Positions 1-64,000 of a stretch of 64,000 bases of DNA are shown here, in pieces. This DNA is from Thermodesulfobacteriota bacterium (GTDB taxonomy: Bacteria; Desulfobacterota_D; UBA1144; Nemesobacterales; CSP1-2). How positions within the stretch are numbered: the stretch's first letter is position 1; each line of letters opens with the position of its first letter. The notes below the pieces were generated by a model, which was not told the origin of the DNA, searched no databases, and worked only from the letters and a program-made list of their open reading frames with translations. The stretch covers positions 132-64,131 of the forward strand of contig DATMAT010000028.1 in the NCBI GenBank assembly GCA_035559815.1, in the 5' to 3' direction. The translations under genes and the position numbers were made by a program.

Positions 1-360
1 TGGAGTATGAATGACATTGATTTTTTGTCTGCCTATTTCTATCGTGCTACCCTCATCTATAGCTTCGCTTTCCGAAGAGATAAAAACCCGCCCTATCGGG
101 TGGATTAATATATTGGCAAACGTGGCCTTTCTCATGGTTTCATTCCCTTCTATATGGTCAGGATGGGCATGGGTGTTGATCACATACTTGGCCCTCAACT
201 TTCGATCTCTTATAAAATTAAGCAGGGTCTTCGCATCGAGCGGGTCGATGACAGCACATTCAGAGGTTTCTTCACACCAGAGGACGTAGTTATAGTTCTT
301 ATCGCTTTCTTCTATGCGGATCCGGGCAATCCCGTATCCTTTCTCGATGAATAAATCCAT
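1..360 (-). CDS. MBL-fold metallo-hydrolase (glyoxalase II / hydroxyacylglutathione hydrolase-like), N-terminal 120 codons; the 3' end runs off the window
   Basis: Absent from the ORF track because it has no in-window stop. Reverse translation from the ATG at 360-358 gives MDLFIEKGYGIARIRIEESDKNYNYVLWCEETSECAVIDPLDAKTLLNFIRDRKLRAKYVINTHAHPDHIEGNETMRKATFANILIHP... THAHPDH is the HxHxDH zinc motif of the metallo-beta-lactamase fold. The frame stays open to position 1. Confidence 0.75.
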   Translation of the reverse strand, partial: MDLFIEKGYGIARIRIEESDKNYNYVLWCEETSECAVIDPLDAKTLLNFIRDRKLRAKYVINTHAHPDHIEGNETMRKATFANILIHPIGRVFISSESEAIDEGSTIEIGRQKINVIHTP

Positions 361-383
361 TTTTGCCTTCTCTTGAATTAACT

Positions 384-656
384 CTATTCTACGGCAACTT
401 TACATTTATCAAAGATTTTACATGGAAAAAGGAGATTACTTAGCAAATCTCCCAGGTCGACAAAGCTTCCGGCAAGCATGAGTTTCAGGCTCAATTTTTT
501 CCCGTGTACCAACACAAAAAGCTCATCAATCGAAGAAAATTTTACATATCCCTTCTCTACACTGGCCAGGGTTCCCCTCAAAACCATTCTATGACCCATA
601 AGGACGGCTTCTATATGCTTTCCGCTAAACTGTCTCAACTCTATTTCATTCATCAC
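384..656 (-). CDS. hypothetical small protein (about 89-90 aa), probably co-transcribed with the MBL-fold gene
   Basis: The ORF has a GGGGGA Shine-Dalgarno 5-8 nt upstream of the GTG(656)/ATG(653) start. It lies 23 nt upstream of the next minus-strand gene. I recognise no motif. Confidence 0.45.
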   Translation of the reverse strand: MMNEIELRQFSGKHIEAVLMGHRMVLRGTLASVEKGYVKFSSIDELFVLVHGKKLSLKLMLAGSFVDLGDLLSNLLFPCKIFDKCKVAVE

Positions 657-921
657 ATAATCCCCCGGGAATAGTTATGGATTTAATAATACACGATAAT
701 AGCGTTTGGCTATGGGTGGAAGGAAACACTATCGGGCATGACCGATAAAACACTTTGCCGATCAGGTCACCAGAATCGATTGAGCATGTGCTTAGTATAA
801 GCTTTCCCTGTATTCATCACCCCACTCGACCGGGTTATGACATATTTGCTCGTATATTGCCTTTAATTTCATTGACTCTTTGTAACCCCGGTATATACTC
901 CATGTTAATTTACTACCCAGT

Positions 922-1326
922 ATGAACACAATATTTGCTAAGACAATAAACACAGCCTTTGTCCTGGTCTTATTGGTAGTACCAACGGTCTCATGCAGCG
1001 GGGCAAAGGAAAAACCAATCCCTGGGGCAAATATTGCCGGAATCAGGACTCCAATCACCAGGATACTTATCTCACCGCTGGCCTTTGATGCAGCCATCGT
1101 AGCCGTTGAAGGATTAGCACACGACGTGCATGAAGAAAGCTTAAACGGAGAAGAAAAAACGATTTTTAAGCTCTCCGACTTAAAAGGAAATTTTATAAAC
1201 ATAGTCATCGACGGCTCCTGGGATATCTACGAAAATGACTACCTAATAGTTGGAGGAGTCTATAGAAGAGCTAAAAACGAGATTGAAGCAACCCAACTAG
1301 AAAAGATAAAGCTAGAAGAGGATTAG
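922..1326 (+). CDS. putative lipoprotein (hypothetical)
   Basis: The N-terminus MNTIFAKTINTAFVLVLLVVPTVSC|SG has a signal peptide plus a lipobox-like VSC. The remainder has normal amino-acid composition. I preferred it over the overlapping Ser-rich antisense ORF 792..1208. Confidence 0.5.
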   Translation: MNTIFAKTINTAFVLVLLVVPTVSCSGAKEKPIPGANIAGIRTPITRILISPLAFDAAIVAVEGLAHDVHEESLNGEEKTIFKLSDLKGNFINIVIDGSWDIYENDYLIVGGVYRRAKNEIEATQLEKIKLEED

Positions 1327-1455
1327 ATAAACTCATTTCGGCTGACCTTTTACAAAGAAAACACTTAATTTTTCTAACTCCCCCAGAGGTCAAATTTTCT
1401 TGACAACATCGGAATTAAAGGGTAATTCTTAAAGATTAATTTAACGAGGAAAACC

Positions 1456-2691
1456 ATGAGTTTCGTGAAGGGTCTAAAATGCCGGGAATGTGGACGGGAG
1501 TACCCAAAGGAGCCTGTCCACGTTTGTGAATTTTGCTTTGGTCCTCTTGAAGTAAGCTACAATTATGACGAAATAAAGGGCGTCCTCACACGCGAAGCCA
1601 TAGAGAAAAGAGAGTCCAACATGTGGCGCTACAGCGAGCTCTTGCCTATAGACGAGTCTCCAACAGTGGGTAAGCATGTGGGATTCACTCCCCTTCTTAG
1701 GGCAAACAACCTGGCCAGGGCATTGGGGGTTAGAGAAATATACATAAAAAATGATTCCGTATCCTGCCCAACATTATCTTTTAAAGATAGAGTAGTATCC
1801 GTGGCTCTATCTAAGGCAAAAGAATTCGGCTTTAGAACGGTTGCCTGCGCCTCTACCGGCAATTTGGCAAACGCCGTTGCCTCCCTAGCCACGTCCGGGC
1901 GACTGGAAAGCTATATATTCATCCCTCGCGACTTGGAGCAGGCAAAAATAATCGGGACATCCGTCTATGGTGGTAGGCTCATCGGGATTAACGGAAGTTA
2001 TGATGATGTGAATCGCCTTTGCAGTGAAATAGCCGGAAAGTTTGGCTGGGCTTTTGTCAACATTAACATGCGCCCATATTACGCGGAAGGCTCCAAAACC
2101 TTCGGCTTTGAGATAATGGAACAACTGGGATGGCGCGTCCCGAGGCACATTGTAATACCAATGGCCAGCGGTTCCCTACTCACCAAGATATGGAAGTCTA
2201 TAAAAGAGTTTGAGAAGCTAGGTCTAGTAGATATTACCGAGACTAGGATATACGGTGCTCAAGCAAAGGGATGTTCTCCCATCACCACCGCAGTCAAGAA
2301 TGGCTGGGAAGCCTTCAAGCCAGTAAAACCCGATACAATCGCAAAATCCCTAGCCATAGGAAACCCGGCGGACGGCTATTATGCCATGAGTGTAATCAGG
2401 GAAAGCGGCGGATACGGCGAAGACGCTACGGACGAAGAAATCGTCTCCGCGATGAAACTGCTTGCTGAAACCGAGGGAATATTCACCGAAACCGCAGGCG
2501 GAGTGACTCTGGCGGTAGCGGTAAAGCTGATCAACCAGGGGGTTATACCCCGGGACGAATCAATAGTTGTATCCATCACTGGGAATGGGCTTAAGACCCA
2601 AGAGCCTCTCCTGGATAAAGTTTCTAAGCCTTATATAATTGATGCAAAACTTGAAGAATTTGACAAACTCTATTCAAGGATTAATAGTTGA
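1456..2691 (+). CDS. thrC: threonine-synthase-family PLP enzyme with an N-terminal Cys4 zinc ribbon (ThrC-like; may be sulfur-carrier dependent, see findings)
   Basis: 411 aa. It has CRECG...CEFC at the N-terminus, the PLP-lysine motif LSFKDR, and a Gly-rich ASTGN loop typical of fold-type II ThrC. A GAGGA SD sits upstream of the ATG. Confidence 0.85.
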   Translation: MSFVKGLKCRECGREYPKEPVHVCEFCFGPLEVSYNYDEIKGVLTREAIEKRESNMWRYSELLPIDESPTVGKHVGFTPLLRANNLARALGVREIYIKNDSVSCPTLSFKDRVVSVALSKAKEFGFRTVACASTGNLANAVASLATSGRLESYIFIPRDLEQAKIIGTSVYGGRLIGINGSYDDVNRLCSEIAGKFGWAFVNINMRPYYAEGSKTFGFEIMEQLGWRVPRHIVIPMASGSLLTKIWKSIKEFEKLGLVDITETRIYGAQAKGCSPITTAVKNGWEAFKPVKPDTIAKSLAIGNPADGYYAMSVIRESGGYGEDATDEEIVSAMKLLAETEGIFTETAGGVTLAVAVKLINQGVIPRDESIVVSITGNGLKTQEPLLDKVSKPYIIDAKLEEFDKLYSRINS

Positions 2692-2709
2692 GAAGAGGAG
2701 GTAAGTAAA

Positions 2710-2988
2710 ATGCCCTCTGTAAGAATACCTACCCCACTCAGGAGACTAACCGGGGAGAAAGATGAGGTAACGGTGAACTCGAAAAACATTGGCGAGCTGA
2801 TTAATGAACTGGAAAAACAGTTCCCGGGCATAAGAGAAAGACTTTGTGACGAGACCGGAAACGTAAGGAGGTTTATAAACCTCTACGTCAACAACGAGGA
2901 CATCAGGTTTTTAAAGGGAGTAGAAACCGAGCTCAAAGAAAATGATATCGTTTCCATCATCCCAGCCATAGCCGGCGGCATCGAGTGA
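2710..2988 (+). CDS. MoaD/ThiS/CysO-family sulfur-carrier protein ending GG-IE
   Basis: 92 aa. The beta-grasp carrier pattern IPTPLRRLTG...RFINLYVNNEDIRF...NDIVSIIPAIAGGIE closely resembles my memory of M. tuberculosis CysO. An AGGAGG SD is present. It starts 18 nt after the thrC-like stop. Confidence 0.8.
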   Translation: MPSVRIPTPLRRLTGEKDEVTVNSKNIGELINELEKQFPGIRERLCDETGNVRRFINLYVNNEDIRFLKGVETELKENDIVSIIPAIAGGIE

Positions 2989-3186
2989 TAGTAACGATGT
3001 TCACGTCGCTGCCTGCACTAACAACCAAGAGCGGAATAGTACTCATCGGCGATGTGTTAAAATTTTTACGCTATATCCCTCCAGCCAGGAGGGAGTAATT
3101 CTCTTGAGCTAGGCCCTATAAATCCTAGGCGGTATATGGTTTAGCAACTGATAATTTGGAAAAAAGCAGATAGGAGGTAGTGGTCA

Positions 3187-3879
3187 ATGAGCAAGTATAA
3201 GTCTCTTTTATTTTTCTTGATAATTGCCCTAGCATTTGCCTACGGTTGCGCCAAGAAACCGGATGAGGAACTAAGTAGCGCCGAGGCAGCACTTCAAGCC
3301 GCTCAAGAAGCAGGGGCTCAGGAATTGGCACCGGAGGAGTATGAAGCCGCCGAGGAACTACTAAGGCGGGCAAAGGAATTGATCGGACAGGGCAAATACG
3401 ATGAGGCCAGAGAGCTATTACGACAGGCCAGGGCAAAAGCTGAAGAGGCTAGGAGCAAAGCCGAGTTTGCCAAGCAGGAGCAGGAGTTGGAAAGGCTCAG
3501 GCGTGGTGTACCCGAGGTAACTGGGCTAGGAATCCAGGACATTTTCTTTGATTTTGACCGGTATGATATCCGGGTCGACGCCAGGCCGGTGCTAGATCAA
3601 AACGCACAAATCTTGAGCACGAATACTAACGTGAACGTGGTGATAGAAGGATACTGTGACATAAGGGGGACTGACGAGTACAACCTTGCCCTCGGTCAGA
3701 GAAGGGCCGAATCTACAAAAAACTACCTAGTTCGTCTTGGAATATCGCCTGCGCGAATACAAGCGGTAAGCCGCGGAGAAACCACCCAATGGGCTGAAGG
3801 AACCGATGAATACGCTTATCAACAAAATAGAAGGGCTCATTTCATTCCTACTTCTACAACCTTTGGACCTTCGAGCTAA
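3187..3879 (+). CDS. OmpA-family / Pal-like peptidoglycan-associated lipoprotein with a helical N-terminal region
   Basis: Lipobox LAFAYGC. An Ala/Glu-rich helical segment follows. The OmpA_C motif series is FDFDRYDIR...NVVIEGYCDIRGTDEYNLALGQRRAESTKNYLVRLGI. An AGGAGG SD is present. Confidence 0.85.
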   Translation: MSKYKSLLFFLIIALAFAYGCAKKPDEELSSAEAALQAAQEAGAQELAPEEYEAAEELLRRAKELIGQGKYDEARELLRQARAKAEEARSKAEFAKQEQELERLRRGVPEVTGLGIQDIFFDFDRYDIRVDARPVLDQNAQILSTNTNVNVVIEGYCDIRGTDEYNLALGQRRAESTKNYLVRLGISPARIQAVSRGETTQWAEGTDEYAYQQNRRAHFIPTSTTFGPSS

Positions 3880-3909
3880 CACCGTAAGTAACATAGCGAA
3901 ATAAATAGG

Positions 3910-3953
3910 AAGAGAGTTGCTTGGATGAGTTTTATCATCCGAACAACTCTCTT
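3910..3953. terminator. bidirectional stem-loop between the convergent Pal-like gene and dnaJ
   Basis: AAGAGAGTTG (3910-3919) pairs with CAACTCTCTT (3944-3953). An inner GGATGA/TCATCC stem lies within it, and T-rich flanks occur on both strands. It overlaps the last codons of dnaJ. Confidence 0.55.
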
Positions 3954-5026
3954 AGCTTTTCCAGAAAATTTCTAGTAGCCGGACTTTCGTGTCCCTCACT
4001 GGCTTTGGCAAACTCTTCTAACAACTCTTTTTGCCTTGAATTTAGCTTTACCGGGATCTCCACGTTAACCCTTATGAACAGGTCGCCCCGGCCCCTTCCA
4101 TTAAGTGTGGGAATTCCTCTATCTTTAAGCTTAAATGTCTGCCCCGGTTGTGTTCCCGGTGGAATTTTGATGGTGGTCTTACCGTCGAGCGTAGGCACTT
4201 CTATCTCCGAGCCAAGCGCCGCCTGGACAAAATTAATCGGCACCTCGCAAAATATATCCTTTCCCTCTCTCCTGAATAATGGATGATCCTTCACATATAT
4301 CTCGATATACAAATCACCGTTGGGGCCGCCTAGAGCCCCGGCTTCTCCTTCCCCTCGAATTCTGAGCCTAGCCCCATCGCTAATTCCCGCCGGTATTTTT
4401 ACCTTTACCTTTTGCTCGTTGATTATGTATCCCTCTCCCCTACACCGGGAGCAGGCCTTTTTTATTATTCTTCCGGTTCCCCCACAGCTTGAACAAGTTC
4501 TGCTGACGGCAAAGAACCCTTCGGAATATTTAATCGCTCCTTTGCCCCTGCATACCAGGCAAACGGATTCGCCACCGGGGGCAGCCCCTCTTCCACCACA
4601 TTCCGAGCAAAAAACCCTCTTAGGAAGGGAAATCTCCTTCTCCGTACCAAAGGCCGCTTCTTCAAAATCAATTTCCAGATTGTATTTTAAGTCCCTGCCC
4701 CTCTCCGGACGCCGTCGTCTGCCGGCGTTGAATACCTCATCAAAAAGATTCTCGAAGAGGTCGTTAAAATTGCCGGAAAATTCGAAGTCCGAGAATAAGC
4801 CCTCGTTGGTCATGTGGCCGAAACTATCGTACCGTGCCCTCTTCTCCGGGTTGCTCAAAACCTGGTAAGCTTCGTTAATTTCCTTGAATCTTTCTTCCGC
4901 GGCAGGGTTTCCAGGATTTCTATCCGGATGGTATTCGAAGGCTAGCTTTTTATAAGCCTTTTTTATTTCTTCTTGATTTGCATTCCGGTTAAGCCCCAGA
5001 ACCTCATAAAAATCTCTTCTCGCCAT
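3935..5026 (-). CDS. dnaJ: molecular chaperone DnaJ (type I)
   Basis: The J-domain has HPDRN. Four CxxCxGxG zinc-finger repeats are present (CSECGGRG, CLVCRGKG, CSSCGGTG, CSRCRGEG). It is the last gene of the hrcA-grpE-dnaK-dnaJ order. Confidence 0.95.
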   Translation of the reverse strand: MARRDFYEVLGLNRNANQEEIKKAYKKLAFEYHPDRNPGNPAAEERFKEINEAYQVLSNPEKRARYDSFGHMTNEGLFSDFEFSGNFNDLFENLFDEVFNAGRRRRPERGRDLKYNLEIDFEEAAFGTEKEISLPKRVFCSECGGRGAAPGGESVCLVCRGKGAIKYSEGFFAVSRTCSSCGGTGRIIKKACSRCRGEGYIINEQKVKVKIPAGISDGARLRIRGEGEAGALGGPNGDLYIEIYVKDHPLFRREGKDIFCEVPINFVQAALGSEIEVPTLDGKTTIKIPPGTQPGQTFKLKDRGIPTLNGRGRGDLFIRVNVEIPVKLNSRQKELLEEFAKASEGHESPATRNFLEKLRELFG

Positions 5027-5069
5027 AATTAAACCATTTCGTAATTAGAGAGGTTAAGCAAGTTATTTT

Positions 5070-6887
5070 CTATTCTGCGCTTTTGGCTCTTTGGGAATAT
5101 ATAAACTCGGCAAAGCGGTAAGACGCTTCCTTGAGTTCATTCAAAGCATCCTTGATATCTATATAACTCTCACCATGGAGAACCTCCTTGGTCCTTCCGA
5201 TCGCTTTTTCTATCAACTTTCTTATTTCCGGTTCAGCCTTTTCACCATAGGCATCTAGGGTCTTATTTACCGAGTAAAGCAGGCCCTCGGCCTCGTTTTT
5301 CAGTAGAGCCAGTTCTTTTCGCTTCCGGTCTTCGTCTACACTCTTTTGCCCCTCTTCTATTATCTTTTGAATCTCTTCCTCGCTCAACCCTCCAGACGGA
5401 AATACTTGAATCGCCTGCTTTTTCCCGGTACCGAGGTCTCTTGCCGAGACGTGAAGTATGCCGTCGGCATCGACTTCGAAAGATACCTCTACTTGAGGCA
5501 TACCCCTGGGAGCAGGCGGAATACCCACGAGGTTGAACCTGGCCAAAGAAATATTGTCTGAGGACATCTCTCGTTCACCCTGAAGCACATGTACGCTCAC
5601 AAAATCCTGATTGTCTATGGCTGTAGTGAAAATCCGACTTCTTCTGGTAGGAATCGTGGTGTTCCTTTCTATAATCTTGGTGAATAGACCTCCTTTCGTC
5701 TCCACGCCCAAAGACAGCGGGACGACGTCCAGCAGAAGAACTTCGTCAACCTTGCCCTCGAGAACGCCACCCTGTATCGCTGCACCAATTGCTACCACCT
5801 CGTCAGGGTTTATTCTTTTTTGGGGCTCCTTCTGAAATATGCTTTTTACCTTCTCTTGAACTTTGGGCATCCTGGTCATACCGCCAACAAGAACCACCTC
5901 ATCTATCTCGGTGGGTTTCAACTTGGCGTCTTCGAAGGCTTGCCGGCAGGGGATCTCCAGCCTTTCTATCAGGTCGTCTACTAATTCTTCCAATTCCGAC
6001 CGGGTGATTTTTACGTTAAGGTGCTTGGGGCCGCTGGTATCCACCGCTATGAAAGGCAGATTTATGTTTGTCTCCAGGATGGAGGACAACTCATGTTTGG
6101 CTTTTTCGCACGCTTCTCTTATCCTTTGAAGCGCCATCTTGTCGACTCTGAGGTCTATCCCGTTTTTTTTCTTGAAATCCTCTATAGCGAACTCCACCAA
6201 TTTCTGGTCGAAATCGTCTCCGCCCAGGAAAGTATCTCCGCTGGTTGACTTAACCTCAAAAACGCCATTGGCGATCTCCAGAACAGTTATATCAAATGTC
6301 CCTCCTCCCAGGTCGAAAACGGCCACTCGCTGATTGCCCTTTTTATCCAGACCGTAAGCCAGAGCAGCCGCGGTTGGCTCGTTAATTATGCGCCTCACGT
6401 TAAATCCGGCGATTCTGCCAGCGTCCTTCGTGGCCTGACGTTGACGGTCGTTAAAATGAGCAGGTACCGTTATGACCGCCTCATCAACCTCATGACCTAG
6501 GTACTCCTCAGCAATCTGCTTCATCTTCGTGAGTATTATCGCCGAAATCTCCTGCGGGCTGTATCCTTTTCCGTTCACTTCAACCCAAGCATCGTCCGAA
6601 GAACTGGAAGTGATGTTGTAAGGAGCATACTGTCTAGCTTTCACCACTTCCGGCGCATCGTATCGCCTGCCGATGAGCCTCTTTACGCCAAAAATGGTAT
6701 TAAGAGGATTCACCACCGCCTGTCTCTTGGCCACTGCACCGGCAAACCTGCTCCCATCTTCAGTAAAAGCTACTACGGAGGGTGTGGTTCTGCTGCCTTC
6801 TTCATTGGGAATGACAACCGGGCTGCCACCCTCAATCACCGCCACGCAAGAATTCGTAGTACCAAGGTCTATTCCAACTATAGGCAT
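5070..6887 (-). CDS. dnaK: Hsp70 chaperone, DnaK paralogue (605 aa, lacks the acidic C-terminal tail)
   Basis: Motifs [17 protein letters not shown] and [10 protein letters not shown] are present, and the substrate-binding domain is full length. A GAGGA SD is present. It lies between grpE and dnaJ. Confidence 0.9.
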
Positions 6888-6896
6888 TGCCGTCCT

Positions 6897-7604
6897 CTAA
6901 ATATTATCATCTAAATCCTCATCAGTTATATCCAATAATTCTCCCGGGCTGCCGTCGCTCTTTTTCTTTTCTTCCGGTTTATCCGGAGAGGCACCCTCAG
7001 TGGTCGTTTCCCGGTGCTCCTTTGATACCACCACCAAGGCTGGCCTTAGTAATCGGTCTTTAAGAGTATACCCTTTTAACATTTCAGAGAGAATTATGCC
7101 CGGGGTTAAATCTTTGGTTTCCACACGTTCTATGGCTTGATGATATCTTGGGTCAAACTCCTGGCCTTTATTAGCCTCTACCGGTTGTACCCCGAACCTC
7201 TCCAGACAACTGAGGAAGTGTTTATAAACCAATTTTACCCCCTCGACAATCGGGCCGTCCTGCTCGGCAGACTCGGAATGCTCCAATGCTCGCTCCAGGT
7301 TATCCAGTACGTTAAGCAGGGCCTTTATCAGTTCTTCATTTCCATAAGCTATGATATCGGCCTTCTCCTTTGATACCCTCTTCTTGTAATTATCAAAATC
7401 TGCGGCCATTCTTAAGTAGCGGTCGTGAAGGTCGTTATACTCTTTATTTTTATCTTCTAACCTTTGTTCTAGCTGCTTCAGCCTTAAATGCAGGTCCTCT
7501 GCAGCCGACCCTGATTCCGCATTAGCCTCTACCGTGCCTCCTATCTCGGAATCACTCTCGATACCTGTTATTTCTTTTTCTTCGTCTCTATCGTTACCGC
7601 TCAT
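6897..7604 (-). CDS. grpE: nucleotide exchange factor GrpE
   Basis: The GrpE core reads YLRMAADFDNYKKR...VYKHF...GQEFDPRYHQAI. I place the start at the ATG at 7604, preceded by GGAGGGGGAG, rather than the TTG at 7619. It overlaps the hrcA stop. Confidence 0.9.
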   Translation of the reverse strand: MSGNDRDEEKEITGIESDSEIGGTVEANAESGSAAEDLHLRLKQLEQRLEDKNKEYNDLHDRYLRMAADFDNYKKRVSKEKADIIAYGNEELIKALLNVLDNLERALEHSESAEQDGPIVEGVKLVYKHFLSCLERFGVQPVEANKGQEFDPRYHQAIERVETKDLTPGIILSEMLKGYTLKDRLLRPALVVVSKEHRETTTEGASPDKPEEKKKSDGSPGELLDITDEDLDDNI

Positions 7605-8634
7605 TATCTCCCCCTCCAACTATTTTACTCACAAGCCTAGCCGTATAATCAACCAACGGAATAATTTGAGAATAATCCATGCGTATCGGGCCTAGAACAC
7701 CTAGTGTTCCTAGTCTCTTTTTATCGCCGTAGGGTGCAGCAACCAGGCTATAACCCTCGATAACGCCGTTCTCCAAACCTACGAAAACCTTGGTGCCTTG
7801 GCCCTTCATTACTTTTTCCAGAATATCCAACAGGAAGTCTTTTTCTTCGAAGGCCTTAAAAAGCTCTTTGAGCGCGCCAGGATTAACAAAATGAGCATTC
7901 TCTAAAAAAGAAGTCTGCCCCCTAATGTAGAAGTCGGATTTAAGTTTCTGCTCAGATACCTTAGTGCTGAACCTTATGACGCTCTCTATGAAATCCCGAT
8001 AAAGCTGCTTTTGATCCTTCAACTCATCCAGCACCAACGATTTCAATTCGTCAAGCGTTAGGCCTATTGATAACTTGTTCAGATAATCGCTTATCCTATA
8101 AAGTGCATCCTTGGGGATTTCCTTCTTAACCCTTATCAGCGTCTTCTCGGTAATCCCTCCCTCGAAAACTATAACCACAAGAACCTTTTTATCTGCCAGC
8201 TTAATCAATTCGGCAGACTTTATCTTCATAAACCTAGTATTGGGAAGAGTAGCCAAACCAGCGCAACAAGATATATCCGATAGCATTCTAGTCGTTTCTT
8301 GCATTACCTGGTCGATGGTTCCGTCTATCTTTTTATAGCGCCTGCTTATAACTACCCTCTTACCTTCAGACAGCTCCTGTGGGTTAAGCAGTGAGTCAAC
8401 ATAAAACCTTACCCCTTTCTCGGTGGGAATTCTACCGGCGGAAACGTGAGGCTGAGCAATATAGCCCTTGTTCATAAGCTCGGCCATAGTATTTCTGACC
8501 GTGGCAGAACTCCAAGGGAGATTATAGCTTTGCACCAGTTTGAACGACCCGGCCGGCTGGCCTGTTTTTATGTAGTGATCTATTATTAGATGAAGCAATT
8601 TCCCGGCTCTATCGGATAGATGCATCACTTTCAT
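7594..8634 (-). CDS. hrcA: heat-inducible transcription repressor HrcA
   Basis: 346 aa. The winged-helix N-terminus reads LLHLIIDHYIKTGQPAGS...SSATVRNTMAELMNKGYI. The position upstream of grpE is the typical one. Confidence 0.9.
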   Translation of the reverse strand: MKVMHLSDRAGKLLHLIIDHYIKTGQPAGSFKLVQSYNLPWSSATVRNTMAELMNKGYIAQPHVSAGRIPTEKGVRFYVDSLLNPQELSEGKRVVISRRYKKIDGTIDQVMQETTRMLSDISCCAGLATLPNTRFMKIKSAELIKLADKKVLVVIVFEGGITEKTLIRVKKEIPKDALYRISDYLNKLSIGLTLDELKSLVLDELKDQKQLYRDFIESVIRFSTKVSEQKLKSDFYIRGQTSFLENAHFVNPGALKELFKAFEEKDFLLDILEKVMKGQGTKVFVGLENGVIEGYSLVAAPYGDKKRLGTLGVLGPIRMDYSQIIPLVDYTARLVSKIVGGGDNER

Positions 8635-8652
8635 GATTAATTATCTTTGAAA

Positions 8653-8681
8653 AATATAATAATTACAAGGCAGATTGTCAA
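8653..8681 (-). promoter_or_regulatory. sigma-70-type promoter for the hrcA operon
   Basis: The minus strand reads TTGACA (8681-8676), a 17-nt spacer, then TATATT (8658-8653), 18 nt before the hrcA ATG. This implies a very short leader. Confidence 0.45.
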
Positions 8682-8830
8682 CGTAAAGGTCGTAATATCC
8701 GCACATGAATACTCGAAACTAATCTCAAATTCCCTTATCCATCCAGCTCAAAGAGCTTGGCGGGTAAGATTACAATATATATCATCATACGGAAAGTTAG
8801 AGTCGCTTTACAATTCCGGTAGAAGAAAGC

Positions 8831-9760
8831 TCAGTGCCGATCGGCAATGCTGAAGGCTACCCCTTCCAAGAGTCCGCCGTCGCTTACTATAATCCGGTCT
8901 TTGGAAAATATCTCCATGGTCTTCAGCACGATCAAAGCACCCGGAATAATGACATCCTCCCTGCCCTTCTCCAATCCAGTAATCTCGTGTCTTTTTCCCG
9001 TGGGGATTTTTATCAAGGAAGCGAAAATTCTCAATACCGCATCACGCTTGAGCACGTGTCCGTTAACCAAGTCGGGATCATAATTATTCATCCCCATGTC
9101 TATGGCTGCTAGGGTAGTGGGCGTTCCCGCCGTGCCGATTAAAGACAGACCGGCCACGGAGTATTCAGATGCCCAGGACAACTGAGAGAGTAGAGTATCC
9201 TCGATGTGCTTTGAAAGCAAGTTAAGTTCGGATTCGCTCGGAATATCATGCCGGAGAAAAAACTCAGCCAGATGCACCACACCAAGATTAGTACTGGCAA
9301 GACCCAGTATCAGTCCATCCTTAACATAGACATACTCGGTACTACCGCCGCCAACATCAAAAATCAGGTTATACTCCGAGACTTTGGGGACCGACCTCAA
9401 CACACCCCGTACGGTAAGCTTAGCCTCTTCCTCCCCCGAAATCAGCTCCGCCCAAATTCCGGTCTCGCTTTTCACCCGTTCTAAGAAATCATGACCGTTT
9501 AAAGCCTCTCTTACCACACTAGTAGCCACCGCCCTCACCTTTTCGACCTTGTATTGTTCCAGAATATCGGCAAAGTTTTTAAGCGTACTAATCGCTCTTT
9601 CCATAGCATCAGGAGAAATTAACCCCTTTTCTTTGCTGAAGCCACCCCCGAGCCTGGTAATTACACGACCTACGTGTACCTTTTTCAGTTCATTACCCTT
9701 TAGCTCACACACCAGTATCCGGAAAGTATTTGTACCGATATCTATCGAAGCTATGCGCAT
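8831..9760 (-). CDS. Ppx/GppA-family phosphatase, short form without the C-terminal HD domain
   Basis: 309 aa. The ASKHA-fold motifs are IASIDIGTNTFRILV and IFDVGGGSTEY. Confidence 0.85.
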   Translation of the reverse strand: MRIASIDIGTNTFRILVCELKGNELKKVHVGRVITRLGGGFSKEKGLISPDAMERAISTLKNFADILEQYKVEKVRAVATSVVREALNGHDFLERVKSETGIWAELISGEEEAKLTVRGVLRSVPKVSEYNLIFDVGGGSTEYVYVKDGLILGLASTNLGVVHLAEFFLRHDIPSESELNLLSKHIEDTLLSQLSWASEYSVAGLSLIGTAGTPTTLAAIDMGMNNYDPDLVNGHVLKRDAVLRIFASLIKIPTGKRHEITGLEKGREDVIIPGALIVLKTMEIFSKDRIIVSDGGLLEGVAFSIADRH

Positions 9761-9790
9761 GAGTAAGAATGTCTCTTGTAATGCTTAAGG

Positions 9791-10309
9791 CTAAAAATTG
9801 AGTTGCTGTTTATAGGTTTTCAAGTACTCCACGTAATTTCGTGCCGATTGCCTTATTTGCTCGACTTCATTCGGCCTAATCTCTCGTTTAATCCTGGCCG
9901 GTACACCCATGACCACAACGCCGGAAGGTACTCTGGAACCAGGAGGAACCACACTTCCTGACCCAATCACCACATTCTCCTCTATCATAGCTCCGTCCAG
10001 GACTATAGCACCGATCCCGATGAGGACGTTGTTTCCTATCGTGCATCCATGAAGCACGGCTCTATGGCCCACGGTTACTTCATCTCCGATCACCAAAGGA
10101 TGCTTGCCCTTGGTAACATGTAGGACACAACTATCCTGGATGTTGGTCCTATCGCAAATGCGAATGTAATTTACGTCCCCCCTTACCACGGTCTGGAACC
10201 ATATGCTCGATTCCTGGCCCAAGGAAACATCCCCTATAACTTGGGCGCTATCGGCCACAAAGGCTGTCTCATGCACGCTGGGATGAACTCCCTTATACGG
10301 TTTGATCAT
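9791..10309 (-). CDS. gamma-class carbonic anhydrase family / hexapeptide-repeat protein (YrdA/PaaY-like)
   Basis: 172 aa. It has left-handed beta-helix hexapeptide repeats and the conserved His pattern (VLHV, GHRAVLHG). Confidence 0.85.
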   Translation of the reverse strand: MIKPYKGVHPSVHETAFVADSAQVIGDVSLGQESSIWFQTVVRGDVNYIRICDRTNIQDSCVLHVTKGKHPLVIGDEVTVGHRAVLHGCTIGNNVLIGIGAIVLDGAMIEENVVIGSGSVVPPGSRVPSGVVVMGVPARIKREIRPNEVEQIRQSARNYVEYLKTYKQQLNF

Positions 10310-10321
10310 AAAAACCCATGC

Positions 10322-12397
10322 CTAAGACTCTTTTTCTTTTGCTGATTCTTCCACGATTTTGGCAGATAGATGGCTAGGTACCTCCTCATAGTGAGAGAAC
10401 TCCATACTGAACATGCCTCTACCGCTGGTGATAGAGCGTAGCTCCGGTGCATAGGAAAGGATTTCAGCCATGGGAACTAAGGCTTTTACTAAGTGCCCGC
10501 CGGCCTGAGGCTCGACACCGGATACCTTCCCCCTTCTGGCATTAATGTCGCCTATGACGTCTCCTAAACAATCCTCCGGGGTAAATACCTCCATACTCAT
10601 GATCGGCTCTAGAAGAATTGGTTGAGCCATTTCCATAGCCTTCTTGAATCCCATCGAGCCGGCGATTTGAAAGGCGATATCCGACGAATCCACCGGATGA
10701 TACTTTCCGTCAAAAAGTGTCACTTTCAAATCCACTACCGGGTAACCGGCCAGGACACCCTTTTTCATAGCCTCCCTCACACCCTTTTCTACGGAGGGAA
10801 TATAGTTTTTGGGAATTACGCCACCCACAATCCGGTCGACGAATTCATAGCCTGCTCCGGTGGGCAGGGGCTCGATTTCCAGCCATGCATCCCCATATTG
10901 TCCCCTCCCTCCGGTCTGCTTTATGTATTTTCCCTCTGCCTTTGCCGATTTTTTTACCGTTTCTTTATAGGGGACTTTAGGGGTTTTTAGCTCGACATTA
11001 ACTCCGTAGGTGTTTTTAAGCTTATCTACCGTAACCTCTATATGCACCTGTCCGGTCCCGGAAAGGAGGAATTCCTTTGTCTCATCGTCCCTTCGGAATT
11101 GAATGGCGGGGTCTTCTTCGACTATCCTGTTTAACGAGGCCATCAGCTTATCCTCGTCGGACCGGGCTTTTGGCTGTATAGCATAAGACATAACGGCTTG
11201 GGGAATAGGTATAGGAGGAATAACTATGGGGTTTCCTTCATCGCAAAGTGTATCTCCGGTTTGTACATCTTTAAGCTTGTTGACTGCAACTATATCCCCA
11301 AAGTAAGCCGGGCTTAGCGGAAACTGTTTTTTTCCTACTATCCTGAACAACTGCCCTATTCTCTCGCGTGAATTTTTGGTGGAGTTAAAAAGCGTCGAAT
11401 CGGCTTTAAGCATACCTGAGTACAATCTAAGAACACTCATTTTCCCAGCATATGGGTCGGATATAGTCTTGAAGGTAATGGCGGAAACCGGTTCCTCCAG
11501 TTTTGGCTGCCTCTCTATGTCTTCCCCCTTTAAGCTCTGCCCCTTGACCGGAGGTCTCTCCAGCGGCGAGGGTAAATAGCGATGAATAGCGTCCATGAGA
11601 ATGTTTACTCCCATAAGCTTTACCGCAGATCCAACCACGACTGGAACTACCCTTGAGCTAAGCACACCTTCCCTTACCATTTTATGAATGGTTTCCTTAT
11701 CGATGTTCTCCCCGTTAAGATATTTTTCGAGTAATTCGTCGTCCATCTCTGCTATAGACTCGAGTAGCCTTTCTCTCCATAAGCCTCCGCTTTTTTCCAG
11801 GTCGTTTGGTATTTTATCCTCTCTGTACTTTCCTCCATCGTCGTAGAGATAAGCCTTCATCTCTATCAAATCTACTATGCCCCTGAAGCTCTCCTCTTCA
11901 CCTATGGGAATGGTAATGGGCACAGGGGTTATCTCCAAGTCCTTCTCAATATCAGCAATAGCGTTCTCAAAATTTGCCCTTTCCCTATCGAGCTTATTGA
12001 CGAAGAGTAACCGGGGGATGCCCAAATCCGCTGCCATCTGCCAGAACTTTTCCGTCTGCCCCTTGACCCCGGTAATCGCGCTCACTATTACGATAACTCC
12101 ATCCACCACCCTGAGTCCGCTTTCAGTTTCGAATAGAAAATTGGCGAATCCGGGCGTGTCTACCAAATTAAGGAGATAGTCATTCCACTCGGTAAAAGCG
12201 ACGTGGCAGTTAATCGACATTTTCCGCTTCTTTTCCTCAGTCTCATAATCCAGAACGGAAGAACCGTCATCGACTTTTCCTAACTTTTCAGTAGCACCCC
12301 CTAGATAGAGCATCGCCTCGCAAAGAGAGGTCTTTCCGGCACCGTGATGCGCAATTATAGCCACGTTTCTCACGTGCTCTCGGTCATACTCTTTCAT
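10322..12397 (-). CDS. elongation factor G-like GTPase paralogue with a divergent G domain
   Basis: 691 aa with the five-domain EF-G layout. G1 is AHHGAGKTS, G3 is DTPGFANF and G4 is NKLD. It is not in a str-operon context. A GGGGGAG SD is present. Confidence 0.85.
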   Translation of the reverse strand: MKEYDREHVRNVAIIAHHGAGKTSLCEAMLYLGGATEKLGKVDDGSSVLDYETEEKKRKMSINCHVAFTEWNDYLLNLVDTPGFANFLFETESGLRVVDGVIVIVSAITGVKGQTEKFWQMAADLGIPRLLFVNKLDRERANFENAIADIEKDLEITPVPITIPIGEEESFRGIVDLIEMKAYLYDDGGKYREDKIPNDLEKSGGLWRERLLESIAEMDDELLEKYLNGENIDKETIHKMVREGVLSSRVVPVVVGSAVKLMGVNILMDAIHRYLPSPLERPPVKGQSLKGEDIERQPKLEEPVSAITFKTISDPYAGKMSVLRLYSGMLKADSTLFNSTKNSRERIGQLFRIVGKKQFPLSPAYFGDIVAVNKLKDVQTGDTLCDEGNPIVIPPIPIPQAVMSYAIQPKARSDEDKLMASLNRIVEEDPAIQFRRDDETKEFLLSGTGQVHIEVTVDKLKNTYGVNVELKTPKVPYKETVKKSAKAEGKYIKQTGGRGQYGDAWLEIEPLPTGAGYEFVDRIVGGVIPKNYIPSVEKGVREAMKKGVLAGYPVVDLKVTLFDGKYHPVDSSDIAFQIAGSMGFKKAMEMAQPILLEPIMSMEVFTPEDCLGDVIGDINARRGKVSGVEPQAGGHLVKALVPMAEILSYAPELRSITSGRGMFSMEFSHYEEVPSHLSAKIVEESAKEKES

Positions 12398-12509
12398 CGG
12401 AACTCCCCCTGGGCAGGTTTTTTACTATTATAGAATGATAAGTTGTAGTTTGTAAAGCTTCTTCAGGAAAAGAGTTGTCTAAGAAGCACAACTCAGCAAG
12501 GGAAAAATC

Positions 12510-12722
12510 TTAGGATGCTTGGTTTTCTTTGTATTTCTTCTTGAATCTTTCCACCCTGCCCCTGGATTCGGCAGTTCTTTCCTTTCCGGTGTAGAAAGGA
12601 TGGCAGTTAGAGCATATTTCCACCGTAAAATTTTCTAGGCGTGTTGACCTGGTCTTGTAAGTTGCACCGCAGGCACAGGTAACAACGACTTCTTTATACT
12701 GTGGATGGATATTCTGCTTCAT
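12510..12722 (-). CDS. rpmE: 50S ribosomal protein L31 (Zn-ribbon type)
   Basis: The sequence reads [27 protein letters not shown]...[11 protein letters not shown]. The ATG at 12722 is preceded by GGAGG at a 7-nt spacing. The track's upstream start at 12740 is unlikely. Confidence 0.9.
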
Positions 12723-12916
12723 TACGATACCTCCAATCATTGAATAGGTCTGTGTAAACTCGCTACATCAGGGAGAAGGAATAGTTAAGAGCACTGATAC
12801 CACGACCGAAAAAATTTAACATCGAAAACACCTCTAGGCAAGCTAAAACTAAAAGCAGCTTACCGATCATCTATAAGTCGTCCTTTACTGAAGCTCAAGA
12901 ACCGCGGATGCCTTGA

Positions 12917-14839
12917 TTATTTCTCGGTAAACTCGGCGTCAATCACGTCATCGCCGCCTTCTTTCTTACGTGCCTCGCCCGCCTGAGCCCCGGAGTCGCC
13001 AGTTTGTTCGGCAGCACCCTCTTTCCCGCCACCAGCTGCCTGCTTGTACATTAACTCCGCTATCTTGTGCGAAGCAGTCGTGATCCTGTCTGTAGCCCTC
13101 TGGATTTCACTCAAGTCTTCTCCCTTGACCGCTTTCTTTCCTTGCTCGAGCGCGTCCTCGAGCTCGCTCTTCTCGCTCTCAGAGAGCTTATCCTTGAATT
13201 CCTTGAAGCTTTTTTCCGTCCTGTAGATCAAGTCATCGAGCTTATTTCTATTCTCGACCAGTTCGCGCCTACTCTTGTCCTCCTCGGCTCGCTCTTCGGC
13301 TTCTCTCACCATCTTGTCGATCTGCTCCTTGGTTAAACCGCTTGACGCTTCCACCCTTATTTTCTGTTCTTTTTGAGTGGCCAAGTCTTTTGCAGATACG
13401 TGGAGAATACCGTCGGCATCAATATCAAAGGTGACTTCTACCTGGGGTATTCCCCTCGGTGACGGTGGAATACCGTCAAGTATGAATCTAGCCAATGTCC
13501 TATTATCACGAGCCATGGGCCGTTCTCCTTGTAGTACGTGTATCTCGACCGAGGTCTGGTTGTCCTCGGCTGTGGTAAAAACCTGGCTCTTTTTCGTAGG
13601 TATGGTGGTGTTCCTTGCGATAATAGTAGTCATAACACCGCCTAGGGTCTCGATCCCAAGCGAGAGCGGTGTAACATCCAGGAGAAGCACATCCCTCACC
13701 TCACCGCCGAGAACGGCGCCCTGTATGGCCGCCCCCACCGCTACGACCTCATCCGGGTTTATGCCTTTGTGCGGCTCTTTACCAAAGAAATCGGTTACCA
13801 CCTTGTTTACCAGCGGTATCCTAGTAGAGCCTCCCACAAATATGACCTCATCGATGTTGTTCGCCTTGAGACCGGCGTCCTTCAATGCTTGTCGGCAAGG
13901 CTCCAAGGTCCCCAGTATTAGGTCCTCGATAAGTTGCTCGAACTTAGAACGGGTCAGCTTCATGATGAGATGTCTTGGACCGGCGGCATCCGCGGTGATA
14001 AAGGGAAGGTTGATTTCGGTCTCGAGGGTCGTGGAAAGCTCTATTTTAGCCTTCTCCGCCGCTTCCCTTAGCCTTTGCAATGCCATTTTATCTCGACTTA
14101 AATCAATTCCAGATTCTTTCTTGAATTCATCGATCAAGTAATCCATAATCCTTCTGTCAAAATCGTCTCCCCCAAGGTGGGTATCACCATTTGTAGATTT
14201 CACTTCTATGACGTTATCTCCAACCTCCAGTATAGAGATATCAAATGTTCCGCCTCCCAAGTCGTAAACCGCTATGGTCCCTTCTTTTTTCTTGTCGAAC
14301 CCGTATGCCAAGGCTGCCGCAGTAGGCTCGTTTATTATCCTCCTCACATTCAACCCGGCAATTTTACCGGCATCCTTGGTAGCTTGTCTCTGGCTATCGT
14401 TAAAGTATGCGGGTACAGTTATTACCGCTTCGGTTACCTCTTCACCCAGATAGGTCTCTGCGGCTTTTTTGAGCTTCATCAAAACATGAGCAGAAATCTG
14501 TGGAGGGGAATACTGCTTCCCCATCGCCTCTACCCAGGCGTCACCGTTCGGGGCTTTAACCACTTTATAGGGAAGACGCTTCGCTTCATCTACCGCCTCA
14601 TCGTACCTTCTCCCCATCAGTCTCTTGACCGAGAATACAGTGTTCTCGGGATTAACCACGGCTTGCCTCTTAGCCGGCCCCCCCACCAATATCTCGCCGT
14701 CCTTAGCAAAAGCTACAATAGAAGGTGTGAGTCTAGAACCCTCCTCATTTATCAGCACCTTCGGCTCTCCGCCTTCTACTATTGCCACAACTGAATTTGT
14801 AGTTCCAAGGTCTATTCCAATAATCTTTTTGCTAGCCAT
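12917..14839 (-). CDS. dnaK: molecular chaperone DnaK (canonical, 640 aa)
   Basis: It carries the full Hsp70 motif set and the typical C-terminal tail ...[13 protein letters not shown]. It starts 20 nt downstream of rpoH. Confidence 0.95.
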
Positions 14840-14859
14840 TATTCCCTCTCCTTGAAAAT

Positions 14860-15723
14860 TTATATTTGTACATCGCTATTCAGATGGTTCTCGATAACTC
14901 CGCGAAGCTTTTTTAGCGCCTGGGTTTCGATCTGACGCACCCTTTCCTTGGAAATATCGAGCTCCTCGCCCAGGTCTTTGAGTTTGATGTTTGGTATAGT
15001 CAGGTATCTTTTCTCGATTACATACCGTTCTCTAGGGGACAGATGGTCAAGGCCATCCTGAAGGCCTTTCTGCATCAGTTCTTTTGTTTGCACTGATTCG
15101 ATTACCTCCTCATGGTTAGGTCGATAATCGGATATCGAATCGAGATAAGTAATATTCTGATCTTCACTAGATGCCTGATCGAGAGAAAAATCCCTCGATG
15201 CCATTCTCATTTCCATACCTATCACATCGTCCTCTTTAACCCCAAACAAATCAGCCAGTCTACTCCAGTTTTTACCGTCTAGCTCTTCTCCTTCATCTAT
15301 TTTTAATTGTTTCTTTCCCCTACCGAGCTTCTGAAAGAGTTTTCTTTGTGCCTGAGTAGTGCCGATCTTTACCAGGCTCCACGACCTCATGATAAAATTA
15401 TGTATCCTCGCCCTAATCCACCAAACTGCATATGATATCAGTCTATAACCTTTATACGGATTGAACTTCTTTACCGCCTGCATCAATCCCACTGCACCCT
15501 CTTGAATCAAATCAACTAACGGGAACCCATAAGATACGTATTCAGAAGCTATCTTGACCACAAATCTAAGGTTCGAAACCACGAGCCTTCTTGCAGAATC
15601 ATAGTCCTTTTCTTCATAGTACTTCACCGCCAGCGCCCTTTCCTCCTCACGGCTAAGCACCGGATAATTCTCCACTTCCTTCAAAAAGATAGTTAAAGAA
15701 TCCCTTACCGCAATCTCTCGCAT
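14860..15723 (-). CDS. rpoH: RNA polymerase sigma-32 (heat-shock sigma factor RpoH)
   Basis: Sigma-70 regions 2-4 are present. An RpoH-box-like segment, [14 protein letters not shown], is followed by ...[22 protein letters not shown]. It is 287 aa long. Confidence 0.85.
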
Positions 15724-15888
15724 CTCTTTATATTACCTCTTTATAATCCGAAGTTAATCATCAATAGGAGAAAGTCAAGGGTTAATTGGTCAGAATTTCT
15801 AATGAAAAGAGCATAATGCGCTTCTAATTGATGGAATGTGCGGGTAAGTATGGTCTATATTGCTCGATATTAAGAATCTTAACTTTAC

Positions 15889-17055
15889 TTAACTTCCCAG
15901 AGCGGCATTGACCGCCTTAGAGGCTGCCTCGCGCATATCCGCACCGGTGGCGATGTTCAAACCGGATTCGGCGAGCATTTTTCTTCCAAGCTCGACGTTG
16001 GTCCCCTCTAACCTCACCACTAGCGGAACCCCTATTCCTACCTCCTTGGCCGCCGTAATAATCCCCGTGGCTATGGTATCGCACTTCATGATGCCACCGA
16101 ATATATTCACAAAAACGGCCTTAACGTGCGGGTCACTGAGTATCATCTTGAAAGCTTGAGTTACCTGCTCGGCGCTGGCCCCACCGCCAACATCCAAGAA
16201 GTTGGCCGGCTCACCTCCATGATGCTTGATGATATCCATCGTAGCCATGGCCAACCCCGCACCATTCACCAGGCAACCAATGTTTCCGTCCAGCTTTACG
16301 TAACTGATTCCCCATTTCTTTGCTTCAAGCTCCATCGGGTTCTCTTCATTCGGGTCACGGAGTTTTTCCACCTCAGGATGACGGTAAAGGGCATTGTCAT
16401 CAAAGTTAAGTTTAGCATCAAGCGCAAGTATTTCCCCCTCACCGGTTACGACGAGCGGGTTCATTTCTGCTAATGAACAATCGTTTTCCACAAAAGCCCT
16501 ATATAAAGATGAGATAAAGCTCGTCGCTTTATTCACGACCTTCCCGTTTAGTCTCAAAAAATAGGCGATCTTCCTGGTGTTGAACGGGAGTAGTCCGGTG
16601 GCCGGGTCTATATATTCTTTTAATATCTTATCCGGGCTAGTCCTGGCTATTTCTTCGATCTCTACTCCGCCTTCAGAACTGGCCATAATGACTATTCTTT
16701 CCTGAGCCCTATCTATAACCATACCCAGGTACATCTCTCTTTCTATCTGTGATGCTTCCTCTACCAGCACCTTGCCGACGATCTTCCCATCTGGTCCGGT
16801 TTGTTGCGTAACCAATCGCATGCCCAGCATTTCAGACGCGATTTGCCTTACTTCAGAAGGAGTTGTTGCCAGCTTGACCCCTCCCCCCTTGCCCCTTCCG
16901 CCTGCATGGATCTGGGCTTTCACCACGAATTTTTGGCAATTAAGGTCTTTTGCGATCTGTTCCGCTTCATCCGCATTAAAAGCCACCTTACCCGTAGGAA
17001 CCCTGACGCCATATCGTGACAGTAGGTCTTTGGCCTGATATTCATGAATGTTCAA
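15889..17055 (-). CDS. sucC: succinyl-CoA synthetase (ADP-forming) beta subunit
   Basis: The sequence runs (M)[19 protein letters not shown]... through the ATP-grasp and ligase-CoA domains. I place the start at the TTG at 17055, 9 nt after GGAGGA. The track's start at 17076 lies inside the SD. Confidence 0.9.
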
Positions 17056-17089
17056 ATCGGTGCTTCCTCCTGGCAAAAAAGCGTCTTAT

Positions 17090-17830
17090 TCATAAGTTGC
17101 CGTTACTCCTTAGCTTCCGGAGTAACCAGTTTATAGGGTCAAAATATTTATCGGCGACCCTTTCTTTAAGCGGTATAATGGCATTATCGGTAATATGTAT
17201 ATGCTCGGGGCAGACCTCGGTACAGCATTTGGTGATGTTGCAATAGCCCACGCCTGCCTCCTTTCTCAGCATGGCCGAGCGGTCTAGTGTATCGAGCGGG
17301 TGCATCTCCAGCTCGGCGATCTTTATCATGAAACGCGGCCCGAAAAAGGCGTCGTTTTTATGATGATTCCTCAAGATGTGACACACATTCTGGCACAGGA
17401 AACACTCTATACACTTCCTGAATTCCTGAATACGGTCTATATCCTCCTGATACATTCTCCAATCCGTATCCTTAGGCGGGGTAAAGGGAGGGATCTTCTT
17501 GTGTGTCTGGTAATTCCACTTGACGTCCGTGACCAAGTCCTTTACTACCGGAAAAGCCTTCATCGGATAGACAGTTATAGGCTCTCCCTGCGGAAGGCTA
17601 TCTATCCTGGTCTTGCAGGTTAAGCGTGGCTTGCCATTCACTTCGGCACTGCAAGAACCACACTTAGCCGCCTTACAGTTCCAGCGCACTGCCAAGTCAC
17701 CATCATAATTTGCCTGTATATAATGGAGGGCGTCGAGGACAACCATTCCTTCATCCACGGGCACCTTATAATCTTTTTCTTCTCCGCCTTGGGCATCCCC
17801 ACGAAATACTCTCAAAATGACGTCGGCCAT
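17090..17830 (-). CDS. sdhB: succinate dehydrogenase / fumarate reductase iron-sulfur subunit
   Basis: The 2Fe-2S segment is WNCKAAKCGSCSAEVNGKPRLTC, and CIECFLCQNVC and CTEVCPEHI clusters are also present. Its start overlaps the sdhA stop by 1 nt. Confidence 0.9.
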   Translation of the reverse strand: MADVILRVFRGDAQGGEEKDYKVPVDEGMVVLDALHYIQANYDGDLAVRWNCKAAKCGSCSAEVNGKPRLTCKTRIDSLPQGEPITVYPMKAFPVVKDLVTDVKWNYQTHKKIPPFTPPKDTDWRMYQEDIDRIQEFRKCIECFLCQNVCHILRNHHKNDAFFGPRFMIKIAELEMHPLDTLDRSAMLRKEAGVGYCNITKCCTEVCPEHIHITDNAIIPLKERVADKYFDPINWLLRKLRSNGNL

Positions 17831-19557
17831 TATTTGTCCTCCGCGATAATCCTTTTGAGTTCTTCCGGCATCTCCGGTAACGGAGATACCCCAATCCTCA
17901 TGGACTCACCGTCTTTAGTAATGACTGAATTAACCTTGCCCCATTTATAGTCGTCCGTATTTGGATAGTCCACACGAGAGTGAGCCCCCCTGCTCTCTTG
18001 GCGCTGTAGCGCACTTTTAGCAATCGCCTCCGATATGATGAGCATAGACTTCAGGTCCCGGCACAGGTGCCATCCCGGATTGTAAAGCCGGGTGCCCTCA
18101 ATTTTCAGATGTGACGCCCGCTCCTTTAACTTCTCCAGCTCGTTAATACCATGCTTGAGACCCTCGTCAATCCTAAAAACACCAAAATAGTTCTGCATCA
18201 CATCCTGTAATGTGCTGTGGACGGTGTATGGGTTCTCTCCGTGGGCATTCTCGAACGGCCTGAGCATCTCCCTAGCCGCCTGCTCCAACTCGTCCTCGTT
18301 GATTTTGAGCGAGTCCCCGTTAATCTCATTGGCATACTGTGCGGCTCCCAATCCAGCCCGTCTCCCGAATACAAGGAGATCGGAGAGGGAATTCCCTCCC
18401 AACCGATTGGCACCGTGCATTCCTCCTGCCACCTCTCCGGCAGCAAAAAGTCCGGGCACCGTGCTAGCCCCATTCTCTGCTTGGACACGTACACCCCCCA
18501 TCATGTAATGGGTAGTAGGTCCTACCTCCATTGGGCCTTTGGTTATATCTATATCGGCAAACTCCATGAACTGATGATACATACTAGGTAGTTTTCTCTT
18601 TATGTATTCCGGACCCTTATGAGATATATCGAGGAACGCCCCGCCGTGCGGAGAACCTCGACCCTCTTTCACCTCGGTGTAAATGGACCTGGCCACGACG
18701 TCACGGGTAGATAGCTCCATTTTCTGGGGGTCGTATCTTTCCATGAACCGCTCGCCCTTCGAGTTTGTGAGAATCCCTCCCTCCCCTCTAACCGCTTCCG
18801 TCACCAGTATTCCCTTCACGCTTGGCGGCCAAACCATGCCGGTGGGGTGGAATTGAACAAATTCCATATCTATGAGTTCCGCCCCTGCCTCATAGGCCAG
18901 TGCATGGCCGTCGCCCGTATACTCCCATGAATTGGAAGTGATTTTATATGCTTTCCCGATTCCGCCTGTTGCTAAAACCACTGATTTTGACTTAAAAACC
19001 ACGAATCTTCCGCTTTCCCTCCAGTATCCAAAAGCCCCGGCGATGCGCTCCCCGTCCTTGAGGAGATGGGTAATCGTACATTCCATATATACATCCATGC
19101 CGGAGTGTATGCCTTTTTCCTGGAGCGTACGTATCATCTCCAGGCCGGTGCGGTCGCCGACGTGGCATAGCCTTTTCCAGGAATGTCCACCAAAGGCACG
19201 CTGCATTATACGTCCGTCGTTAGTGCGGTCAAATAGAGCACCCCACATCTCTAGCTCCTTGACCCGGTCTGGAGCTTCCTGGGCATGGATTTGAGCCATA
19301 CGCCAGTTGTTGAGCATCTTGCCTCCCTTCATCGTATCCCGAAAATGGACCTGCCAGTTGTCCTTCACATCGACGTTAGCAAGGGCTGCAGCAATTCCTC
19401 CCTCCGCCATTACCGTATGTGCTTTTCCCAAAAGCGATTTACAGACCAAACCTACAGATGCCCCCTGGGCGGAAGCCTCGATCGCTGCCCTGAGCCCGGC
19501 GCCTCCTGCACCTATAACTATCACATCGTGCACATGTGTCTCGTACTTCTCCATCAT
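17830..19557 (-). CDS. sdhA: succinate dehydrogenase / fumarate reductase flavoprotein subunit
   Basis: The FAD motif is VIVIGAGGAGLRAA. The HPTG, RGEGG and GGNSLSDLLVFG motifs are present. 575 aa. Confidence 0.93.
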   Translation of the reverse strand: MMEKYETHVHDVIVIGAGGAGLRAAIEASAQGASVGLVCKSLLGKAHTVMAEGGIAAALANVDVKDNWQVHFRDTMKGGKMLNNWRMAQIHAQEAPDRVKELEMWGALFDRTNDGRIMQRAFGGHSWKRLCHVGDRTGLEMIRTLQEKGIHSGMDVYMECTITHLLKDGERIAGAFGYWRESGRFVVFKSKSVVLATGGIGKAYKITSNSWEYTGDGHALAYEAGAELIDMEFVQFHPTGMVWPPSVKGILVTEAVRGEGGILTNSKGERFMERYDPQKMELSTRDVVARSIYTEVKEGRGSPHGGAFLDISHKGPEYIKRKLPSMYHQFMEFADIDITKGPMEVGPTTHYMMGGVRVQAENGASTVPGLFAAGEVAGGMHGANRLGGNSLSDLLVFGRRAGLGAAQYANEINGDSLKINEDELEQAAREMLRPFENAHGENPYTVHSTLQDVMQNYFGVFRIDEGLKHGINELEKLKERASHLKIEGTRLYNPGWHLCRDLKSMLIISEAIAKSALQRQESRGAHSRVDYPNTDDYKWGKVNSVITKDGESMRIGVSPLPEMPEELKRIIAEDK

Positions 19558-20285
19558 ATCAACCTCACGTCATTAATTATTCCCCTGGCTACGAGCATTA
19601 CATAAAGGTCGGCGAACGCTACCACGAAAAGACTTATCCAAGCCCAGAACATATGATGTTCGTTTTGCTTGCTGACACACTTCCAGATCGCATGCCGGCT
19701 GGGGCACTTAGACATAACGTCCATCTTCCCGCCGACGAGATGGCGAAAAGAATGACAGGAAAAGGAGTACATCGATAGAAGGAATGCATTGACCAGAAGG
19801 ACTATGGAGCCGATTCCGATGCCGAAACCGTCTTCGAAAAAGAAAGCCTTAATCGCATCGTACCAGAGAAAAAGGACCACGACGGTAGCAGCATAAAGGA
19901 AATAGCGGTGTATGTTCTGGAGGATGAACGGAAACTCAGTCTCCCCGGCATAGCTACCCTCTTTTGCTTTCGGCTTCACTGCGCATGCCGGTGGGGCCCA
20001 GAAGAAAGAGCGATAATATGCCTTTCTGTAATAATAGCATGTAAGCCTGAAACCAAGCGGAGCCCAGAGTATCAATATAGCCGGAGAAAACTTCCACCAG
20101 TCGGGTGTTATCAGTGGAGAGTAAAAGGGAGACAAATACGGTTCGGCTAAATAGTAATTCCCGGCCAGCGCCCGCCAAGTTGCATATATACCAAATGCCC
20201 CCAGTACAATGACCGTGATAAGCGGCTCAATCCACCAGGTGTCCCTCCTCATGGTTAGGGCATTTTCTGTTGCTGCGTTCGCCAT
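19554..20285 (-). CDS. putative succinate dehydrogenase membrane-anchor subunit (non-canonical, about 5 TM)
   Basis: It is a 243-aa hydrophobic protein translationally coupled (4-nt overlap) to sdhA. Several conserved-looking His residues occur (HRYF, HSFRH, HHMFW). It does not resemble E. coli SdhC/D or Bacillus SdhC as I remember them, so the call rests mainly on context. Confidence 0.6.
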   Translation of the reverse strand: MANAATENALTMRRDTWWIEPLITVIVLGAFGIYATWRALAGNYYLAEPYLSPFYSPLITPDWWKFSPAILILWAPLGFRLTCYYYRKAYYRSFFWAPPACAVKPKAKEGSYAGETEFPFILQNIHRYFLYAATVVVLFLWYDAIKAFFFEDGFGIGIGSIVLLVNAFLLSMYSFSCHSFRHLVGGKMDVMSKCPSRHAIWKCVSKQNEHHMFWAWISLFVVAFADLYVMLVARGIINDVRLI

Positions 20286-20381
20286 TTTTCTTCCTCCAGA
20301 TTAGTATACCAGAGCTAATTCAAACGCTATTTTCATATCGTTTCCTTTGGGATAATCAGGGGAAATCGCTCAGGGTCACTA

Positions 20382-20410
20382 ATATTAAATAAGCGTCTTG
20401 ACCTAGTCAA
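20382..20410 (-). promoter_or_regulatory. sigma-70-type promoter for the sdh operon
   Basis: The minus strand reads TTGACT (20410-20405), a 17-nt spacer, then TAATAT (20387-20382), about 95 nt upstream of the membrane-anchor ATG, which has a GGAGGA SD. Confidence 0.4.
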
Positions 20411-20436
20411 GAATTTGCACCAGCCAATTGCCACTC

Positions 20437-21381
20437 TTAAAGCTCCCCCAGCTCATGTATCCTATCGCAAAGCTCTTTTACATGGCTAGCGGAAAGGTGA
20501 AGAGCTTTAGCCTCTTCATCCGTGAGCTTAATTTCAAGGATTTTTTCGACCCCGTTTCTTCCCAGTTTTACCGGAAGACCGACGAAGGTGTCTTTAATTC
20601 CGTATTCGCCGCTCGTCAGCACGCAGCAGGGCAGTATTTTCTTCTTGTCCTTGAGTATTGCCTCAACCATCTCTACGGCCGATGCCGCCGGGGCGTAGAA
20701 CGCACTCCCGGTCCTCAAGAGCTTGACAATCTCTGCACCACCGTCGCGGGTCCTCTGGATTATCGCATCAAGCCTCTCTTTAGCTATAAGCTCGGTGATC
20801 GGGACGCCGGACACTGTAGTGTACCTAGCCAGAGGAACCATATCGTCCCCGTGCCCGCCAAGCACAAAGGCGTGTATGTTTTCTACCGAAACACCTAACT
20901 CCATGGCGATGAATGTCCTGAACCGGGCTGAGTCTAACACCCCGGCCATCCCCATGACCCTCTCTTTTGGGAACCCGCTTACTTTGTATGCAACGTAGGT
21001 CATAGCATCGAGCGGGTTGGTCACCAGGATCAGAACCGATTTGGGAGACCTTTTAGCAACCTCAGCCGTAACCTGTTTCACTATCTTGGTATTAGTGGAA
21101 AGGAGATCATCCCGGCTCATCCCGGGCTTTCTGGGTATTCCAGATGTTATTACCACAACATCCGAACCCTCGGTTTGGTCATAGCTATTGGTCCCAACAA
21201 TATTAAGGTCGTAGCCGGAGATAGGCCCCTGCTGCATGAGGTCGAGTGCCTTCCCCTGGGGCATTCCCTCGACTATATCCACCAGCACTATGTCTCCTAG
21301 CTCCATCTCCGCCAATTTTAGGGCGGCAGAAGCCCCTACATTCCCTGCTCCAATCACTGAAATCTTCGGTCTGCTCATCAT
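20437..21381 (-). CDS. mdh: malate dehydrogenase (LDH-like type)
   Basis: The Rossmann motif is [10 protein letters not shown]. The [16 protein letters not shown] and GGHGDDMVP motifs are present. 314 aa. Confidence 0.93.
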
Positions 21382-21509
21382 TCACTCCTGGTCTAATTTT
21401 ATTAGTTAAGGCTGGCGGGAGTGCATAATATCCGCCTTTATCCACTCCAGAGAACTTTTTGGTTAATAAGCATACCTAATCAACCCGGAAGATTTAAAAT
21501 CTATGTGTT

Positions 21510-22766
21510 TCATCCAGCCAATACCCTGTCCATGTTGTCCACAATGGCCTGTCCGAACTCGGAGCACTTTAAGAGCGTTGCACCCTCAAGCTGGCGTTCT
21601 AGGTCATAGGTGACTTTCTTCTCGGAGACCGTTCTCTCCATGGCCTTCATTATTAGGTCTGCAGCTTCTTTCCACCCAAGATATTCGAACATCATAACCC
21701 CGGATAGTATGACCGAGCCCGGATTTACCTTATCCTGTCCGGCATACTTGGGAGCGGTCCCATGAGTGGCCTCAAACACCGCATAGAAGTCGCCGATGTT
21801 TCCACCAGGAGCCATCCCCAACCCCCCTACCTGAGCGGCACAAGCATCGGAGAGATAATCACCGTTTAAATTGGGAGTAGCAATTATGTCATATTCGTTC
21901 GTCCTGGTTAAAACCTGCTGGAGCATATTGTCCGCAATTCTATCCTGTATGACCACTTTACCCTCAGGCGCTTTGCCGTTGTATTTACTCCAGAGGTCGT
22001 CCTCGGTTATGGTCACATCGCTGAATTCCTCCCTGGCTACTTCGTACCCCCATTCCCTGAACGCACCCTCGGTGAATTTCATTATGTTTCCTTTGTGAAC
22101 CAGGGTTATACTCTTTCTTCCATACTCCAGTGCGTACTTAATTGCTTTTCTAACCAGCCTCTTTGTCCCAAAGACACTTATAGGCTTGATTCCTATTCCT
22201 GAATCTTCACGGATGTTCACCTTCAGGTTTTTCTTCAAATACTTGATCAGCCTCAGAGCCTCCGGAGAGTGACATTCCCATTCCATTCCAGCATAAACAT
22301 CCTCAGTATTCTCTCTAAAAATCACTACATCCATATTCTCGGGTTTTTTCACAGGAGATGGAGTTCCTTTTATGTATTTAACCGGACGTACACATGCGTA
22401 AAGGTCAAGCAACTGCCTGAGGGCTACATTCAGGCTCCTTATACCTCCGCCCACAGGGGTGGTAAGGGGTCCCTTTATGGCCACAACATGCTCTTTTATC
22501 GCCGTCAGTGTCTCGTCGGGGAGCCAAGTCCCTGTCTGGTTATAGGCCTTCTCCCCAGCAAGAACCTCAAGCCAGGCTATCTTTCTGTTGCCATCATAGG
22601 CCTTTTTGACAGCCGCATCGAATACCAGTTGTGAGGCATGCCAAATATCCGGCCCGGTTCCGTCTCCCTCTATGAAGGGAATTATGGGATTGTCAGGAAC
22701 TATTAACTTCTCCTCTTTTTTGTCTATAGTAATTTTTTGGCCTTCGTTATTTGATATGAATGACAT
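21510..22766 (-). CDS. icd: NADP-dependent isocitrate dehydrogenase
   Basis: 418 aa. The motifs are [30 protein letters not shown] and [10 protein letters not shown]. Confidence 0.93.
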
Positions 22767-23035
22767 GATTAAAATTCCTCTCTATCATAATTTTCGGCTA
22801 ATGAATATACATGGATTTATTGAAAAAACAAATCATTTTGGGCTAATTTATCAACCACAAGTACAACAAAGCAAAAAGAAAAACGGAAAAGAATTATTGA
22901 TTCCCCAACCCTAGTCGCTGAGCCATACCGCGCCCTAATTTAACCAGGATGCAATCGGTTATCGAGAACTGGTCTCAACCTGTAGTGGATTCCCGTTTTC
23001 ACGGGAATATAGTACCTATCTCTACCCCACTTGTT

Positions 23036-25729
23036 TTAATTACCCCTAGCCATCTGGCGCAGCACGGTATGTAAGATACCGCCGTTCCGATAGTACTCGA
23101 TTTCGATGTGGCTATCCAAACGGCACACTGTCTTGAACACGGTCTCACCACCATCTTCACGCCTTGCCCGGACCGTAACGTCTTTACGCGGCCGTAGGTC
23201 TTCGCTAATTCCCTCTATTTCGTATTGTTCGAATCCGGTTAGTCCTAGCGTCTTCCAGCTCTCACCAGCCTTAAACTGAAGCGGAAGAACACCCATTCCT
23301 ACCAGGTTGCTCCTATGTATCCTCTCGTAGCTCTCTGCTATGACCGCCTTGACCCCTAGGAGCATCGTGCCTTTAGCCGCCCAGTCTCTAGAGCTGCCGC
23401 TTCCGTATTCCTTCCCCGCTATAACTATCAGTGGTATTCCCTCATTTTTATATTTCATCGCTGCGTCATATATACTGGCTTTTTCTCCACTAGGCACATA
23501 CACAGTCCACCCGCCTTCTGTACCCGGAACCATCTGGTTCCTAAGCCTGATATTGGCGAAGGTGCCCCGTATCATAACCTCATGGTTGCCGCGACGAGAG
23601 CCGTAGCTGTTGAAGTCGAGCGGCTGAACCCCATGCTCGATTAAATATTTTCCGGCAGGGCTATCCTTGGCTATGTTGCCCGCCGGAGATATATGGTCAG
23701 TGGTAATAGAGTCTTCAAGAAGGGCCAGCACCCGTGCCCCCCTGATATCTCCAACTGGTGCCGGTTCTAGAGAGAAATCGGTAAAGTAAGGCGGCTGCTG
23801 GATGTAGGTAGATTGAGCGTCCCACTCGTACAGGTCGCCCTCTGGAATGGCTAAATTCTTCCATTCATCGTCACCCTCAAAGACATGGGCATAGCGGCCC
23901 CGGAAGAGCTCTGGATTCAGGGTCCTTTTTATTGTCTTTCTTATCTCTTTTTGAGAGGGCCAGATATCCCTTAAAAATACCGGTTTACCATCGGAGCCTA
24001 CTCCTAAAGGTTCGTTGGCCATATCTATATTCACCGTCCCGGCAAGGGCATAGGCTACTACTAGAGGCGGCGAAGCCAGATAAGCCAGCCTGGCCTGCGG
24101 ATGTACCCTGCCCTCAAAGTTTCTATTACCGCTCAGTACTGCGGCAACGGTGAGGTCATTTTCCTTGACTGCCTGGGCTATGGGCTCGGGTAATGGGCCG
24201 CTATTCCCTATACAGGTCGTGCATCCATACCCGACCAGATGGAACCCCAATTTTTCCAGATAGGGCATCAGGTCTGCTCCATGCAGATAATCCATGACCA
24301 CGCGCGAACCGGGTGCCAAGCTCGTTTTAACGGTAGGGCTAACGCTTAGACCATGCTCGACTGCCTTTTTGGCCAGGAGCCCCGCCCCGACCATCACCGA
24401 TGGGTTTGACGTATTAGTACAACTGGTGATGGCCGAAATCACCACTGAGCCATCGGCGAGGGTGGCCTTATCTCCGTTGACCTGGACCTCGGCTTTCTTC
24501 AAATCTTCTGGATTTCTCTTGGCCTTAGTCTCCATGTATGTATGGAAGGATTTCTTCATCTCTCCTAAAGTTATCCGGTCTTGAGGACGTGATGGCCCGG
24601 CCAGGGAAGGCTCGACCGTGCTCAGGTCTAGTTCCAGATAATCGCTGTAAACCGGGTCTTCGGTATCATCGGTGCGAAACAGTCCCTGAGCTTTGGTGTA
24701 TTTTTCGACCAGGTCAACCAGTTTTTTATCCCGCCCGGTGCCCCGGAGGTATATGAGAGTCTCCTCATCAACCGGGAAGAATCCTATCGTCGCTCCATAT
24801 TCCGGTGACATGTTGGAAACGGTCGCCCGGTCGGCAAGGCTCAGATGGCTGAGACCCGGGCCGTAAAATTCGACGAACTTCTCCACAACCCCTCTTTTCC
24901 TGAGCATCTGTGTTACAACAAGGACCAAATCGGTAGCAGTTGACCCCTCGGGCAATTCACCGTATAGCTTAAAACCCACCACCTCTGGAATAAGCATATA
25001 AAGAGGTTGTCCCAGCATGCAGGCTTCGGCCTCTATACCGCCAACACCCCATCCCAGCACGCTTAGGCCGTTAATCATGGTGGTATGAGAGTCGGTTCCG
25101 ACTAGCGTATCCGGATAGGCGATTGTGTCGCCATTGACTTCAGCAGTCTGAACCACATTGGCCAGGTATTCCAGGTTGACCTGATGAACTATGCCGGTGC
25201 CCGGAGGAACCACCCGAAACTTGTCGAAGGACTTCTGCGCCCAGCGAAGGAAGGCATAACGCTCCCGGTTTCTTTCAAATTCAATTTCTACGTTTCTCTT
25301 GAATGCGTCAGGCGAGCCGAAAAAATCAACCTGTACCGAGTGGTCTATCACCAGGTCGACCGGCACTATGGGATTTATCCGTTTGGTATCTCCTCCTGAA
25401 TTCTTCACCGCATCCCGCATCGCTGCCAAATCAGCCACACAAGGCACCCCGGTGAAATCCTGGAGTATCACCCGGGCGGGCATGTAGGGAATCTCCCTAG
25501 CCTCGGGCTTCTCCGGATTCCATTTAGAAAGCGCATGTACATCCTCTTCCGTAGCAATCCTGCCGTCACAATGTCGAAGTAAGTTTTCCAGAAGTATTTT
25601 TATGGAAAACGGTAACCTTGAAGTATCAACTCCTATTGCACCCTCAAGGCGGTTTAGAGAGTAATATTTAACCGTTTTTCGACCGACCTTAAGAGCGGAT
25701 ATTGTATTGAAAGGGTTATTTGTTGGCAT
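23036..25729 (-). CDS. acnA: aconitate hydratase A
   Basis: 897 aa. It carries the aconitase Fe-S ligand regions ([23 protein letters not shown]) and a swivel domain. An AGGAG SD is present. Confidence 0.95.
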
Positions 25730-25857
25730 TTTTTATCTCCTAATTTTTAATCTCGATTGACTCCTTTATTATATCCGAGGTGGGAGAATTGGGAAGTTAT
25801 AGTCAGAATTATATCAACCTTAGAACAGACACTTAAAAATACGATCTAAAATAAAAC

Positions 25858-25965
25858 TCATTTGCGTCCTTCGACAGGACGAACGGGATTTTTAACTTCG
25901 TCGAAGAGCAAGCATTCTAAGAGCGGATAGATATATCCGCTCATCCTGAGTTCATCAAAGGATGA
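25858..25965. repeat. cluster of short palindromic REP-like units
   Basis: The hairpins are GTCCT-TCGAC-AGGAC; GAGCGGATA-gata-TATCCGCTC (25921-25942); and TCATCC-N13-GGATGA (25941-25965). The region is non-coding, between fabF and acnA. Confidence 0.6.
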
Positions 25966-26241
25966 TAAACAAATTACAAAGCTAAAGAAGGCATTCTTCG
26001 ACAAGCTGTTATGTAAAAAGTCAAGGGGTATTTCAAGAAAAACCACAGCTTTGAACAAACGAATCCCTTCTGCTTTTTTTAGTCTCCTCTGTCTCCTATC
26101 TAAACTACTCCCCTGGACCAACCCCAGGGTGAACGGGTCCTTAACTCCGTTAAATAGGAACTCAGTCTCTTTTCGTGCTTCTCCCTAAATGAAAGGAACG
26201 CAGATCCTTTCCCGAATGAACCACCTTGCAGCAAGGGGGCT

Positions 26242-26347
26242 GTAGGGTATCCGAAAATTTCCCCTCCCTTGATGGGAGGGGATGAAGGGGAGGGTGAATT
26301 ACCCCCCACTCCTTTGGCTTCGCTCAGGACAGGTATGCGTTCCCTAC
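26242..26347. repeat. composite G-rich REP/MITE-like element, copy 1
   Basis: The hairpin is CCCCTCCC-ttgat-GGGAGGGG (26261-26281), followed by ATGAAGGGGAGGGTGA and ACCCCCCACTCC. The whole unit is bracketed by GTAGGG (26242-26247) and TATGCGTTCCCTAC (26334-26347). Confidence 0.65.
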
Positions 26348-26436
26348 AACATAAACAAATGTTGCATAAGCAAAATATTAGAAATGTTTTTCGCCTAATT
26401 TTTAATTCAGTGTGGTCAAAGGCAAGAACTGGCCCT

Positions 26437-27675
26437 CTACTGGCCGTCAAATCTTCTAAAGGCCAATGTCACGTTCGTCCCCCCAAAGCCGAAGGAGTTG
26501 CTGAGGGCAACTGCTATATCTGCCTCCCTAGCTTTATTTGCGACATAGTCGAGGTCGCAATCCGGCTCGGGATTGTCCAAGTTTATGGTTGGCGGGAGGA
26601 TTCCGTGGTATATGGCCAGAGCAGTGAAGGCCGCTTCGATGCCGCCTGCCGCTCCCAGGAGGTGTCCGGTCATGGATTTGGTGGAGCTTACCGGGATGCT
26701 GTAGGCATGTTTTCCAAACAATTCCTTTATTGCACGCGTCTCGTTAATGTCGTTCTGCGGAGTAGATGTCCCATGAGCGTTAATGTATTGAACGTCCTCC
26801 GGATTCAACTCCGCATCTCGTAATGCCGCTTTCATACATCTGACCGGACCGTCGAGTGAAGGAGAGGTTATGTGGTAGGCATCACTGCTCATCCCGGAGC
26901 CTATCAACTCGGCGTAAATTCTTGCGCCCCGCTTTTTAGCGAACTCAAGCTCCTCAAGAATCAATATTCCGGCGCCTTCTGCGATTATGAACCCATCCCT
27001 GTCCCGGTCAAATGGACGGGAGGCACGCTCAGGCTCGTCGTTCCTCGTAGAAATAGCCCGCATCACGTTAAACCCGGCTATGGTCATGGGAATAACCGGA
27101 GCTTCGGTCCCCCCGGCGATCATAGCATCAGCATCCCCTCTCTGGATGGCCATCGCCGAATAGGCAATGGCATGAGCGCCCGCCGCACAGGCCGTAGTGG
27201 TGCAGCTATTCGGTCCCTTAGCGTTGAAGTAAATTGATACATACCCGGCGGCCATGTTGGCAATAATATTCGGAACAAAGAACGGAGATATCCGGCTGGG
27301 ACCCCTTTCTTCCATCACCAGCACCGTCTTGTAATACGTATCCATACCGCCTATCCCGGAGCCAATGATGGTTCCAATCTGTGGAGAAAGTTCGTCGGTA
27401 ACCTGAAGGTTGGCATCGTCCAGAGCGAGCTTGGTAGCGGCCACTGCATACTGTATGAACGGGTCGCTTCTCCTTATCTCCTTGGACTCCATAAAGGCTT
27501 CCGGCTCAAAATCCAGGACCTCCCCGGCTATCTGGGTCTTGAGCGAAGAAGGGTCGAATTTGGTGATACGTCCTATGCCCGAACGCCCTTCGCATATGCC
27601 TTCCCAGGTCTTTTTATTGCCGGTGCCAAGCGGCGTTACCAGCCCGATCCCCGTTACAGCCACCCTTCTTTTCAT
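26437..27675 (-). CDS. fabF: 3-oxoacyl-ACP synthase II
   Basis: 412 aa. The active-site Cys lies in CTTTACAAGAHAI. The HGTSTP and GHLLGAAG motifs are present. Its start overlaps the acpP stop (TAATG). Confidence 0.95.
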   Translation of the reverse strand: MKRRVAVTGIGLVTPLGTGNKKTWEGICEGRSGIGRITKFDPSSLKTQIAGEVLDFEPEAFMESKEIRRSDPFIQYAVAATKLALDDANLQVTDELSPQIGTIIGSGIGGMDTYYKTVLVMEERGPSRISPFFVPNIIANMAAGYVSIYFNAKGPNSCTTTACAAGAHAIAYSAMAIQRGDADAMIAGGTEAPVIPMTIAGFNVMRAISTRNDEPERASRPFDRDRDGFIIAEGAGILILEELEFAKKRGARIYAELIGSGMSSDAYHITSPSLDGPVRCMKAALRDAELNPEDVQYINAHGTSTPQNDINETRAIKELFGKHAYSIPVSSTKSMTGHLLGAAGGIEAAFTALAIYHGILPPTINLDNPEPDCDLDYVANKAREADIAVALSNSFGFGGTNVTLAFRRFDGQ

Positions 27676-27926
27676 TATTTCTTACGCTCCAAAATGTAAT
27701 TTATTGCATCCTGCACAGTTAGAATTCCTTCTGCATCCTCATCCGATATTTCCAGCCCGAATTCATCCTCCATGGACATGATTAACTCGACCAGGTCAAG
27801 AGAATCAGCCCCCAAATCCTCGATGAAAGATGATTCCGGGGTAACTTCATTCTCCGACTTGCCCAACTGAGTCGCTATCATTTTCTTTACCTTAGCGACG
27901 ACTTCCTGATCTACCTGAGTTGCCAT
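27675..27926 (-). CDS. acpP: acyl carrier protein
   Basis: The phosphopantetheine site is [19 protein letters not shown]. The ATG at 27926 is preceded by GGGAGG at a 7-nt spacing. The track's start at 27953 would overlap fabG. Confidence 0.93.
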
Positions 27927-27949
27927 ATTGTTTTCCTCCCAAAATTTTT

Positions 27950-28693
27950 TCAAGTGTAAAGACCACCGTTTACCCTTACAACCTCCCCAGTAACATACGA
28001 TGCGCCGTCGGACGCCAGAAATGACACCACCTTTGCTACGTCCTCGGGCGTTCCAAACCTGCCCAGTGGAATAGCTTCCATGTATTTTTCTTTGACATTT
28101 TGCGGAAGTACATTTGTTATATCCGTCTCGATAAAACCCGGGCTCACCGCGTTAACCGTTATCCCCCTAGAAGCGAGCTCCTTGGCGGCCGACTTGGTAA
28201 ACCCGATTATTCCAGCTTTGGCTGCCGAATAATTCGCCTGTCCCGGGTTACCCATTTCACCGACAACAGAAGTGATGTTGATAATTCTTCCGTATCTCTC
28301 TTTCATCATCATCTTCGCCGCCGCCCGGGTACAGTTAAACACACCCTTTAAGTCAACAGCCAATACCTCGTCCCAATCCTGGTCTTTCATTCTCAAGAGG
28401 AGCCCGTCTTTTGTTATTCCAGCGTTATTCACGAGAATCTGGAGCCCGCCAAACTCTTCACCGATTTTTGCTATTTCTTCCTGAACCCTGGGTGAATCCG
28501 AAACATCGAAACAAGAGAGCTTGGCCCTTCCGCCTGAGCTTTCTATTTCGTCGAGCACTTCCTTTGCCGCAGATTCGCTTTTCGAGTAATTAACAACGAC
28601 AAAGGCACCACGTTGCGCCAACTCTACTGCAACCGCCCTTCCGATTCCCCTGGATGCTCCGGTTACCAGTGCTATCTTGTTCTTAAATTCCAT
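27950..28693 (-). CDS. fabG: 3-oxoacyl-ACP reductase
   Basis: The SDR motifs are [12 protein letters not shown] and YSAAKAG. 247 aa. Confidence 0.95.
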
Positions 28694-29615
28694 CTTGTTT
28701 AAGCTGTTTTAAATGACCCACTTTCTCAAAATTCCGCACAAAAGCATCCGGGACCGTTCTCTTTATTAATCCGGAAAGCACGTTTCCGGGGCCGACCTCC
28801 AAAAATCTTCTTACCCCGGCTTCGTACAAGGTTTTGATTGATTCGTACCATCTGACCGGACTCATCACCTGGTCTATCAAAAGATCTCTTATCCTGGTCG
28901 GGTCGATATTTATCTTTGCGTCTAGGTTTGTCACTATCGGTATCTTAAACTCAGAAAAGTTTATCTTATCCAAGACCTGGGCCAGCCTTTCCGCAGCAGG
29001 GGCCATGAGCTTGCAGTGAAAGGGGGCGCTAACCTCCAGGAGAACCACCCTTTTTGCACCCCGTTCTTTAGATAAAGAGGTGGCTTTTTCCACTGCCTCC
29101 CGGTTCCCGGAAATCACCGTCTGGCCGGGGGCATTAAAATTCGCCGGACTAACGACGAACCCATTCGTGGAGGCCTCTTCGCAGATTCCCTCGACTACAT
29201 CTTTTTCTAGCCCGAGAACGGCGGCCATAGCGCCTACTCCTACCGGGACTGCTTCCTGGGTGAATTTGCCCCTCTCCCTCACTATCCATACTGCATCCTT
29301 GAATTCCAGGGTTTCGCTTGCCACGAGCGCGCTGTACTCTCCGAGGCTATGCCCGGCTACATAATCCGCTTGAAACCCGGCCTCTTCATTGAGTACCCGG
29401 AGAGCGGCAATGCTAGCGGTAAGTATGGCCGGTTGGGCATTCACCGTTAGATTTAGGTCGTTAGAACCTTCATCAAAACAGAGCTTGGCCATATCTAGAT
29501 GAAGCACATCGCTGGCTTCTTCAAAGGTTTTGCGGACAGTCGGAAATTCACCATATAGTTCCTTACACATACCTATATACTGAGACCCCTGTCCCGGAAA
29601 TACAAAAGCCATCAT
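28683..29615 (-). CDS. fabD: malonyl-CoA:ACP transacylase
   Basis: The motifs are FPGQGSQYIGM and GHSLGEYSAL (active-site Ser). 310 aa. Confidence 0.93.
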   Translation of the reverse strand: MMAFVFPGQGSQYIGMCKELYGEFPTVRKTFEEASDVLHLDMAKLCFDEGSNDLNLTVNAQPAILTASIAALRVLNEEAGFQADYVAGHSLGEYSALVASETLEFKDAVWIVRERGKFTQEAVPVGVGAMAAVLGLEKDVVEGICEEASTNGFVVSPANFNAPGQTVISGNREAVEKATSLSKERGAKRVVLLEVSAPFHCKLMAPAAERLAQVLDKINFSEFKIPIVTNLDAKINIDPTRIRDLLIDQVMSPVRWYESIKTLYEAGVRRFLEVGPGNVLSGLIKRTVPDAFVRNFEKVGHLKQLKQDGI

Positions 29616-29622
29616 TTAATCG

Positions 29623-29805
29623 TCACTCCTCTGACTCTTTCTTAAAAGTCCTTCCTTTATAAAAACCGCAATTGGGGCAGGCCCTATGCGGCGATTTCAG
29701 CTCATTACAATTTGGGCAAAGCGATAGCCCCGGTGTCGAAATCCGGTAGTGTGTTCTCCTCTTCCTTGACTTAGACCGGGATGTTTTTCTCTTGGGAAGC
29801 GCCAT
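29623..29805 (-). CDS. rpmF: 50S ribosomal protein L32
   Basis: The sequence reads MALPKRKTSRSKSRKRRTH...CPNC...CPNCGFYKGR. Confidence 0.9.
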   Translation of the reverse strand: MALPKRKTSRSKSRKRRTHYRISTPGLSLCPNCNELKSPHRACPNCGFYKGRTFKKESEE

Positions 29806-29829
29806 CTGATTTTCTCCTTAACAGGTTTT

Positions 29830-30345
29830 CTATACTTTTAGGCCCCTCAGCACGGCAAATCTGGGGTCCAGGCGGTCTTCTTTGCAAGAACAGACCCCAT
29901 GGTTCAAGTTAGCCCCACAATTTTGGCAAAGTCCTTTGCAATCCTCCACACAGAGTACCTTAATCGGTAGGGACATCGCTATTAACTCCCTGAGGTAAAC
30001 ACCGAGGTCAAACTCATCTCCGCTATAGGTTTCATAGTCGACGTCCTTATCCTTTTCCTCGGTTTTATACGCCGGAGAAAGAACCAAATTCACCCTCGGG
30101 GAGAGGGTTAAGTCCACATCCCCCAGGCACCTTGCGCAAAAAGACCTTATAGAAAAAGATATGTTACCGTATACGGCAACCTCTTTTAAAACCTTCACCA
30201 GCTGCAGGTCAAACTTGATATTGGAAGACAAATGGGTGTCGTCCGAGTTAGACGCAAGCTCCGGTATATTGGTCAGCCATTCCGGCTTCCTCGATGCGGC
30301 TATGTGCAGGCCTTCATTGCCTATGTCGGATACTCTTACTTTCAT
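29830..30345 (-). CDS. YceD/DUF177 family protein (large-subunit rRNA accumulation protein)
   Basis: 171 aa. The C-terminal Cys cluster is CVEDCKGLCQNCGANLNHGVCSC. It occupies the conserved position upstream of rpmF. Confidence 0.8.
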   Translation of the reverse strand: MKVRVSDIGNEGLHIAASRKPEWLTNIPELASNSDDTHLSSNIKFDLQLVKVLKEVAVYGNISFSIRSFCARCLGDVDLTLSPRVNLVLSPAYKTEEKDKDVDYETYSGDEFDLGVYLRELIAMSLPIKVLCVEDCKGLCQNCGANLNHGVCSCKEDRLDPRFAVLRGLKV

Positions 30346-30424
30346 AACAAACTAATTACCTAAAAATACGGCATTAAATAATAATATAACATTTGGCTTT
30401 TGCAAGTTCAGAGATTTTTACCAT

Positions 30425-31393
30425 TCACACCAGGTGGCAAGCAACCATATGTCCTCCGCCGACGTCTCTGAGCGATGGTTCTTCATTTTTACACCTTTCG
30501 ACGGCAACGGGACACCGGGGATGGAACCGGCACCCGGAGGGCGGGTCGATGGGGCTGGGAACATCGCCCGATAATATTATTCTCTTTTTCTTGGTCTTAG
30601 GGTCAGGAAGGGGAACGGCAGAAAGCAGCACCTTGGTGTACGGATGTAGAGGATTCTTATAAAGCTCCTCATTCTCGGCAAGCTCAACTACCTTTCCCAA
30701 ATACATTACCGCAACCCTGTTGCTTATATGTCTCACCACACGGAGGTCATGGGATATGAAAAGGTAGGTCAGCCTGAATGCCTCCTGGAGTGAGATAAGA
30801 AGGTTTATGATTTGGGCTTGAACCGAGACATCCAGGGCAGAAACAGGCTCGTCACAAACAATAAACCGCGGCTTGACCGCCAGTGCCCTGGCTATGGCGA
30901 TTCTCTGTCTCTGTCCACCGCTAAATTCATGCGGATAGCGAGAGAGCACGTCCTCTCTGAGACCAACCGTTTCCAGTACCCTTTTAACCTCCTCTTTAAT
31001 TTTGCTTTTGGGCACTATGCGGTGAATGGTAATCCCTTCACCTACGATGGCTTCGACCTTCATTCTCGGGTTGAGGGAACCGTAGGGATCCTGGAATACT
31101 ATTTGCATTTCACGCCGGAGTCGTCGCATCTTACCGGAATTCAAATGAGTTATGTCCTGTCCATCGAAGAAAATATGCCCATCGGTCGGCTGGTTAAGTC
31201 TGATAGCTGTTTTCCCAAGCGTGGTCTTTCCGCATCCGCTCTCTCCCACTAGTCCCATAGTCTCGCCTTCAAAGATGTTTAGGTCCACCCCATCTACGGC
31301 CTTTACGTAGTTACTCAGCCTAGACAGGATCCCCGACTTGATGGGGAAATACTTTTTTAGTCGAACTAGCCTGATCAGTTCTTTACGTTCCAT
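30425..31393 (-). CDS. peptide ABC transporter ATP-binding protein (OppF/DppF-like)
   Basis: Walker A is GESGCGKTT, the signature is FSGGQRQR, and Walker B is IVCDEP. The oligopeptide C-terminal CRFHPRCP motif is present. Confidence 0.88.
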
Positions 31394-31423
31394 CTATGAT
31401 TAGCTCTTGACCCATTCACGTTT

Positions 31424-32416
31424 CTACACCTTGTCATAAATCCCGAAACTCACTTCTTCTACCCTAAAACATGCCGACAGGTGTCCGTTTACCGCCCGGA
31501 GCGGCGGCTCCGACATCCGGCACTTTTCTATCACCAGGGGACACCGGTCTTGAAACCTGCATCCAGTGGGGAAATCCTGAGGGCTAGGTATTACACCGGG
31601 AATGGCGCTTAACTTCTCCCTCTTCTCATGAAGGCCGGGAATCGAGTTCATAAGGCCAACAGTATAAGGATGCTGCGGGCTTTCGAAGAGATTGGTCGTC
31701 GATGCATGCTCCACAATCTTCCCGGCATACATTACATAAACTTCGTCGGCAACCTCTGCCACTATTCCCAGGTCGTGGGTTATAAGAAACACGGACATTC
31801 CCATTTTTTCTCTGAGGTCGTTTATAAGCTCCAGGATTCCGGCCTGAATCGTGACGTCGAGAGCCGTTGTGGGTTCATCCGCAATCAGGAGCTCCGGGTT
31901 GCAGGCAAGGGCCATTGCTATCATCACCCTCTGGCACATCCCGCCGCTTAATTCATGTGGATAATTGTTTACTCTTTCTTTAGGGGAAGGAATACCTACC
32001 AACCTCAGCAGCTCCAAAACGCGCTCCCGCTCCTCTTTCCTGGAAACACGAAGGTGGGTTCTTATCGCCTCCCCGATTTGATCCCCGACCGGGAAGACCG
32101 GGTTAAGGGAGCTGAGAGGCTCCTGAAAAATCATGGATATTCTGTTTCCCCGAATTGCCCTGATGTCTCTCTCCGAAAGCTTGAGCAGATTCATATCATC
32201 AAATATCACCTCACCGTCGTCAATTCTGCCCGGTGGCTCCGGAATCAAACGCATTATGGAGAGCGCAGTTACGGTTTTTCCACATCCGCTCTCCCCTACA
32301 ACGCCTACGATTTTACCCTCGGGGATGGCCAGGGAGACCCCGCTCAAAACCTCTACCCTTTCCTCATCGCTTCCGAAAGATAACCTGAGATTTTTAATTT
32401 CCAGTATGTTTCTCAT
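31424..32416 (-). CDS. peptide ABC transporter ATP-binding protein (OppD/DppD-like)
   Basis: Walker A is GESGCGKTV, the signature is LSGGMCQR, and Walker B is [11 protein letters not shown]. The C-terminal CRFQDRCP motif is present. Confidence 0.88.
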
Positions 32417-32451
32417 CGAACAGCCTATCCATTTCTAACTAGCCACAGAGG

Positions 32452-32513
32452 TTGCAGAGAATTTTCAATATCAAGACAAATTCTTCTCGGTGTGCTCTGT
32501 GGCAAATAGTTTT
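32452..32513. repeat. inverted repeat (GCCACAGAG ... CTCTGTGGC) between the permease and ATPase genes
   Basis: GCCACAGAG at 32452-32460 pairs with CTCTGTGGC at 32505-32513. The right arm shares the TTCTCGGTG(TG)CTCTGTGGCAAA motif with 62919-62940. Confidence 0.55.
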
Positions 32514-32521
32514 TTTCAATA

Positions 32522-33529
32522 TTAAAACTTCCTCTTCCTCAATCTTGGGTCTATTGCGCTCTTGAAACCATCCCCGACCAAATTAAACGCAGTCACGGTC
32601 AGAAAGATTGCCGCACCAGGAAATAGAACAAGCCACCAGGCAAAATCAACGTACCTCTGCGACTGGGAAAGCACATCGCCCCAACTAGGTTCTGGCGGTG
32701 GCACTCCAAAGCCTAAAAAGCTTAACCCTGACTCGACCAGAATCGCCCCGGCTATTCCAAACGTAGCGGCGACGAGAACCGGCGCCAAGGCATTAGGCAG
32801 CATGTGCTTGAGCATAACCCGGAAATCGTCTCCCCCCAGAGCCACAGCCGCCTCCACATAATCGTACTCTCTTAATCTCAGGAACTCTCCCCTCACCAAC
32901 CGGGCAATCCCGGTCCATCCCGTCGCCCCTATCACAATCATTATGTTATAAATGCTGGGGTCCCTGAATGCAAGTATGGTTAGAATGAGAAAGAACACCG
33001 GGAAAGTCATCATTACCTCAAAAAGCCTGGAAATCACAAAATCGACCACACCACCATAGTATCCAGCTATCCCTCCCAACAAGATTCCGATGATAGAAGC
33101 TATGCCCACGGCGATAAAACCTATGGATAAGGAAATCCTGGTTCCGTGGATCATCCTGCTGAGGACATCCCTTCCTCGGTCGTCTGTCCCGAAAAGGTGT
33201 TCTCTAGATGGTGGTGTGAGCACGGATAAAAGATCGCTTTCGGTTGGGCTGTATCTCACCGGAGGGAATAGTACAAAGTCACCCGGCTTTAGCTCTTCTT
33301 CCAGCTCCTTGAAATCGACACCGAATAATTCGCTGTGGGTAAAAATTAATGGGAAATAGAGCCTTCCATTCCACTTGATCAAAATGGGCTTGTTACCGGC
33401 CAGAAAGTTCTCAAATAGGGCTATACCGCATAGGACGAGAATGACTATGAGAGCGGCCAAAGCTAGCCTGTCTTTCTTGAAACCCTTCCAGACCGTACCC
33501 CAATAACTCAGGTTTTTGTCAGCGGTCAT
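32522..33529 (-). CDS. peptide ABC transporter permease (OppC/DppC-like)
   Basis: 335 aa. It has a BPD_transp_1 core with an EAA-like loop (YVEAAVALGGDDFRVMLKHMLPN) and the N-terminal extension typical of OppC. Confidence 0.88.
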   Translation of the reverse strand: MTADKNLSYWGTVWKGFKKDRLALAALIVILVLCGIALFENFLAGNKPILIKWNGRLYFPLIFTHSELFGVDFKELEEELKPGDFVLFPPVRYSPTESDLLSVLTPPSREHLFGTDDRGRDVLSRMIHGTRISLSIGFIAVGIASIIGILLGGIAGYYGGVVDFVISRLFEVMMTFPVFFLILTILAFRDPSIYNIMIVIGATGWTGIARLVRGEFLRLREYDYVEAAVALGGDDFRVMLKHMLPNALAPVLVAATFGIAGAILVESGLSFLGFGVPPPEPSWGDVLSQSQRYVDFAWWLVLFPGAAIFLTVTAFNLVGDGFKSAIDPRLRKRKF

Positions 33530-34527
33530 CTTCTGCTCTCAAAGCTTATCCTTGGGTCCACCAGCACATATAAGATATCAGCGACCAAAATACCAACCAG
33601 GGTAAGAAAGGCAGAAATGGTAGCGATTGCCATAATCACTGGATAATCGCGGGAAAGTACTGCCTCAAATCCCAACTGTCCAATCCCGGGGATAGAAAAG
33701 ATGCTCTCGATAATCACGCTTCCTCCGATCATCGCTGGTAGGATAGAGGCGACGATGGTAATTATCGGTATCAGGGCGTTTCTGAGTGCATGCTTGAACA
33801 AAATCACCGAGTCCGGCAATCCTTTGGCTTTTGCTGTTCTGATGAAATCTTCCCTAAGAACTTCAAGCAGGCTTCCCCTTTGATACCGAGACAGATAGGC
33901 CAAATCGCCGTAGGTCAGACATATAATCGGGAGTATAATATGCCAGAGAAAATCAAGAGCCTTCTCGGTAAATGTAAAATTTTCCGCCCCCGGCGAGAGA
34001 ATCCCGTAGATCGGAAAGACGTTCCAGAAATCTCCCCCGCCCAGAAAGTAGATCAAAATCATCGCCAGCCAGAAGCTGGGGATGGAATAAAGTGCGAAAA
34101 GAATGAAGGTGATAACCCGCTCCGACAAATTCCCCTCCTTGACCGCAGAATAAACACCGAGGGGAATGGATATAAAATAGGCCAGGAATATGGAAATTAA
34201 ATTGAGAGACAGCGTCACCGGGAGCCGTTCTCCAATCTTCTCGATGACCGGACGGTGGTCCTTGTATGAAGAGCCAAAGTCAAGCGTGATGATACGCTTG
34301 ACCCAAATCAGATAGCGTATATAGATGGGCTTGTCCAGTCCGTATAGTTTTTTGGTTTGTTCGACGATATCCTTGGTAATGGCCTCCGCTTTTACCCCCT
34401 CTTCTATGTTTAGTTTTCTCTCCACCGGGCTGCCCGGGGCAAGCTGAATCACAAAAAAAGTAATCACGGTGATTCCGAAAAGTGTAGGTATTAAAAGTAA
34501 AAGTCTCTTCAGTAAGTAGCTTCTCAT
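33526..34527 (-). CDS. peptide ABC transporter permease (OppB/DppB-like)
   Basis: 333 aa. The sequence reads MRSYLLKRLLLLIPTLFGITVITF...FIRTAKAKGLPDSVILFKHALRNALIP. It overlaps the next permease gene by 4 nt. Confidence 0.88.
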   Translation of the reverse strand: MRSYLLKRLLLLIPTLFGITVITFFVIQLAPGSPVERKLNIEEGVKAEAITKDIVEQTKKLYGLDKPIYIRYLIWVKRIITLDFGSSYKDHRPVIEKIGERLPVTLSLNLISIFLAYFISIPLGVYSAVKEGNLSERVITFILFALYSIPSFWLAMILIYFLGGGDFWNVFPIYGILSPGAENFTFTEKALDFLWHIILPIICLTYGDLAYLSRYQRGSLLEVLREDFIRTAKAKGLPDSVILFKHALRNALIPIITIVASILPAMIGGSVIIESIFSIPGIGQLGFEAVLSRDYPVIMAIATISAFLTLVGILVADILYVLVDPRISFESRR

Positions 34528-34642
34528 CTTATTTATTCACCCGAGAATAAAACTATGTCAAATAATACAAAATCCAATTTAAAAATTTAACAAGGCATAT
34601 GCTCGATAAGATCTTGCCTTGATTTACCCGAGTAACAACGCT

Positions 34643-34670
34643 GTAGGGAACGCATATATGCGTTCCCTAC
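34643..34670. repeat. perfect 28-nt palindrome GTAGGGAACGCATA|TATGCGTTCCCTAC in the SBP-permease intercistronic gap
   Basis: It can form a 14-bp perfect stem on either strand. Its right-arm sequence recurs at 26334-26347. It lies in the 348-nt gap between the substrate-binding gene and the first permease gene. Confidence 0.75.
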
Positions 34671-34875
34671 GCTATCTAGCTACTCATTACCAGAATAGAT
34701 TTTGAAAGACCGGAGCATTGAGCTAGATGAATTACTTAAAAAAAGAAACATCATTTTAGCGCAATACCGATATTCATTCAATTATCAATCGGATAAATAT
34801 ATTTTGGCATCTGTGGGAGGTAATAAAATGGTGGGTCACACATTTCTGTCTGACAACTTGGACGGTGGTTAAGCA

Positions 34876-36537
34876 TTAGCGATTCAGCGCAGCCCGGCCG
34901 TACTTCTGGAGAGGCAGTGGAACATACCACTCAAGCGGGTCGAGCCCCAGGGGATATACCGTAACCCCCTTGAACCTCTTATTGACTGCCACAGTCGACT
35001 TACGGCAAAAGAGAAAGGTATACGGCTGTTCTTGGTGTATGATTTCGGCAAACTTTCTATAAAGCTCTATTCTCTTTTCCCGGTTGAACTCGGTACGAGC
35101 CTCCTCTATCAACCTATCCGCTTCTTTATTCCTAAAACCCACGAAATTTGACCCCTGCTCGGCTTGTGAGGAATGCCATACTTGGTATGGGTCGGACTCA
35201 ACCCCCATGGACCAGGCCAGGGTCACGGCGTCGAATTTTCTTTCGTTGAGACGCTGCGTAAACACGGCCCACTCGGTCTTTCTTATCTCCATGTTTATTC
35301 CCACTTTATCCAGCTCCTCTTTAAATATAGTAGCAATCTTTTCACCGGTTTCAGAGCCGGCCGGTATTAGAAACTCGAACTTGAATTTAACTCCGTCTTT
35401 ATCCCTGATTCCATCGCCGTCATGATCAACCCACCCAGCTTCTTTAAGTAGCCTTTTGGCTTCCTCGGGGTCATACCTATAAGGTTTTATGGACTTATCG
35501 TACTCCGGGCTGTTAATGTAGAAAGGATTAGTAACCACAGCCCCCAGGTCATACAGTATTTTGCTCAGGATAAGCTCTCTATTCACCAGATGAGTCATCG
35601 CCGTCCTCACGCGCACGTCGGAGAAATAGGGCTTAGTCATGTTCCACCCGATATAGCTATAGTTAGGGGTGAAGTAGCTAAGCTTATCGAAGTTCTTGAC
35701 GAAGGCTTCCGAGGAAGTCTGCCTGAACCACTGTATCGGGGTGAGCCCGGAAAGATCTAGCTCTTCGCGCTTCAGCACCTGAAAAGCAACTGTATTGTCG
35801 GTGATTATCTTGAAGATAATTCTATTCAGATAGGGCTTTTTGCCCCAGTAATCCTCATTCCTTTCAAGGACGATCTCCCTACCGGTTTCCCACTTCGCGA
35901 ACTTATAAGGACCAGTGCCGATCGGATGCCTCCCCGCCGGGTTGGTATTAAAATCACCTTTTTCAAAGATATGCTTAGGCACTATGGGCATTCCCCCGCA
36001 GAACTCGAGCGCCAGGAAGTAAGGCCGGGCATAAGTGAATCTGACCGTATGATCGTCGAGGGCCTCTACCTTTTCTATATCTTGGTAATAATTTCTGAGA
36101 TGAGGCGCATCGACCTTCGGGTCCTTAATCTTATCGTATGAAAAAACCACATCATGAGCAGTGAATGGAACCCCATCATGCCACTTTACCCCTTTTTTGA
36201 GAAGAAAAGTAAAGGTCAGTTTATCTTCGGATATTTGCCAGGAATCGGCAAGAAGGGGAACGATTTCCAGGCTTTTATTGTCACGCTTAACCAAGGTCTC
36301 GTAGATATTTCCGGAGTTTATTGTGTTCTCGTAAGCGTCGGTGGCAGTTATAGGGTTCAATGTGGCCGGTTCTGCGCTAAGATGGTAAATCAACCAATCA
36401 CCCTCGACCGGCTCGGAATCCGAATAAGCCGAGTAATCGTTCGCCGGGGGACCTGATTTCTCATCGGCAGGCTTACAGGAGAGGAGGGTCAACGAGAAAA
36501 GAAGCGGGAAGAGTAGGATAAGGAACAACCTGGACAT
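34876..36537 (-). CDS. peptide ABC transporter substrate-binding lipoprotein (family 5, OppA/DppA-like)
   Basis: 553 aa. It has a signal peptide with the lipobox LLSC and an SBP_bac_5-type sequence throughout. Confidence 0.88.
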   Translation of the reverse strand: MSRLFLILLFPLLFSLTLLSCKPADEKSGPPANDYSAYSDSEPVEGDWLIYHLSAEPATLNPITATDAYENTINSGNIYETLVKRDNKSLEIVPLLADSWQISEDKLTFTFLLKKGVKWHDGVPFTAHDVVFSYDKIKDPKVDAPHLRNYYQDIEKVEALDDHTVRFTYARPYFLALEFCGGMPIVPKHIFEKGDFNTNPAGRHPIGTGPYKFAKWETGREIVLERNEDYWGKKPYLNRIIFKIITDNTVAFQVLKREELDLSGLTPIQWFRQTSSEAFVKNFDKLSYFTPNYSYIGWNMTKPYFSDVRVRTAMTHLVNRELILSKILYDLGAVVTNPFYINSPEYDKSIKPYRYDPEEAKRLLKEAGWVDHDGDGIRDKDGVKFKFEFLIPAGSETGEKIATIFKEELDKVGINMEIRKTEWAVFTQRLNERKFDAVTLAWSMGVESDPYQVWHSSQAEQGSNFVGFRNKEADRLIEEARTEFNREKRIELYRKFAEIIHQEQPYTFLFCRKSTVAVNKRFKGVTVYPLGLDPLEWYVPLPLQKYGRAALNR

Positions 36538-36666
36538 ATGAAAATTTATTATAACTCTAGTTTGAGAGAAAACAAAGGAGCTAAGAACCTGCCAAACAAC
36601 CGAGGTAAAACATCATTCCGGAATGGAAATTACCGGAGAGACGCTTAAACCGCGCCTCTCCAGTGA

Positions 36667-37422
36667 TCAATCCCCTTGAGAAGCTTTGCTGATTAAAGGC
36701 TTGATAATATCTATTGGAATAGGAAACACGATTGTAGAGTTTCTCTCGGAGGATACCTCCACCAGTGTCTGAAGGAACCTGAGCTGAAGTGACATCGGGT
36801 TTTGAGAAAGGATATTGGAAGCCTCCGCCAGCTTTGTCGCAGCCTGGTATTCTCCCTCCGCATTTATTACCTTTGCTCTTCTTTCTCTTTCCGCTTCAGC
36901 CTGTCTAGCCATCGCCCTCTGCATCTCCTGGGGTAGGTCAACAAACTTGATCTCTACCAACGAAACCTTTATCCCCCATGGGTCGGTGTGTTTGTCCAAA
37001 ACCTCCTGAAGTTGGACGTTTAACTTTTCTCTCTCCGAAAGTAGGTCGTCTAGTTCCACCTGTCCTAGGATGCTTCTAAGTGTAGTCTGTGAAAGCTGGG
37101 ATGTGGCGTAAAGATAATTTTCTACTTGCACTACGGCCTTCACCGGGTCAACCACACGAAAATAAACAACGGCGTTAACTTTAACCGAAACGTTGTCTCT
37201 AGTTATAACGTCCTGGGGCGGAACATCCATGGTAATCACCCGAAGTCCGATCTTCACCATCTTGTCCACCCCCGGAATTATCCAGGTAATTCCCGGTCCC
37301 TTCGGATTGATGATTCTCCCAAGCCTGAATACCACGCCGCGTTCGTATTCGTTGAGTACCTTAACCCCGGAAAGCAGAAATAGTATTATGAAAGCTACAA
37401 ATATTAAAGTGGGCGTAGACAT
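36667..37422 (-). CDS. SPFH/band-7 (stomatin-like) membrane protein
   Basis: It has an N-terminal TM helix, an SPFH core ([15 protein letters not shown]...) and a coiled-coil [17 protein letters not shown]. Confidence 0.9.
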
Positions 37423-37437
37423 AACCTATCCTCCTTT

Positions 37438-38796
37438 TTAATCTCCGACTTTTTTGACCTTCAGCTTGAAACCGCTTTTGACCTCGACTACCTTTACCTT
37501 GTCGCCGGCACTGATCGCTTCATCGCTTTCCGCATCCCAGTACTCGCCGTGAATGAAAATCTTGCCATTCTTATCTATTACGGTTACCGCTACCCCTTCA
37601 TCCCCCATAAGACCTTCAAACCCGGTAGAAGTGGCAGAGCTCTGCGCTTTCACCAGATAAAATGCCACGAAGGCAAAGAAAAGTCCTATGGCTAAAGCTG
37701 CAGCAATCACCACGTCAAATCCTACTCTTACATCGGACTGAGGCGTATCGAATAGAAGAAGCGCTCCCAGGATGAAACTTATTATCCCGCCCACCCCGAG
37801 AATGCCAAAGCTGGTTACATAAATCTCCAGGATCAGAAGCATGACGGACAACACCAGCAAAGCAAGGCCGGCATAATTGAAGGGGAGTATCTGAAGAGAG
37901 ACCATGCCCAGAAGAAGACATATCGCTCCAGCCACGCCCGGAAATATTAAACCGGGGTTGTAAAATTCAAGTAGAAGCCCGAGTGAGCCGAGGGAAATCA
38001 AGAGAAAAGCTATATCCGGTACGCTCAGGGTATCGATCAACTTCTGCTTGAAATTCATATCAATTCTCTCTACACTCGCGCCCTTTGTCTTTAATATCCT
38101 CTTGCCATCCGGAAGCTCTACTTCCCGTCCGTCGATTTGGACAAGAAGCTCGTTTACACTAGGGGAAATAAGGTCTACGACATTAATCTTGAGGGCTTCT
38201 GTAGCGGTGATTGAAGCGCTATTTCTCACCGCTTCAATTGCCCATTCCGTATTCCTTTTTCTTTTTTCCGCTATACTTTCTATGAATGATGAGGCAAAGT
38301 TCTCCACCTTTTCGTTAAACTTTTTCTTTTCATTATCGTCTTGTTTCTCCTCATCGGTTCCTTCGCCGCCTCCTCCACCTGGCGAAATTAGAACAGGATG
38401 GGCAGCCCCTATGCTTGTTCCATCAGTCATCGCAGCGACATGGGCAGAAAGAGTTATGAACACTCCAGCGGATGTAGCCGTTGCACCGCTGGGATAAACA
38501 TAAATCACGATCGGTACAGGAGAATTCAATATTAACTGCACAATCTCCTTCGTAGATGAAAGAAGCCCACCCGGAGTATCAAGAATTATAATTAGAGCTT
38601 CTGAAGAATTTTCTTTCGATTTGTCAATGCCTGTTCTTATGTAGTCATAGGTAGCCGGATTTATCGTACCATCTATCTCTATAAGAGTCACATTTCTTTC
38701 TGAAGCATCCTCGGGGTCTGCATGAGAAATTACAACCAAACCAAGGAAGACAACGGTAGCCAGAGATAAAAGTATTTTTTTTCTCATATTATGCAT
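37438..38796 (-). CDS. NfeD-family membrane-bound ClpP-class serine protease (stomatin operon partner)
   Basis: 452 aa. It has a signal/TM segment, a ClpP-like domain (IILDTPGG...GATATSAG), a multi-TM region and a C-terminal OB-fold. It lies immediately upstream of the SPFH gene. Confidence 0.88.
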   Translation of the reverse strand: MHNMRKKILLSLATVVFLGLVVISHADPEDASERNVTLIEIDGTINPATYDYIRTGIDKSKENSSEALIIILDTPGGLLSSTKEIVQLILNSPVPIVIYVYPSGATATSAGVFITLSAHVAAMTDGTSIGAAHPVLISPGGGGGEGTDEEKQDDNEKKKFNEKVENFASSFIESIAEKRKRNTEWAIEAVRNSASITATEALKINVVDLISPSVNELLVQIDGREVELPDGKRILKTKGASVERIDMNFKQKLIDTLSVPDIAFLLISLGSLGLLLEFYNPGLIFPGVAGAICLLLGMVSLQILPFNYAGLALLVLSVMLLILEIYVTSFGILGVGGIISFILGALLLFDTPQSDVRVGFDVVIAAALAIGLFFAFVAFYLVKAQSSATSTGFEGLMGDEGVAVTVIDKNGKIFIHGEYWDAESDEAISAGDKVKVVEVKSGFKLKVKKVGD

Positions 38797-38835
38797 ACCA
38801 AGGATATTGTAGCTTTCGACTGGAAAAACCGCAAG

Positions 38836-38884
38836 TTTGGTCTTTGGTCTTTGGTCTTTGGTCTTTGGTCTTTGGTCTTTGGTC
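38836..38884. repeat. heptanucleotide tandem repeat (TTTGGTC)x7
   Basis: Seven perfect head-to-tail copies were counted base by base. It lies in the divergent intergenic region, 40 nt upstream of the nfeD start. Confidence 0.95.
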
Positions 38885-38949
38885 TTAGATTTAAATCTTT
38901 AACCCGAAACTTGGAACTCGGAACTCTAAACTTTTTACTCAAAGCCAAC

Positions 38950-38977
38950 TTGTATTTTCACTGGGTACTATTATAAT
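38950..38977 (+). promoter_or_regulatory. sigma-70-type promoter giving a probable leaderless mRNA for the TPR gene
   Basis: TTGTAT (38950-38955), a 16-nt spacer, then TATAAT (38972-38977). Only 6 nt (tccgac) separate the -10 element from the ATG at 38984, and there is no SD. Confidence 0.5.
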
Positions 38978-38983
38978 TCCGAC

Positions 38984-39637
38984 ATGTCCAGAAAGATAAA
39001 AGTCACGCAAAAGGAGCTAAAAAGCCCGGATAAATTCAGGGAGGCAGTATCTAATACCATCATTTTTCTATCCGACAACTATAAGAAAATTTTATTGGTT
39101 ATTTTTGTAGTGATAATCATCGCCGTAATCACCTTTGTTTTAATCAACAGGCTAGAGAAAAAAAACCTGGAGGCAAACTCCGAGTTTAGTGAAGCATCAA
39201 AAATCTACAGTAATGGGAATTCAGAGGAAGCGCTAGCCAAATTTTTGGCGGTAAGAGAAAAGTATCCGGATACCCGGATTTCGACCATTGCTCTATACTA
39301 CGCCGGCTCTATAAATTATGAGCTAGGGAATTACGAACAATCCATCTCCCAACTCAACGATTTCATGAATAGCGACGTAAAAGACCAGACGCTCAGGGAC
39401 GCTGCCTATCTCACCCTTGGTTTGTCTAGCTTCAACTTGGGTAAATGGCAAGAGGCCATTGAATACCTATCCGAGCTAAACAAGGATGGAGGCCCCTATG
39501 AGAATCAAGCCAAGCTACATATAGGGATGTCGCTTGAAAAGCTGGGGAGGTCAGATGAAGCCGAGGAAATCTACAAGCGAATCCTAAACGAGCAGACGGC
39601 CAATAATCCGGGGTCGAGGGTCAATCAACCTAATTAA
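38984..39637 (+). CDS. membrane-anchored TPR-repeat protein (YfgM-like)
   Basis: 217 aa. It has one N-terminal TM helix (LLVIFVVIIIAVITFVLI) followed by TPR-like repeats (ALYYAGSINYELGNYEQSI, AYLTLGLSSFNLGKWQEAI). Confidence 0.7.
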   Translation: MSRKIKVTQKELKSPDKFREAVSNTIIFLSDNYKKILLVIFVVIIIAVITFVLINRLEKKNLEANSEFSEASKIYSNGNSEEALAKFLAVREKYPDTRISTIALYYAGSINYELGNYEQSISQLNDFMNSDVKDQTLRDAAYLTLGLSSFNLGKWQEAIEYLSELNKDGGPYENQAKLHIGMSLEKLGRSDEAEEIYKRILNEQTANNPGSRVNQPN

Positions 39638-39771
39638 TAAATTCCCAGTATCAAACCGAAATAGCAGGAAGGTTAACCGGTAAAGAGGGTACATATCTTT
39701 CAAAGCCGGATAATTTATATTATAGTTTTTCAATCGAATTTCCGGTCATTCTTTCCTCGGAGGTCTCACCA

Positions 39772-40131
39772 ATGTTAGCAGTCGGCTCCATTCTAATAGG
39801 TCTAATATCGGGAATAGCCAGCGGCTTTTTCGGAATAGGCGGGGGATTGGTAATGGTCCCGGCCATGGTCTATTTCTTTCAACTTACCCAGCATCAGGCG
39901 CAGGGGACCTCCCTTGCCGTTCTTACCCCACCTCTAGTTCTTTTTGCCGCGATAAAATACTACAAAGAGGGAAACGTCAACCTACATATGGCGATATTTA
40001 TCGCACTGGGCTTTGTCGGAGGCGCCTACCTAGGGGCCACACTCGTTCATTATATCTCCGACCCGACACTCAAAAAACTTTTCGGTGTAGTTCTTCTCAT
40101 TGTCTCTATTAAGATGATACTGGGAAAGTAA
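39772..40131 (+). CDS. half-size TauE/SafE (DUF81) family membrane protein
   Basis: 119 aa with about 4 TM helices. The family-typical segment is GIASGFFGIGGGLVMVPAMV...AQGTSL. A GGAGG SD is present. Confidence 0.7.
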   Translation: MLAVGSILIGLISGIASGFFGIGGGLVMVPAMVYFFQLTQHQAQGTSLAVLTPPLVLFAAIKYYKEGNVNLHMAIFIALGFVGGAYLGATLVHYISDPTLKKLFGVVLLIVSIKMILGK

Positions 40132-40151
40132 AGAACAAAGTGAAAAGTTAT

Positions 40152-40201
40152 GAGTTAAGAGTGAAGAATTTGAGCATTTTCTTTTTTCTAACTCTTAACT
40201 C
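40152..40201. terminator. bidirectional stem-loop between the convergent TauE-like gene and miaA
   Basis: GAGTTAAGAGT (40152-40162) pairs with ACTCTTAACTC (40191-40201). The loop is T-rich. It overlaps the miaA stop. Confidence 0.5.
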
Positions 40202-41126
40202 TATAAAACGTCTCGACTTCATCCATTAACTTATCCCGGTCCTCGGGAAGCCGATGCCAGCGAATATCCTTATCTTGTCTGAGCCAGGTCATCTGGCGCT
40301 TGGCCAGTCGTTTGGTATCACGTTTTATTAACTCTATTGCCCTCTCCAGTGTAATCTCGCCATCCAGATATTGATTCATTTGTTTATATCCTATGGATTG
40401 CATCGGCTTTAAGTCTCTGCCAAAGCCCATCCCCCGGAGTTTTCTTACCTCGTCGAGAAGCCCTTCCTCCATCATCTTATCCACCCTTTCATCTATCCTC
40501 TTTCTCAGAACCTCTCTTTCTGCGGAAAGCCCGATTTTCAGCACATCATACTCATTCTCTTTAAAGCCATGTTCTTCCTGAAGTTGAGACATCTTCTCCC
40601 CGGTTAGATAATAAGCCTCCAGCGCGCGCTCGACCCGGACATAGTCATTTCTATGAATACGATAAGCGGAATCGGGGTCTAGAGACTTGAGCTTTTCATA
40701 CAAGTAGACAGTGCCAAAAACAGATTTAAGTCTTCTCAGGTGGTGCCGAATTTCCCGGTTTGCCGGAATCTTCTCGACTATTCCGTGAAGCAGTACCCGG
40801 ACGTAAAGATAGGTGCCGCCGACTACTATGATTTTTGCTGATTTCCCGTGAAGCTCACCAATCAGCGGTCTGGCGGTCTTGGTATAGATTCCGGCATTGT
40901 ACTCTTCGTCTGGGTTAACTATATCGACTAGATGATGGGGAATGCCTTCTCGGTCCGCTTCTTTAGGCTTTGCTGTGCCTATATCCAAGTATTTATAAAC
41001 CTGGAGGGAATCGGCATTGACTATCTCTCCCCCTATTACTCTAGCCACCTCGATGCCGAGCCTGCTTTTTCCCACGGCAGTGGGACCTAAGATTATGACT
41101 AGTTTGGGCTTATTCTCTGACGACAA
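40188..41126 (-). CDS. miaA: tRNA dimethylallyltransferase
   Basis: The P-loop is ILGPTAVGKS. The motifs NADSLQVYKYLDIGTAKP and PHHL are present. 312 aa. Confidence 0.93.
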   Translation of the reverse strand: MSSENKPKLVIILGPTAVGKSRLGIEVARVIGGEIVNADSLQVYKYLDIGTAKPKEADREGIPHHLVDIVNPDEEYNAGIYTKTARPLIGELHGKSAKIIVVGGTYLYVRVLLHGIVEKIPANREIRHHLRRLKSVFGTVYLYEKLKSLDPDSAYRIHRNDYVRVERALEAYYLTGEKMSQLQEEHGFKENEYDVLKIGLSAEREVLRKRIDERVDKMMEEGLLDEVRKLRGMGFGRDLKPMQSIGYKQMNQYLDGEITLERAIELIKRDTKRLAKRQMTWLRQDKDIRWHRLPEDRDKLMDEVETFYRVKS

Positions 41127-41237
41127 ATTCTATGGGCTGATATATTCAAAACGTTTAAAACTTAAGTGTATTAAACTGAATTTAATCAACAAACACTGCA
41201 ATCTTAGGTTGTACTCAAATGAACCACTTTGCACCTT

Positions 41238-41309
41238 GTTGTCACCCAGAGCACAGCGAAGGGTCTCCATTTCCCTTAAGATTCTTCGCCTTCGGCTCAG
41301 AATGACAAC
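41238..41309. repeat. about 72-nt REP/MITE-like element with nested inverted repeats
   Basis: The outer pair is GTTGTCA (41238-41244) with TGACAAC (41303-41309). The inner pair is GCGAAG (41256-41261) with CTTCGC (41284-41289). It lies in the 283-nt non-coding gap between pnp and miaA. Confidence 0.55.
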
Positions 41310-41409
41310 GTTTTGTAACTCTATCTCTTAGTACAACTCCTGCTGAAGTTGTCTGAAACTCAGATTCTGACTATAATTAACTCAAAAAGTACAAAGGCTG
41401 CTTTCGGAT

Positions 41410-43530
41410 TTATGTCACCCTTTTTCTATAATCCTCTATGTTTTCCCCCAAAGCCTCTTTTCTACTAAGCCTTATCCTTCCGTCATTCTCGATGCTTATG
41501 CACTTTACCAGTATTTCATCCCCTTCCTTGACGATATCCGATACCGTCCTCACCCTGGTTGGAGCAAGCTCGGAGATGTGGACTAAACCGTCGGTGCGGG
41601 GCATAATTTCCACGATAGCACCGAAATCGAGTATCCGCTTAACTTTCCCTATATAGATTTTTCCAACCTCTATCTCCTGCACGATGCTCTCTACTATATC
41701 CACGGCCTTATCACAGGCCTCTTTGCTGGGTGAGGCGATTTTTACCTTACCGTTTTCGTCGATGTCTATCTGAACACCGGTCTCCTCTATTATCTTCTTT
41801 ATGGTTCTCCCACTGGGGCCGATCACATCTTTTATTTTCTCCGGTTTTATCTGCAATGTTATAATCTTGGGAGCAAAATCGGAGATCTGCGCCCTAGGCC
41901 CGGTTATGATTTCTGCCATCTTTCCCAACACAAATAGCCGGGCAACCTTTGCCTGGTTTAGCGCATCGGATAGTATCTCCCGGGTTATACCCTTGACCTT
42001 GATATCCATCTGGAGCGCGGTAATACCGGATTCGGTCCCGGCGACCTTAAAATCCATATCGCCTAACTGGTCCTCGTCACCCAGAATATCGGTAAGAATC
42101 ACGAACTGATTTTCCTCTTTGATGAGCCCCATGGCTATACCGGCGACGGGGGCACGTACCGGAACACCGGCATCCATCAGGGAGAGTGTCGCTCCGCACA
42201 CAGTTGCCATAGACGACGAGCCGTTTGATTCAAGTACGTCTGACACGACCCGTATGGTATAAGGAAACCTATCCTTAGAAGGAAGGACCGGAAGTATGGC
42301 CCTTTCTGCCAGAGCACCGTGGCCTATCTCCCTTCGTCCCGGGCCTAGCCGATTTCCGATTTCACCCACAGAAAACGGAGGGAAGTTATAGTGGAGCATG
42401 AATCTTTTGGTGACTTCTCCCTCGAGCGCGTCTATCCTCTGCTCGTCATAAGTAGTCCCCAACGTCGAAACTACAGCGACCTGGGTTTCACCCCTGGTAA
42501 ACAGTGCCGAGCCATGGGTACGCGGAAGAAATCCCACCTCGCCGCTTATGGGTCGTATGTCGGTATAGCCCCGACCGTCTATTCTTCTTTTCTCCTCGAC
42601 GATAAGCTTGCGAACCAAGTCCTTTTTTAATTTGTCAAACGACTTGACGATATTGACTTCCATACCCGGAAACTTAGGAGACAAGGCTTTGACTGTCTCT
42701 TCAAAAGCGGTTTGTATAGCCTCCCTCCTGGCAATCTTGGATGATATTCTGATAGCTTCTCTAAGACGATCCCCGGCGTATGAAACCACATTCTCCTTGA
42801 GTGAAGGATCCTCAGCTGAAGCCGGGACCTCTCTCTTCTCCACTATCAGGCCGTCCAGAAGCTCTTCCTGAGGCTTTATGAACTCCTCGATAATACACCT
42901 GTGGGCAAATAAAAGCGCCTCGACCACCTCCGGTTCCGGTACCTCACTCAAACTACCCTCGACCATGATTATGGCCTCCTTTGTACCGGCCACAACTATA
43001 TCCATATCACTCTTTTCCAGCTCGGTTTTTGTAGGATTACAAATAAACTCACCGTTTATGCGGCCCACCCTCACCGCGGCGGCAGGACCGTCGAAAGGAA
43101 CGTTCGAGACCATTAGAGCCGACGATACCGCGGTTACGGAAAGGACATCCGGGTCGTTATCCTGGTCCGCCGATAGAACCGTAACTATGATCTGGGTGGC
43201 GTAGGTAAAATCCTTGGGGATGAGCGGCCTTATCGGTCTGTCTATCAGCCTCGAGGTCAAAACCTCCTTCTCGCTCGGGCGCCCTTCCCTCTTAAAGTAT
43301 CCTCCCGGAATTCTGCCCGCGGCATAAGCCTTTTCCTGGTAGTTGACAGTTAGGGGAAGGAAATCCTCGCCCTCCGATTTCTCCTTTGATGCCACAACCG
43401 TAGCCAGAACCGTGGTCCCCTCGTAGCGGGCCAGCACTGCTCCGTCCGCCTGCTTGGCCAGCCTCCCGGTCTCGATTTCCAGCTCTTTTCCGAACACCTT
43501 GGTTTTTACGCGTCTCACTTCACTGATCAA
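41410..43530 (-). CDS. pnp: polyribonucleotide nucleotidyltransferase (PNPase)
   Basis: 706 aa with two RNase PH domains, a KH domain and an S1 domain. It follows rpsO. Confidence 0.96.
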
Positions 43531-43554
43531 ACTATTACTACCTCCTTAGAATTA

Positions 43555-43824
43555 CTATTTTCTTAGCCTAAGCTTATCCAGCAGATTCCCATATCTCTCC
43601 GGGCTTATCTGTTTGACGTAGTCAAGAAGCTTTCTTCTCTTTGCGACGATCGAAAGAAGCCCTCTTTTCGAGTGAAAGTCTTGGGGAGCAGACTGCATGT
43701 GTTTAGAGAGTTCCTGAATTCGCCTGGTAAGTATAGCTATCTGTACCTCTGGCGACCCGACGTCTTTCTCATGCAGGCGGAAATCACTGATAAGCTGACT
43801 TTTCTCCTCTTTCTCTAGTGCCAT
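43555..43824 (-). CDS. rpsO: 30S ribosomal protein S15
   Basis: 89 aa. The sequence includes ...GSPEVQIAILTRRI..L..H......D.HS.RGLL..V.KRR.LL.Y. Confidence 0.95.
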   Translation of the reverse strand: MALEKEEKSQLISDFRLHEKDVGSPEVQIAILTRRIQELSKHMQSAPQDFHSKRGLLSIVAKRRKLLDYVKQISPERYGNLLDKLRLRK

Positions 43825-43849
43825 TTAAATTCCTCCTTTTCTTCCTGGG

Positions 43850-44761
43850 TCAGTTGAAAACCCGAAGCAGTTTTAGCACCACTTTATTGCTATCTAATTT
43901 ATCCAAATCATCCGAACTTACAACTGCCTCCCCAATGGAGACCAGTTCGTCTTTCTCATATACCTTCATTTTATCCCCGGCTTCAAATCGAGGAACGTTA
44001 GACCAATTAAGGTAAGACTTTATGACTTGTCTTCCCTGCTTTATGCGCTCCGATACCCCGTCCTTTACACCTATATCTTTTATGTGAAAAAGAGCCTTAC
44101 TCAAGGGAATCAAGTTGACCCTACCCTCTAAGACACTCTCCATAGAGACCATTTCATCTGGGCCAAAACTTCCACTTCGAACCCTCCTGAGCTCGACCAG
44201 GTGTCCACCACATCCTATCTCATTTCCTATCTCCGAACCCAATACCCTTACATAGGTCCCTTTAGAACAGCAGACGAAGAACCGAAGATAAGGAGGGTTA
44301 AACTCCTGAAGCTTTAGTTCTTTAATCATAACTGTACGGCTGGGCCTGTCTACCTCTTTGCCCTGCCTGGCCAGCTGGTAAAGCTTAACACCGTCCTTTT
44401 TGAGCGCCGAGAACATCGGGGGAACCTGCGAGATTCTACCCTTGAACTTGGATAAAACTCTTTGAATATCGGCCTCGGTTATCGCCTCTACCTTCCTCTC
44501 TCCAATAACATTCCCGGTCACGTCCATGGTATCAGTTGCTATCCCCAGCCTAAGCACCGCCTCATAATCTTTAAAGTCTTCATCCAGAAAAGGAATAATT
44601 TTTGTAGCTTTGCCAACACATATAGGCAAAACACCGGTGGCGAACGGGTCCAGAGTACCAGTATGTCCAGCCCGTCTTATTTTGAGTGACCTCTTCACCC
44701 TGCTTACCGCTCCCTGGGAAGTCATACCCTTTGGTTTATCCAAGACTAATATTCCGTTCAC
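43850..44761 (-). CDS. truB: tRNA pseudouridine(55) synthase
   Basis: The sequence reads GILVLDKPKGMTSQ...RRAGHTGTLDPFATGVL (catalytic Asp). A PUA-like C-terminus is present. Confidence 0.93.
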   Translation of the reverse strand: MNGILVLDKPKGMTSQGAVSRVKRSLKIRRAGHTGTLDPFATGVLPICVGKATKIIPFLDEDFKDYEAVLRLGIATDTMDVTGNVIGERKVEAITEADIQRVLSKFKGRISQVPPMFSALKKDGVKLYQLARQGKEVDRPSRTVMIKELKLQEFNPPYLRFFVCCSKGTYVRVLGSEIGNEIGCGGHLVELRRVRSGSFGPDEMVSMESVLEGRVNLIPLSKALFHIKDIGVKDGVSERIKQGRQVIKSYLNWSNVPRFEAGDKMKVYEKDELVSIGEAVVSSDDLDKLDSNKVVLKLLRVFN

Positions 44762-45744
44762 CCGAGTGCCTCGTTTATGGTGCTTAATAATCGCTGACGC
44801 ACGTTGGATAAGCTACCAACTAGCATGCATCCAGCCGCTCTTTTGTGTCCGCCTCCCTCAAATTTTTCGGCAATCACCGAGACATCCACTTCGCTGTTCG
44901 ATCTTAAGCTAACTTTCCACTTTGAGCCGTTTTCTCCGGGCTCTTCCTCTCTGAAGAGCAAGGCCACCTCAACTCCCTTGATTGACCGGGGGAAATTTAC
45001 GAACCCATCCGTATCTTCCCTGCCAGTACCGGTTTGTCTAAACATCTCTCTGTTCACGAATACCCAGGCGATGCGTCCATCCTCGGTAACCTCAAGCGTC
45101 GGCAGTACCAATCCAAGCAGCCTGAGCCTGGCCAATGGCTCACTCTCATAAATGGCATGAGAGACCTCCCAGGGGTCGGCGCCCATTTCGACCAGTTCCC
45201 CCGCTACCCTGAATGTATCTCTATTAGTGTTCGAGTACCTAAAAGAGCCCGTATCAACGACGATCGTAGCATACAGGTTTGTGGCTATGTCTGGAGTGAT
45301 CTGGACAGATAAGGTTTTAAGTAGTGAATGTATTATCATTCCTGTGGAAGAGGCATCGGGGTCGAGAAGGTACAGGTCAGCAGAAGGTTTGTTGGTCTGA
45401 TGATGGTCGATTATGATTTTGGTGCCGACGGTGGTAGAGCCGGCAAAAACCTCAAAATCCTTTCCCACCCTGCTCGTGTCGGTGCAGTCTACGATGAACG
45501 TGGCATCAAAGCCCTCACCAGCGAATTCTAAAGACTTCTTTACCCCATCCGAGCCGGGCAAAAATTGAAGGACAGTCGGAGTCCCGTCCTTGTTGTAGAA
45601 AACAACCTGTTTACCCATGCCTTTTAGGGCTAAGCCTAACCCTAACATCGAGCCTATGGCATCGCCGTCCGGATTCTCATGAGAAACGATGAGGAATCTT
45701 TTTCCCTTTTTTATAGACTGAATTATTCTCTCCAGGTCACTCAA
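44758..45744 (-). CDS. DHH/DHHA1-family phosphoesterase (NrnA-like oligoribonuclease / pAp phosphatase)
   Basis: The motifs are HENPDGDAIGS, the DHH motif IIDHHQ, and GGGHKRAAG (DHHA1). 328 aa. Confidence 0.85.
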   Translation of the reverse strand: MSDLERIIQSIKKGKRFLIVSHENPDGDAIGSMLGLGLALKGMGKQVVFYNKDGTPTVLQFLPGSDGVKKSLEFAGEGFDATFIVDCTDTSRVGKDFEVFAGSTTVGTKIIIDHHQTNKPSADLYLLDPDASSTGMIIHSLLKTLSVQITPDIATNLYATIVVDTGSFRYSNTNRDTFRVAGELVEMGADPWEVSHAIYESEPLARLRLLGLVLPTLEVTEDGRIAWVFVNREMFRQTGTGREDTDGFVNFPRSIKGVEVALLFREEEPGENGSKWKVSLRSNSEVDVSVIAEKFEGGGHKRAAGCMLVGSLSNVRQRLLSTINEALG

Positions 45745-46090
45745 CTTTGACCCCTTTCAGTATATCATCAACCCGGTAGCCTTCTTCAAGCACATCGTCG
45801 TATTCAAAGTGGAAATCAGGAACCCTTTTTATCCGGAGCCTTTTAGACAGTTCCCTTTTTATGAACCCGGACGCACATTTTAGGCCGCTCAAGATTTCCT
45901 CCTTATTTGCATCCTCAGTTAATACCGTAAAATACACCCGGGCAAAGCCTAAATCGTCGGTGATTCTTATGTCGGTGAGCACCGCGGCACGTACCCTGGG
46001 GTCCTTTATGTCTTCTCTAAGAATCATTTGAGAGATTTCCTTGAGAATTAACTCACCGAGCCTGTCCGCGCGCTTGTAACCAAATCCCAA
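45737..46090 (-). CDS. rbfA: ribosome-binding factor A
   Basis: 117 aa. The sequence reads RADRLGELILKEISQMIL...DPR...VRITDDLGFARVYF. It occupies the conserved position after infB. Confidence 0.9.
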   Translation of the reverse strand: MGFGYKRADRLGELILKEISQMILREDIKDPRVRAAVLTDIRITDDLGFARVYFTVLTEDANKEEILSGLKCASGFIKRELSKRLRIKRVPDFHFEYDDVLEEGYRVDDILKGVKVE

Positions 46091-46102
46091 ATGCGGCCTC
46101 TC

Positions 46103-46393
46103 CTAGAAATGAATAATCTCCATCTCGCGGTTTAATATATGGACAATTCCGGTGGTGTCTATAAATTTTAAAACTTGATCCAGGGTGGAATTAACGTAAG
46201 GAGTTTCGTTGCCTACGCACGAGACCCCAATAGTTGCCCTCTGCCAAAGGTCGTGAGAATCAACTTCGGAAATTGAAACATTGACATACTTTGACTTTAC
46301 TCGCTGAATCAAACTTCTCAACACCTGTCTCTTTCCCTTGAGGGACCTATTGCCATTCATGTAGAGCTCTATTTTGAGCAGTCCTACCACCAT
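46103..46393 (-). CDS. DUF503 (YlxP-like) protein
   Basis: The sequence reads MVVGLLKIELYMNGNRSLKGKRQVLRSLIQRVKSKY... The ATG at 46393 avoids overlap with infB. The track's TTG at 46462 lies inside infB. Confidence 0.75.
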   Translation of the reverse strand: MVVGLLKIELYMNGNRSLKGKRQVLRSLIQRVKSKYVNVSISEVDSHDLWQRATIGVSCVGNETPYVNSTLDQVLKFIDTTGIVHILNREMEIIHF

Positions 46394-46409
46394 TATGCGG
46401 AACAAAAGG

Positions 46410-49031
46410 TCAGAGTTTTTGTTTAATTTCCTCGAAGCTGTAAATCTCGAAGGTATCCCCAACCTTTATATCGTTAAAATTCTCGATGCCTATACCACAT
46501 TCATAACCGCTCTGAACCTCTCTTACGTCGTCTTTGAATCTCTTGAGGGAGGAAATCTTTCCCTCGAAGATTACCACTCCATCCCTCACTACCCGGATAT
46601 TATTTCCCCTTACCACTTTCCCGTCGGTAACCAAGCATCCGGCGATTGTTCCCATCTTAGAAACATGGAAAGTGGCTTTGACTTCCGCATGCCCTATCAC
46701 CTTCTCCTTGATCACCGGCTCGAGCAGGCCTTCCATAGCCTTTTTTATTCGGTCGACAGCATCGTATATAACGGTATGAAGCTCCAGTGAGACATTCTCC
46801 CTTTCAGCCGCCTCCATAGCCTTCATATCCGGACGAACGTTGAATCCGACTACTACGGCGTTTGATGCGCTGGCCAGTACAACGTCAGTTTCGTTTATCG
46901 CTCCGACTCCGGCGTGCACTATCTTTACCCGGCACTTATCCGTGCTCAACTTAGTTATGGCCTCTTTCACCGCCTCGACCGAACCTTGGGTGTCCGCTTT
47001 TATGACCAAAGGTAACTCCTTTATCTCTCCCTTTTCCAGCGACTCGAATAAATCCTCGAGCGAGAGCTTGGTTTGCTTCGCCGCTATTCTCTTTCTTTCT
47101 TTGGTTTCTCTAAAACTGACTAGTTGTTTTGCCGTTTTCTCGTCCGCTACAACATAAAATAGCTCACCGGCACTGGGCACGCCGGATAGGCCCATCACCT
47201 CGACCGGGATTGAAGGGCCTGCTTCGTCCACTCTCTTTCCCTTGTCGTCTATGAGAGCCCGAACCCGGCCGTAGGTTCGTTCCGCCACCAGATAGTCTCC
47301 GACCCTCAATGTTCCTTCCTTCACCAGCACCGTGGCCACGGAACCCCTTCCTTTGTCCAGTTGAGCTTCAATGACCACGCCGTTGGCCCTCTTGTTGGGA
47401 TTCGCCTTGAGCTCAAGTATATCCGCCTGGAGAAGAACGAGCTCCAGCAGTTCATTTATGCCTGTTTTCTTCTTGGCCGATATTTCTGCAAACAAGGTAT
47501 CTCCACCCCATTCTTCGGGAACCAACCCTACTTCCGACAGTTGTCTCTTTATATTATCGGGATTGGCCTCGGGCTTGTCGACCTTGTTTATAGCGACTAC
47601 TATAGGAACACCAGCAGCCTTTGCATGGTTTATAGCCTCCACCGTTTGCGGCATAACACCGTCGTCAGCAGCCACCACCAGTATAACGATATCCGTGACC
47701 TGGGCACCCCTTGCCCTCATCGCAGTAAATGCTTCATGTCCGGGCGTGTCGATGAATACAACATGTCTTCCATCCACCTTCACACTATAAGCACCGATAT
47801 GCTGCGTGATTCCCCCCGCCTCCTGCTCCACCACTTTTGTATGTCTTATGGCGTCAAGAAGGGTGGTCTTTCCATGGTCAACATGTCCCATCACGGTTAC
47901 GACGGGAGGCCTTGGAAGAAGTCCCTCGCCCTCGCCCGTATTTTGATCGAGAAGAAGTTCTTCCTCAGCGAAAATATCCACCGAAATCTCATAGCCGAAC
48001 TCCTCGGCTAAAATAGCTGCAGTCTCATGGTCTATAGACTGGTTTATGGTAACCTTAGCGCCGAGAGACATGAGCTTTTTTATCACATCACCGGTCTTTA
48101 CGCTCATGCTCTTGGCCAGATCCCCCACATTAATGGATTCACCGACCTTTATGACCCGTTTTGCCTGTTTGGAGGGAAAAGGAATTACCTGAGCAGACTC
48201 AGTATCCTTTAGATGCGTTTGTGCGCTTTTGAATTGCCGCACCCTTTGTGCATTGTCGTGAGCCCTTCTATAAGTCCCGCCGTCGCCCAATGTCTTTCCT
48301 CGAGACCGGCGGTCTTCGACCAAATACTCTCTTTTCCTCCCCGGGAGCTTGGTCCGGAAAGCTTTTCTCAGTTCTTCAAGGGTTTCTTCATCTATAATTT
48401 CTTCCCTCTTGGGCTTAGCCTTACGCCCCTTCTTTCGTAGAACCTTGGACTCGTCTTCCTTCTCCTCTTCGGCTTTTTCCGGTGCTTCCGTTTTTGCCTT
48501 AGCCTCCGCTACCGGTTCTCCCGTCGCCGATGTTAAATCCTCCTCAGCCGCCCCATTTTCTAAGCGAACGATGGGTTCCTTAGTATCGGCCGGCCTATCC
48601 TGTTTATCGAATCCCTCCATCTCCTCGTGCTCCACGACCTGGGCTGGTAAATCCGTCTTCGAAGATAATGAGAGCATGTCTTCTTTTACTTCCTCCTCTG
48701 GTGTAGGGGCCTCTTCTGTCTCTACTTCTTCTACTTTTTTCTTTTTCCTGATTATTACGGTGCTTCCTTTCCTCCTTTCTACTACCTCTTCCCCGCTTTC
48801 GGATCGAAACACCTTTACCGCTTCCTTCGTTTCCTTGGCTTCAGCCTGGTCCGCGGCACGATTTTGGTTTTTGGGTATCTGTATTTTTTCTCTTAATTTT
48901 TTAGCTTCCTCTTCGGAAACCGAACTGGCGTGGCTGCGCACAGCTATGCCCATGTCATTTGCCGCATCTATGACCTCCTTATTCGATACACCTAATTCCT
49001 TTGAAAGTTCATAGATTCTAATATTTGCCAT
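46410..49031 (-). CDS. infB: translation initiation factor IF-2
   Basis: 873 aa. The G domain reads [27 protein letters not shown] charged low-complexity N-terminal region is present. Confidence 0.96.
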
Positions 49032-49153
49032 TCTTTTAGCACCCTTGGAAAGGATATAACGATTCCCTTGGTCAAGACTATGTTACCCAAAACTTTAATA
49101 TTATGCAAAAGTGATAGGGTTAAGCTCCCCGCGCTCAGAAATGAAAAATACGG

Positions 49154-50461
49154 TCAGCTTTCATGCACCTCGTCAGTTTGGTTGGAGGGCTGTTCTGATA
49201 AAGACATCTTTTCCAGTCTGTCTTTGAGGGCAATCCTCGCCGCAACCTGGATTTTTTGCGCGTCCTCCTCGCTTTTGAGGCCACCGGATTTGGCCAGGGT
49301 CTCCGGATCGGAAAATGCGATATCCTCCAAAGAGTGAAATCCTTCGTTATACAAAAGGTTAGCCGTGACCTCTCCGACATTGGGCAGGGTCATGAGTAGA
49401 GAAACAACCTCCTGTTGCTCGCGCTTCACCTGTGACTCGGTCTTTATATCTATCCTCCATTCAGTGAGCTGGGATGCCAGCCTTACGTTCTGTCCCCGCC
49501 TTCCTATTGCCAGTGAAAGCTGGTCATCATCGACAATCACCTCCATAGACCTGTTGCTCTCATCGATAATAACCTTGTTTACCCTGGCCGGGGAAAGGGC
49601 ATTACAGACGAACCTAGCCGGATCCGATGACCAAGGAACGATATCAATCTTTTCACCCCTGAGCTCCTGAATGATATTTTGCACCCTCGAGCCTCTCATA
49701 CCTACGCAAGCTCCTACCGGGTCTACATCCGAATCCTTGGAAGCAACCGCGATCTTGGTGCGGCTCCCCGGATCCCGGGATATGGATTTAATTTCCACGA
49801 TACCTTCGGTTATCTCCGGAACCTCAGCCTCAAATAATCTCCTGACGAAGTCGGGGTGAGCTCTCGAAAGTATTAGCTGCGGGCCTCTTTTGGTTTCCTT
49901 TATATCTATGAGCACTGCCCTCACCCTTTCTTTAGCCTTGTAATATTCCTTGGGAACCTGCTGGATTTGGGGTATTACGGCTTCAGTCCTTCCCAGGTCT
50001 ACGATTACATTCTTTTTCTCGATTCTTCTGACAATCCCGCTCACCAATTCACCTTTACGACTCTTAAACTCCTCGTAGATTACCTTTCCCTCGGCTTCCT
50101 TGAGCTTCTGCAGTATCTTCTGTTTTGCGTTTTGAATGGCGATCCTGGTAAAATCCGGGTTGATTTTTACCCCGATCAGGTCGCCCAGTCCGGCTTCCGG
50201 GTCTAGCTCCTTTGCCTCTTCCAGGCTTATCTCCAAGTCCGGGTCCTTAACCTCTTGAACAACCGTCTTAAACTCGAATAGCTCTATGTCGGCTTCCTCC
50301 TCGTTATAATGTACTTCGAGCTCTTTATTCTTGTCCTCCATTCGAAAAAGCTTCTGGGCAGCAGACAGGACCGCCTCTTCGATGGCGGCAATGATAGCCT
50401 CTCTTTCTACGCCCTTGTCCTTGCTCACAGAATCTATGACCCGGCTGAGTTCGGTAGCCAT
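49154..50461 (-). CDS. nusA: transcription termination/antitermination factor NusA
   Basis: 435 aa with an N-terminal domain, S1, two KH domains (GACVGMRGSRVQ, AIGRRGQNVRLA) and a C-terminal HhH-like repeat. Confidence 0.96.
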   Translation of the reverse strand: MATELSRVIDSVSKDKGVEREAIIAAIEEAVLSAAQKLFRMEDKNKELEVHYNEEEADIELFEFKTVVQEVKDPDLEISLEEAKELDPEAGLGDLIGVKINPDFTRIAIQNAKQKILQKLKEAEGKVIYEEFKSRKGELVSGIVRRIEKKNVIVDLGRTEAVIPQIQQVPKEYYKAKERVRAVLIDIKETKRGPQLILSRAHPDFVRRLFEAEVPEITEGIVEIKSISRDPGSRTKIAVASKDSDVDPVGACVGMRGSRVQNIIQELRGEKIDIVPWSSDPARFVCNALSPARVNKVIIDESNRSMEVIVDDDQLSLAIGRRGQNVRLASQLTEWRIDIKTESQVKREQQEVVSLLMTLPNVGEVTANLLYNEGFHSLEDIAFSDPETLAKSGGLKSEEDAQKIQVAARIALKDRLEKMSLSEQPSNQTDEVHES

Positions 50462-50473
50462 TCGTATAACCTC

Positions 50474-50935
50474 CTAAAAATCCAATTCCAGATTTGCCTT
50501 CTCAATCTGCTCATAAGGAATGGAGTAGGTACGTCCATCTGCTTCTACCGTTGCCACGTTGTCCACATAGTCAAGCAGCACACCGATGAAAAGCCTGGCA
50601 TTTTCGATGTCGCTTTTTGTCTTAATTCGTACCTTTTTCCCCTTGAATCGCTCAAAATCTCTGGGCTTTTTGAGCGGCCTGTCCAACCCGGGAGAAGACA
50701 CCTCCAGATTGTACGGGCCGGGCACTACATCGTAGACATCCAAGAGCGTACCCAACTCTCTACTTATTTTAGTACAGTCTCCGATGGTCACACCGCCTTC
50801 CCTGTCTATGTATATTCTCAGTATTTTTCCCCGGGGCTCTCTCCGGTATTCGATGTCAACCAGTTCGAGTCCCTGCTCCAGGATAAGCGGGTTCATTATT
50901 TCTCGAACGACTTCAATTAACTTTTCCTCTGACAC
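50474..50935 (-). CDS. rimP: ribosome maturation factor RimP
   Basis: The sequence reads ...SEEKLIEVVREIMNPLILEQGLELVDIEY...LEVSSPGLDRPL. The start is uncertain. I prefer the GTG at 50935, which aligns with the E. coli RimP N-terminus as I remember it. The track's TTG at 50962 lies inside a perfect hairpin. Confidence 0.85.
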   Translation of the reverse strand: MSEEKLIEVVREIMNPLILEQGLELVDIEYRREPRGKILRIYIDREGGVTIGDCTKISRELGTLLDVYDVVPGPYNLEVSSPGLDRPLKKPRDFERFKGKKVRIKTKSDIENARLFIGVLLDYVDNVATVEADGRTYSIPYEQIEKANLELDF

Positions 50936-50956
50936 GTCAATACCTATATCATCTAT

Positions 50957-50992
50957 CAACAAAAAAGCGGGTTTTGACCCGCTTTTTTGTTG
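50957..50992. terminator. perfect 16-bp stem / 4-nt loop intrinsic-terminator-like hairpin abutting rimP
   Basis: The sequence is CAACAAAAAAGCGGGT-tttg-ACCCGCTTTTTTGTTG. It has a GC core with A6/T6 tracts, so it carries a U-tract on both strands. Confidence 0.65.
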
Positions 50993-50995
50993 TAT

Positions 50996-51024
50996 ATTCT
51001 ACCTCAATGAAATTCTCAGAGCAA
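50996..51024 (-). promoter_or_regulatory. candidate sigma-70 promoter of the rimP-nusA-infB operon
   Basis: The minus strand reads TTGCTC (51024-51019), a 17-nt spacer, then TAGAAT (51001-50996). The predicted start site falls at the top of the 50957-50992 hairpin. Confidence 0.35.
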
Positions 51025-51030
51025 GTGTAA

Positions 51031-51165
51031 GTAAGCCTAAAGGATGTAGCACGGCTTATGTATACATCCGGCACAACCGGAAGGTCTAAAGGAGTAATAA
51101 AATCTCATGCTGCCGACTATTACAGTGCGAGGGGTTATAATGAATGTTGGTTGTCCATATAAACC
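51031..51165 (+). pseudogene. relic fragment of an AMP-dependent synthetase/ligase gene (P-loop region only)
   Basis: A 44-codon open stretch between stops translates to VSLKDVARLMYTSGTTGRSKGVIKSHAADYYSARGYNECWLSI. YTSGTTGRSKGV (51061-51096) is a textbook adenylate-forming-enzyme signature. There is no start codon, and no N- or C-terminal remainder. Confidence 0.65.
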
Positions 51166-51315
51166 AATCTCATAGAACCAGGAGCGGCAAAGCGGCCCGG
51201 CAATACAAAAACTTAACTTTGTACAACTAAAAACCCCTGTTAAAATTAATAGTGCTAGTTCGGTCAAAAATCTATTTTTAATAATTCCAGTTGTATTTTG
51301 GAAACATAATCAGAT

Positions 51316-51921
51316 ATGAAACTAAGGCAACCCTTAAAAACATACTATGACATACTCAAGGGCGTTTGTTCCAGAAAAAGAGGAATCAACTCCGAGACGC
51401 TCGAACAAGTGGTAATCCTGGCCATTGAGATTGCGCGTGAAGGAAGAGAGGGAAGAAAAATAGGTACGATGTTCATAGTTTCAGACTCGGACCAGGTTTT
51501 AAGACGTTCCAAATGTATGATACTCGATCCACTTTTGGGGCATAAAGCCAGTAAAAAAAATATCCGCGACCATAACATGAGAGAAACGGTCAAAGAATTG
51601 GCCCAATTAGACGGAGCCTTTATCGTATCGGACGACGGAATTGTGATTTCTGCTTGCCGGTATATTAACTCTTCCTCAGAAGGAATCGACCTGCCACTTG
51701 GTTTGGGCAGCCGTCACATGGCAGCGGCTTCGATTACTAGAGAGACAAATGCCGTAGCAGTGGTGGTCTCCGAAAGCTCCATGGTTAGGGTGTTCGATAA
51801 CGGAGAAATCATCGGTGAAATCATTCCCGAGCTCTGGATGCTCAAGTATTATTCCCTTCACATTACCGAGCCATATTCGCAAAAGTCTAACCAAGAAATA
51901 ACCGTCGTTAGTAAAGACTGA
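51316..51921 (+). CDS. stand-alone diadenylate cyclase (DAC / DisA_N) domain protein
   Basis: 201 aa. The DAC motif series is KIGTMFIVSD, LDGAFIVSDDG (DGA at 51610-51618), LGLGSRHMAAASIT (51712-51720 at the RHR position) and AVVVSESSMVRVFDNGEI. It has no TM segment. Confidence 0.8.
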   Translation: MKLRQPLKTYYDILKGVCSRKRGINSETLEQVVILAIEIAREGREGRKIGTMFIVSDSDQVLRRSKCMILDPLLGHKASKKNIRDHNMRETVKELAQLDGAFIVSDDGIVISACRYINSSSEGIDLPLGLGSRHMAAASITRETNAVAVVVSESSMVRVFDNGEIIGEIIPELWMLKYYSLHITEPYSQKSNQEITVVSKD

Positions 51922-51989
51922 TGGAAAAGGCTTATGCGTTAATTTCGATTTCTTTATATCTAGCTTCATCGTATGGACTTAATCAATCT

Positions 51990-54845
51990 TCACAACGAGA
52001 GTACCCTCTGCCCGCAATCATAGACGGTGATCGGGCCATCCTGCGAGACAGTTATAGCCAAGCATTCCGCCTCGGCACTCATCTTAGCCGCACTGCTGTG
52101 GCGCGAGCCTTTACCAATGCCTATTTCTGCCTGGGTATCGGCCCTAGGTCTCAGCAAAACCATACAGCCCCTGAATCTGCCTTGGTGTATGTCTATTATG
52201 GTCGCCCCATCCTGCTTGGCAAAATTTATCAGCTCGCGGTCAGATAACCTCTCCATATCGGCATTAACGATCGTAGCATAAGTGCTGATCTCCGGCGGGT
52301 CGGAACGCTCCAGTATGACATTAGCATCACCCAGAAGAAAAATAGCTCCTAGATTCTCCTCGGACATCCTGAAGGCGCATCGAAACACCCGGCGCATCAA
52401 CGTCAGGTCGTATCGTTTCTGCTCGGCTAATCGAACAACTGCCTCGTCAATCAGTGTTATGCTCTCAGAAGACCAGTTGCCGTTCGAATAGCGGCCTACG
52501 AGCTGTCCGTCCGCAAATACCCGAACCTGGCGTCCCCCAACGGGTACGAAAAAGACCACGGCATCACATTGTTTGGATATTGCCGCATGATGACGAAATT
52601 GGGGACCCAATAGGAAGGTATCCGGTTCATCGAGTTTTATTTCTAGTTTGTGTATACGCCTAAGGTATCCGTGCTTATCCACTCCATAACCAAGCACAAG
52701 CCCGTCAACCATCTTTGATAGGGAGATAACAACCTGGCGCATGCGTCTAATGTGGTCGTAGCGCTGCAGTTGAATCTCGCTCTCGGGGAGGATGCGAGCA
52801 ATATGCACAGGGTCGCCTACAACCAGGGCGGTGGAGAGGGGCTTTTCCTCGCTCTGCATCTGAGCGATGGCGGCGGCGGTCTCACAAATATGTACCATTG
52901 ATGGAGCATCAATCTGTTTAGACATGGCCAGGTCGAAGAGAAATTCGATACCGGCATCTTTCATCCAGGCATCGAGTATGTCCTGCTTCTCCAATAGCTC
53001 ACGCAGTTGTTCCGGGTGGAGCTGAACCTGGGTGACTGCCTTCTCTTCCATCCGAATAGTCATCGGATACATGGCATTTATATATGCGGCATATTGCTCG
53101 GCTTTCAAGTTCCGGTTGACTTGGTTGGAATCTCCCAGCTCACCAATACCTTCTATAAGCGGCTGGTCAACCAGGGTATAGGCTTCTATTTTCTCCCAGA
53201 TATTTAACTGGGCATTAACCTCGGCCACCGCTTTATCCAATAACATCTTAATCTTAGGATGAGAGGCGTTTGCCGTAAGCATCTCATCTTCCCCATTTTC
53301 GCGTAAGTGCGCCGCCACTGCTTTAAGATTGGGCACGATCAAAGCTGAGATATAGGGCCTACCCTCGCCAAAGACAAGGGCCTGTGAAATAAATGGATTA
53401 GCCATAAGAGCGTTCTCGATTTTGGTAGGAATTACCTTACTACCCGCGGATAGAACGATCAGCGACTGCTTATGACCGATGATGTAAAGATAGCCATCCT
53501 GGTCGAAACGTCCAAGGTCTCCGGTGTGCAGCCAACCGTCCGGGTCGATTACCTGTTTTATTCCATCGGGGTCATTCCAGTATTTACGCGACACAGTTTC
53601 ACCGCGAACTAGAACTTCTCCGTCATCGGCAATACGGACCTGAAATCCTGGACCGACCTGGCCGCAGGAACCCGGACGTCTAGCGTTAGGACGGCTGACT
53701 GCCGGAAAACCGCCGGCCTCGAAGGTCCCGTAAATATTAAGTGGCAAGAGCCCTAAGGCCTCCGCAAAATCAAAGAGTTCATGAGAAAGAGGGGCACCCG
53801 CAGAATAGATGCGGCGAAGTCGTCCACCCATCATGGCCCTAATAGGATTAAAAAACGTCATGTCCGCCCTAGTGTAGCGCTCTCTCAACTCTTCCGAGGC
53901 GGCAAGACCCTTAGCCCGGTATTCTTTGCCGGTAGCCAAAGCCCATTGAAAAACCTTTCTTCTAGATTCCGGTAGCTGGTTTACTTGAGCCATCACTCCA
54001 CTATGTATAAATTCAAACCCGGAGGGTATGGTCATGATAACCGTTGGGCTTGTCTCCTGCATGTTCTCGAATACCCTCTCCATACTCTCGGCTAGAACGT
54101 TAGGCACCCCAGATAAAAAATAATGAAGGGTGGCAACCAGACTGGGAACAAAGCCCCAGCTTACCAGTGTAAAGGCTAAATCGTTCTCATCCAAAACAAA
54201 CCATTCGGCGATATACCTCGCCCCGAGTATGGTCTGCTCATGGTCAAAAACTACCCCCTTGATTTTGCCCGTTTCTTTGACTACATAGATAATGGAAGCA
54301 AGTGCGCTCGGCTCGATGCTCTCGGCGGTAGTCCTTATTGTCAGCTCTTGCTCATAATCCACCGCCTCGGAGAGAGCCTCCTCTATCGTAAATACGGAAA
54401 CAACATTCGTCGCCGGTTTCTCCTGCCCCTTTAAAAAAAGCAGGGTGCTTAAACGAGGAAATTCCTCGGTCGATTCCTTGATTATACGGCTTTGCTCCCT
54501 GCCCTGAAAAAATGCTAGCGAAGTGCCCGAGTGTTGCAATGCAAAGCGAAGTATTTCTGCCGGTAAGAGAGGATTAAGTGGTACCACAACCATGCCGGAC
54601 AATAAAGAAGCTACATAGCCTAACATCCACTCAGGGGAGTTTTCCAAAATGATAGCCACCCGGTCGCCTTTGTCTAAACCCTGTCTTCTAAAAAATTGAG
54701 CCAGACGAAAAGTAAGCTTTTGAAACTCGCCATAAGTTATGTCCCGATAACGACCATCTCTTTTGACCTTAAAGCAGGTTCTACCTGCGTATTTATCCAT
54801 TGCTAATAGCAAGGCTTGGCTAATGTTCTTCACCTTCTCTTTCAT
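51990..54845 (-). CDS. fusion protein: acyl-CoA-synthetase-like (AMP-binding) domain with a degenerate P-loop, plus a degenerate DAC-like domain, plus a DAC domain
   Basis: 951 aa. aa 1-595 are long-chain acyl-CoA-ligase-like (YGTFE, WLHTGDLG, GHKQSLIVLSAGSKVIPTKIE). aa about 640-790 read VDGLVLG...LGPQFRHHAAISKQCDAVVFFVPVGGRQVRVFADG. aa about 810-951 read LGAIFLLGD, QDGATIID, GKGSRHSSAA, AITVSQDGPITVY. Confidence 0.85.
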   Translation of the reverse strand: MKEKVKNISQALLLAMDKYAGRTCFKVKRDGRYRDITYGEFQKLTFRLAQFFRRQGLDKGDRVAIILENSPEWMLGYVASLLSGMVVVPLNPLLPAEILRFALQHSGTSLAFFQGREQSRIIKESTEEFPRLSTLLFLKGQEKPATNVVSVFTIEEALSEAVDYEQELTIRTTAESIEPSALASIIYVVKETGKIKGVVFDHEQTILGARYIAEWFVLDENDLAFTLVSWGFVPSLVATLHYFLSGVPNVLAESMERVFENMQETSPTVIMTIPSGFEFIHSGVMAQVNQLPESRRKVFQWALATGKEYRAKGLAASEELRERYTRADMTFFNPIRAMMGGRLRRIYSAGAPLSHELFDFAEALGLLPLNIYGTFEAGGFPAVSRPNARRPGSCGQVGPGFQVRIADDGEVLVRGETVSRKYWNDPDGIKQVIDPDGWLHTGDLGRFDQDGYLYIIGHKQSLIVLSAGSKVIPTKIENALMANPFISQALVFGEGRPYISALIVPNLKAVAAHLRENGEDEMLTANASHPKIKMLLDKAVAEVNAQLNIWEKIEAYTLVDQPLIEGIGELGDSNQVNRNLKAEQYAAYINAMYPMTIRMEEKAVTQVQLHPEQLRELLEKQDILDAWMKDAGIEFLFDLAMSKQIDAPSMVHICETAAAIAQMQSEEKPLSTALVVGDPVHIARILPESEIQLQRYDHIRRMRQVVISLSKMVDGLVLGYGVDKHGYLRRIHKLEIKLDEPDTFLLGPQFRHHAAISKQCDAVVFFVPVGGRQVRVFADGQLVGRYSNGNWSSESITLIDEAVVRLAEQKRYDLTLMRRVFRCAFRMSEENLGAIFLLGDANVILERSDPPEISTYATIVNADMERLSDRELINFAKQDGATIIDIHQGRFRGCMVLLRPRADTQAEIGIGKGSRHSSAAKMSAEAECLAITVSQDGPITVYDCGQRVLSL

Positions 54846-54877
54846 CTACAAGACCCTCTTGTTTTTAGGAGGCATTT

Positions 54878-57800
54878 TTAGTGAGTACTAAGCATCTCAC
54901 CTAAATCCATATCGTCTACCGAGATAATCGCTTTCTCGATTACACTTTCCAGTTCGCGAACATTGCCGGGCCAGTCGTAGGCCAGAAGGGTATCCATGAT
55001 ACCCTGTGGAAGCATCCCCACATTCTTTCCAATCCTAGCTCCATGCTTGTTGATAAAATGCTTTACTAAGAGGGGAATATCTTCCTTACGATCGCGAAGA
55101 GGAGGGATTTTGATCTGAAATGCCTTTAGCTCGTTGTATAACTCCTCACTGAAGAGCCCAGACTTCAAGGCTTGTTCCAGGTCGTGGCTCGTGGCGGTAA
55201 TCAGTCGAATGTCGACTTTCACTGTATTTGAACCGCCCAGACGCTTGAATTCACCCTCCTGGAGCACCCTGAGCAATTTAGACTGTATTTCAAGCGGCAA
55301 GCCGTAAATCTCGTCGAGGAAAACCGTACCCTCGTTTGCCAACTCAAAACGCCCGATGGAGAGAGAAAGTGCACCGCTAAAACCCCCTTTTTCCTCACGA
55401 CCAAATAGCTCGCCCTCTATTTGATTTTTCGGGAATTCTGAACAATTAATCTTGACAAACGGGTTATGACTTCGGGGGCTCAGTTTATGGATAGAGCGGG
55501 CAATAAGCTCTTTGCCCGTACCCTTCTCGCCTTCGATCAATAAGGCTGAATCGGTAGTGGACACATGCTCCACTTTTAGCAGCACCTTCATAAGAAGTGG
55601 GCTCCGGCCTATAATCTCCTCGAAGCTGTGTTCGGCCTTTGCATCCCCATGGAAAAACAGATTATCAGCCTGAAGACGTCTTTTAAGCGACTCCACCTCG
55701 GAAAGAGCTTCTTGAAGCGCTCCTCGCTGGCGGGTGTTCCCGAGGGCTACGGTGATTTGTTCTCGCACGATTTCCAGCAGTTTTAACTCATCCTCATCAA
55801 AGGCATTTCTTTCAAAAGAATTCACATTTATCACTCCTATGGTTTTGCCTTCAAATTGAATAGGCATAGACAAGTAACTCTTTATCCCGAACTCCCTGCC
55901 CGCTGGCCCTATGACCGTGTCTTCGTCCACATCAGCGCAATACCTTGGTTGCTCATCCATGATCACCTTCCAGGCATAACCTTTTGGGTAAGGGATTCTG
56001 CCCACGCGCTCCAAATACCACTCCGAGTACCCTTTTTGCGCTTTCAAGACCGCTTCTTCTCCTTCCACGAAGTAAATAGCCACACTGTCCGCTCGGTCTA
56101 TATTCTCCATTATTGCTTGAACAGCATTATCGATAACATCCTGAAGATTTGTAGACTGATGGATGGAACGAATAACCGTGCTTATTATGGTCTCATATCT
56201 GTTTTTCTTGGAAAGTTGCGCCAGGCTCTCTTTAAGGGCTTCTTCGGATTTTTTTAGCGCCTCGGCCTGCTTTGCGTTATTTATTGCGGACTCTATTTGC
56301 TGTGCTACGATTTCAAGGAGTTTTAACTCTTCTTCGTCAAAAGTATTCTTTTCAAATGAGTTTATGTTTATAACCCCGACAGTCGTGCCAGCGAAATGGA
56401 TAGGCATGGAAAGATAGCTCTTTGTTCCGAGCTTTATACCGGCAGGTCCAAGAATTTTATCCTTTTCCGCATCGGGAGAATAGGTGGGCTTGCCTTCGAT
56501 GATTGTCTTCCATGTAGCTCCTTTTGGATATGGAATTCTGCTTACCTCTCTGGTAAACCAGTCAGGAAACCCCCTGAATGCCTTAATAACCGCCTCGTCC
56601 CCTTCCACAAGCCATATTCCCACATTTTCTGCGCCACCTATATTCTTGCTCATGACGTCTACAGCGTTTTCTAAGACGTCCTCCAAGTTAAGCGATTGAT
56701 GCACGCTTCTTGTTACCGTACTGATAATCGACTCGTATCGGCTCTTCTTAGATAACTGGGCCAGGCTTTCTTTAAGTGCATCCTCGGCAGTTTTTCGCTC
56801 CCAGGCCTCTATAGCCAAGGAGATAAAATCGGCCATCGAACCGGCAAAATGCTGTTCTTCTAAACTCCACTGCCTGGCCGGTCCGACGTTTTCATGGCAG
56901 ATGAGCCCAACCATACGGCCTTCAACCCTTATCGGAGCGTCCAAGAGAGAGGTAATACCAAATGGGGTCAAGTAAGAAGAGGAAAACTCTCTCGTCCTCG
57001 GGTCAGTATGGGCATCATGTGCGGCTATGATGCGCTCTTCCTCCAAGGCCTTGAAGTAGCGGGGATAGTCGGCGGCAGAAAGCTCATATCCTTTTGAATG
57101 TACTCTACCGCTCAATTCATATTGCTCTACGCATTTAACCCTTGACCGGGTATCATCATATAACCATATATTTACCCGTTCGACATCGAGCGTGCGTGCG
57201 GCTGCTTCCGCAATTTCTCTTAAAGCCGCATCTAGATTGCCTTGCTCTAAAATCCTGCTGCTGGCCAATTCTAGGAGAACTTCATTCTGTCTTTTGAGTC
57301 TTTTTTCGCGATCCTCAAGTTCCCTCTCTATGCATTTACGATCGGTAACATCGCGGAAGCTCCATACCCGACCCACTATTGTTTCTCCGACCCGCTGTGG
57401 CTGGGAATAGCGCTCGAATATTCTCCCGTCCTTAAATTCCAGTACGTCATAGCTTTCTTTATCCGGCTGCTCGTATAGTTCCTCTACCCTTTTGACAAAA
57501 GCATCGGGGTTTTTTAGCTGGTCTAGGACGAACTCAAGAGCCCTAGCATCATCCCTTGACTCCATAATCGAAGCGGGAATACTCCACATGTCTACGAACT
57601 TCTGATTATAGGTAACTATCTTGCCCGCTCTATCCACTACCAGGATCCCATCGGCGGTTGATTCCAGGGTGGCACGAAGAAGGGATAGAGAATTTTCCAG
57701 CTCCCCTTTAGTCTCTACGGACTCATCGTTGCGACCTTTAGCTTCTTTAGTCCGTACGGATGTAGCAGATTGACCCTTTCTGGTCTTCTTAGTTTTTGTT

Positions 57801-57970
57801 ACTTTCACCGCAAAAGGTAAAAATAGGGAATTTAATTTTATTAATACTATATCACGTCGTCTAGATTTTAAAAACTCGGTAGGAGGATAAGCCATAACCC
57901 TATCAAGCTTGTAGCAATGTGTACGCACAGTCATAAAAAGAGAGGCAACCCAATCGAAATTCTCCCTCAC
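54878..57970 (-). CDS. sigma-54-dependent activator: PAS, three GAF domains, AAA+; no C-terminal HTH
   Basis: The PAS region reads LLRATLESTADGILVVD...FRDVTDRK. Three GAF-like modules follow. The AAA+ domain has Walker A GEKGTGKE, ELFGREEKGGFSGA, Walker B VFLDEI and sensor II GNVRELE. The protein ends about 25 aa after GNVRELE. The N-terminal start is uncertain (GTG at 57970, or downstream ATGs at 57934 or 57895). Confidence 0.85.
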   Translation of the reverse strand: MRENFDWVASLFMTVRTHCYKLDRVMAYPPTEFLKSRRRDIVLIKLNSLFLPFAVKVTKTKKTRKGQSATSVRTKEAKGRNDESVETKGELENSLSLLRATLESTADGILVVDRAGKIVTYNQKFVDMWSIPASIMESRDDARALEFVLDQLKNPDAFVKRVEELYEQPDKESYDVLEFKDGRIFERYSQPQRVGETIVGRVWSFRDVTDRKCIERELEDREKRLKRQNEVLLELASSRILEQGNLDAALREIAEAAARTLDVERVNIWLYDDTRSRVKCVEQYELSGRVHSKGYELSAADYPRYFKALEEERIIAAHDAHTDPRTREFSSSYLTPFGITSLLDAPIRVEGRMVGLICHENVGPARQWSLEEQHFAGSMADFISLAIEAWERKTAEDALKESLAQLSKKSRYESIISTVTRSVHQSLNLEDVLENAVDVMSKNIGGAENVGIWLVEGDEAVIKAFRGFPDWFTREVSRIPYPKGATWKTIIEGKPTYSPDAEKDKILGPAGIKLGTKSYLSMPIHFAGTTVGVININSFEKNTFDEEELKLLEIVAQQIESAINNAKQAEALKKSEEALKESLAQLSKKNRYETIISTVIRSIHQSTNLQDVIDNAVQAIMENIDRADSVAIYFVEGEEAVLKAQKGYSEWYLERVGRIPYPKGYAWKVIMDEQPRYCADVDEDTVIGPAGREFGIKSYLSMPIQFEGKTIGVINVNSFERNAFDEDELKLLEIVREQITVALGNTRQRGALQEALSEVESLKRRLQADNLFFHGDAKAEHSFEEIIGRSPLLMKVLLKVEHVSTTDSALLIEGEKGTGKELIARSIHKLSPRSHNPFVKINCSEFPKNQIEGELFGREEKGGFSGALSLSIGRFELANEGTVFLDEIYGLPLEIQSKLLRVLQEGEFKRLGGSNTVKVDIRLITATSHDLEQALKSGLFSEELYNELKAFQIKIPPLRDRKEDIPLLVKHFINKHGARIGKNVGMLPQGIMDTLLAYDWPGNVRELESVIEKAIISVDDMDLGEMLSTH

Positions 57971-58165
57971 TCTTTAGTCCCGCTTTATTAATCCGTTTCA
58001 CTTTGGAAAGGATACAATTAGAGCCTACGGGTACGGTTTTCTCGTCGGGCCGGAAATATCTACGGCCTGGCCGCAGTCAAAATTTTTCATGAGATTAAAA
58101 GTGAATCCTTTTTATTAGATTGTTATCTAAATATAGAAACGACAAAATAATAGGAGGTAAAGCAG

Positions 58166-58444
58166 ATGAAGAGGTTAATGGTAATAGCAGGTCTGGGTTT
58201 AGCTCTTGTCCTACCATCACTGGCATTCGCCACCGACTATATGGAGCTATATACGAAGCCCTTGGCTAAGAACAAAATCGTGAATAATGTAAAAGGTGGA
58301 GATGTAGAGAAGGATTTCATCAGCTTCTATACAAGCCCGAAGAATGCTAAGCCCTCTCCGTCATTCAGGGCTCAGCGTGAAACAGAGGATAGGGATAGCT
58401 ACATAGTTTTCGGGGTAGAAGTCCCGGTCAGGACAAGGTCATAA
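58166..58444 (+). CDS. small secreted hypothetical protein
   Basis: 92 aa. It has a signal peptide (MKRLMVIAGLGLALVLPSLAFA|TD), an AGGAGG SD, and a downstream hairpin. Confidence 0.6.
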   Translation: MKRLMVIAGLGLALVLPSLAFATDYMELYTKPLAKNKIVNNVKGGDVEKDFISFYTSPKNAKPSPSFRAQRETEDRDSYIVFGVEVPVRTRS

Positions 58445-58462
58445 GGCTAATAGAGATTATAG

Positions 58463-58488
58463 GAGCCACGCGCAGTTTCCGGTGGCTC
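58463..58488 (+). terminator. stem-loop after the small secreted-protein gene
   Basis: GAGCCAC (58463-58469), a 12-nt loop, then GTGGCTC (58482-58488), followed by TTATCTT. Confidence 0.4.
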
Positions 58489-58527
58489 TTATCTTACATA
58501 ATTAGATAGATTCGGAGGTAACTAGAA

Positions 58528-58752
58528 ATGGAGATGACCTTAATTCCTTTCGTCAGCAATTCGGATAGAAGCTTAAACTGGAGCCATGTTAATGATAAAA
58601 TAGGGAAACATAGTACCAGGAATAGGCCGTCAATCACGTATTGGGGCATATACCTAGACGGCAAAATAGTATCTTATACCTCCAGCAAAGAGCTTGCTGA
58701 ACAAAGCAAAATTTGGACGGAAAAGTGGCTAACGAAAAAAACTAACAAATAA
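58528..58752 (+). CDS. hypothetical protein (74 aa)
   Basis: The ORF has a GGAGG SD 8 nt upstream. I recognise no motif. Confidence 0.45.
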   Translation: MEMTLIPFVSNSDRSLNWSHVNDKIGKHSTRNRPSITYWGIYLDGKIVSYTSSKELAEQSKIWTEKWLTKKTNK

Positions 58753-58765
58753 GGAGGATTAAGTC

Positions 58766-59203
58766 GTGATGAATAAATTTTTCCAGACCGAGGATGATCT
58801 AAGTGTGTTAATAGCTAGGCTCTTTTTGGGCGTGGTTATTCTGCCGCATGGCTTGCAGAAGTTGCTTGGTATGTTCGGCGGATTCGGGTTTTCCGCAACT
58901 GTGGATTTCTTTGTGAATAGCGGTGTACCAGCAGCCATTGCATTTCTGATAATTATTGGCGAGTCCTTCGGAGCCGTCGGCTTGATAATCGGCTTTCTCA
59001 GCCGTCTGGCCGCTTTGGGAATTACGCTGATTATGCTCGGCGCAATCTTTTTGGTTCATTTACCCAATGGGTTTTTTATGAATTGGTCGGGCAACCAACC
59101 GGGAGAGGGATTTGAATACCATCTACTGGCAATTGGACTTGCTCTTGTAGTTCTGATTAAGGGTGGGGGCAAATGGTCGGTGGATAGGGCCATCAGCAGC
59201 TAG
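58766..59203 (+). CDS. DoxX-family membrane protein
   Basis: It has four TM helices and the family-typical LIARLFLGVVILPHGLQKL. An AGGAGG SD is present. The start is the GTG at 58766 or the ATG at 58769. Confidence 0.8.
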   Translation: MMNKFFQTEDDLSVLIARLFLGVVILPHGLQKLLGMFGGFGFSATVDFFVNSGVPAAIAFLIIIGESFGAVGLIIGFLSRLAALGITLIMLGAIFLVHLPNGFFMNWSGNQPGEGFEYHLLAIGLALVVLIKGGGKWSVDRAISS

Positions 59204-59295
59204 ATTATTAATCTCAGATCAAGCTATGTATGAGTAAATAAGATTATTCGAATAAATCTAAAATCGATTATAAAAAACTAAATGGGAGGTTTATC

Positions 59296-59646
59296 ATGAG
59301 CTTAAGAGAGCAGGTAGAAGACCTAAACTCCATGATACTCAAAGGGCAAATACTGGAAGCGTTCGAGAAATACTATGCCGACAATGTGGTCATGCAGGAG
59401 AATGACCAGCCACCCACGGTCGGCAAGGATGCTAACCGAGAGCGGGAAAAACAGTTTCTGGCAAACTTGACCGAATTCAGGGGTGCAGAGGTAAAGGCAG
59501 TGGCAGTCGGGGACGACGTAACCATGGTAGAGTGGTTTTTCGATTACACCCATAAAGAATGGGGGAAGAAAACGTATCATCAAGTGGCCGTGCAAAAGTG
59601 GAAAGATGGAAAGATAATCCACGAGAAATTCTATTACGGAGGCTGA
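59296..59646 (+). CDS. SnoaL-like / NTF2-fold small protein
   Basis: 116 aa. The pattern FEKYYADNVVMQEN...REREKQFL...WKDGKIIHEKFYY is typical of SnoaL-like cyclase-fold proteins. A GGGAGG SD is present. Confidence 0.65.
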   Translation: MSLREQVEDLNSMILKGQILEAFEKYYADNVVMQENDQPPTVGKDANREREKQFLANLTEFRGAEVKAVAVGDDVTMVEWFFDYTHKEWGKKTYHQVAVQKWKDGKIIHEKFYYGG

Positions 59647-59656
59647 TATTAAACCC

Positions 59657-59684
59657 GTAGAGACGCAGTTAATCGCGTCTCTAC
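59657..59684. terminator. GTAGAGACGC-N8-GCGTCTCTAC hairpin (REP-like) after the SnoaL-like gene
   Basis: It has a 10-bp perfect stem and starts 11 nt after the stop codon. It has the same GTAG...CTAC architecture as the 34643-34670 palindrome. Confidence 0.55.
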
Positions 59685-59777
59685 TCGCCATAATCGTTTT
59701 TCTATTGAATATGACCATTCGCTCTTTTAAAATAACCTTATCTAACTTCACAAACAGGGCTAGAAAAAGGGAAACAA

Positions 59778-60038
59778 ATGGGATGCTGTTTTAAAGCCAT
59801 AGGTGACGAAACAAGGAGGGAAATCCTGACAATATTGGGGAAAGGTAGTGCCACCGCGGGAGAAATAGCCAGCCGGTTTAAAATCTCTCAACCCACCGTA
59901 TCCAACCATCTTAAAATCCTGAAAGAAGCAGGTCTCATAACCGAACGAAAAGTGGCTCAAACTAGGATCTATTCTCTGGATAGAAACAAACTACAACACG
60001 TAATAGATTCTTTAGAAGAGATTGTTAAAAAAAAATAG
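59778..60038 (+). CDS. ArsR/SmtB-family transcriptional regulator
   Basis: 86 aa. The sequence reads FKAIGDETRREILTIL...ATAGEIASRFKISQPTVSNHLKILKEAGLI. Confidence 0.85.
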   Translation: MGCCFKAIGDETRREILTILGKGSATAGEIASRFKISQPTVSNHLKILKEAGLITERKVAQTRIYSLDRNKLQHVIDSLEEIVKKK

Positions 60039-60045
60039 ATTCTTC

Positions 60046-61359
60046 TCATGCTCTTCTAACAAAGCCCCCGCTATAAGCCCAATCTAAAAGCTCAACCGGG
60101 TGAGCGACTTTAACTTTCAATCCACTCCGCCTGATCCCCATCTGAATCTGAAGAAGACATCCCGGATTACCGGCGACCAAATAATCTACATTTGTCTTCT
60201 TTAAATTGGAAATTTTACGGTCGAGAAGACTTTCCGACATTTTCGGTTGGATAAGGTTGTATATCCCGGCGCTTCCGCAGCAGAGGTCGGACTCGGGAAG
60301 CTCTATGAAATCGATTCCCGGTATCTGCTTGATGACCTTTCTCGGATGTGCTTTTATTCTCTGGGCATGGGCTATATGACAGGCATCTTGGTAGGTAACT
60401 CGTAATTTCAGTTCTTTTAAGTGACCCTGAAGCCCTACATCCGCCAGAAATTCCATAATGTCCTTGGTCTTTTCGCTTAACTTCGTTGCCTTCTCTGCAT
60501 AGGGCTGGTCCTCCCTTAGAATCTCCCCATACTCCTTCATCGATGAGCCGCAACCGGCAGAATTGACGATAATTGCGTCTACATTATATCCTGAGAAGAC
60601 GTCGATATTCGCCCTGGCCAAGTCTCTACCCTCGGACAGCCTCCCAGTATGTATGGAAAGCGCCCCGCAGCATCCTTGCTTTTCCGGTATAACCACTTCA
60701 CATCCGTTTTCCGAAAGCACTCTCACCGTTGCTTCGTTTGTCCGAGGGAATAACACGCTCTGCACACATCCGGCCAGCATAGCCACGCGGAAGCGTCTTT
60801 TCCCCTTAGCCGGTATGGTATTAGGCAATTTAGAAAACGTAGACGAAAGCTTTATATCCGGCAGGATAGCTTGGGCATGAGACAATCTCTCGGGAAGCAC
60901 ACCCAGATTGTTCATTAATCGTTCCAACCCGCTAGCTCGGTATATAAAAGCAAAAGGTAAGAGAAGCTTAAGCCTTTTCGGATAGGGGAAAATAGAGAAT
61001 AAAAGGGAGCGGAATAGCCTTTCGGAGACGGGTCTTTCGTACCGACGTTCTATCTGGGACCTGGCAGATTCAATCAGGCTTCCATAGCGCACACCGGAGG
61101 GACAAGCTGTCTCACAGGCAAGACATCCCAAGCATAAATCCAGGTGTTTGACTAAACCCTCAGCCATGGGGATTTTCCCCTCCACCGCTGATTTCATCAA
61201 GTATATTCTTCCCCGGGGAGAATCCAGTTCATTACCGGTTTGAAGGTAGGTGGGACAAGCGGTTAGGCAGAAGCCACAGTGCACGCAATCTTGAATTAGG
61301 TCATACCTTGGTCTATCTATCTCGTCGAACGCTTGGAAACTAGACATCTTCTCTTCCAA
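60046..61359 (-). CDS. glcF: glycolate-oxidase-type iron-sulfur subunit (GlcF-like; 2x4Fe-4S plus two CCG domains)
   Basis: The sequence reads CVHCGFCLTACPTY...ELDSPRGRIYL...CLGCLACETACPSGV. Two Cys-rich CCG regions are present (GCVQS...CCG, ...CCGSAG). Confidence 0.8.
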   Translation of the reverse strand: MEEKMSSFQAFDEIDRPRYDLIQDCVHCGFCLTACPTYLQTGNELDSPRGRIYLMKSAVEGKIPMAEGLVKHLDLCLGCLACETACPSGVRYGSLIESARSQIERRYERPVSERLFRSLLFSIFPYPKRLKLLLPFAFIYRASGLERLMNNLGVLPERLSHAQAILPDIKLSSTFSKLPNTIPAKGKRRFRVAMLAGCVQSVLFPRTNEATVRVLSENGCEVVIPEKQGCCGALSIHTGRLSEGRDLARANIDVFSGYNVDAIIVNSAGCGSSMKEYGEILREDQPYAEKATKLSEKTKDIMEFLADVGLQGHLKELKLRVTYQDACHIAHAQRIKAHPRKVIKQIPGIDFIELPESDLCCGSAGIYNLIQPKMSESLLDRKISNLKKTNVDYLVAGNPGCLLQIQMGIRRSGLKVKVAHPVELLDWAYSGGFVRRA

Positions 61360-61376
61360 TAAAACATGAGTTACTT

Positions 61377-62300
61377 TTACCTTGGTTTATTATCATTGTC
61401 CCGTTCCATATTTGAAATACTCTCCAAAGCCAGCATAAGAGCCTGTGTCCCCAAACGACCATAGCCCTGAGCCTTAGCCGCGACATAAAGCTGATTTACC
61501 AGAGCCAAGCCGGGAAGAGATAAATTCATCCGGCTAGCCTCTTCAAGGGCAATCTCCATATCCTTAATGAAGTGCTCTACAAAAAACCCCGGCTCGAAGT
61601 CCCGTCTTAGAATCCTCGGAGCAAGATTGCTGAGCAGCCAGCTTGACGCCGCCCCTTCCGTCACCGATGACAGCATTGTCTCGACATCAAGTCCGGCTTT
61701 ATAGGCATAGATTAAAGATTCGCACACCCCGATCATGGTTCCGGCTACTACAATCTGATTGCACATTTTGGTATGCTGTCCGGAGCCGGGACCGCCCTGA
61801 TAAACGATTTTTTTACCCAGCAACTCCAACAAAGGCATTACCGAATCGACTATTTCCTTATCCCCGCCTATCATGATGGAAAGACTGGCATTACGCGCCC
61901 CTACATCTCCCCCGGAAACGGGAGCATCGATGAAGCTAGCGCCCTTTTGTCTTGCGGCGTAATACAACTCTATCGCCAGTGACGGTTTTGTAGTGGTCAT
62001 GTCGATGAACACCTTCGAATCGTTCATGCCGCTTAGAAGTCCATTATCCCCGAGATAAACCTCTCTTACATCAGACGGAAATCCCACAATGGTAAAGATG
62101 ATATCGGCTCCGTTGGCTACATCTCTCGGAGAACCGGCCCAAGCTGCTCCGGCATCTAAAAGCCTTTCTGCTTTGTCTTTTGTACGGTTGTACACAACGG
62201 TCTGATACCCATGGGTTATCAGGTGTTGACACATTGAAGCACCCATTACCCCGGTACCGACCCAGCCTATTCTAGTTTGAGACGGGTTTATGCTTTTCAT
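61377..62300 (-). CDS. NAD(P)-dependent 3-hydroxyisobutyrate / 2-hydroxy-3-oxopropionate reductase family oxidoreductase
   Basis: The Rossmann motif is [10 protein letters not shown]. The motifs DAPVSGG and [11 protein letters not shown] are typical of the HIBADH family. 307 aa. Confidence 0.88.
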
Positions 62301-62330
62301 CTACTTGATTAGCTATTAAACCCTTTTTGT

Positions 62331-62400
62331 CCTCCCCCCTTTGCGGGGGAGGATAAGGGGGGGGTAATTTTTCACCCCCATCCTAACCCCACAAAGGGGG
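62331..62400. repeat. G-rich REP/MITE-like element, copy 2
   Basis: The hairpin is CCTCCCCC-N6-GGGGGAGG (62331-62352), followed by ATAAGGGGGGGGTAA and CACCCCCATCC. It has the same order and orientation as the 26261-26312 element. Confidence 0.65.
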
Positions 62401-62427
62401 GAAGGAACGAATAAAAGTACTAACAAT

Positions 62428-62862
62428 TCATTTCTTATAATCCAAATATGCCATAAACGCATCTATTCCAGCCTGGGCCACGATTCGGTCCTCGTCCACA
62501 GTGCCCGAACTGCAACCGATACCACCTACGATTTGACCATCAACAAAAATAGGAAGACCGCCCCCAAGTATCATGAACCTTCCCCGGTTGCTCACGTGAA
62601 TTCCAAAAGCCGGTTTACCGGGGCCGGCAATTTCCGCATACTCGTGTGTTCCCTTTCTCGCTCCAGCAGCGGTGAAAGCCTTGTTAATAGCAACGTCGAT
62701 ACTGGTTATCTTAGCCTTGTCCATGCGATAAAAGGCCAACAGATTCCCACCGTCATCTACAACCGCGATATCCATGTCCACACCTATTTCCCTGGCCTTC
62801 TTCTCGGCGCCCTGAAGTATGATCTTGGCGTCTTCCAAGGTTAGCTTGGGTACTGTTATCAT
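62428..62862 (-). CDS. GlcG/HbpS-like (DUF336) protein
   Basis: 144 aa. The sequence reads LTLEDAKIILQGAEKKA...AVVDDGGNLLAFYRMD...GGLPI...G.IVGGIGCSSGT. Confidence 0.8.
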   Translation of the reverse strand: MITVPKLTLEDAKIILQGAEKKAREIGVDMDIAVVDDGGNLLAFYRMDKAKITSIDVAINKAFTAAGARKGTHEYAEIAGPGKPAFGIHVSNRGRFMILGGGLPIFVDGQIVGGIGCSSGTVDEDRIVAQAGIDAFMAYLDYKK

Positions 62863-62942
62863 CTCGTTTCACATCACCATCATCTATCAAACTAACATCG
62901 CTAAACAAACTTTTTTTGTTCTCGGTGCTCTGTGGCAAAAAG

Positions 62943-64000
62943 CTACTTACGGGCGCTGAACTTAAGACCGGTCTTAGAGCGATCCCAAGTCTTTTCTGTA
63001 ATTTCCTTAAGCTCGGCCATTTTGACCTTCTGGGTAGCGGTGACCGGAAATCCATCCGGATATATCTCGATAAACCGGGGTATCATGAACACCGGCGCTT
63101 GTTCCGCCATCCATTTGCAAAACTCTACCGGTTCGAAAGATCCCTCCGGTTTTAGAGTTATGTTTAGCTTGATTTCATCGTCCGAAACATTGGGGAGCCT
63201 AATCCCTACGGCAATCGCTTCTTGTACCGCCAGATAGCGCATGGCCACATCTTGAACCGCAATCGGGTCTACGTTTTCTCCCGAGACCCTTATTCGACTG
63301 TGCCTCCCCTGGAAATAGAACCTTCCATCTATTCCCTGCGCCAGGATGTCGTCCGAATTGAAGAAACCGTCGTCATCGAATGCCTCTCTTGTTCGCCTTG
63401 GCTCCTTGAAGTATTCATTAAGAGTAGTGTGTGGAATTAACGGCTTAATAAACAGTAGTCCTTTGGCCTCGTCTGGCGGTGTGGGATTTTCAAAAGGATC
63501 CCAGAAGGGGCGTATAACCTTGCTCGTGTTCTCCGGGTCGCGAAGCTCCAAATAATAACCCTCCATCGGGTAACCTGAAGAGCCGGGGCGTTGATCCTCA
63601 GGGTCTTTCCAGAGTACCATACCCATCTCCGTAGACCCGTAGCCATCGATGATCCGGACTCCGAATCTGTCCTGGAATTCCTCGAGATTACGCGGTGCCG
63701 GTCCAGATAGCATGATACGAATTTTGTGCTTCCTGTCCCATTCGCTGGGGGGGGATGCCCATAGATACTCGGCTACTGCACCCAGCATGTTTGCACAAGT
63801 GGCACCGCATTCAGAAGCCCACTTCCAGAAGCTCGAAGCTGAAAAACGTGGATAAAAAACCGCCGTAGCACCAGCTCCAATCGAGGTAAAAAGACACATG
63901 ACCTGAGCATTGGCATGGCCAAGGGTGAGGACGCTCATGAGAACATCTCCGCTGCGGACACCTTGCTGTTGAATATAACCTCGTACCGTTAAAATCACAC
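62943..64000 (-). CDS. AMP-dependent synthetase/ligase (acyl-CoA ligase), C-terminal about 352 codons; the 5' end runs off the window
   Basis: The frame is open to the window edge. The motifs are DGYGSTEMG (A5), FNSDDIL...GR..RIRVSGENVDPIAVQ (A7/A8) and ...PVTATQKVKMAELK (A10 Lys region). Confidence 0.85.
   Translation of the reverse strand, partial: VILTVRGYIQQQGVRSGDVLMSVLTLGHANAQVMCLFTSIGAGATAVFYPRFSASSFWKWASECGATCANMLGAVAEYLWASPPSEWDRKHKIRIMLSGPAPRNLEEFQDRFGVRIIDGYGSTEMGMVLWKDPEDQRPGSSGYPMEGYYLELRDPENTSKVIRPFWDPFENPTPPDEAKGLLFIKPLIPHTTLNEYFKEPRRTREAFDDDGFFNSDDILAQGIDGRFYFQGRHSRIRVSGENVDPIAVQDVAMRYLAVQEAIAVGIRLPNVSDDEIKLNITLKPEGSFEPVEFCKWMAEQAPVFMIPRFIEIYPDGFPVTATQKVKMAELKEITEKTWDRSKTGLKFSARK

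Follow-up and report, generated by a model that had tools for sequence, protein, structure and literature searches.

The window analysed here, a stretch of 64,000 nucleotides, encodes a 951-aa protein that joins an ANL (ligase-like) domain to two tandem diadenylate cyclase (DAC) domains. The first DAC domain is degenerate (pseudo-DAC), and the second has intact motifs. Judged from its sequence, the protein seems, with modest confidence, to be a sensor-gated diadenylate cyclase, i.e., a cytoplasmic one-component enzyme with an ANL input, a pseudo-DAC, and a DAC output.

How the synthesis of c-di-AMP is controlled is the foremost unanswered question about this essential second messenger, and to our knowledge the input signals are unknown for almost all diadenylate cyclases. 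In the ANL-DAC family, the input fold of the putative cyclase has a ligand pocket and a large conformational switch that are both well understood, so its input signal is experimentally approachable. Here an ANL domain has been taken over, probably as a non-catalytic sensor. Most of the family belongs to uncultured Chloroflexota, Thermodesulfobacteriota, Acidobacteriota, and Dadabacteria, in which, as far as we know, c-di-AMP signalling is essentially unstudied.

Architecture and Distribution of the Fusion Protein

The fusion ORF starts with ATG, and an AAGAGGG ribosome-binding site lies 8 nt upstream (Table 1). All motifs and coordinates quoted in an earlier note on this DNA were found in this ORF. 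The three-part architecture described there, one ligase-like and two DAC-like domains, was borne out by Pfam, hhalign, AF2, and Foldseek; as expected, Pfam placed AMP-binding at the N-terminus and matched PF02457 at the C-terminus, once. The full-length AF2 model had a pLDDT of 86.2 and a pTM of 0.83. In the linker, pLDDT fell below 50 at aa 596–602 and was about 60 in the surrounding blocks.

Precomputed Pfam annotation of database clusters gave at least 120 full-length homologues with the identical three Pfam domains, in clusters whose names are 'AMP-binding protein' or 'long-chain acyl-CoA synthetase'. The architecture was also found at 77 loci in species-representative genomes, and the family spans at least five phyla. 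An assembly chimera or a read-through artefact that fused a ligase gene with a DAC gene can be dismissed with near certainty. A read-coverage break near nt 52900–53100 had been named as a possible sign of a chimera; composition was smooth across this junction. The full-length architecture recurs in the clusters, from independent assemblies, and in the 77 loci, which include the closed 5.35-Mb chromosome CP070811.1, and AF2 gave a single coherent protein.

Table 1. Features of the fusion gene and its neighbours (positions in the window)
Feature	Position	Strand	Evidence or remark
951-aa ANL-like / pseudo-DAC / DAC fusion gene	51990..54845	-	ORF list, Pfam, homologues, AF2; stop codon 51990-51992
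ANL large N-terminal subdomain, aa 17-423, degenerate	53577..54797	-	PF00501, Foldseek, motif erosion
Eroded A3 P-loop IIYVVKETGKIKGV, aa 185-198	54252..54293	-	Sequence; 0/190 family members match signature
Small C-terminal subdomain of the ANL part (AMP-binding_C_3), aa 461-593	53067..53465	-	PF23562, E = 1.9e-13
Linker, ANL part to DAC module, aa 596-610	53016..53060	-	Low AF2 confidence
Pseudo-DAC (predicted), aa 611-795	52461..53015	-	hhalign vs. C-terminal DAC, secondary-structure order, family conservation
Motif-intact DAC, aa 796-951	51993..52460	-	PF02457, Foldseek, motif conservation
Upstream PAS-3xGAF-sigma54 AAA+ activator	54878..57970	-	Pfam; no HTH detected; 32-nt gap to fusion gene
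Convergent 201-aa single-domain DAC	51316..51921	+	PF02457, E = 3e-20; NCBIfam DacZ C-terminal half, E = 4e-41

The ANL Domain

The AMP-binding profile (PF00501) matched aa 17–423 with E = 2.3e-49 and 168.6 bits. Foldseek matches of the domain were luciferase, 4-coumarate-CoA ligase, and FadD13 (E about 1e-34). By the Pfam profiles of both subdomains and by its fold, the domain belongs to the ANL superfamily. The best NCBIfam match was FadD11, which aligned end to end over 29–594 and scored 221.8 bits against a cut-off of 950. Long-chain acyl-CoA synthetases of the FadD11/FAA1 type have the same two-subdomain fold, and their FACS-like motif DGWLHTGD occurs in the query too; in contrast, the query has a degenerate P-loop, A8, and A10 and is fused to a DAC module.

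The catalytic motifs were compared across the family. YGTFE lies at aa 372–376, WLHTGDLG starts at aa 438, and GHKQSLIVLSAGSKVIPTKIE covers aa 457–477. A PROSITE-type AMP-binding pattern was used as the P-loop test; the query, which reads VVKETGKIKG in this region, meets few of its constrained positions, and no member of either set matched (0/121 and 0/69). The position of the A10 catalytic Lys is Gln575 in the query (nt 53121–53123) and Lys in 20 of the 69 genome-derived members. The A8 Arg position is His458 in the query and Arg, His, or Tyr across the family. At the hinge, Ser, His, Pro, Ala, or Asn was found in the 121-member set and never Asp. The A7 Asp that serves the ribose (D443) and the A5 Glu (E376) are conserved; in place of the A5 Thr, the query has Phe. 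The erosion of the ligase-like domain noticed earlier in the query is therefore family-wide.

These patterns suggest that the ANL domain lacks the phosphate-handling catalytic elements (P-loop, A8 Arg, hinge Asp, and A10 Lys) and would still hold the adenine- and ribose-binding elements Tyr372, Gly378-Gly379, and Asp443. The domain is under purifying selection, with A5 and A7 partly kept and A10 kept in a subset. Among the 69 genome-derived members, mean pairwise identity was 0.44 for the ANL part and 0.64–0.68 for both DAC-like domains. Residual adenylation chemistry may exist in some family members.

If the ANL domain were an active ligase with an unusual P-loop, the protein would be a bifunctional enzyme that couples acyl activation to c-di-AMP synthesis, or in which ATP/AMP is shared or channelled. 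The ANL fold is complete and was modelled with confidence, A5 (Y-x-x-T-E) and A7 ([HR][TS]GD) are largely kept, many members have T..TG.P[KR]G in the P-loop, and about 30% retain Lys at A10, within a TPSMKISR stretch of canonical appearance. We nevertheless regard a bifunctional enzyme as unlikely, since a canonical P-loop was absent from all 190 members, whose P-loop segment often contains an acidic residue, the hinge Asp is missing across the 121-member set, evolution is much faster in the ANL part than in the DAC module, and four catalytic motifs are affected together in the query.

The Motif-intact DAC Domain

PF02457 matched aa 825–945 with E = 5.6e-15 and 55.4 bits (cut-off 27). The DGA motif (D879-G880-A881, nt 52203–52211) was present in all 69 genome-derived members. 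In GSRHSSA, the RHS triplet occupies aa 915–917 (nt 52095–52103); R915-H916 is invariant, and the third residue is Ser family-wide. S934-Q935-D936 (nt 52038–52046), placed by alignment and inspection, corresponds to Ser-Glu-Glu of CdaA with Asp in place of Glu, and S.DG is kept in the wider module clade. QDGAT, G[AS]RHSSA, and SQDG were invariant in 68/69 genome-derived members from at least five phyla. It counts against cyclase activity that the query DAC has RHS where RHR is canonical and Ser-Gln-Asp where CdaA-type enzymes have Ser-Glu-Glu.

The AF2 model of aa 604–951 had a pLDDT of 84.7 and a pTM of 0.81. Its best 50 PDB matches in Foldseek were all DACs (DisA, CdaA, or DacM; prob 1.0), the aligned half of the model being unspecified, which agreed with the DAC fold proposed earlier. 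A sequence search of the C-terminal module against the PDB, by single sequence and narrow profile, gave no matches; fold comparison succeeded.

In the copy that looks live, the second Arg of RHR is missing and Asp replaces Glu, and the other copy is clearly non-catalytic. Both domains might therefore only bind ATP or c-di-AMP as a nucleotide receptor and control either the ANL domain or a protein partner; a separate ordinary DAC in the genome would fit this as well. The probability of such a receptor is low. That DGA, RH, and Ser-x-Asp do not vary between phyla points to a demand of catalysis over mere binding. The module is also the most conserved part of the protein and always lies C-terminal to varied sensors, which is the pattern of an output enzyme. 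The second Arg is likewise missing in the small DACs, a large family whose annotation is diadenylate cyclase (G[SA]RH[MLVI]AA), and the third residue is variable in the wider pseudoDAC-DAC module clade. Since these small DACs share the RH[non-Arg] variant, RHS need not be a sign of inactivity particular to the query.

The Pseudo-DAC Domain

The earlier note had read the middle segment as a weaker second DAC copy. Homology to DAC was upheld, but the catalytic motifs are not intact. Alone, the segment scored 12.5 bits against PF02457 (E = 0.11, cut-off 27), a match below the Pfam threshold that covered profile positions 11–118 of 119. When 59 diverse middle segments were aligned by hhalign with the 59 matching C-terminal DACs, the match reached a probability of 98.5% with E = 4e-15 over 140 colinear columns, well beyond what chance would give; a narrow family alignment gave E = 0.0024. 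The C-terminal-DAC HMM also matched the middle segment in many homologues, and the homologue P0163 shows the cross-match of the domain HMMs. In the AF2 model, the order of secondary-structure elements is the same in both halves of the C-terminal region. A C-terminal tandem in which a degenerate DAC precedes a motif-intact one was thus supported by hhalign, Foldseek, and the motifs.

The pseudo-DAC keeps VDG (DGL at aa 714–716, nt 52698–52706) and FRHH (nt 52587–52598). In the family, DGA is replaced by DG[LMVI...], FR.H remnants persist, and VPVGG stands at the Ser-x-Asp/Glu metal site. The domain was named pseudo-DAC because the Ser and the acidic residues of the metal site are lost. Its mean pairwise identity in the family is 68%. 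By hhalign, the middle domain is a true diverged DAC duplicate; on these motifs, it is predicted to be catalytically dead.

The possibility that the middle domain is a PK_C-like DacZ_N was also considered and was rejected. The NCBIfam DacZ model aligned to the DAC half only, hhalign showed a DAC duplicate, and no pyruvate kinase occurred among the best 50 PDB matches in Foldseek.

Reuse of the pseudoDAC-DAC Module

In other proteins, the pseudoDAC-DAC module follows PAS-GAF-PAS, a CBS pair, an ArsR HTH, CHAT, zf-HC2+Lon_C, or PRTase-CE/TPR, with module identity down to about 25–35%. In the close relative P0123, PAS-GAF replaces the ANL domain; the module is 80% identical, and the PAS-GAF is 64% identical to that of the gene upstream of the fusion gene. 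Since the same module sits behind varied N-terminal domains, the ligase-like domain occupies the input position. The ligand-sensor idea of the earlier note gained ground in this respect, as the ANL domain sits where related proteins carry interchangeable sensor domains. The replacement of the whole ANL domain by PAS-GAF in P0123 also argues against the bifunctional enzyme.

The fusion protein matched no known defence system in PADLOC. The PADLOC matches obtained were to PRTase and CHAT models, only through the N-terminal domains of distant module relatives. The pseudoDAC-DAC pair is a cassette common to many architectures, some with defence-type N-termini.

Gene Neighbourhood

The upstream sigma54 activator and the fusion gene are probably co-transcribed. 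At 10 of 57 loci, the gene immediately upstream encodes a PAS-GAF-sigma54-type protein; by this conserved adjacency and by the P0123 fusion elsewhere, the activator is linked to the DAC module. Other signalling proteins upstream were Ser/Thr kinases (7/57) and histidine kinase / response regulator-PP2C (3/57). Downstream, MalT-like/adenylate-cyclase regulators (8/64), Ser/Thr kinases (4/64), and DHH-family proteins (2/64) were found.

No fatty-acid genes occurred among the 57 upstream and 64 downstream neighbours, many of which are signalling genes. The coupling to lipid or acyl metabolism suggested in the earlier note is thus not supported, and the lack of acyl-metabolism neighbours likewise weighs against an active ligase. 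Neighbourhoods vary between loci and give no pointer to the ligand.

The convergent 201-aa DAC belongs to a family with more than 7800 homologues and is probably the ordinary diadenylate cyclase of the organism. Its functional pairing with the fusion gene was rejected as a conserved feature: relatives with 86% and 79% identity lack it beside the fusion gene, and so do all 77 genome loci. Because this adjacency is not conserved, the 201-aa DAC is probably outside the system. The genome thus already has a small DAC adjoining the fusion gene, and with this ordinary cyclase encoded next door a second one is not required, which speaks against the favoured reading.

RNA elements and promoters were also searched. 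No c-di-AMP riboswitch or other RNA family reached the gathering threshold in the window. Matches to the sigma54 promoter consensus near the operon were not above chance, and sigma70 promoter and terminator scans were not above shuffles.

Proposed Mechanism

In DisA and CdaA, c-di-AMP synthesis requires that two DAC active sites, each loaded with ATP, face one another. In the sensor-gated cyclase favoured here, the ANL fold would act as a ligand-binding input domain, the pseudo-DAC would be packed rigidly against the motif-intact DAC, and the latter would make c-di-AMP from ATP. Because two facing sites are needed and each chain has one live DAC, the live DAC would have to meet that of a second chain. 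The pseudo-DAC would replace the partner in a stable, non-catalytic DAC-DAC contact. The small subdomain of real ANL enzymes swings by about 140 degrees; ligand binding to the ANL domain could accordingly permit or prevent the productive DAC encounter. Cyclase activity, sensor role, and gating geometry are all predictions from sequence features.

A more specific version is possible but rather doubtful. Here, ligand-driven subdomain rotation in an ANL pseudoenzyme sensor would gate the pseudoDAC-DAC cassette, undefined before and widely reused, and the product would be c-di-AMP or, owing to the asymmetry of the active-site pair, a non-canonical adenine dinucleotide.

Distinctly improbable is an asymmetric synthase, in which the two DAC-like domains of one chain stand face to face and, having a single catalytic centre, yield a linear or non-canonical dinucleotide (e.g., pppApA) or link ATP to a ligand bound in the pseudo-DAC. 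The VDG and FR.H remnants where DGA and RH would stand, a pseudo-DAC as conserved as the live domain, and two DAC-like domains modelled by AF2 as a single confident unit with no flexible linker are consistent with it. However, the stable contacts of CdaA are non-catalytic, and this proposal is purely inferential.

Comparison with Known Diadenylate Cyclases

According to PMC12901056, a 2023 review by Galperin groups DACs in 22 families; on that account, the list of DAC partner domains in the earlier note is outdated. Full-text literature searches that combined diadenylate cyclase or c-di-AMP with acyl-CoA synthetase or AMP-binding returned nothing relevant among the texts covered, and the ANL-DAC architecture may already be listed in this review.

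DacZ/CdaZ, with a PK_C-like N-terminal and a C-terminal DAC domain, is active in Haloferax volcanii and Methanocaldococcus jannaschii (PMC6741144). It is the closest named family to the query DAC (NCBIfam E = 3.4e-9, model positions 120–264), and both are soluble with a regulatory domain before a C-terminal DAC. However, the query scored 36.4 bits against a cut-off of 430 with only the DAC half aligned, and its DAC is preceded by a predicted degenerate DAC duplicate, not a PK_C-like domain, plus a 600-aa ANL domain.

The query has the same fold as CdaA and DisA (Foldseek prob 1.0, TM about 0.6–0.67 on CdaA) and shares DGA, Arg-His, and the phosphate/metal-site Ser. In contrast to these enzymes, it has no transmembrane helices, DisA linker, or HhH, reads RHS for RHR and Ser-Gln-Asp for Ser-Glu-Glu, and carries a built-in partner domain, predicted to be dead, instead of forming a homo-oligomer of identical domains.

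The small single-domain DACs of Thermodesulfobacteriota and Anaerolineae, including the 201-aa neighbour, come from the same phyla and have the same RH[non-Arg] variant. They differ in being about 200 aa long, with a single domain and without a sensor, and make up a much larger family of their own, possibly the class that PMC6741144 lists as 'DacC'.

A further parallel is found outside the DACs. Degenerate GGDEF domains in c-di-GMP enzymes are allosteric sites beside live domains. As with the pseudo-DAC, a duplicated or related fold stripped of catalytic residues is strongly conserved beside an active domain. The fold and the messenger are different there, whereas in the query both domains are DAC-type and in tandem.

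Domain Architecture and Distribution of the Fusion Protein

The 951-aa fusion protein joins an adenylate-forming (ANL) domain to two diadenylate cyclase (DAC)-like domains, as the earlier note had proposed. Pfam showed AMP-binding at the N-terminus, followed by AMP-binding_C_3, and a single above-threshold DAC at the C-terminus; the middle DAC copy was confirmed by hhalign. All motifs and nucleotide coordinates quoted in the earlier note were right. The fusion gene had a plausible ribosome-binding site, and the preceding gene ended 32 nt upstream. The top NCBIfam match of the protein was the long-chain ligase FadD11, which aligned end to end with 222 bits against a cut-off of 950 bits. The AlphaFold2 model of the full-length protein was confident (pLDDT 86.2, pTM 0.83).

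Features of the fusion locus and domains of the fusion protein
Feature	Position	Strand	Basis or remark
Fusion gene, 951 aa	51990-54845	-	ORF listing
AMP-binding domain	aa 17-423 of fusion protein		Pfam, E=2.3e-49
AMP-binding_C_3 domain	aa 461-593 of fusion protein		Pfam, E=1.9e-13
DAC domain	aa 825-945 of fusion protein		Pfam, E=5.6e-15
PAS-3xGAF-sigma54 AAA+ activator	54878-57970	-	Pfam; directly upstream of fusion gene
Single-domain DAC, 201 aa	51316-51921	+	Convergent with fusion gene, 68-nt gap
DoxX - SnoaL-like - ArsR-type HTH gene trio	58766-60038
Perfect palindromic hairpin, 16-bp stem	50957-50992		Between A and T runs; bidirectional terminator-like

Among 5.8 billion proteins searched, there were at least 120 clusters at 54-97% identity and full coverage, all with PF00501, PF23562 and PF02457; the named ones were labelled "AMP-binding protein" or "long-chain acyl-CoA synthetase". 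When a single genome was scanned for each species, 77 loci with the fusion architecture turned up in Anaerolineae/Caldilineaceae (Chloroflexota), Thermodesulfobacteriota, Dadabacteria, Acidobacteriota/Thermoanaerobaculia and Spirochaetia; one of these loci sits on a closed chromosome of 5.35 Mb. An assembly chimera, considered in the earlier note, was ruled out by these clusters and loci and by a base composition that had no break across the domain junctions.

Several genomes had two or three paralogues, adjacent in some. At L011:131-6023, L036:5986-11851 and L037:27-3756, paired full-length paralogues stood head to tail with an overlap of about 50 nt; these may be heteromeric partners.

The Middle Domain Is a Diverged DAC Duplicate

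Relatives of aa 600-951 were gathered from a 1.8-billion-protein representative library (255 matches at E<=1e-3), and the boundaries of both DAC-like domains were set with family HMMs. The 2025 copy of Pfam contained no model for the middle domain. Against PF02457, aa 620-800 alone scored only 12.5 bits (E=0.11), although the alignment covered nearly the whole profile. By hhalign, 59 middle domains matched the 59 corresponding C-terminal DACs with 98.5% probability (E=4e-15, 140 colinear columns), which bore out the "weaker second copy" of the earlier note; narrow family-only alignments gave E=0.0024. The HMM of either domain also matched the other in several proteins. The AlphaFold2 model of aa 604-951 was confident (pLDDT 84.7, pTM 0.81), its two halves had identical helix and strand order, and its best 50 PDB matches were all DAC domains (DisA, CdaA, DacM). 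On this evidence, the middle domain is a DAC duplicate that has diverged, with V-D-G kept at the DGA position and F-R-x-H at the RH position. Where the live domain reads V-S-Q-D-G, it reads V-P-V-G-G. Since both the Ser and the acidic ligand of the metal are missing, it was classified as a pseudo-DAC.

Conservation and Erosion of Motifs

Among 69 genome-derived members, mean pairwise identity was 0.68 for the pseudo-DAC, 0.64 for the DAC and 0.44 for both ANL subdomains. The C-terminal motifs QDGAT, G[AS]RHSSA and SQDG were invariant in these members except for one frameshifted sequence. A rival explanation is that the C-terminal module is a non-catalytic nucleotide receptor. In a Chloroflexia MAG (L056:6001-9012), the C-terminal DAC was frameshifted or otherwise disrupted, with GRPHRRL and GADR replacing GARHSSA and SQDG and the rest of the domain in a separate 92-aa ORF; the disruption probably marks a pseudogene or stems from a sequencing error.

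The eroded P-loop described earlier was a family trait: none of 190 family sequences matched the AMP-binding P-loop signature in the form of the pattern used here. The family consensus was Y-T-A-G-E-T-G-R-P-R-G, with E/K/D within the loop. The A8 hinge Asp was absent in the 121-member set, the A8 Arg position held Arg, His or Tyr, and the A10 Lys was found in only 20 of the 69 members. The window's protein was among the most eroded copies (VVKETGKIKG, YGTFE, His458, Gln575). Tyr372, Gly378-Gly379, Glu376 and Asp443 were retained, at positions that touch adenine, ribose and Mg in established ANL structures. Alternatively, the ANL domain would still be an active ligase and the fusion a bifunctional enzyme. 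Because nucleotide-contacting residues are kept and ligase motifs eroded, the sequences argue that the ANL domain is under selection, though not for standard two-step ligase chemistry.

A Reusable pseudoDAC-DAC Cassette

The fusion family defines a reusable pseudoDAC-DAC cassette. It occurred alone, in a protein of about 350 aa, and after zf-HC2 plus Lon_C, PRTase-CE (with or without TPR), a CBS pair, an ArsR-type HTH, CHAT or PAS-GAF-PAS. In P0123, a 787-aa module-bearing protein (L070:3363-5720 and L071:384-2747), the module was 80% identical to that of the fusion protein, and aa 23-359 were 64% identical over 346 aa to the PAS-GAF1 region of the window's sigma54 activator. P0123 lacks the AAA+ and ANL parts, the activator's PAS-GAF being joined straight to pseudoDAC-DAC ("Rosetta-stone"), and looks like a deletion between the two adjacent genes. 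The ANL domain is therefore replaceable by classical sensor domains, and both fusion and adjacency tie the DAC module to the sensor of the activator.

Distant module copies (P0177, P0178, P0253, P0130, P0160) stood behind PRTase-CE, CHAT or zf-HC2+Lon_C, architectures typical of conflict/defence systems. In PADLOC, PRTase-CE matched retron type III-A PRTase models and CHAT matched the SAVED_CHAT model.

The live DAC was nearest to the DacZ type, but its score fell far below the DacZ cut-off and, unlike in DacZ, the preceding domain was not PK_C-like. DACs that follow a variety of N-terminal sensor domains are already known: according to PMC12901056, a 2023 review defined 22 DAC families. In the full texts covered, no paper tied diadenylate cyclases to acyl-CoA-synthetase domains. 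The bare ANL-DAC architecture may already be catalogued; no ANL-pseudoDAC-DAC member appears to have been characterised so far. For c-di-AMP specialists, the family is of interest for its tractable input domain and its reusable cassette.

Proposed Mechanism

One ATP occupies each DAC active site, and the reciprocal 3'-OH attacks require two such sites face to face. The stable dimer of CdaA is non-productive. ANL enzymes change state by a swing of the small subdomain through about 140 degrees. Given this background and the domain anatomy, the fusion protein is proposed to be a sensor-gated cyclase. The ANL pseudoenzyme would bind a ligand, with an adenine nucleotide or acyl compound as candidates; the pseudo-DAC would take the position of structural partner; and the ANL state would decide whether two live DACs, one from each of two chains, pair productively. 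Alternatively, the module could be an asymmetric synthase with a linear or unusual dinucleotide product. As a feature of the AlphaFold2 model only, the small ANL subdomain lay closer to thioester-type structures (4G37, 4RLF and 5BSR; rmsd 4-6 A) than to adenylate-state ones (about 10 A).

Gene Neighbourhood

In relatives, too, the sigma54 activator gene immediately precedes the fusion gene, and it does so at 10 of 57 loci overall. The activator stops about 10 aa past the AAA lid, Pfam detected no DNA-binding domain (HTH_8) in it, and it carries GGFSGA, a variant of the GAFTGA loop. The remaining upstream neighbours included seven Ser/Thr kinases, six Toast_rack_N proteins, and three each of RR-PP2C and histidine kinases. 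Among the downstream neighbours at 64 loci (alignment A4), eight were MalT-like/AAA_16 regulators that carry adenylate-cyclase domains, kinases and Usp proteins numbered four each, and two belonged to the DHH family, which includes c-di-AMP phosphodiesterases. The interpretation in the earlier note held in part: its sensor-plus-pseudo-dimer logic is plausible, and its link to lipid metabolism was unsupported: no fatty-acid or acyl-CoA metabolism genes recurred among the neighbours (57 loci upstream, 64 downstream). At L003, a CitMHS transporter with a TrkA_C (RCK_C) domain lay 5 kb upstream.

The family of the 201-aa DAC is very large and tightly conserved, with >7800 matches (E<=1e-10) that share 65-80% identity; it occurs in Thermodesulfobacteriota and Anaerolineae, and its motif is G[SA]RH[MLVI]AA, not RHR. 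The 201-aa DAC is probably the housekeeping cyclase, and it may represent "DacC", a class listed in PMC6741144. Its adjacency to the fusion gene was not conserved in relatives. The hairpin is located where rimP starts and is upstream of the 201-aa DAC gene. The DoxX/SnoaL-like/ArsR-HTH trio was syntenic with L001 and L005, upstream of the activator/fusion pair.
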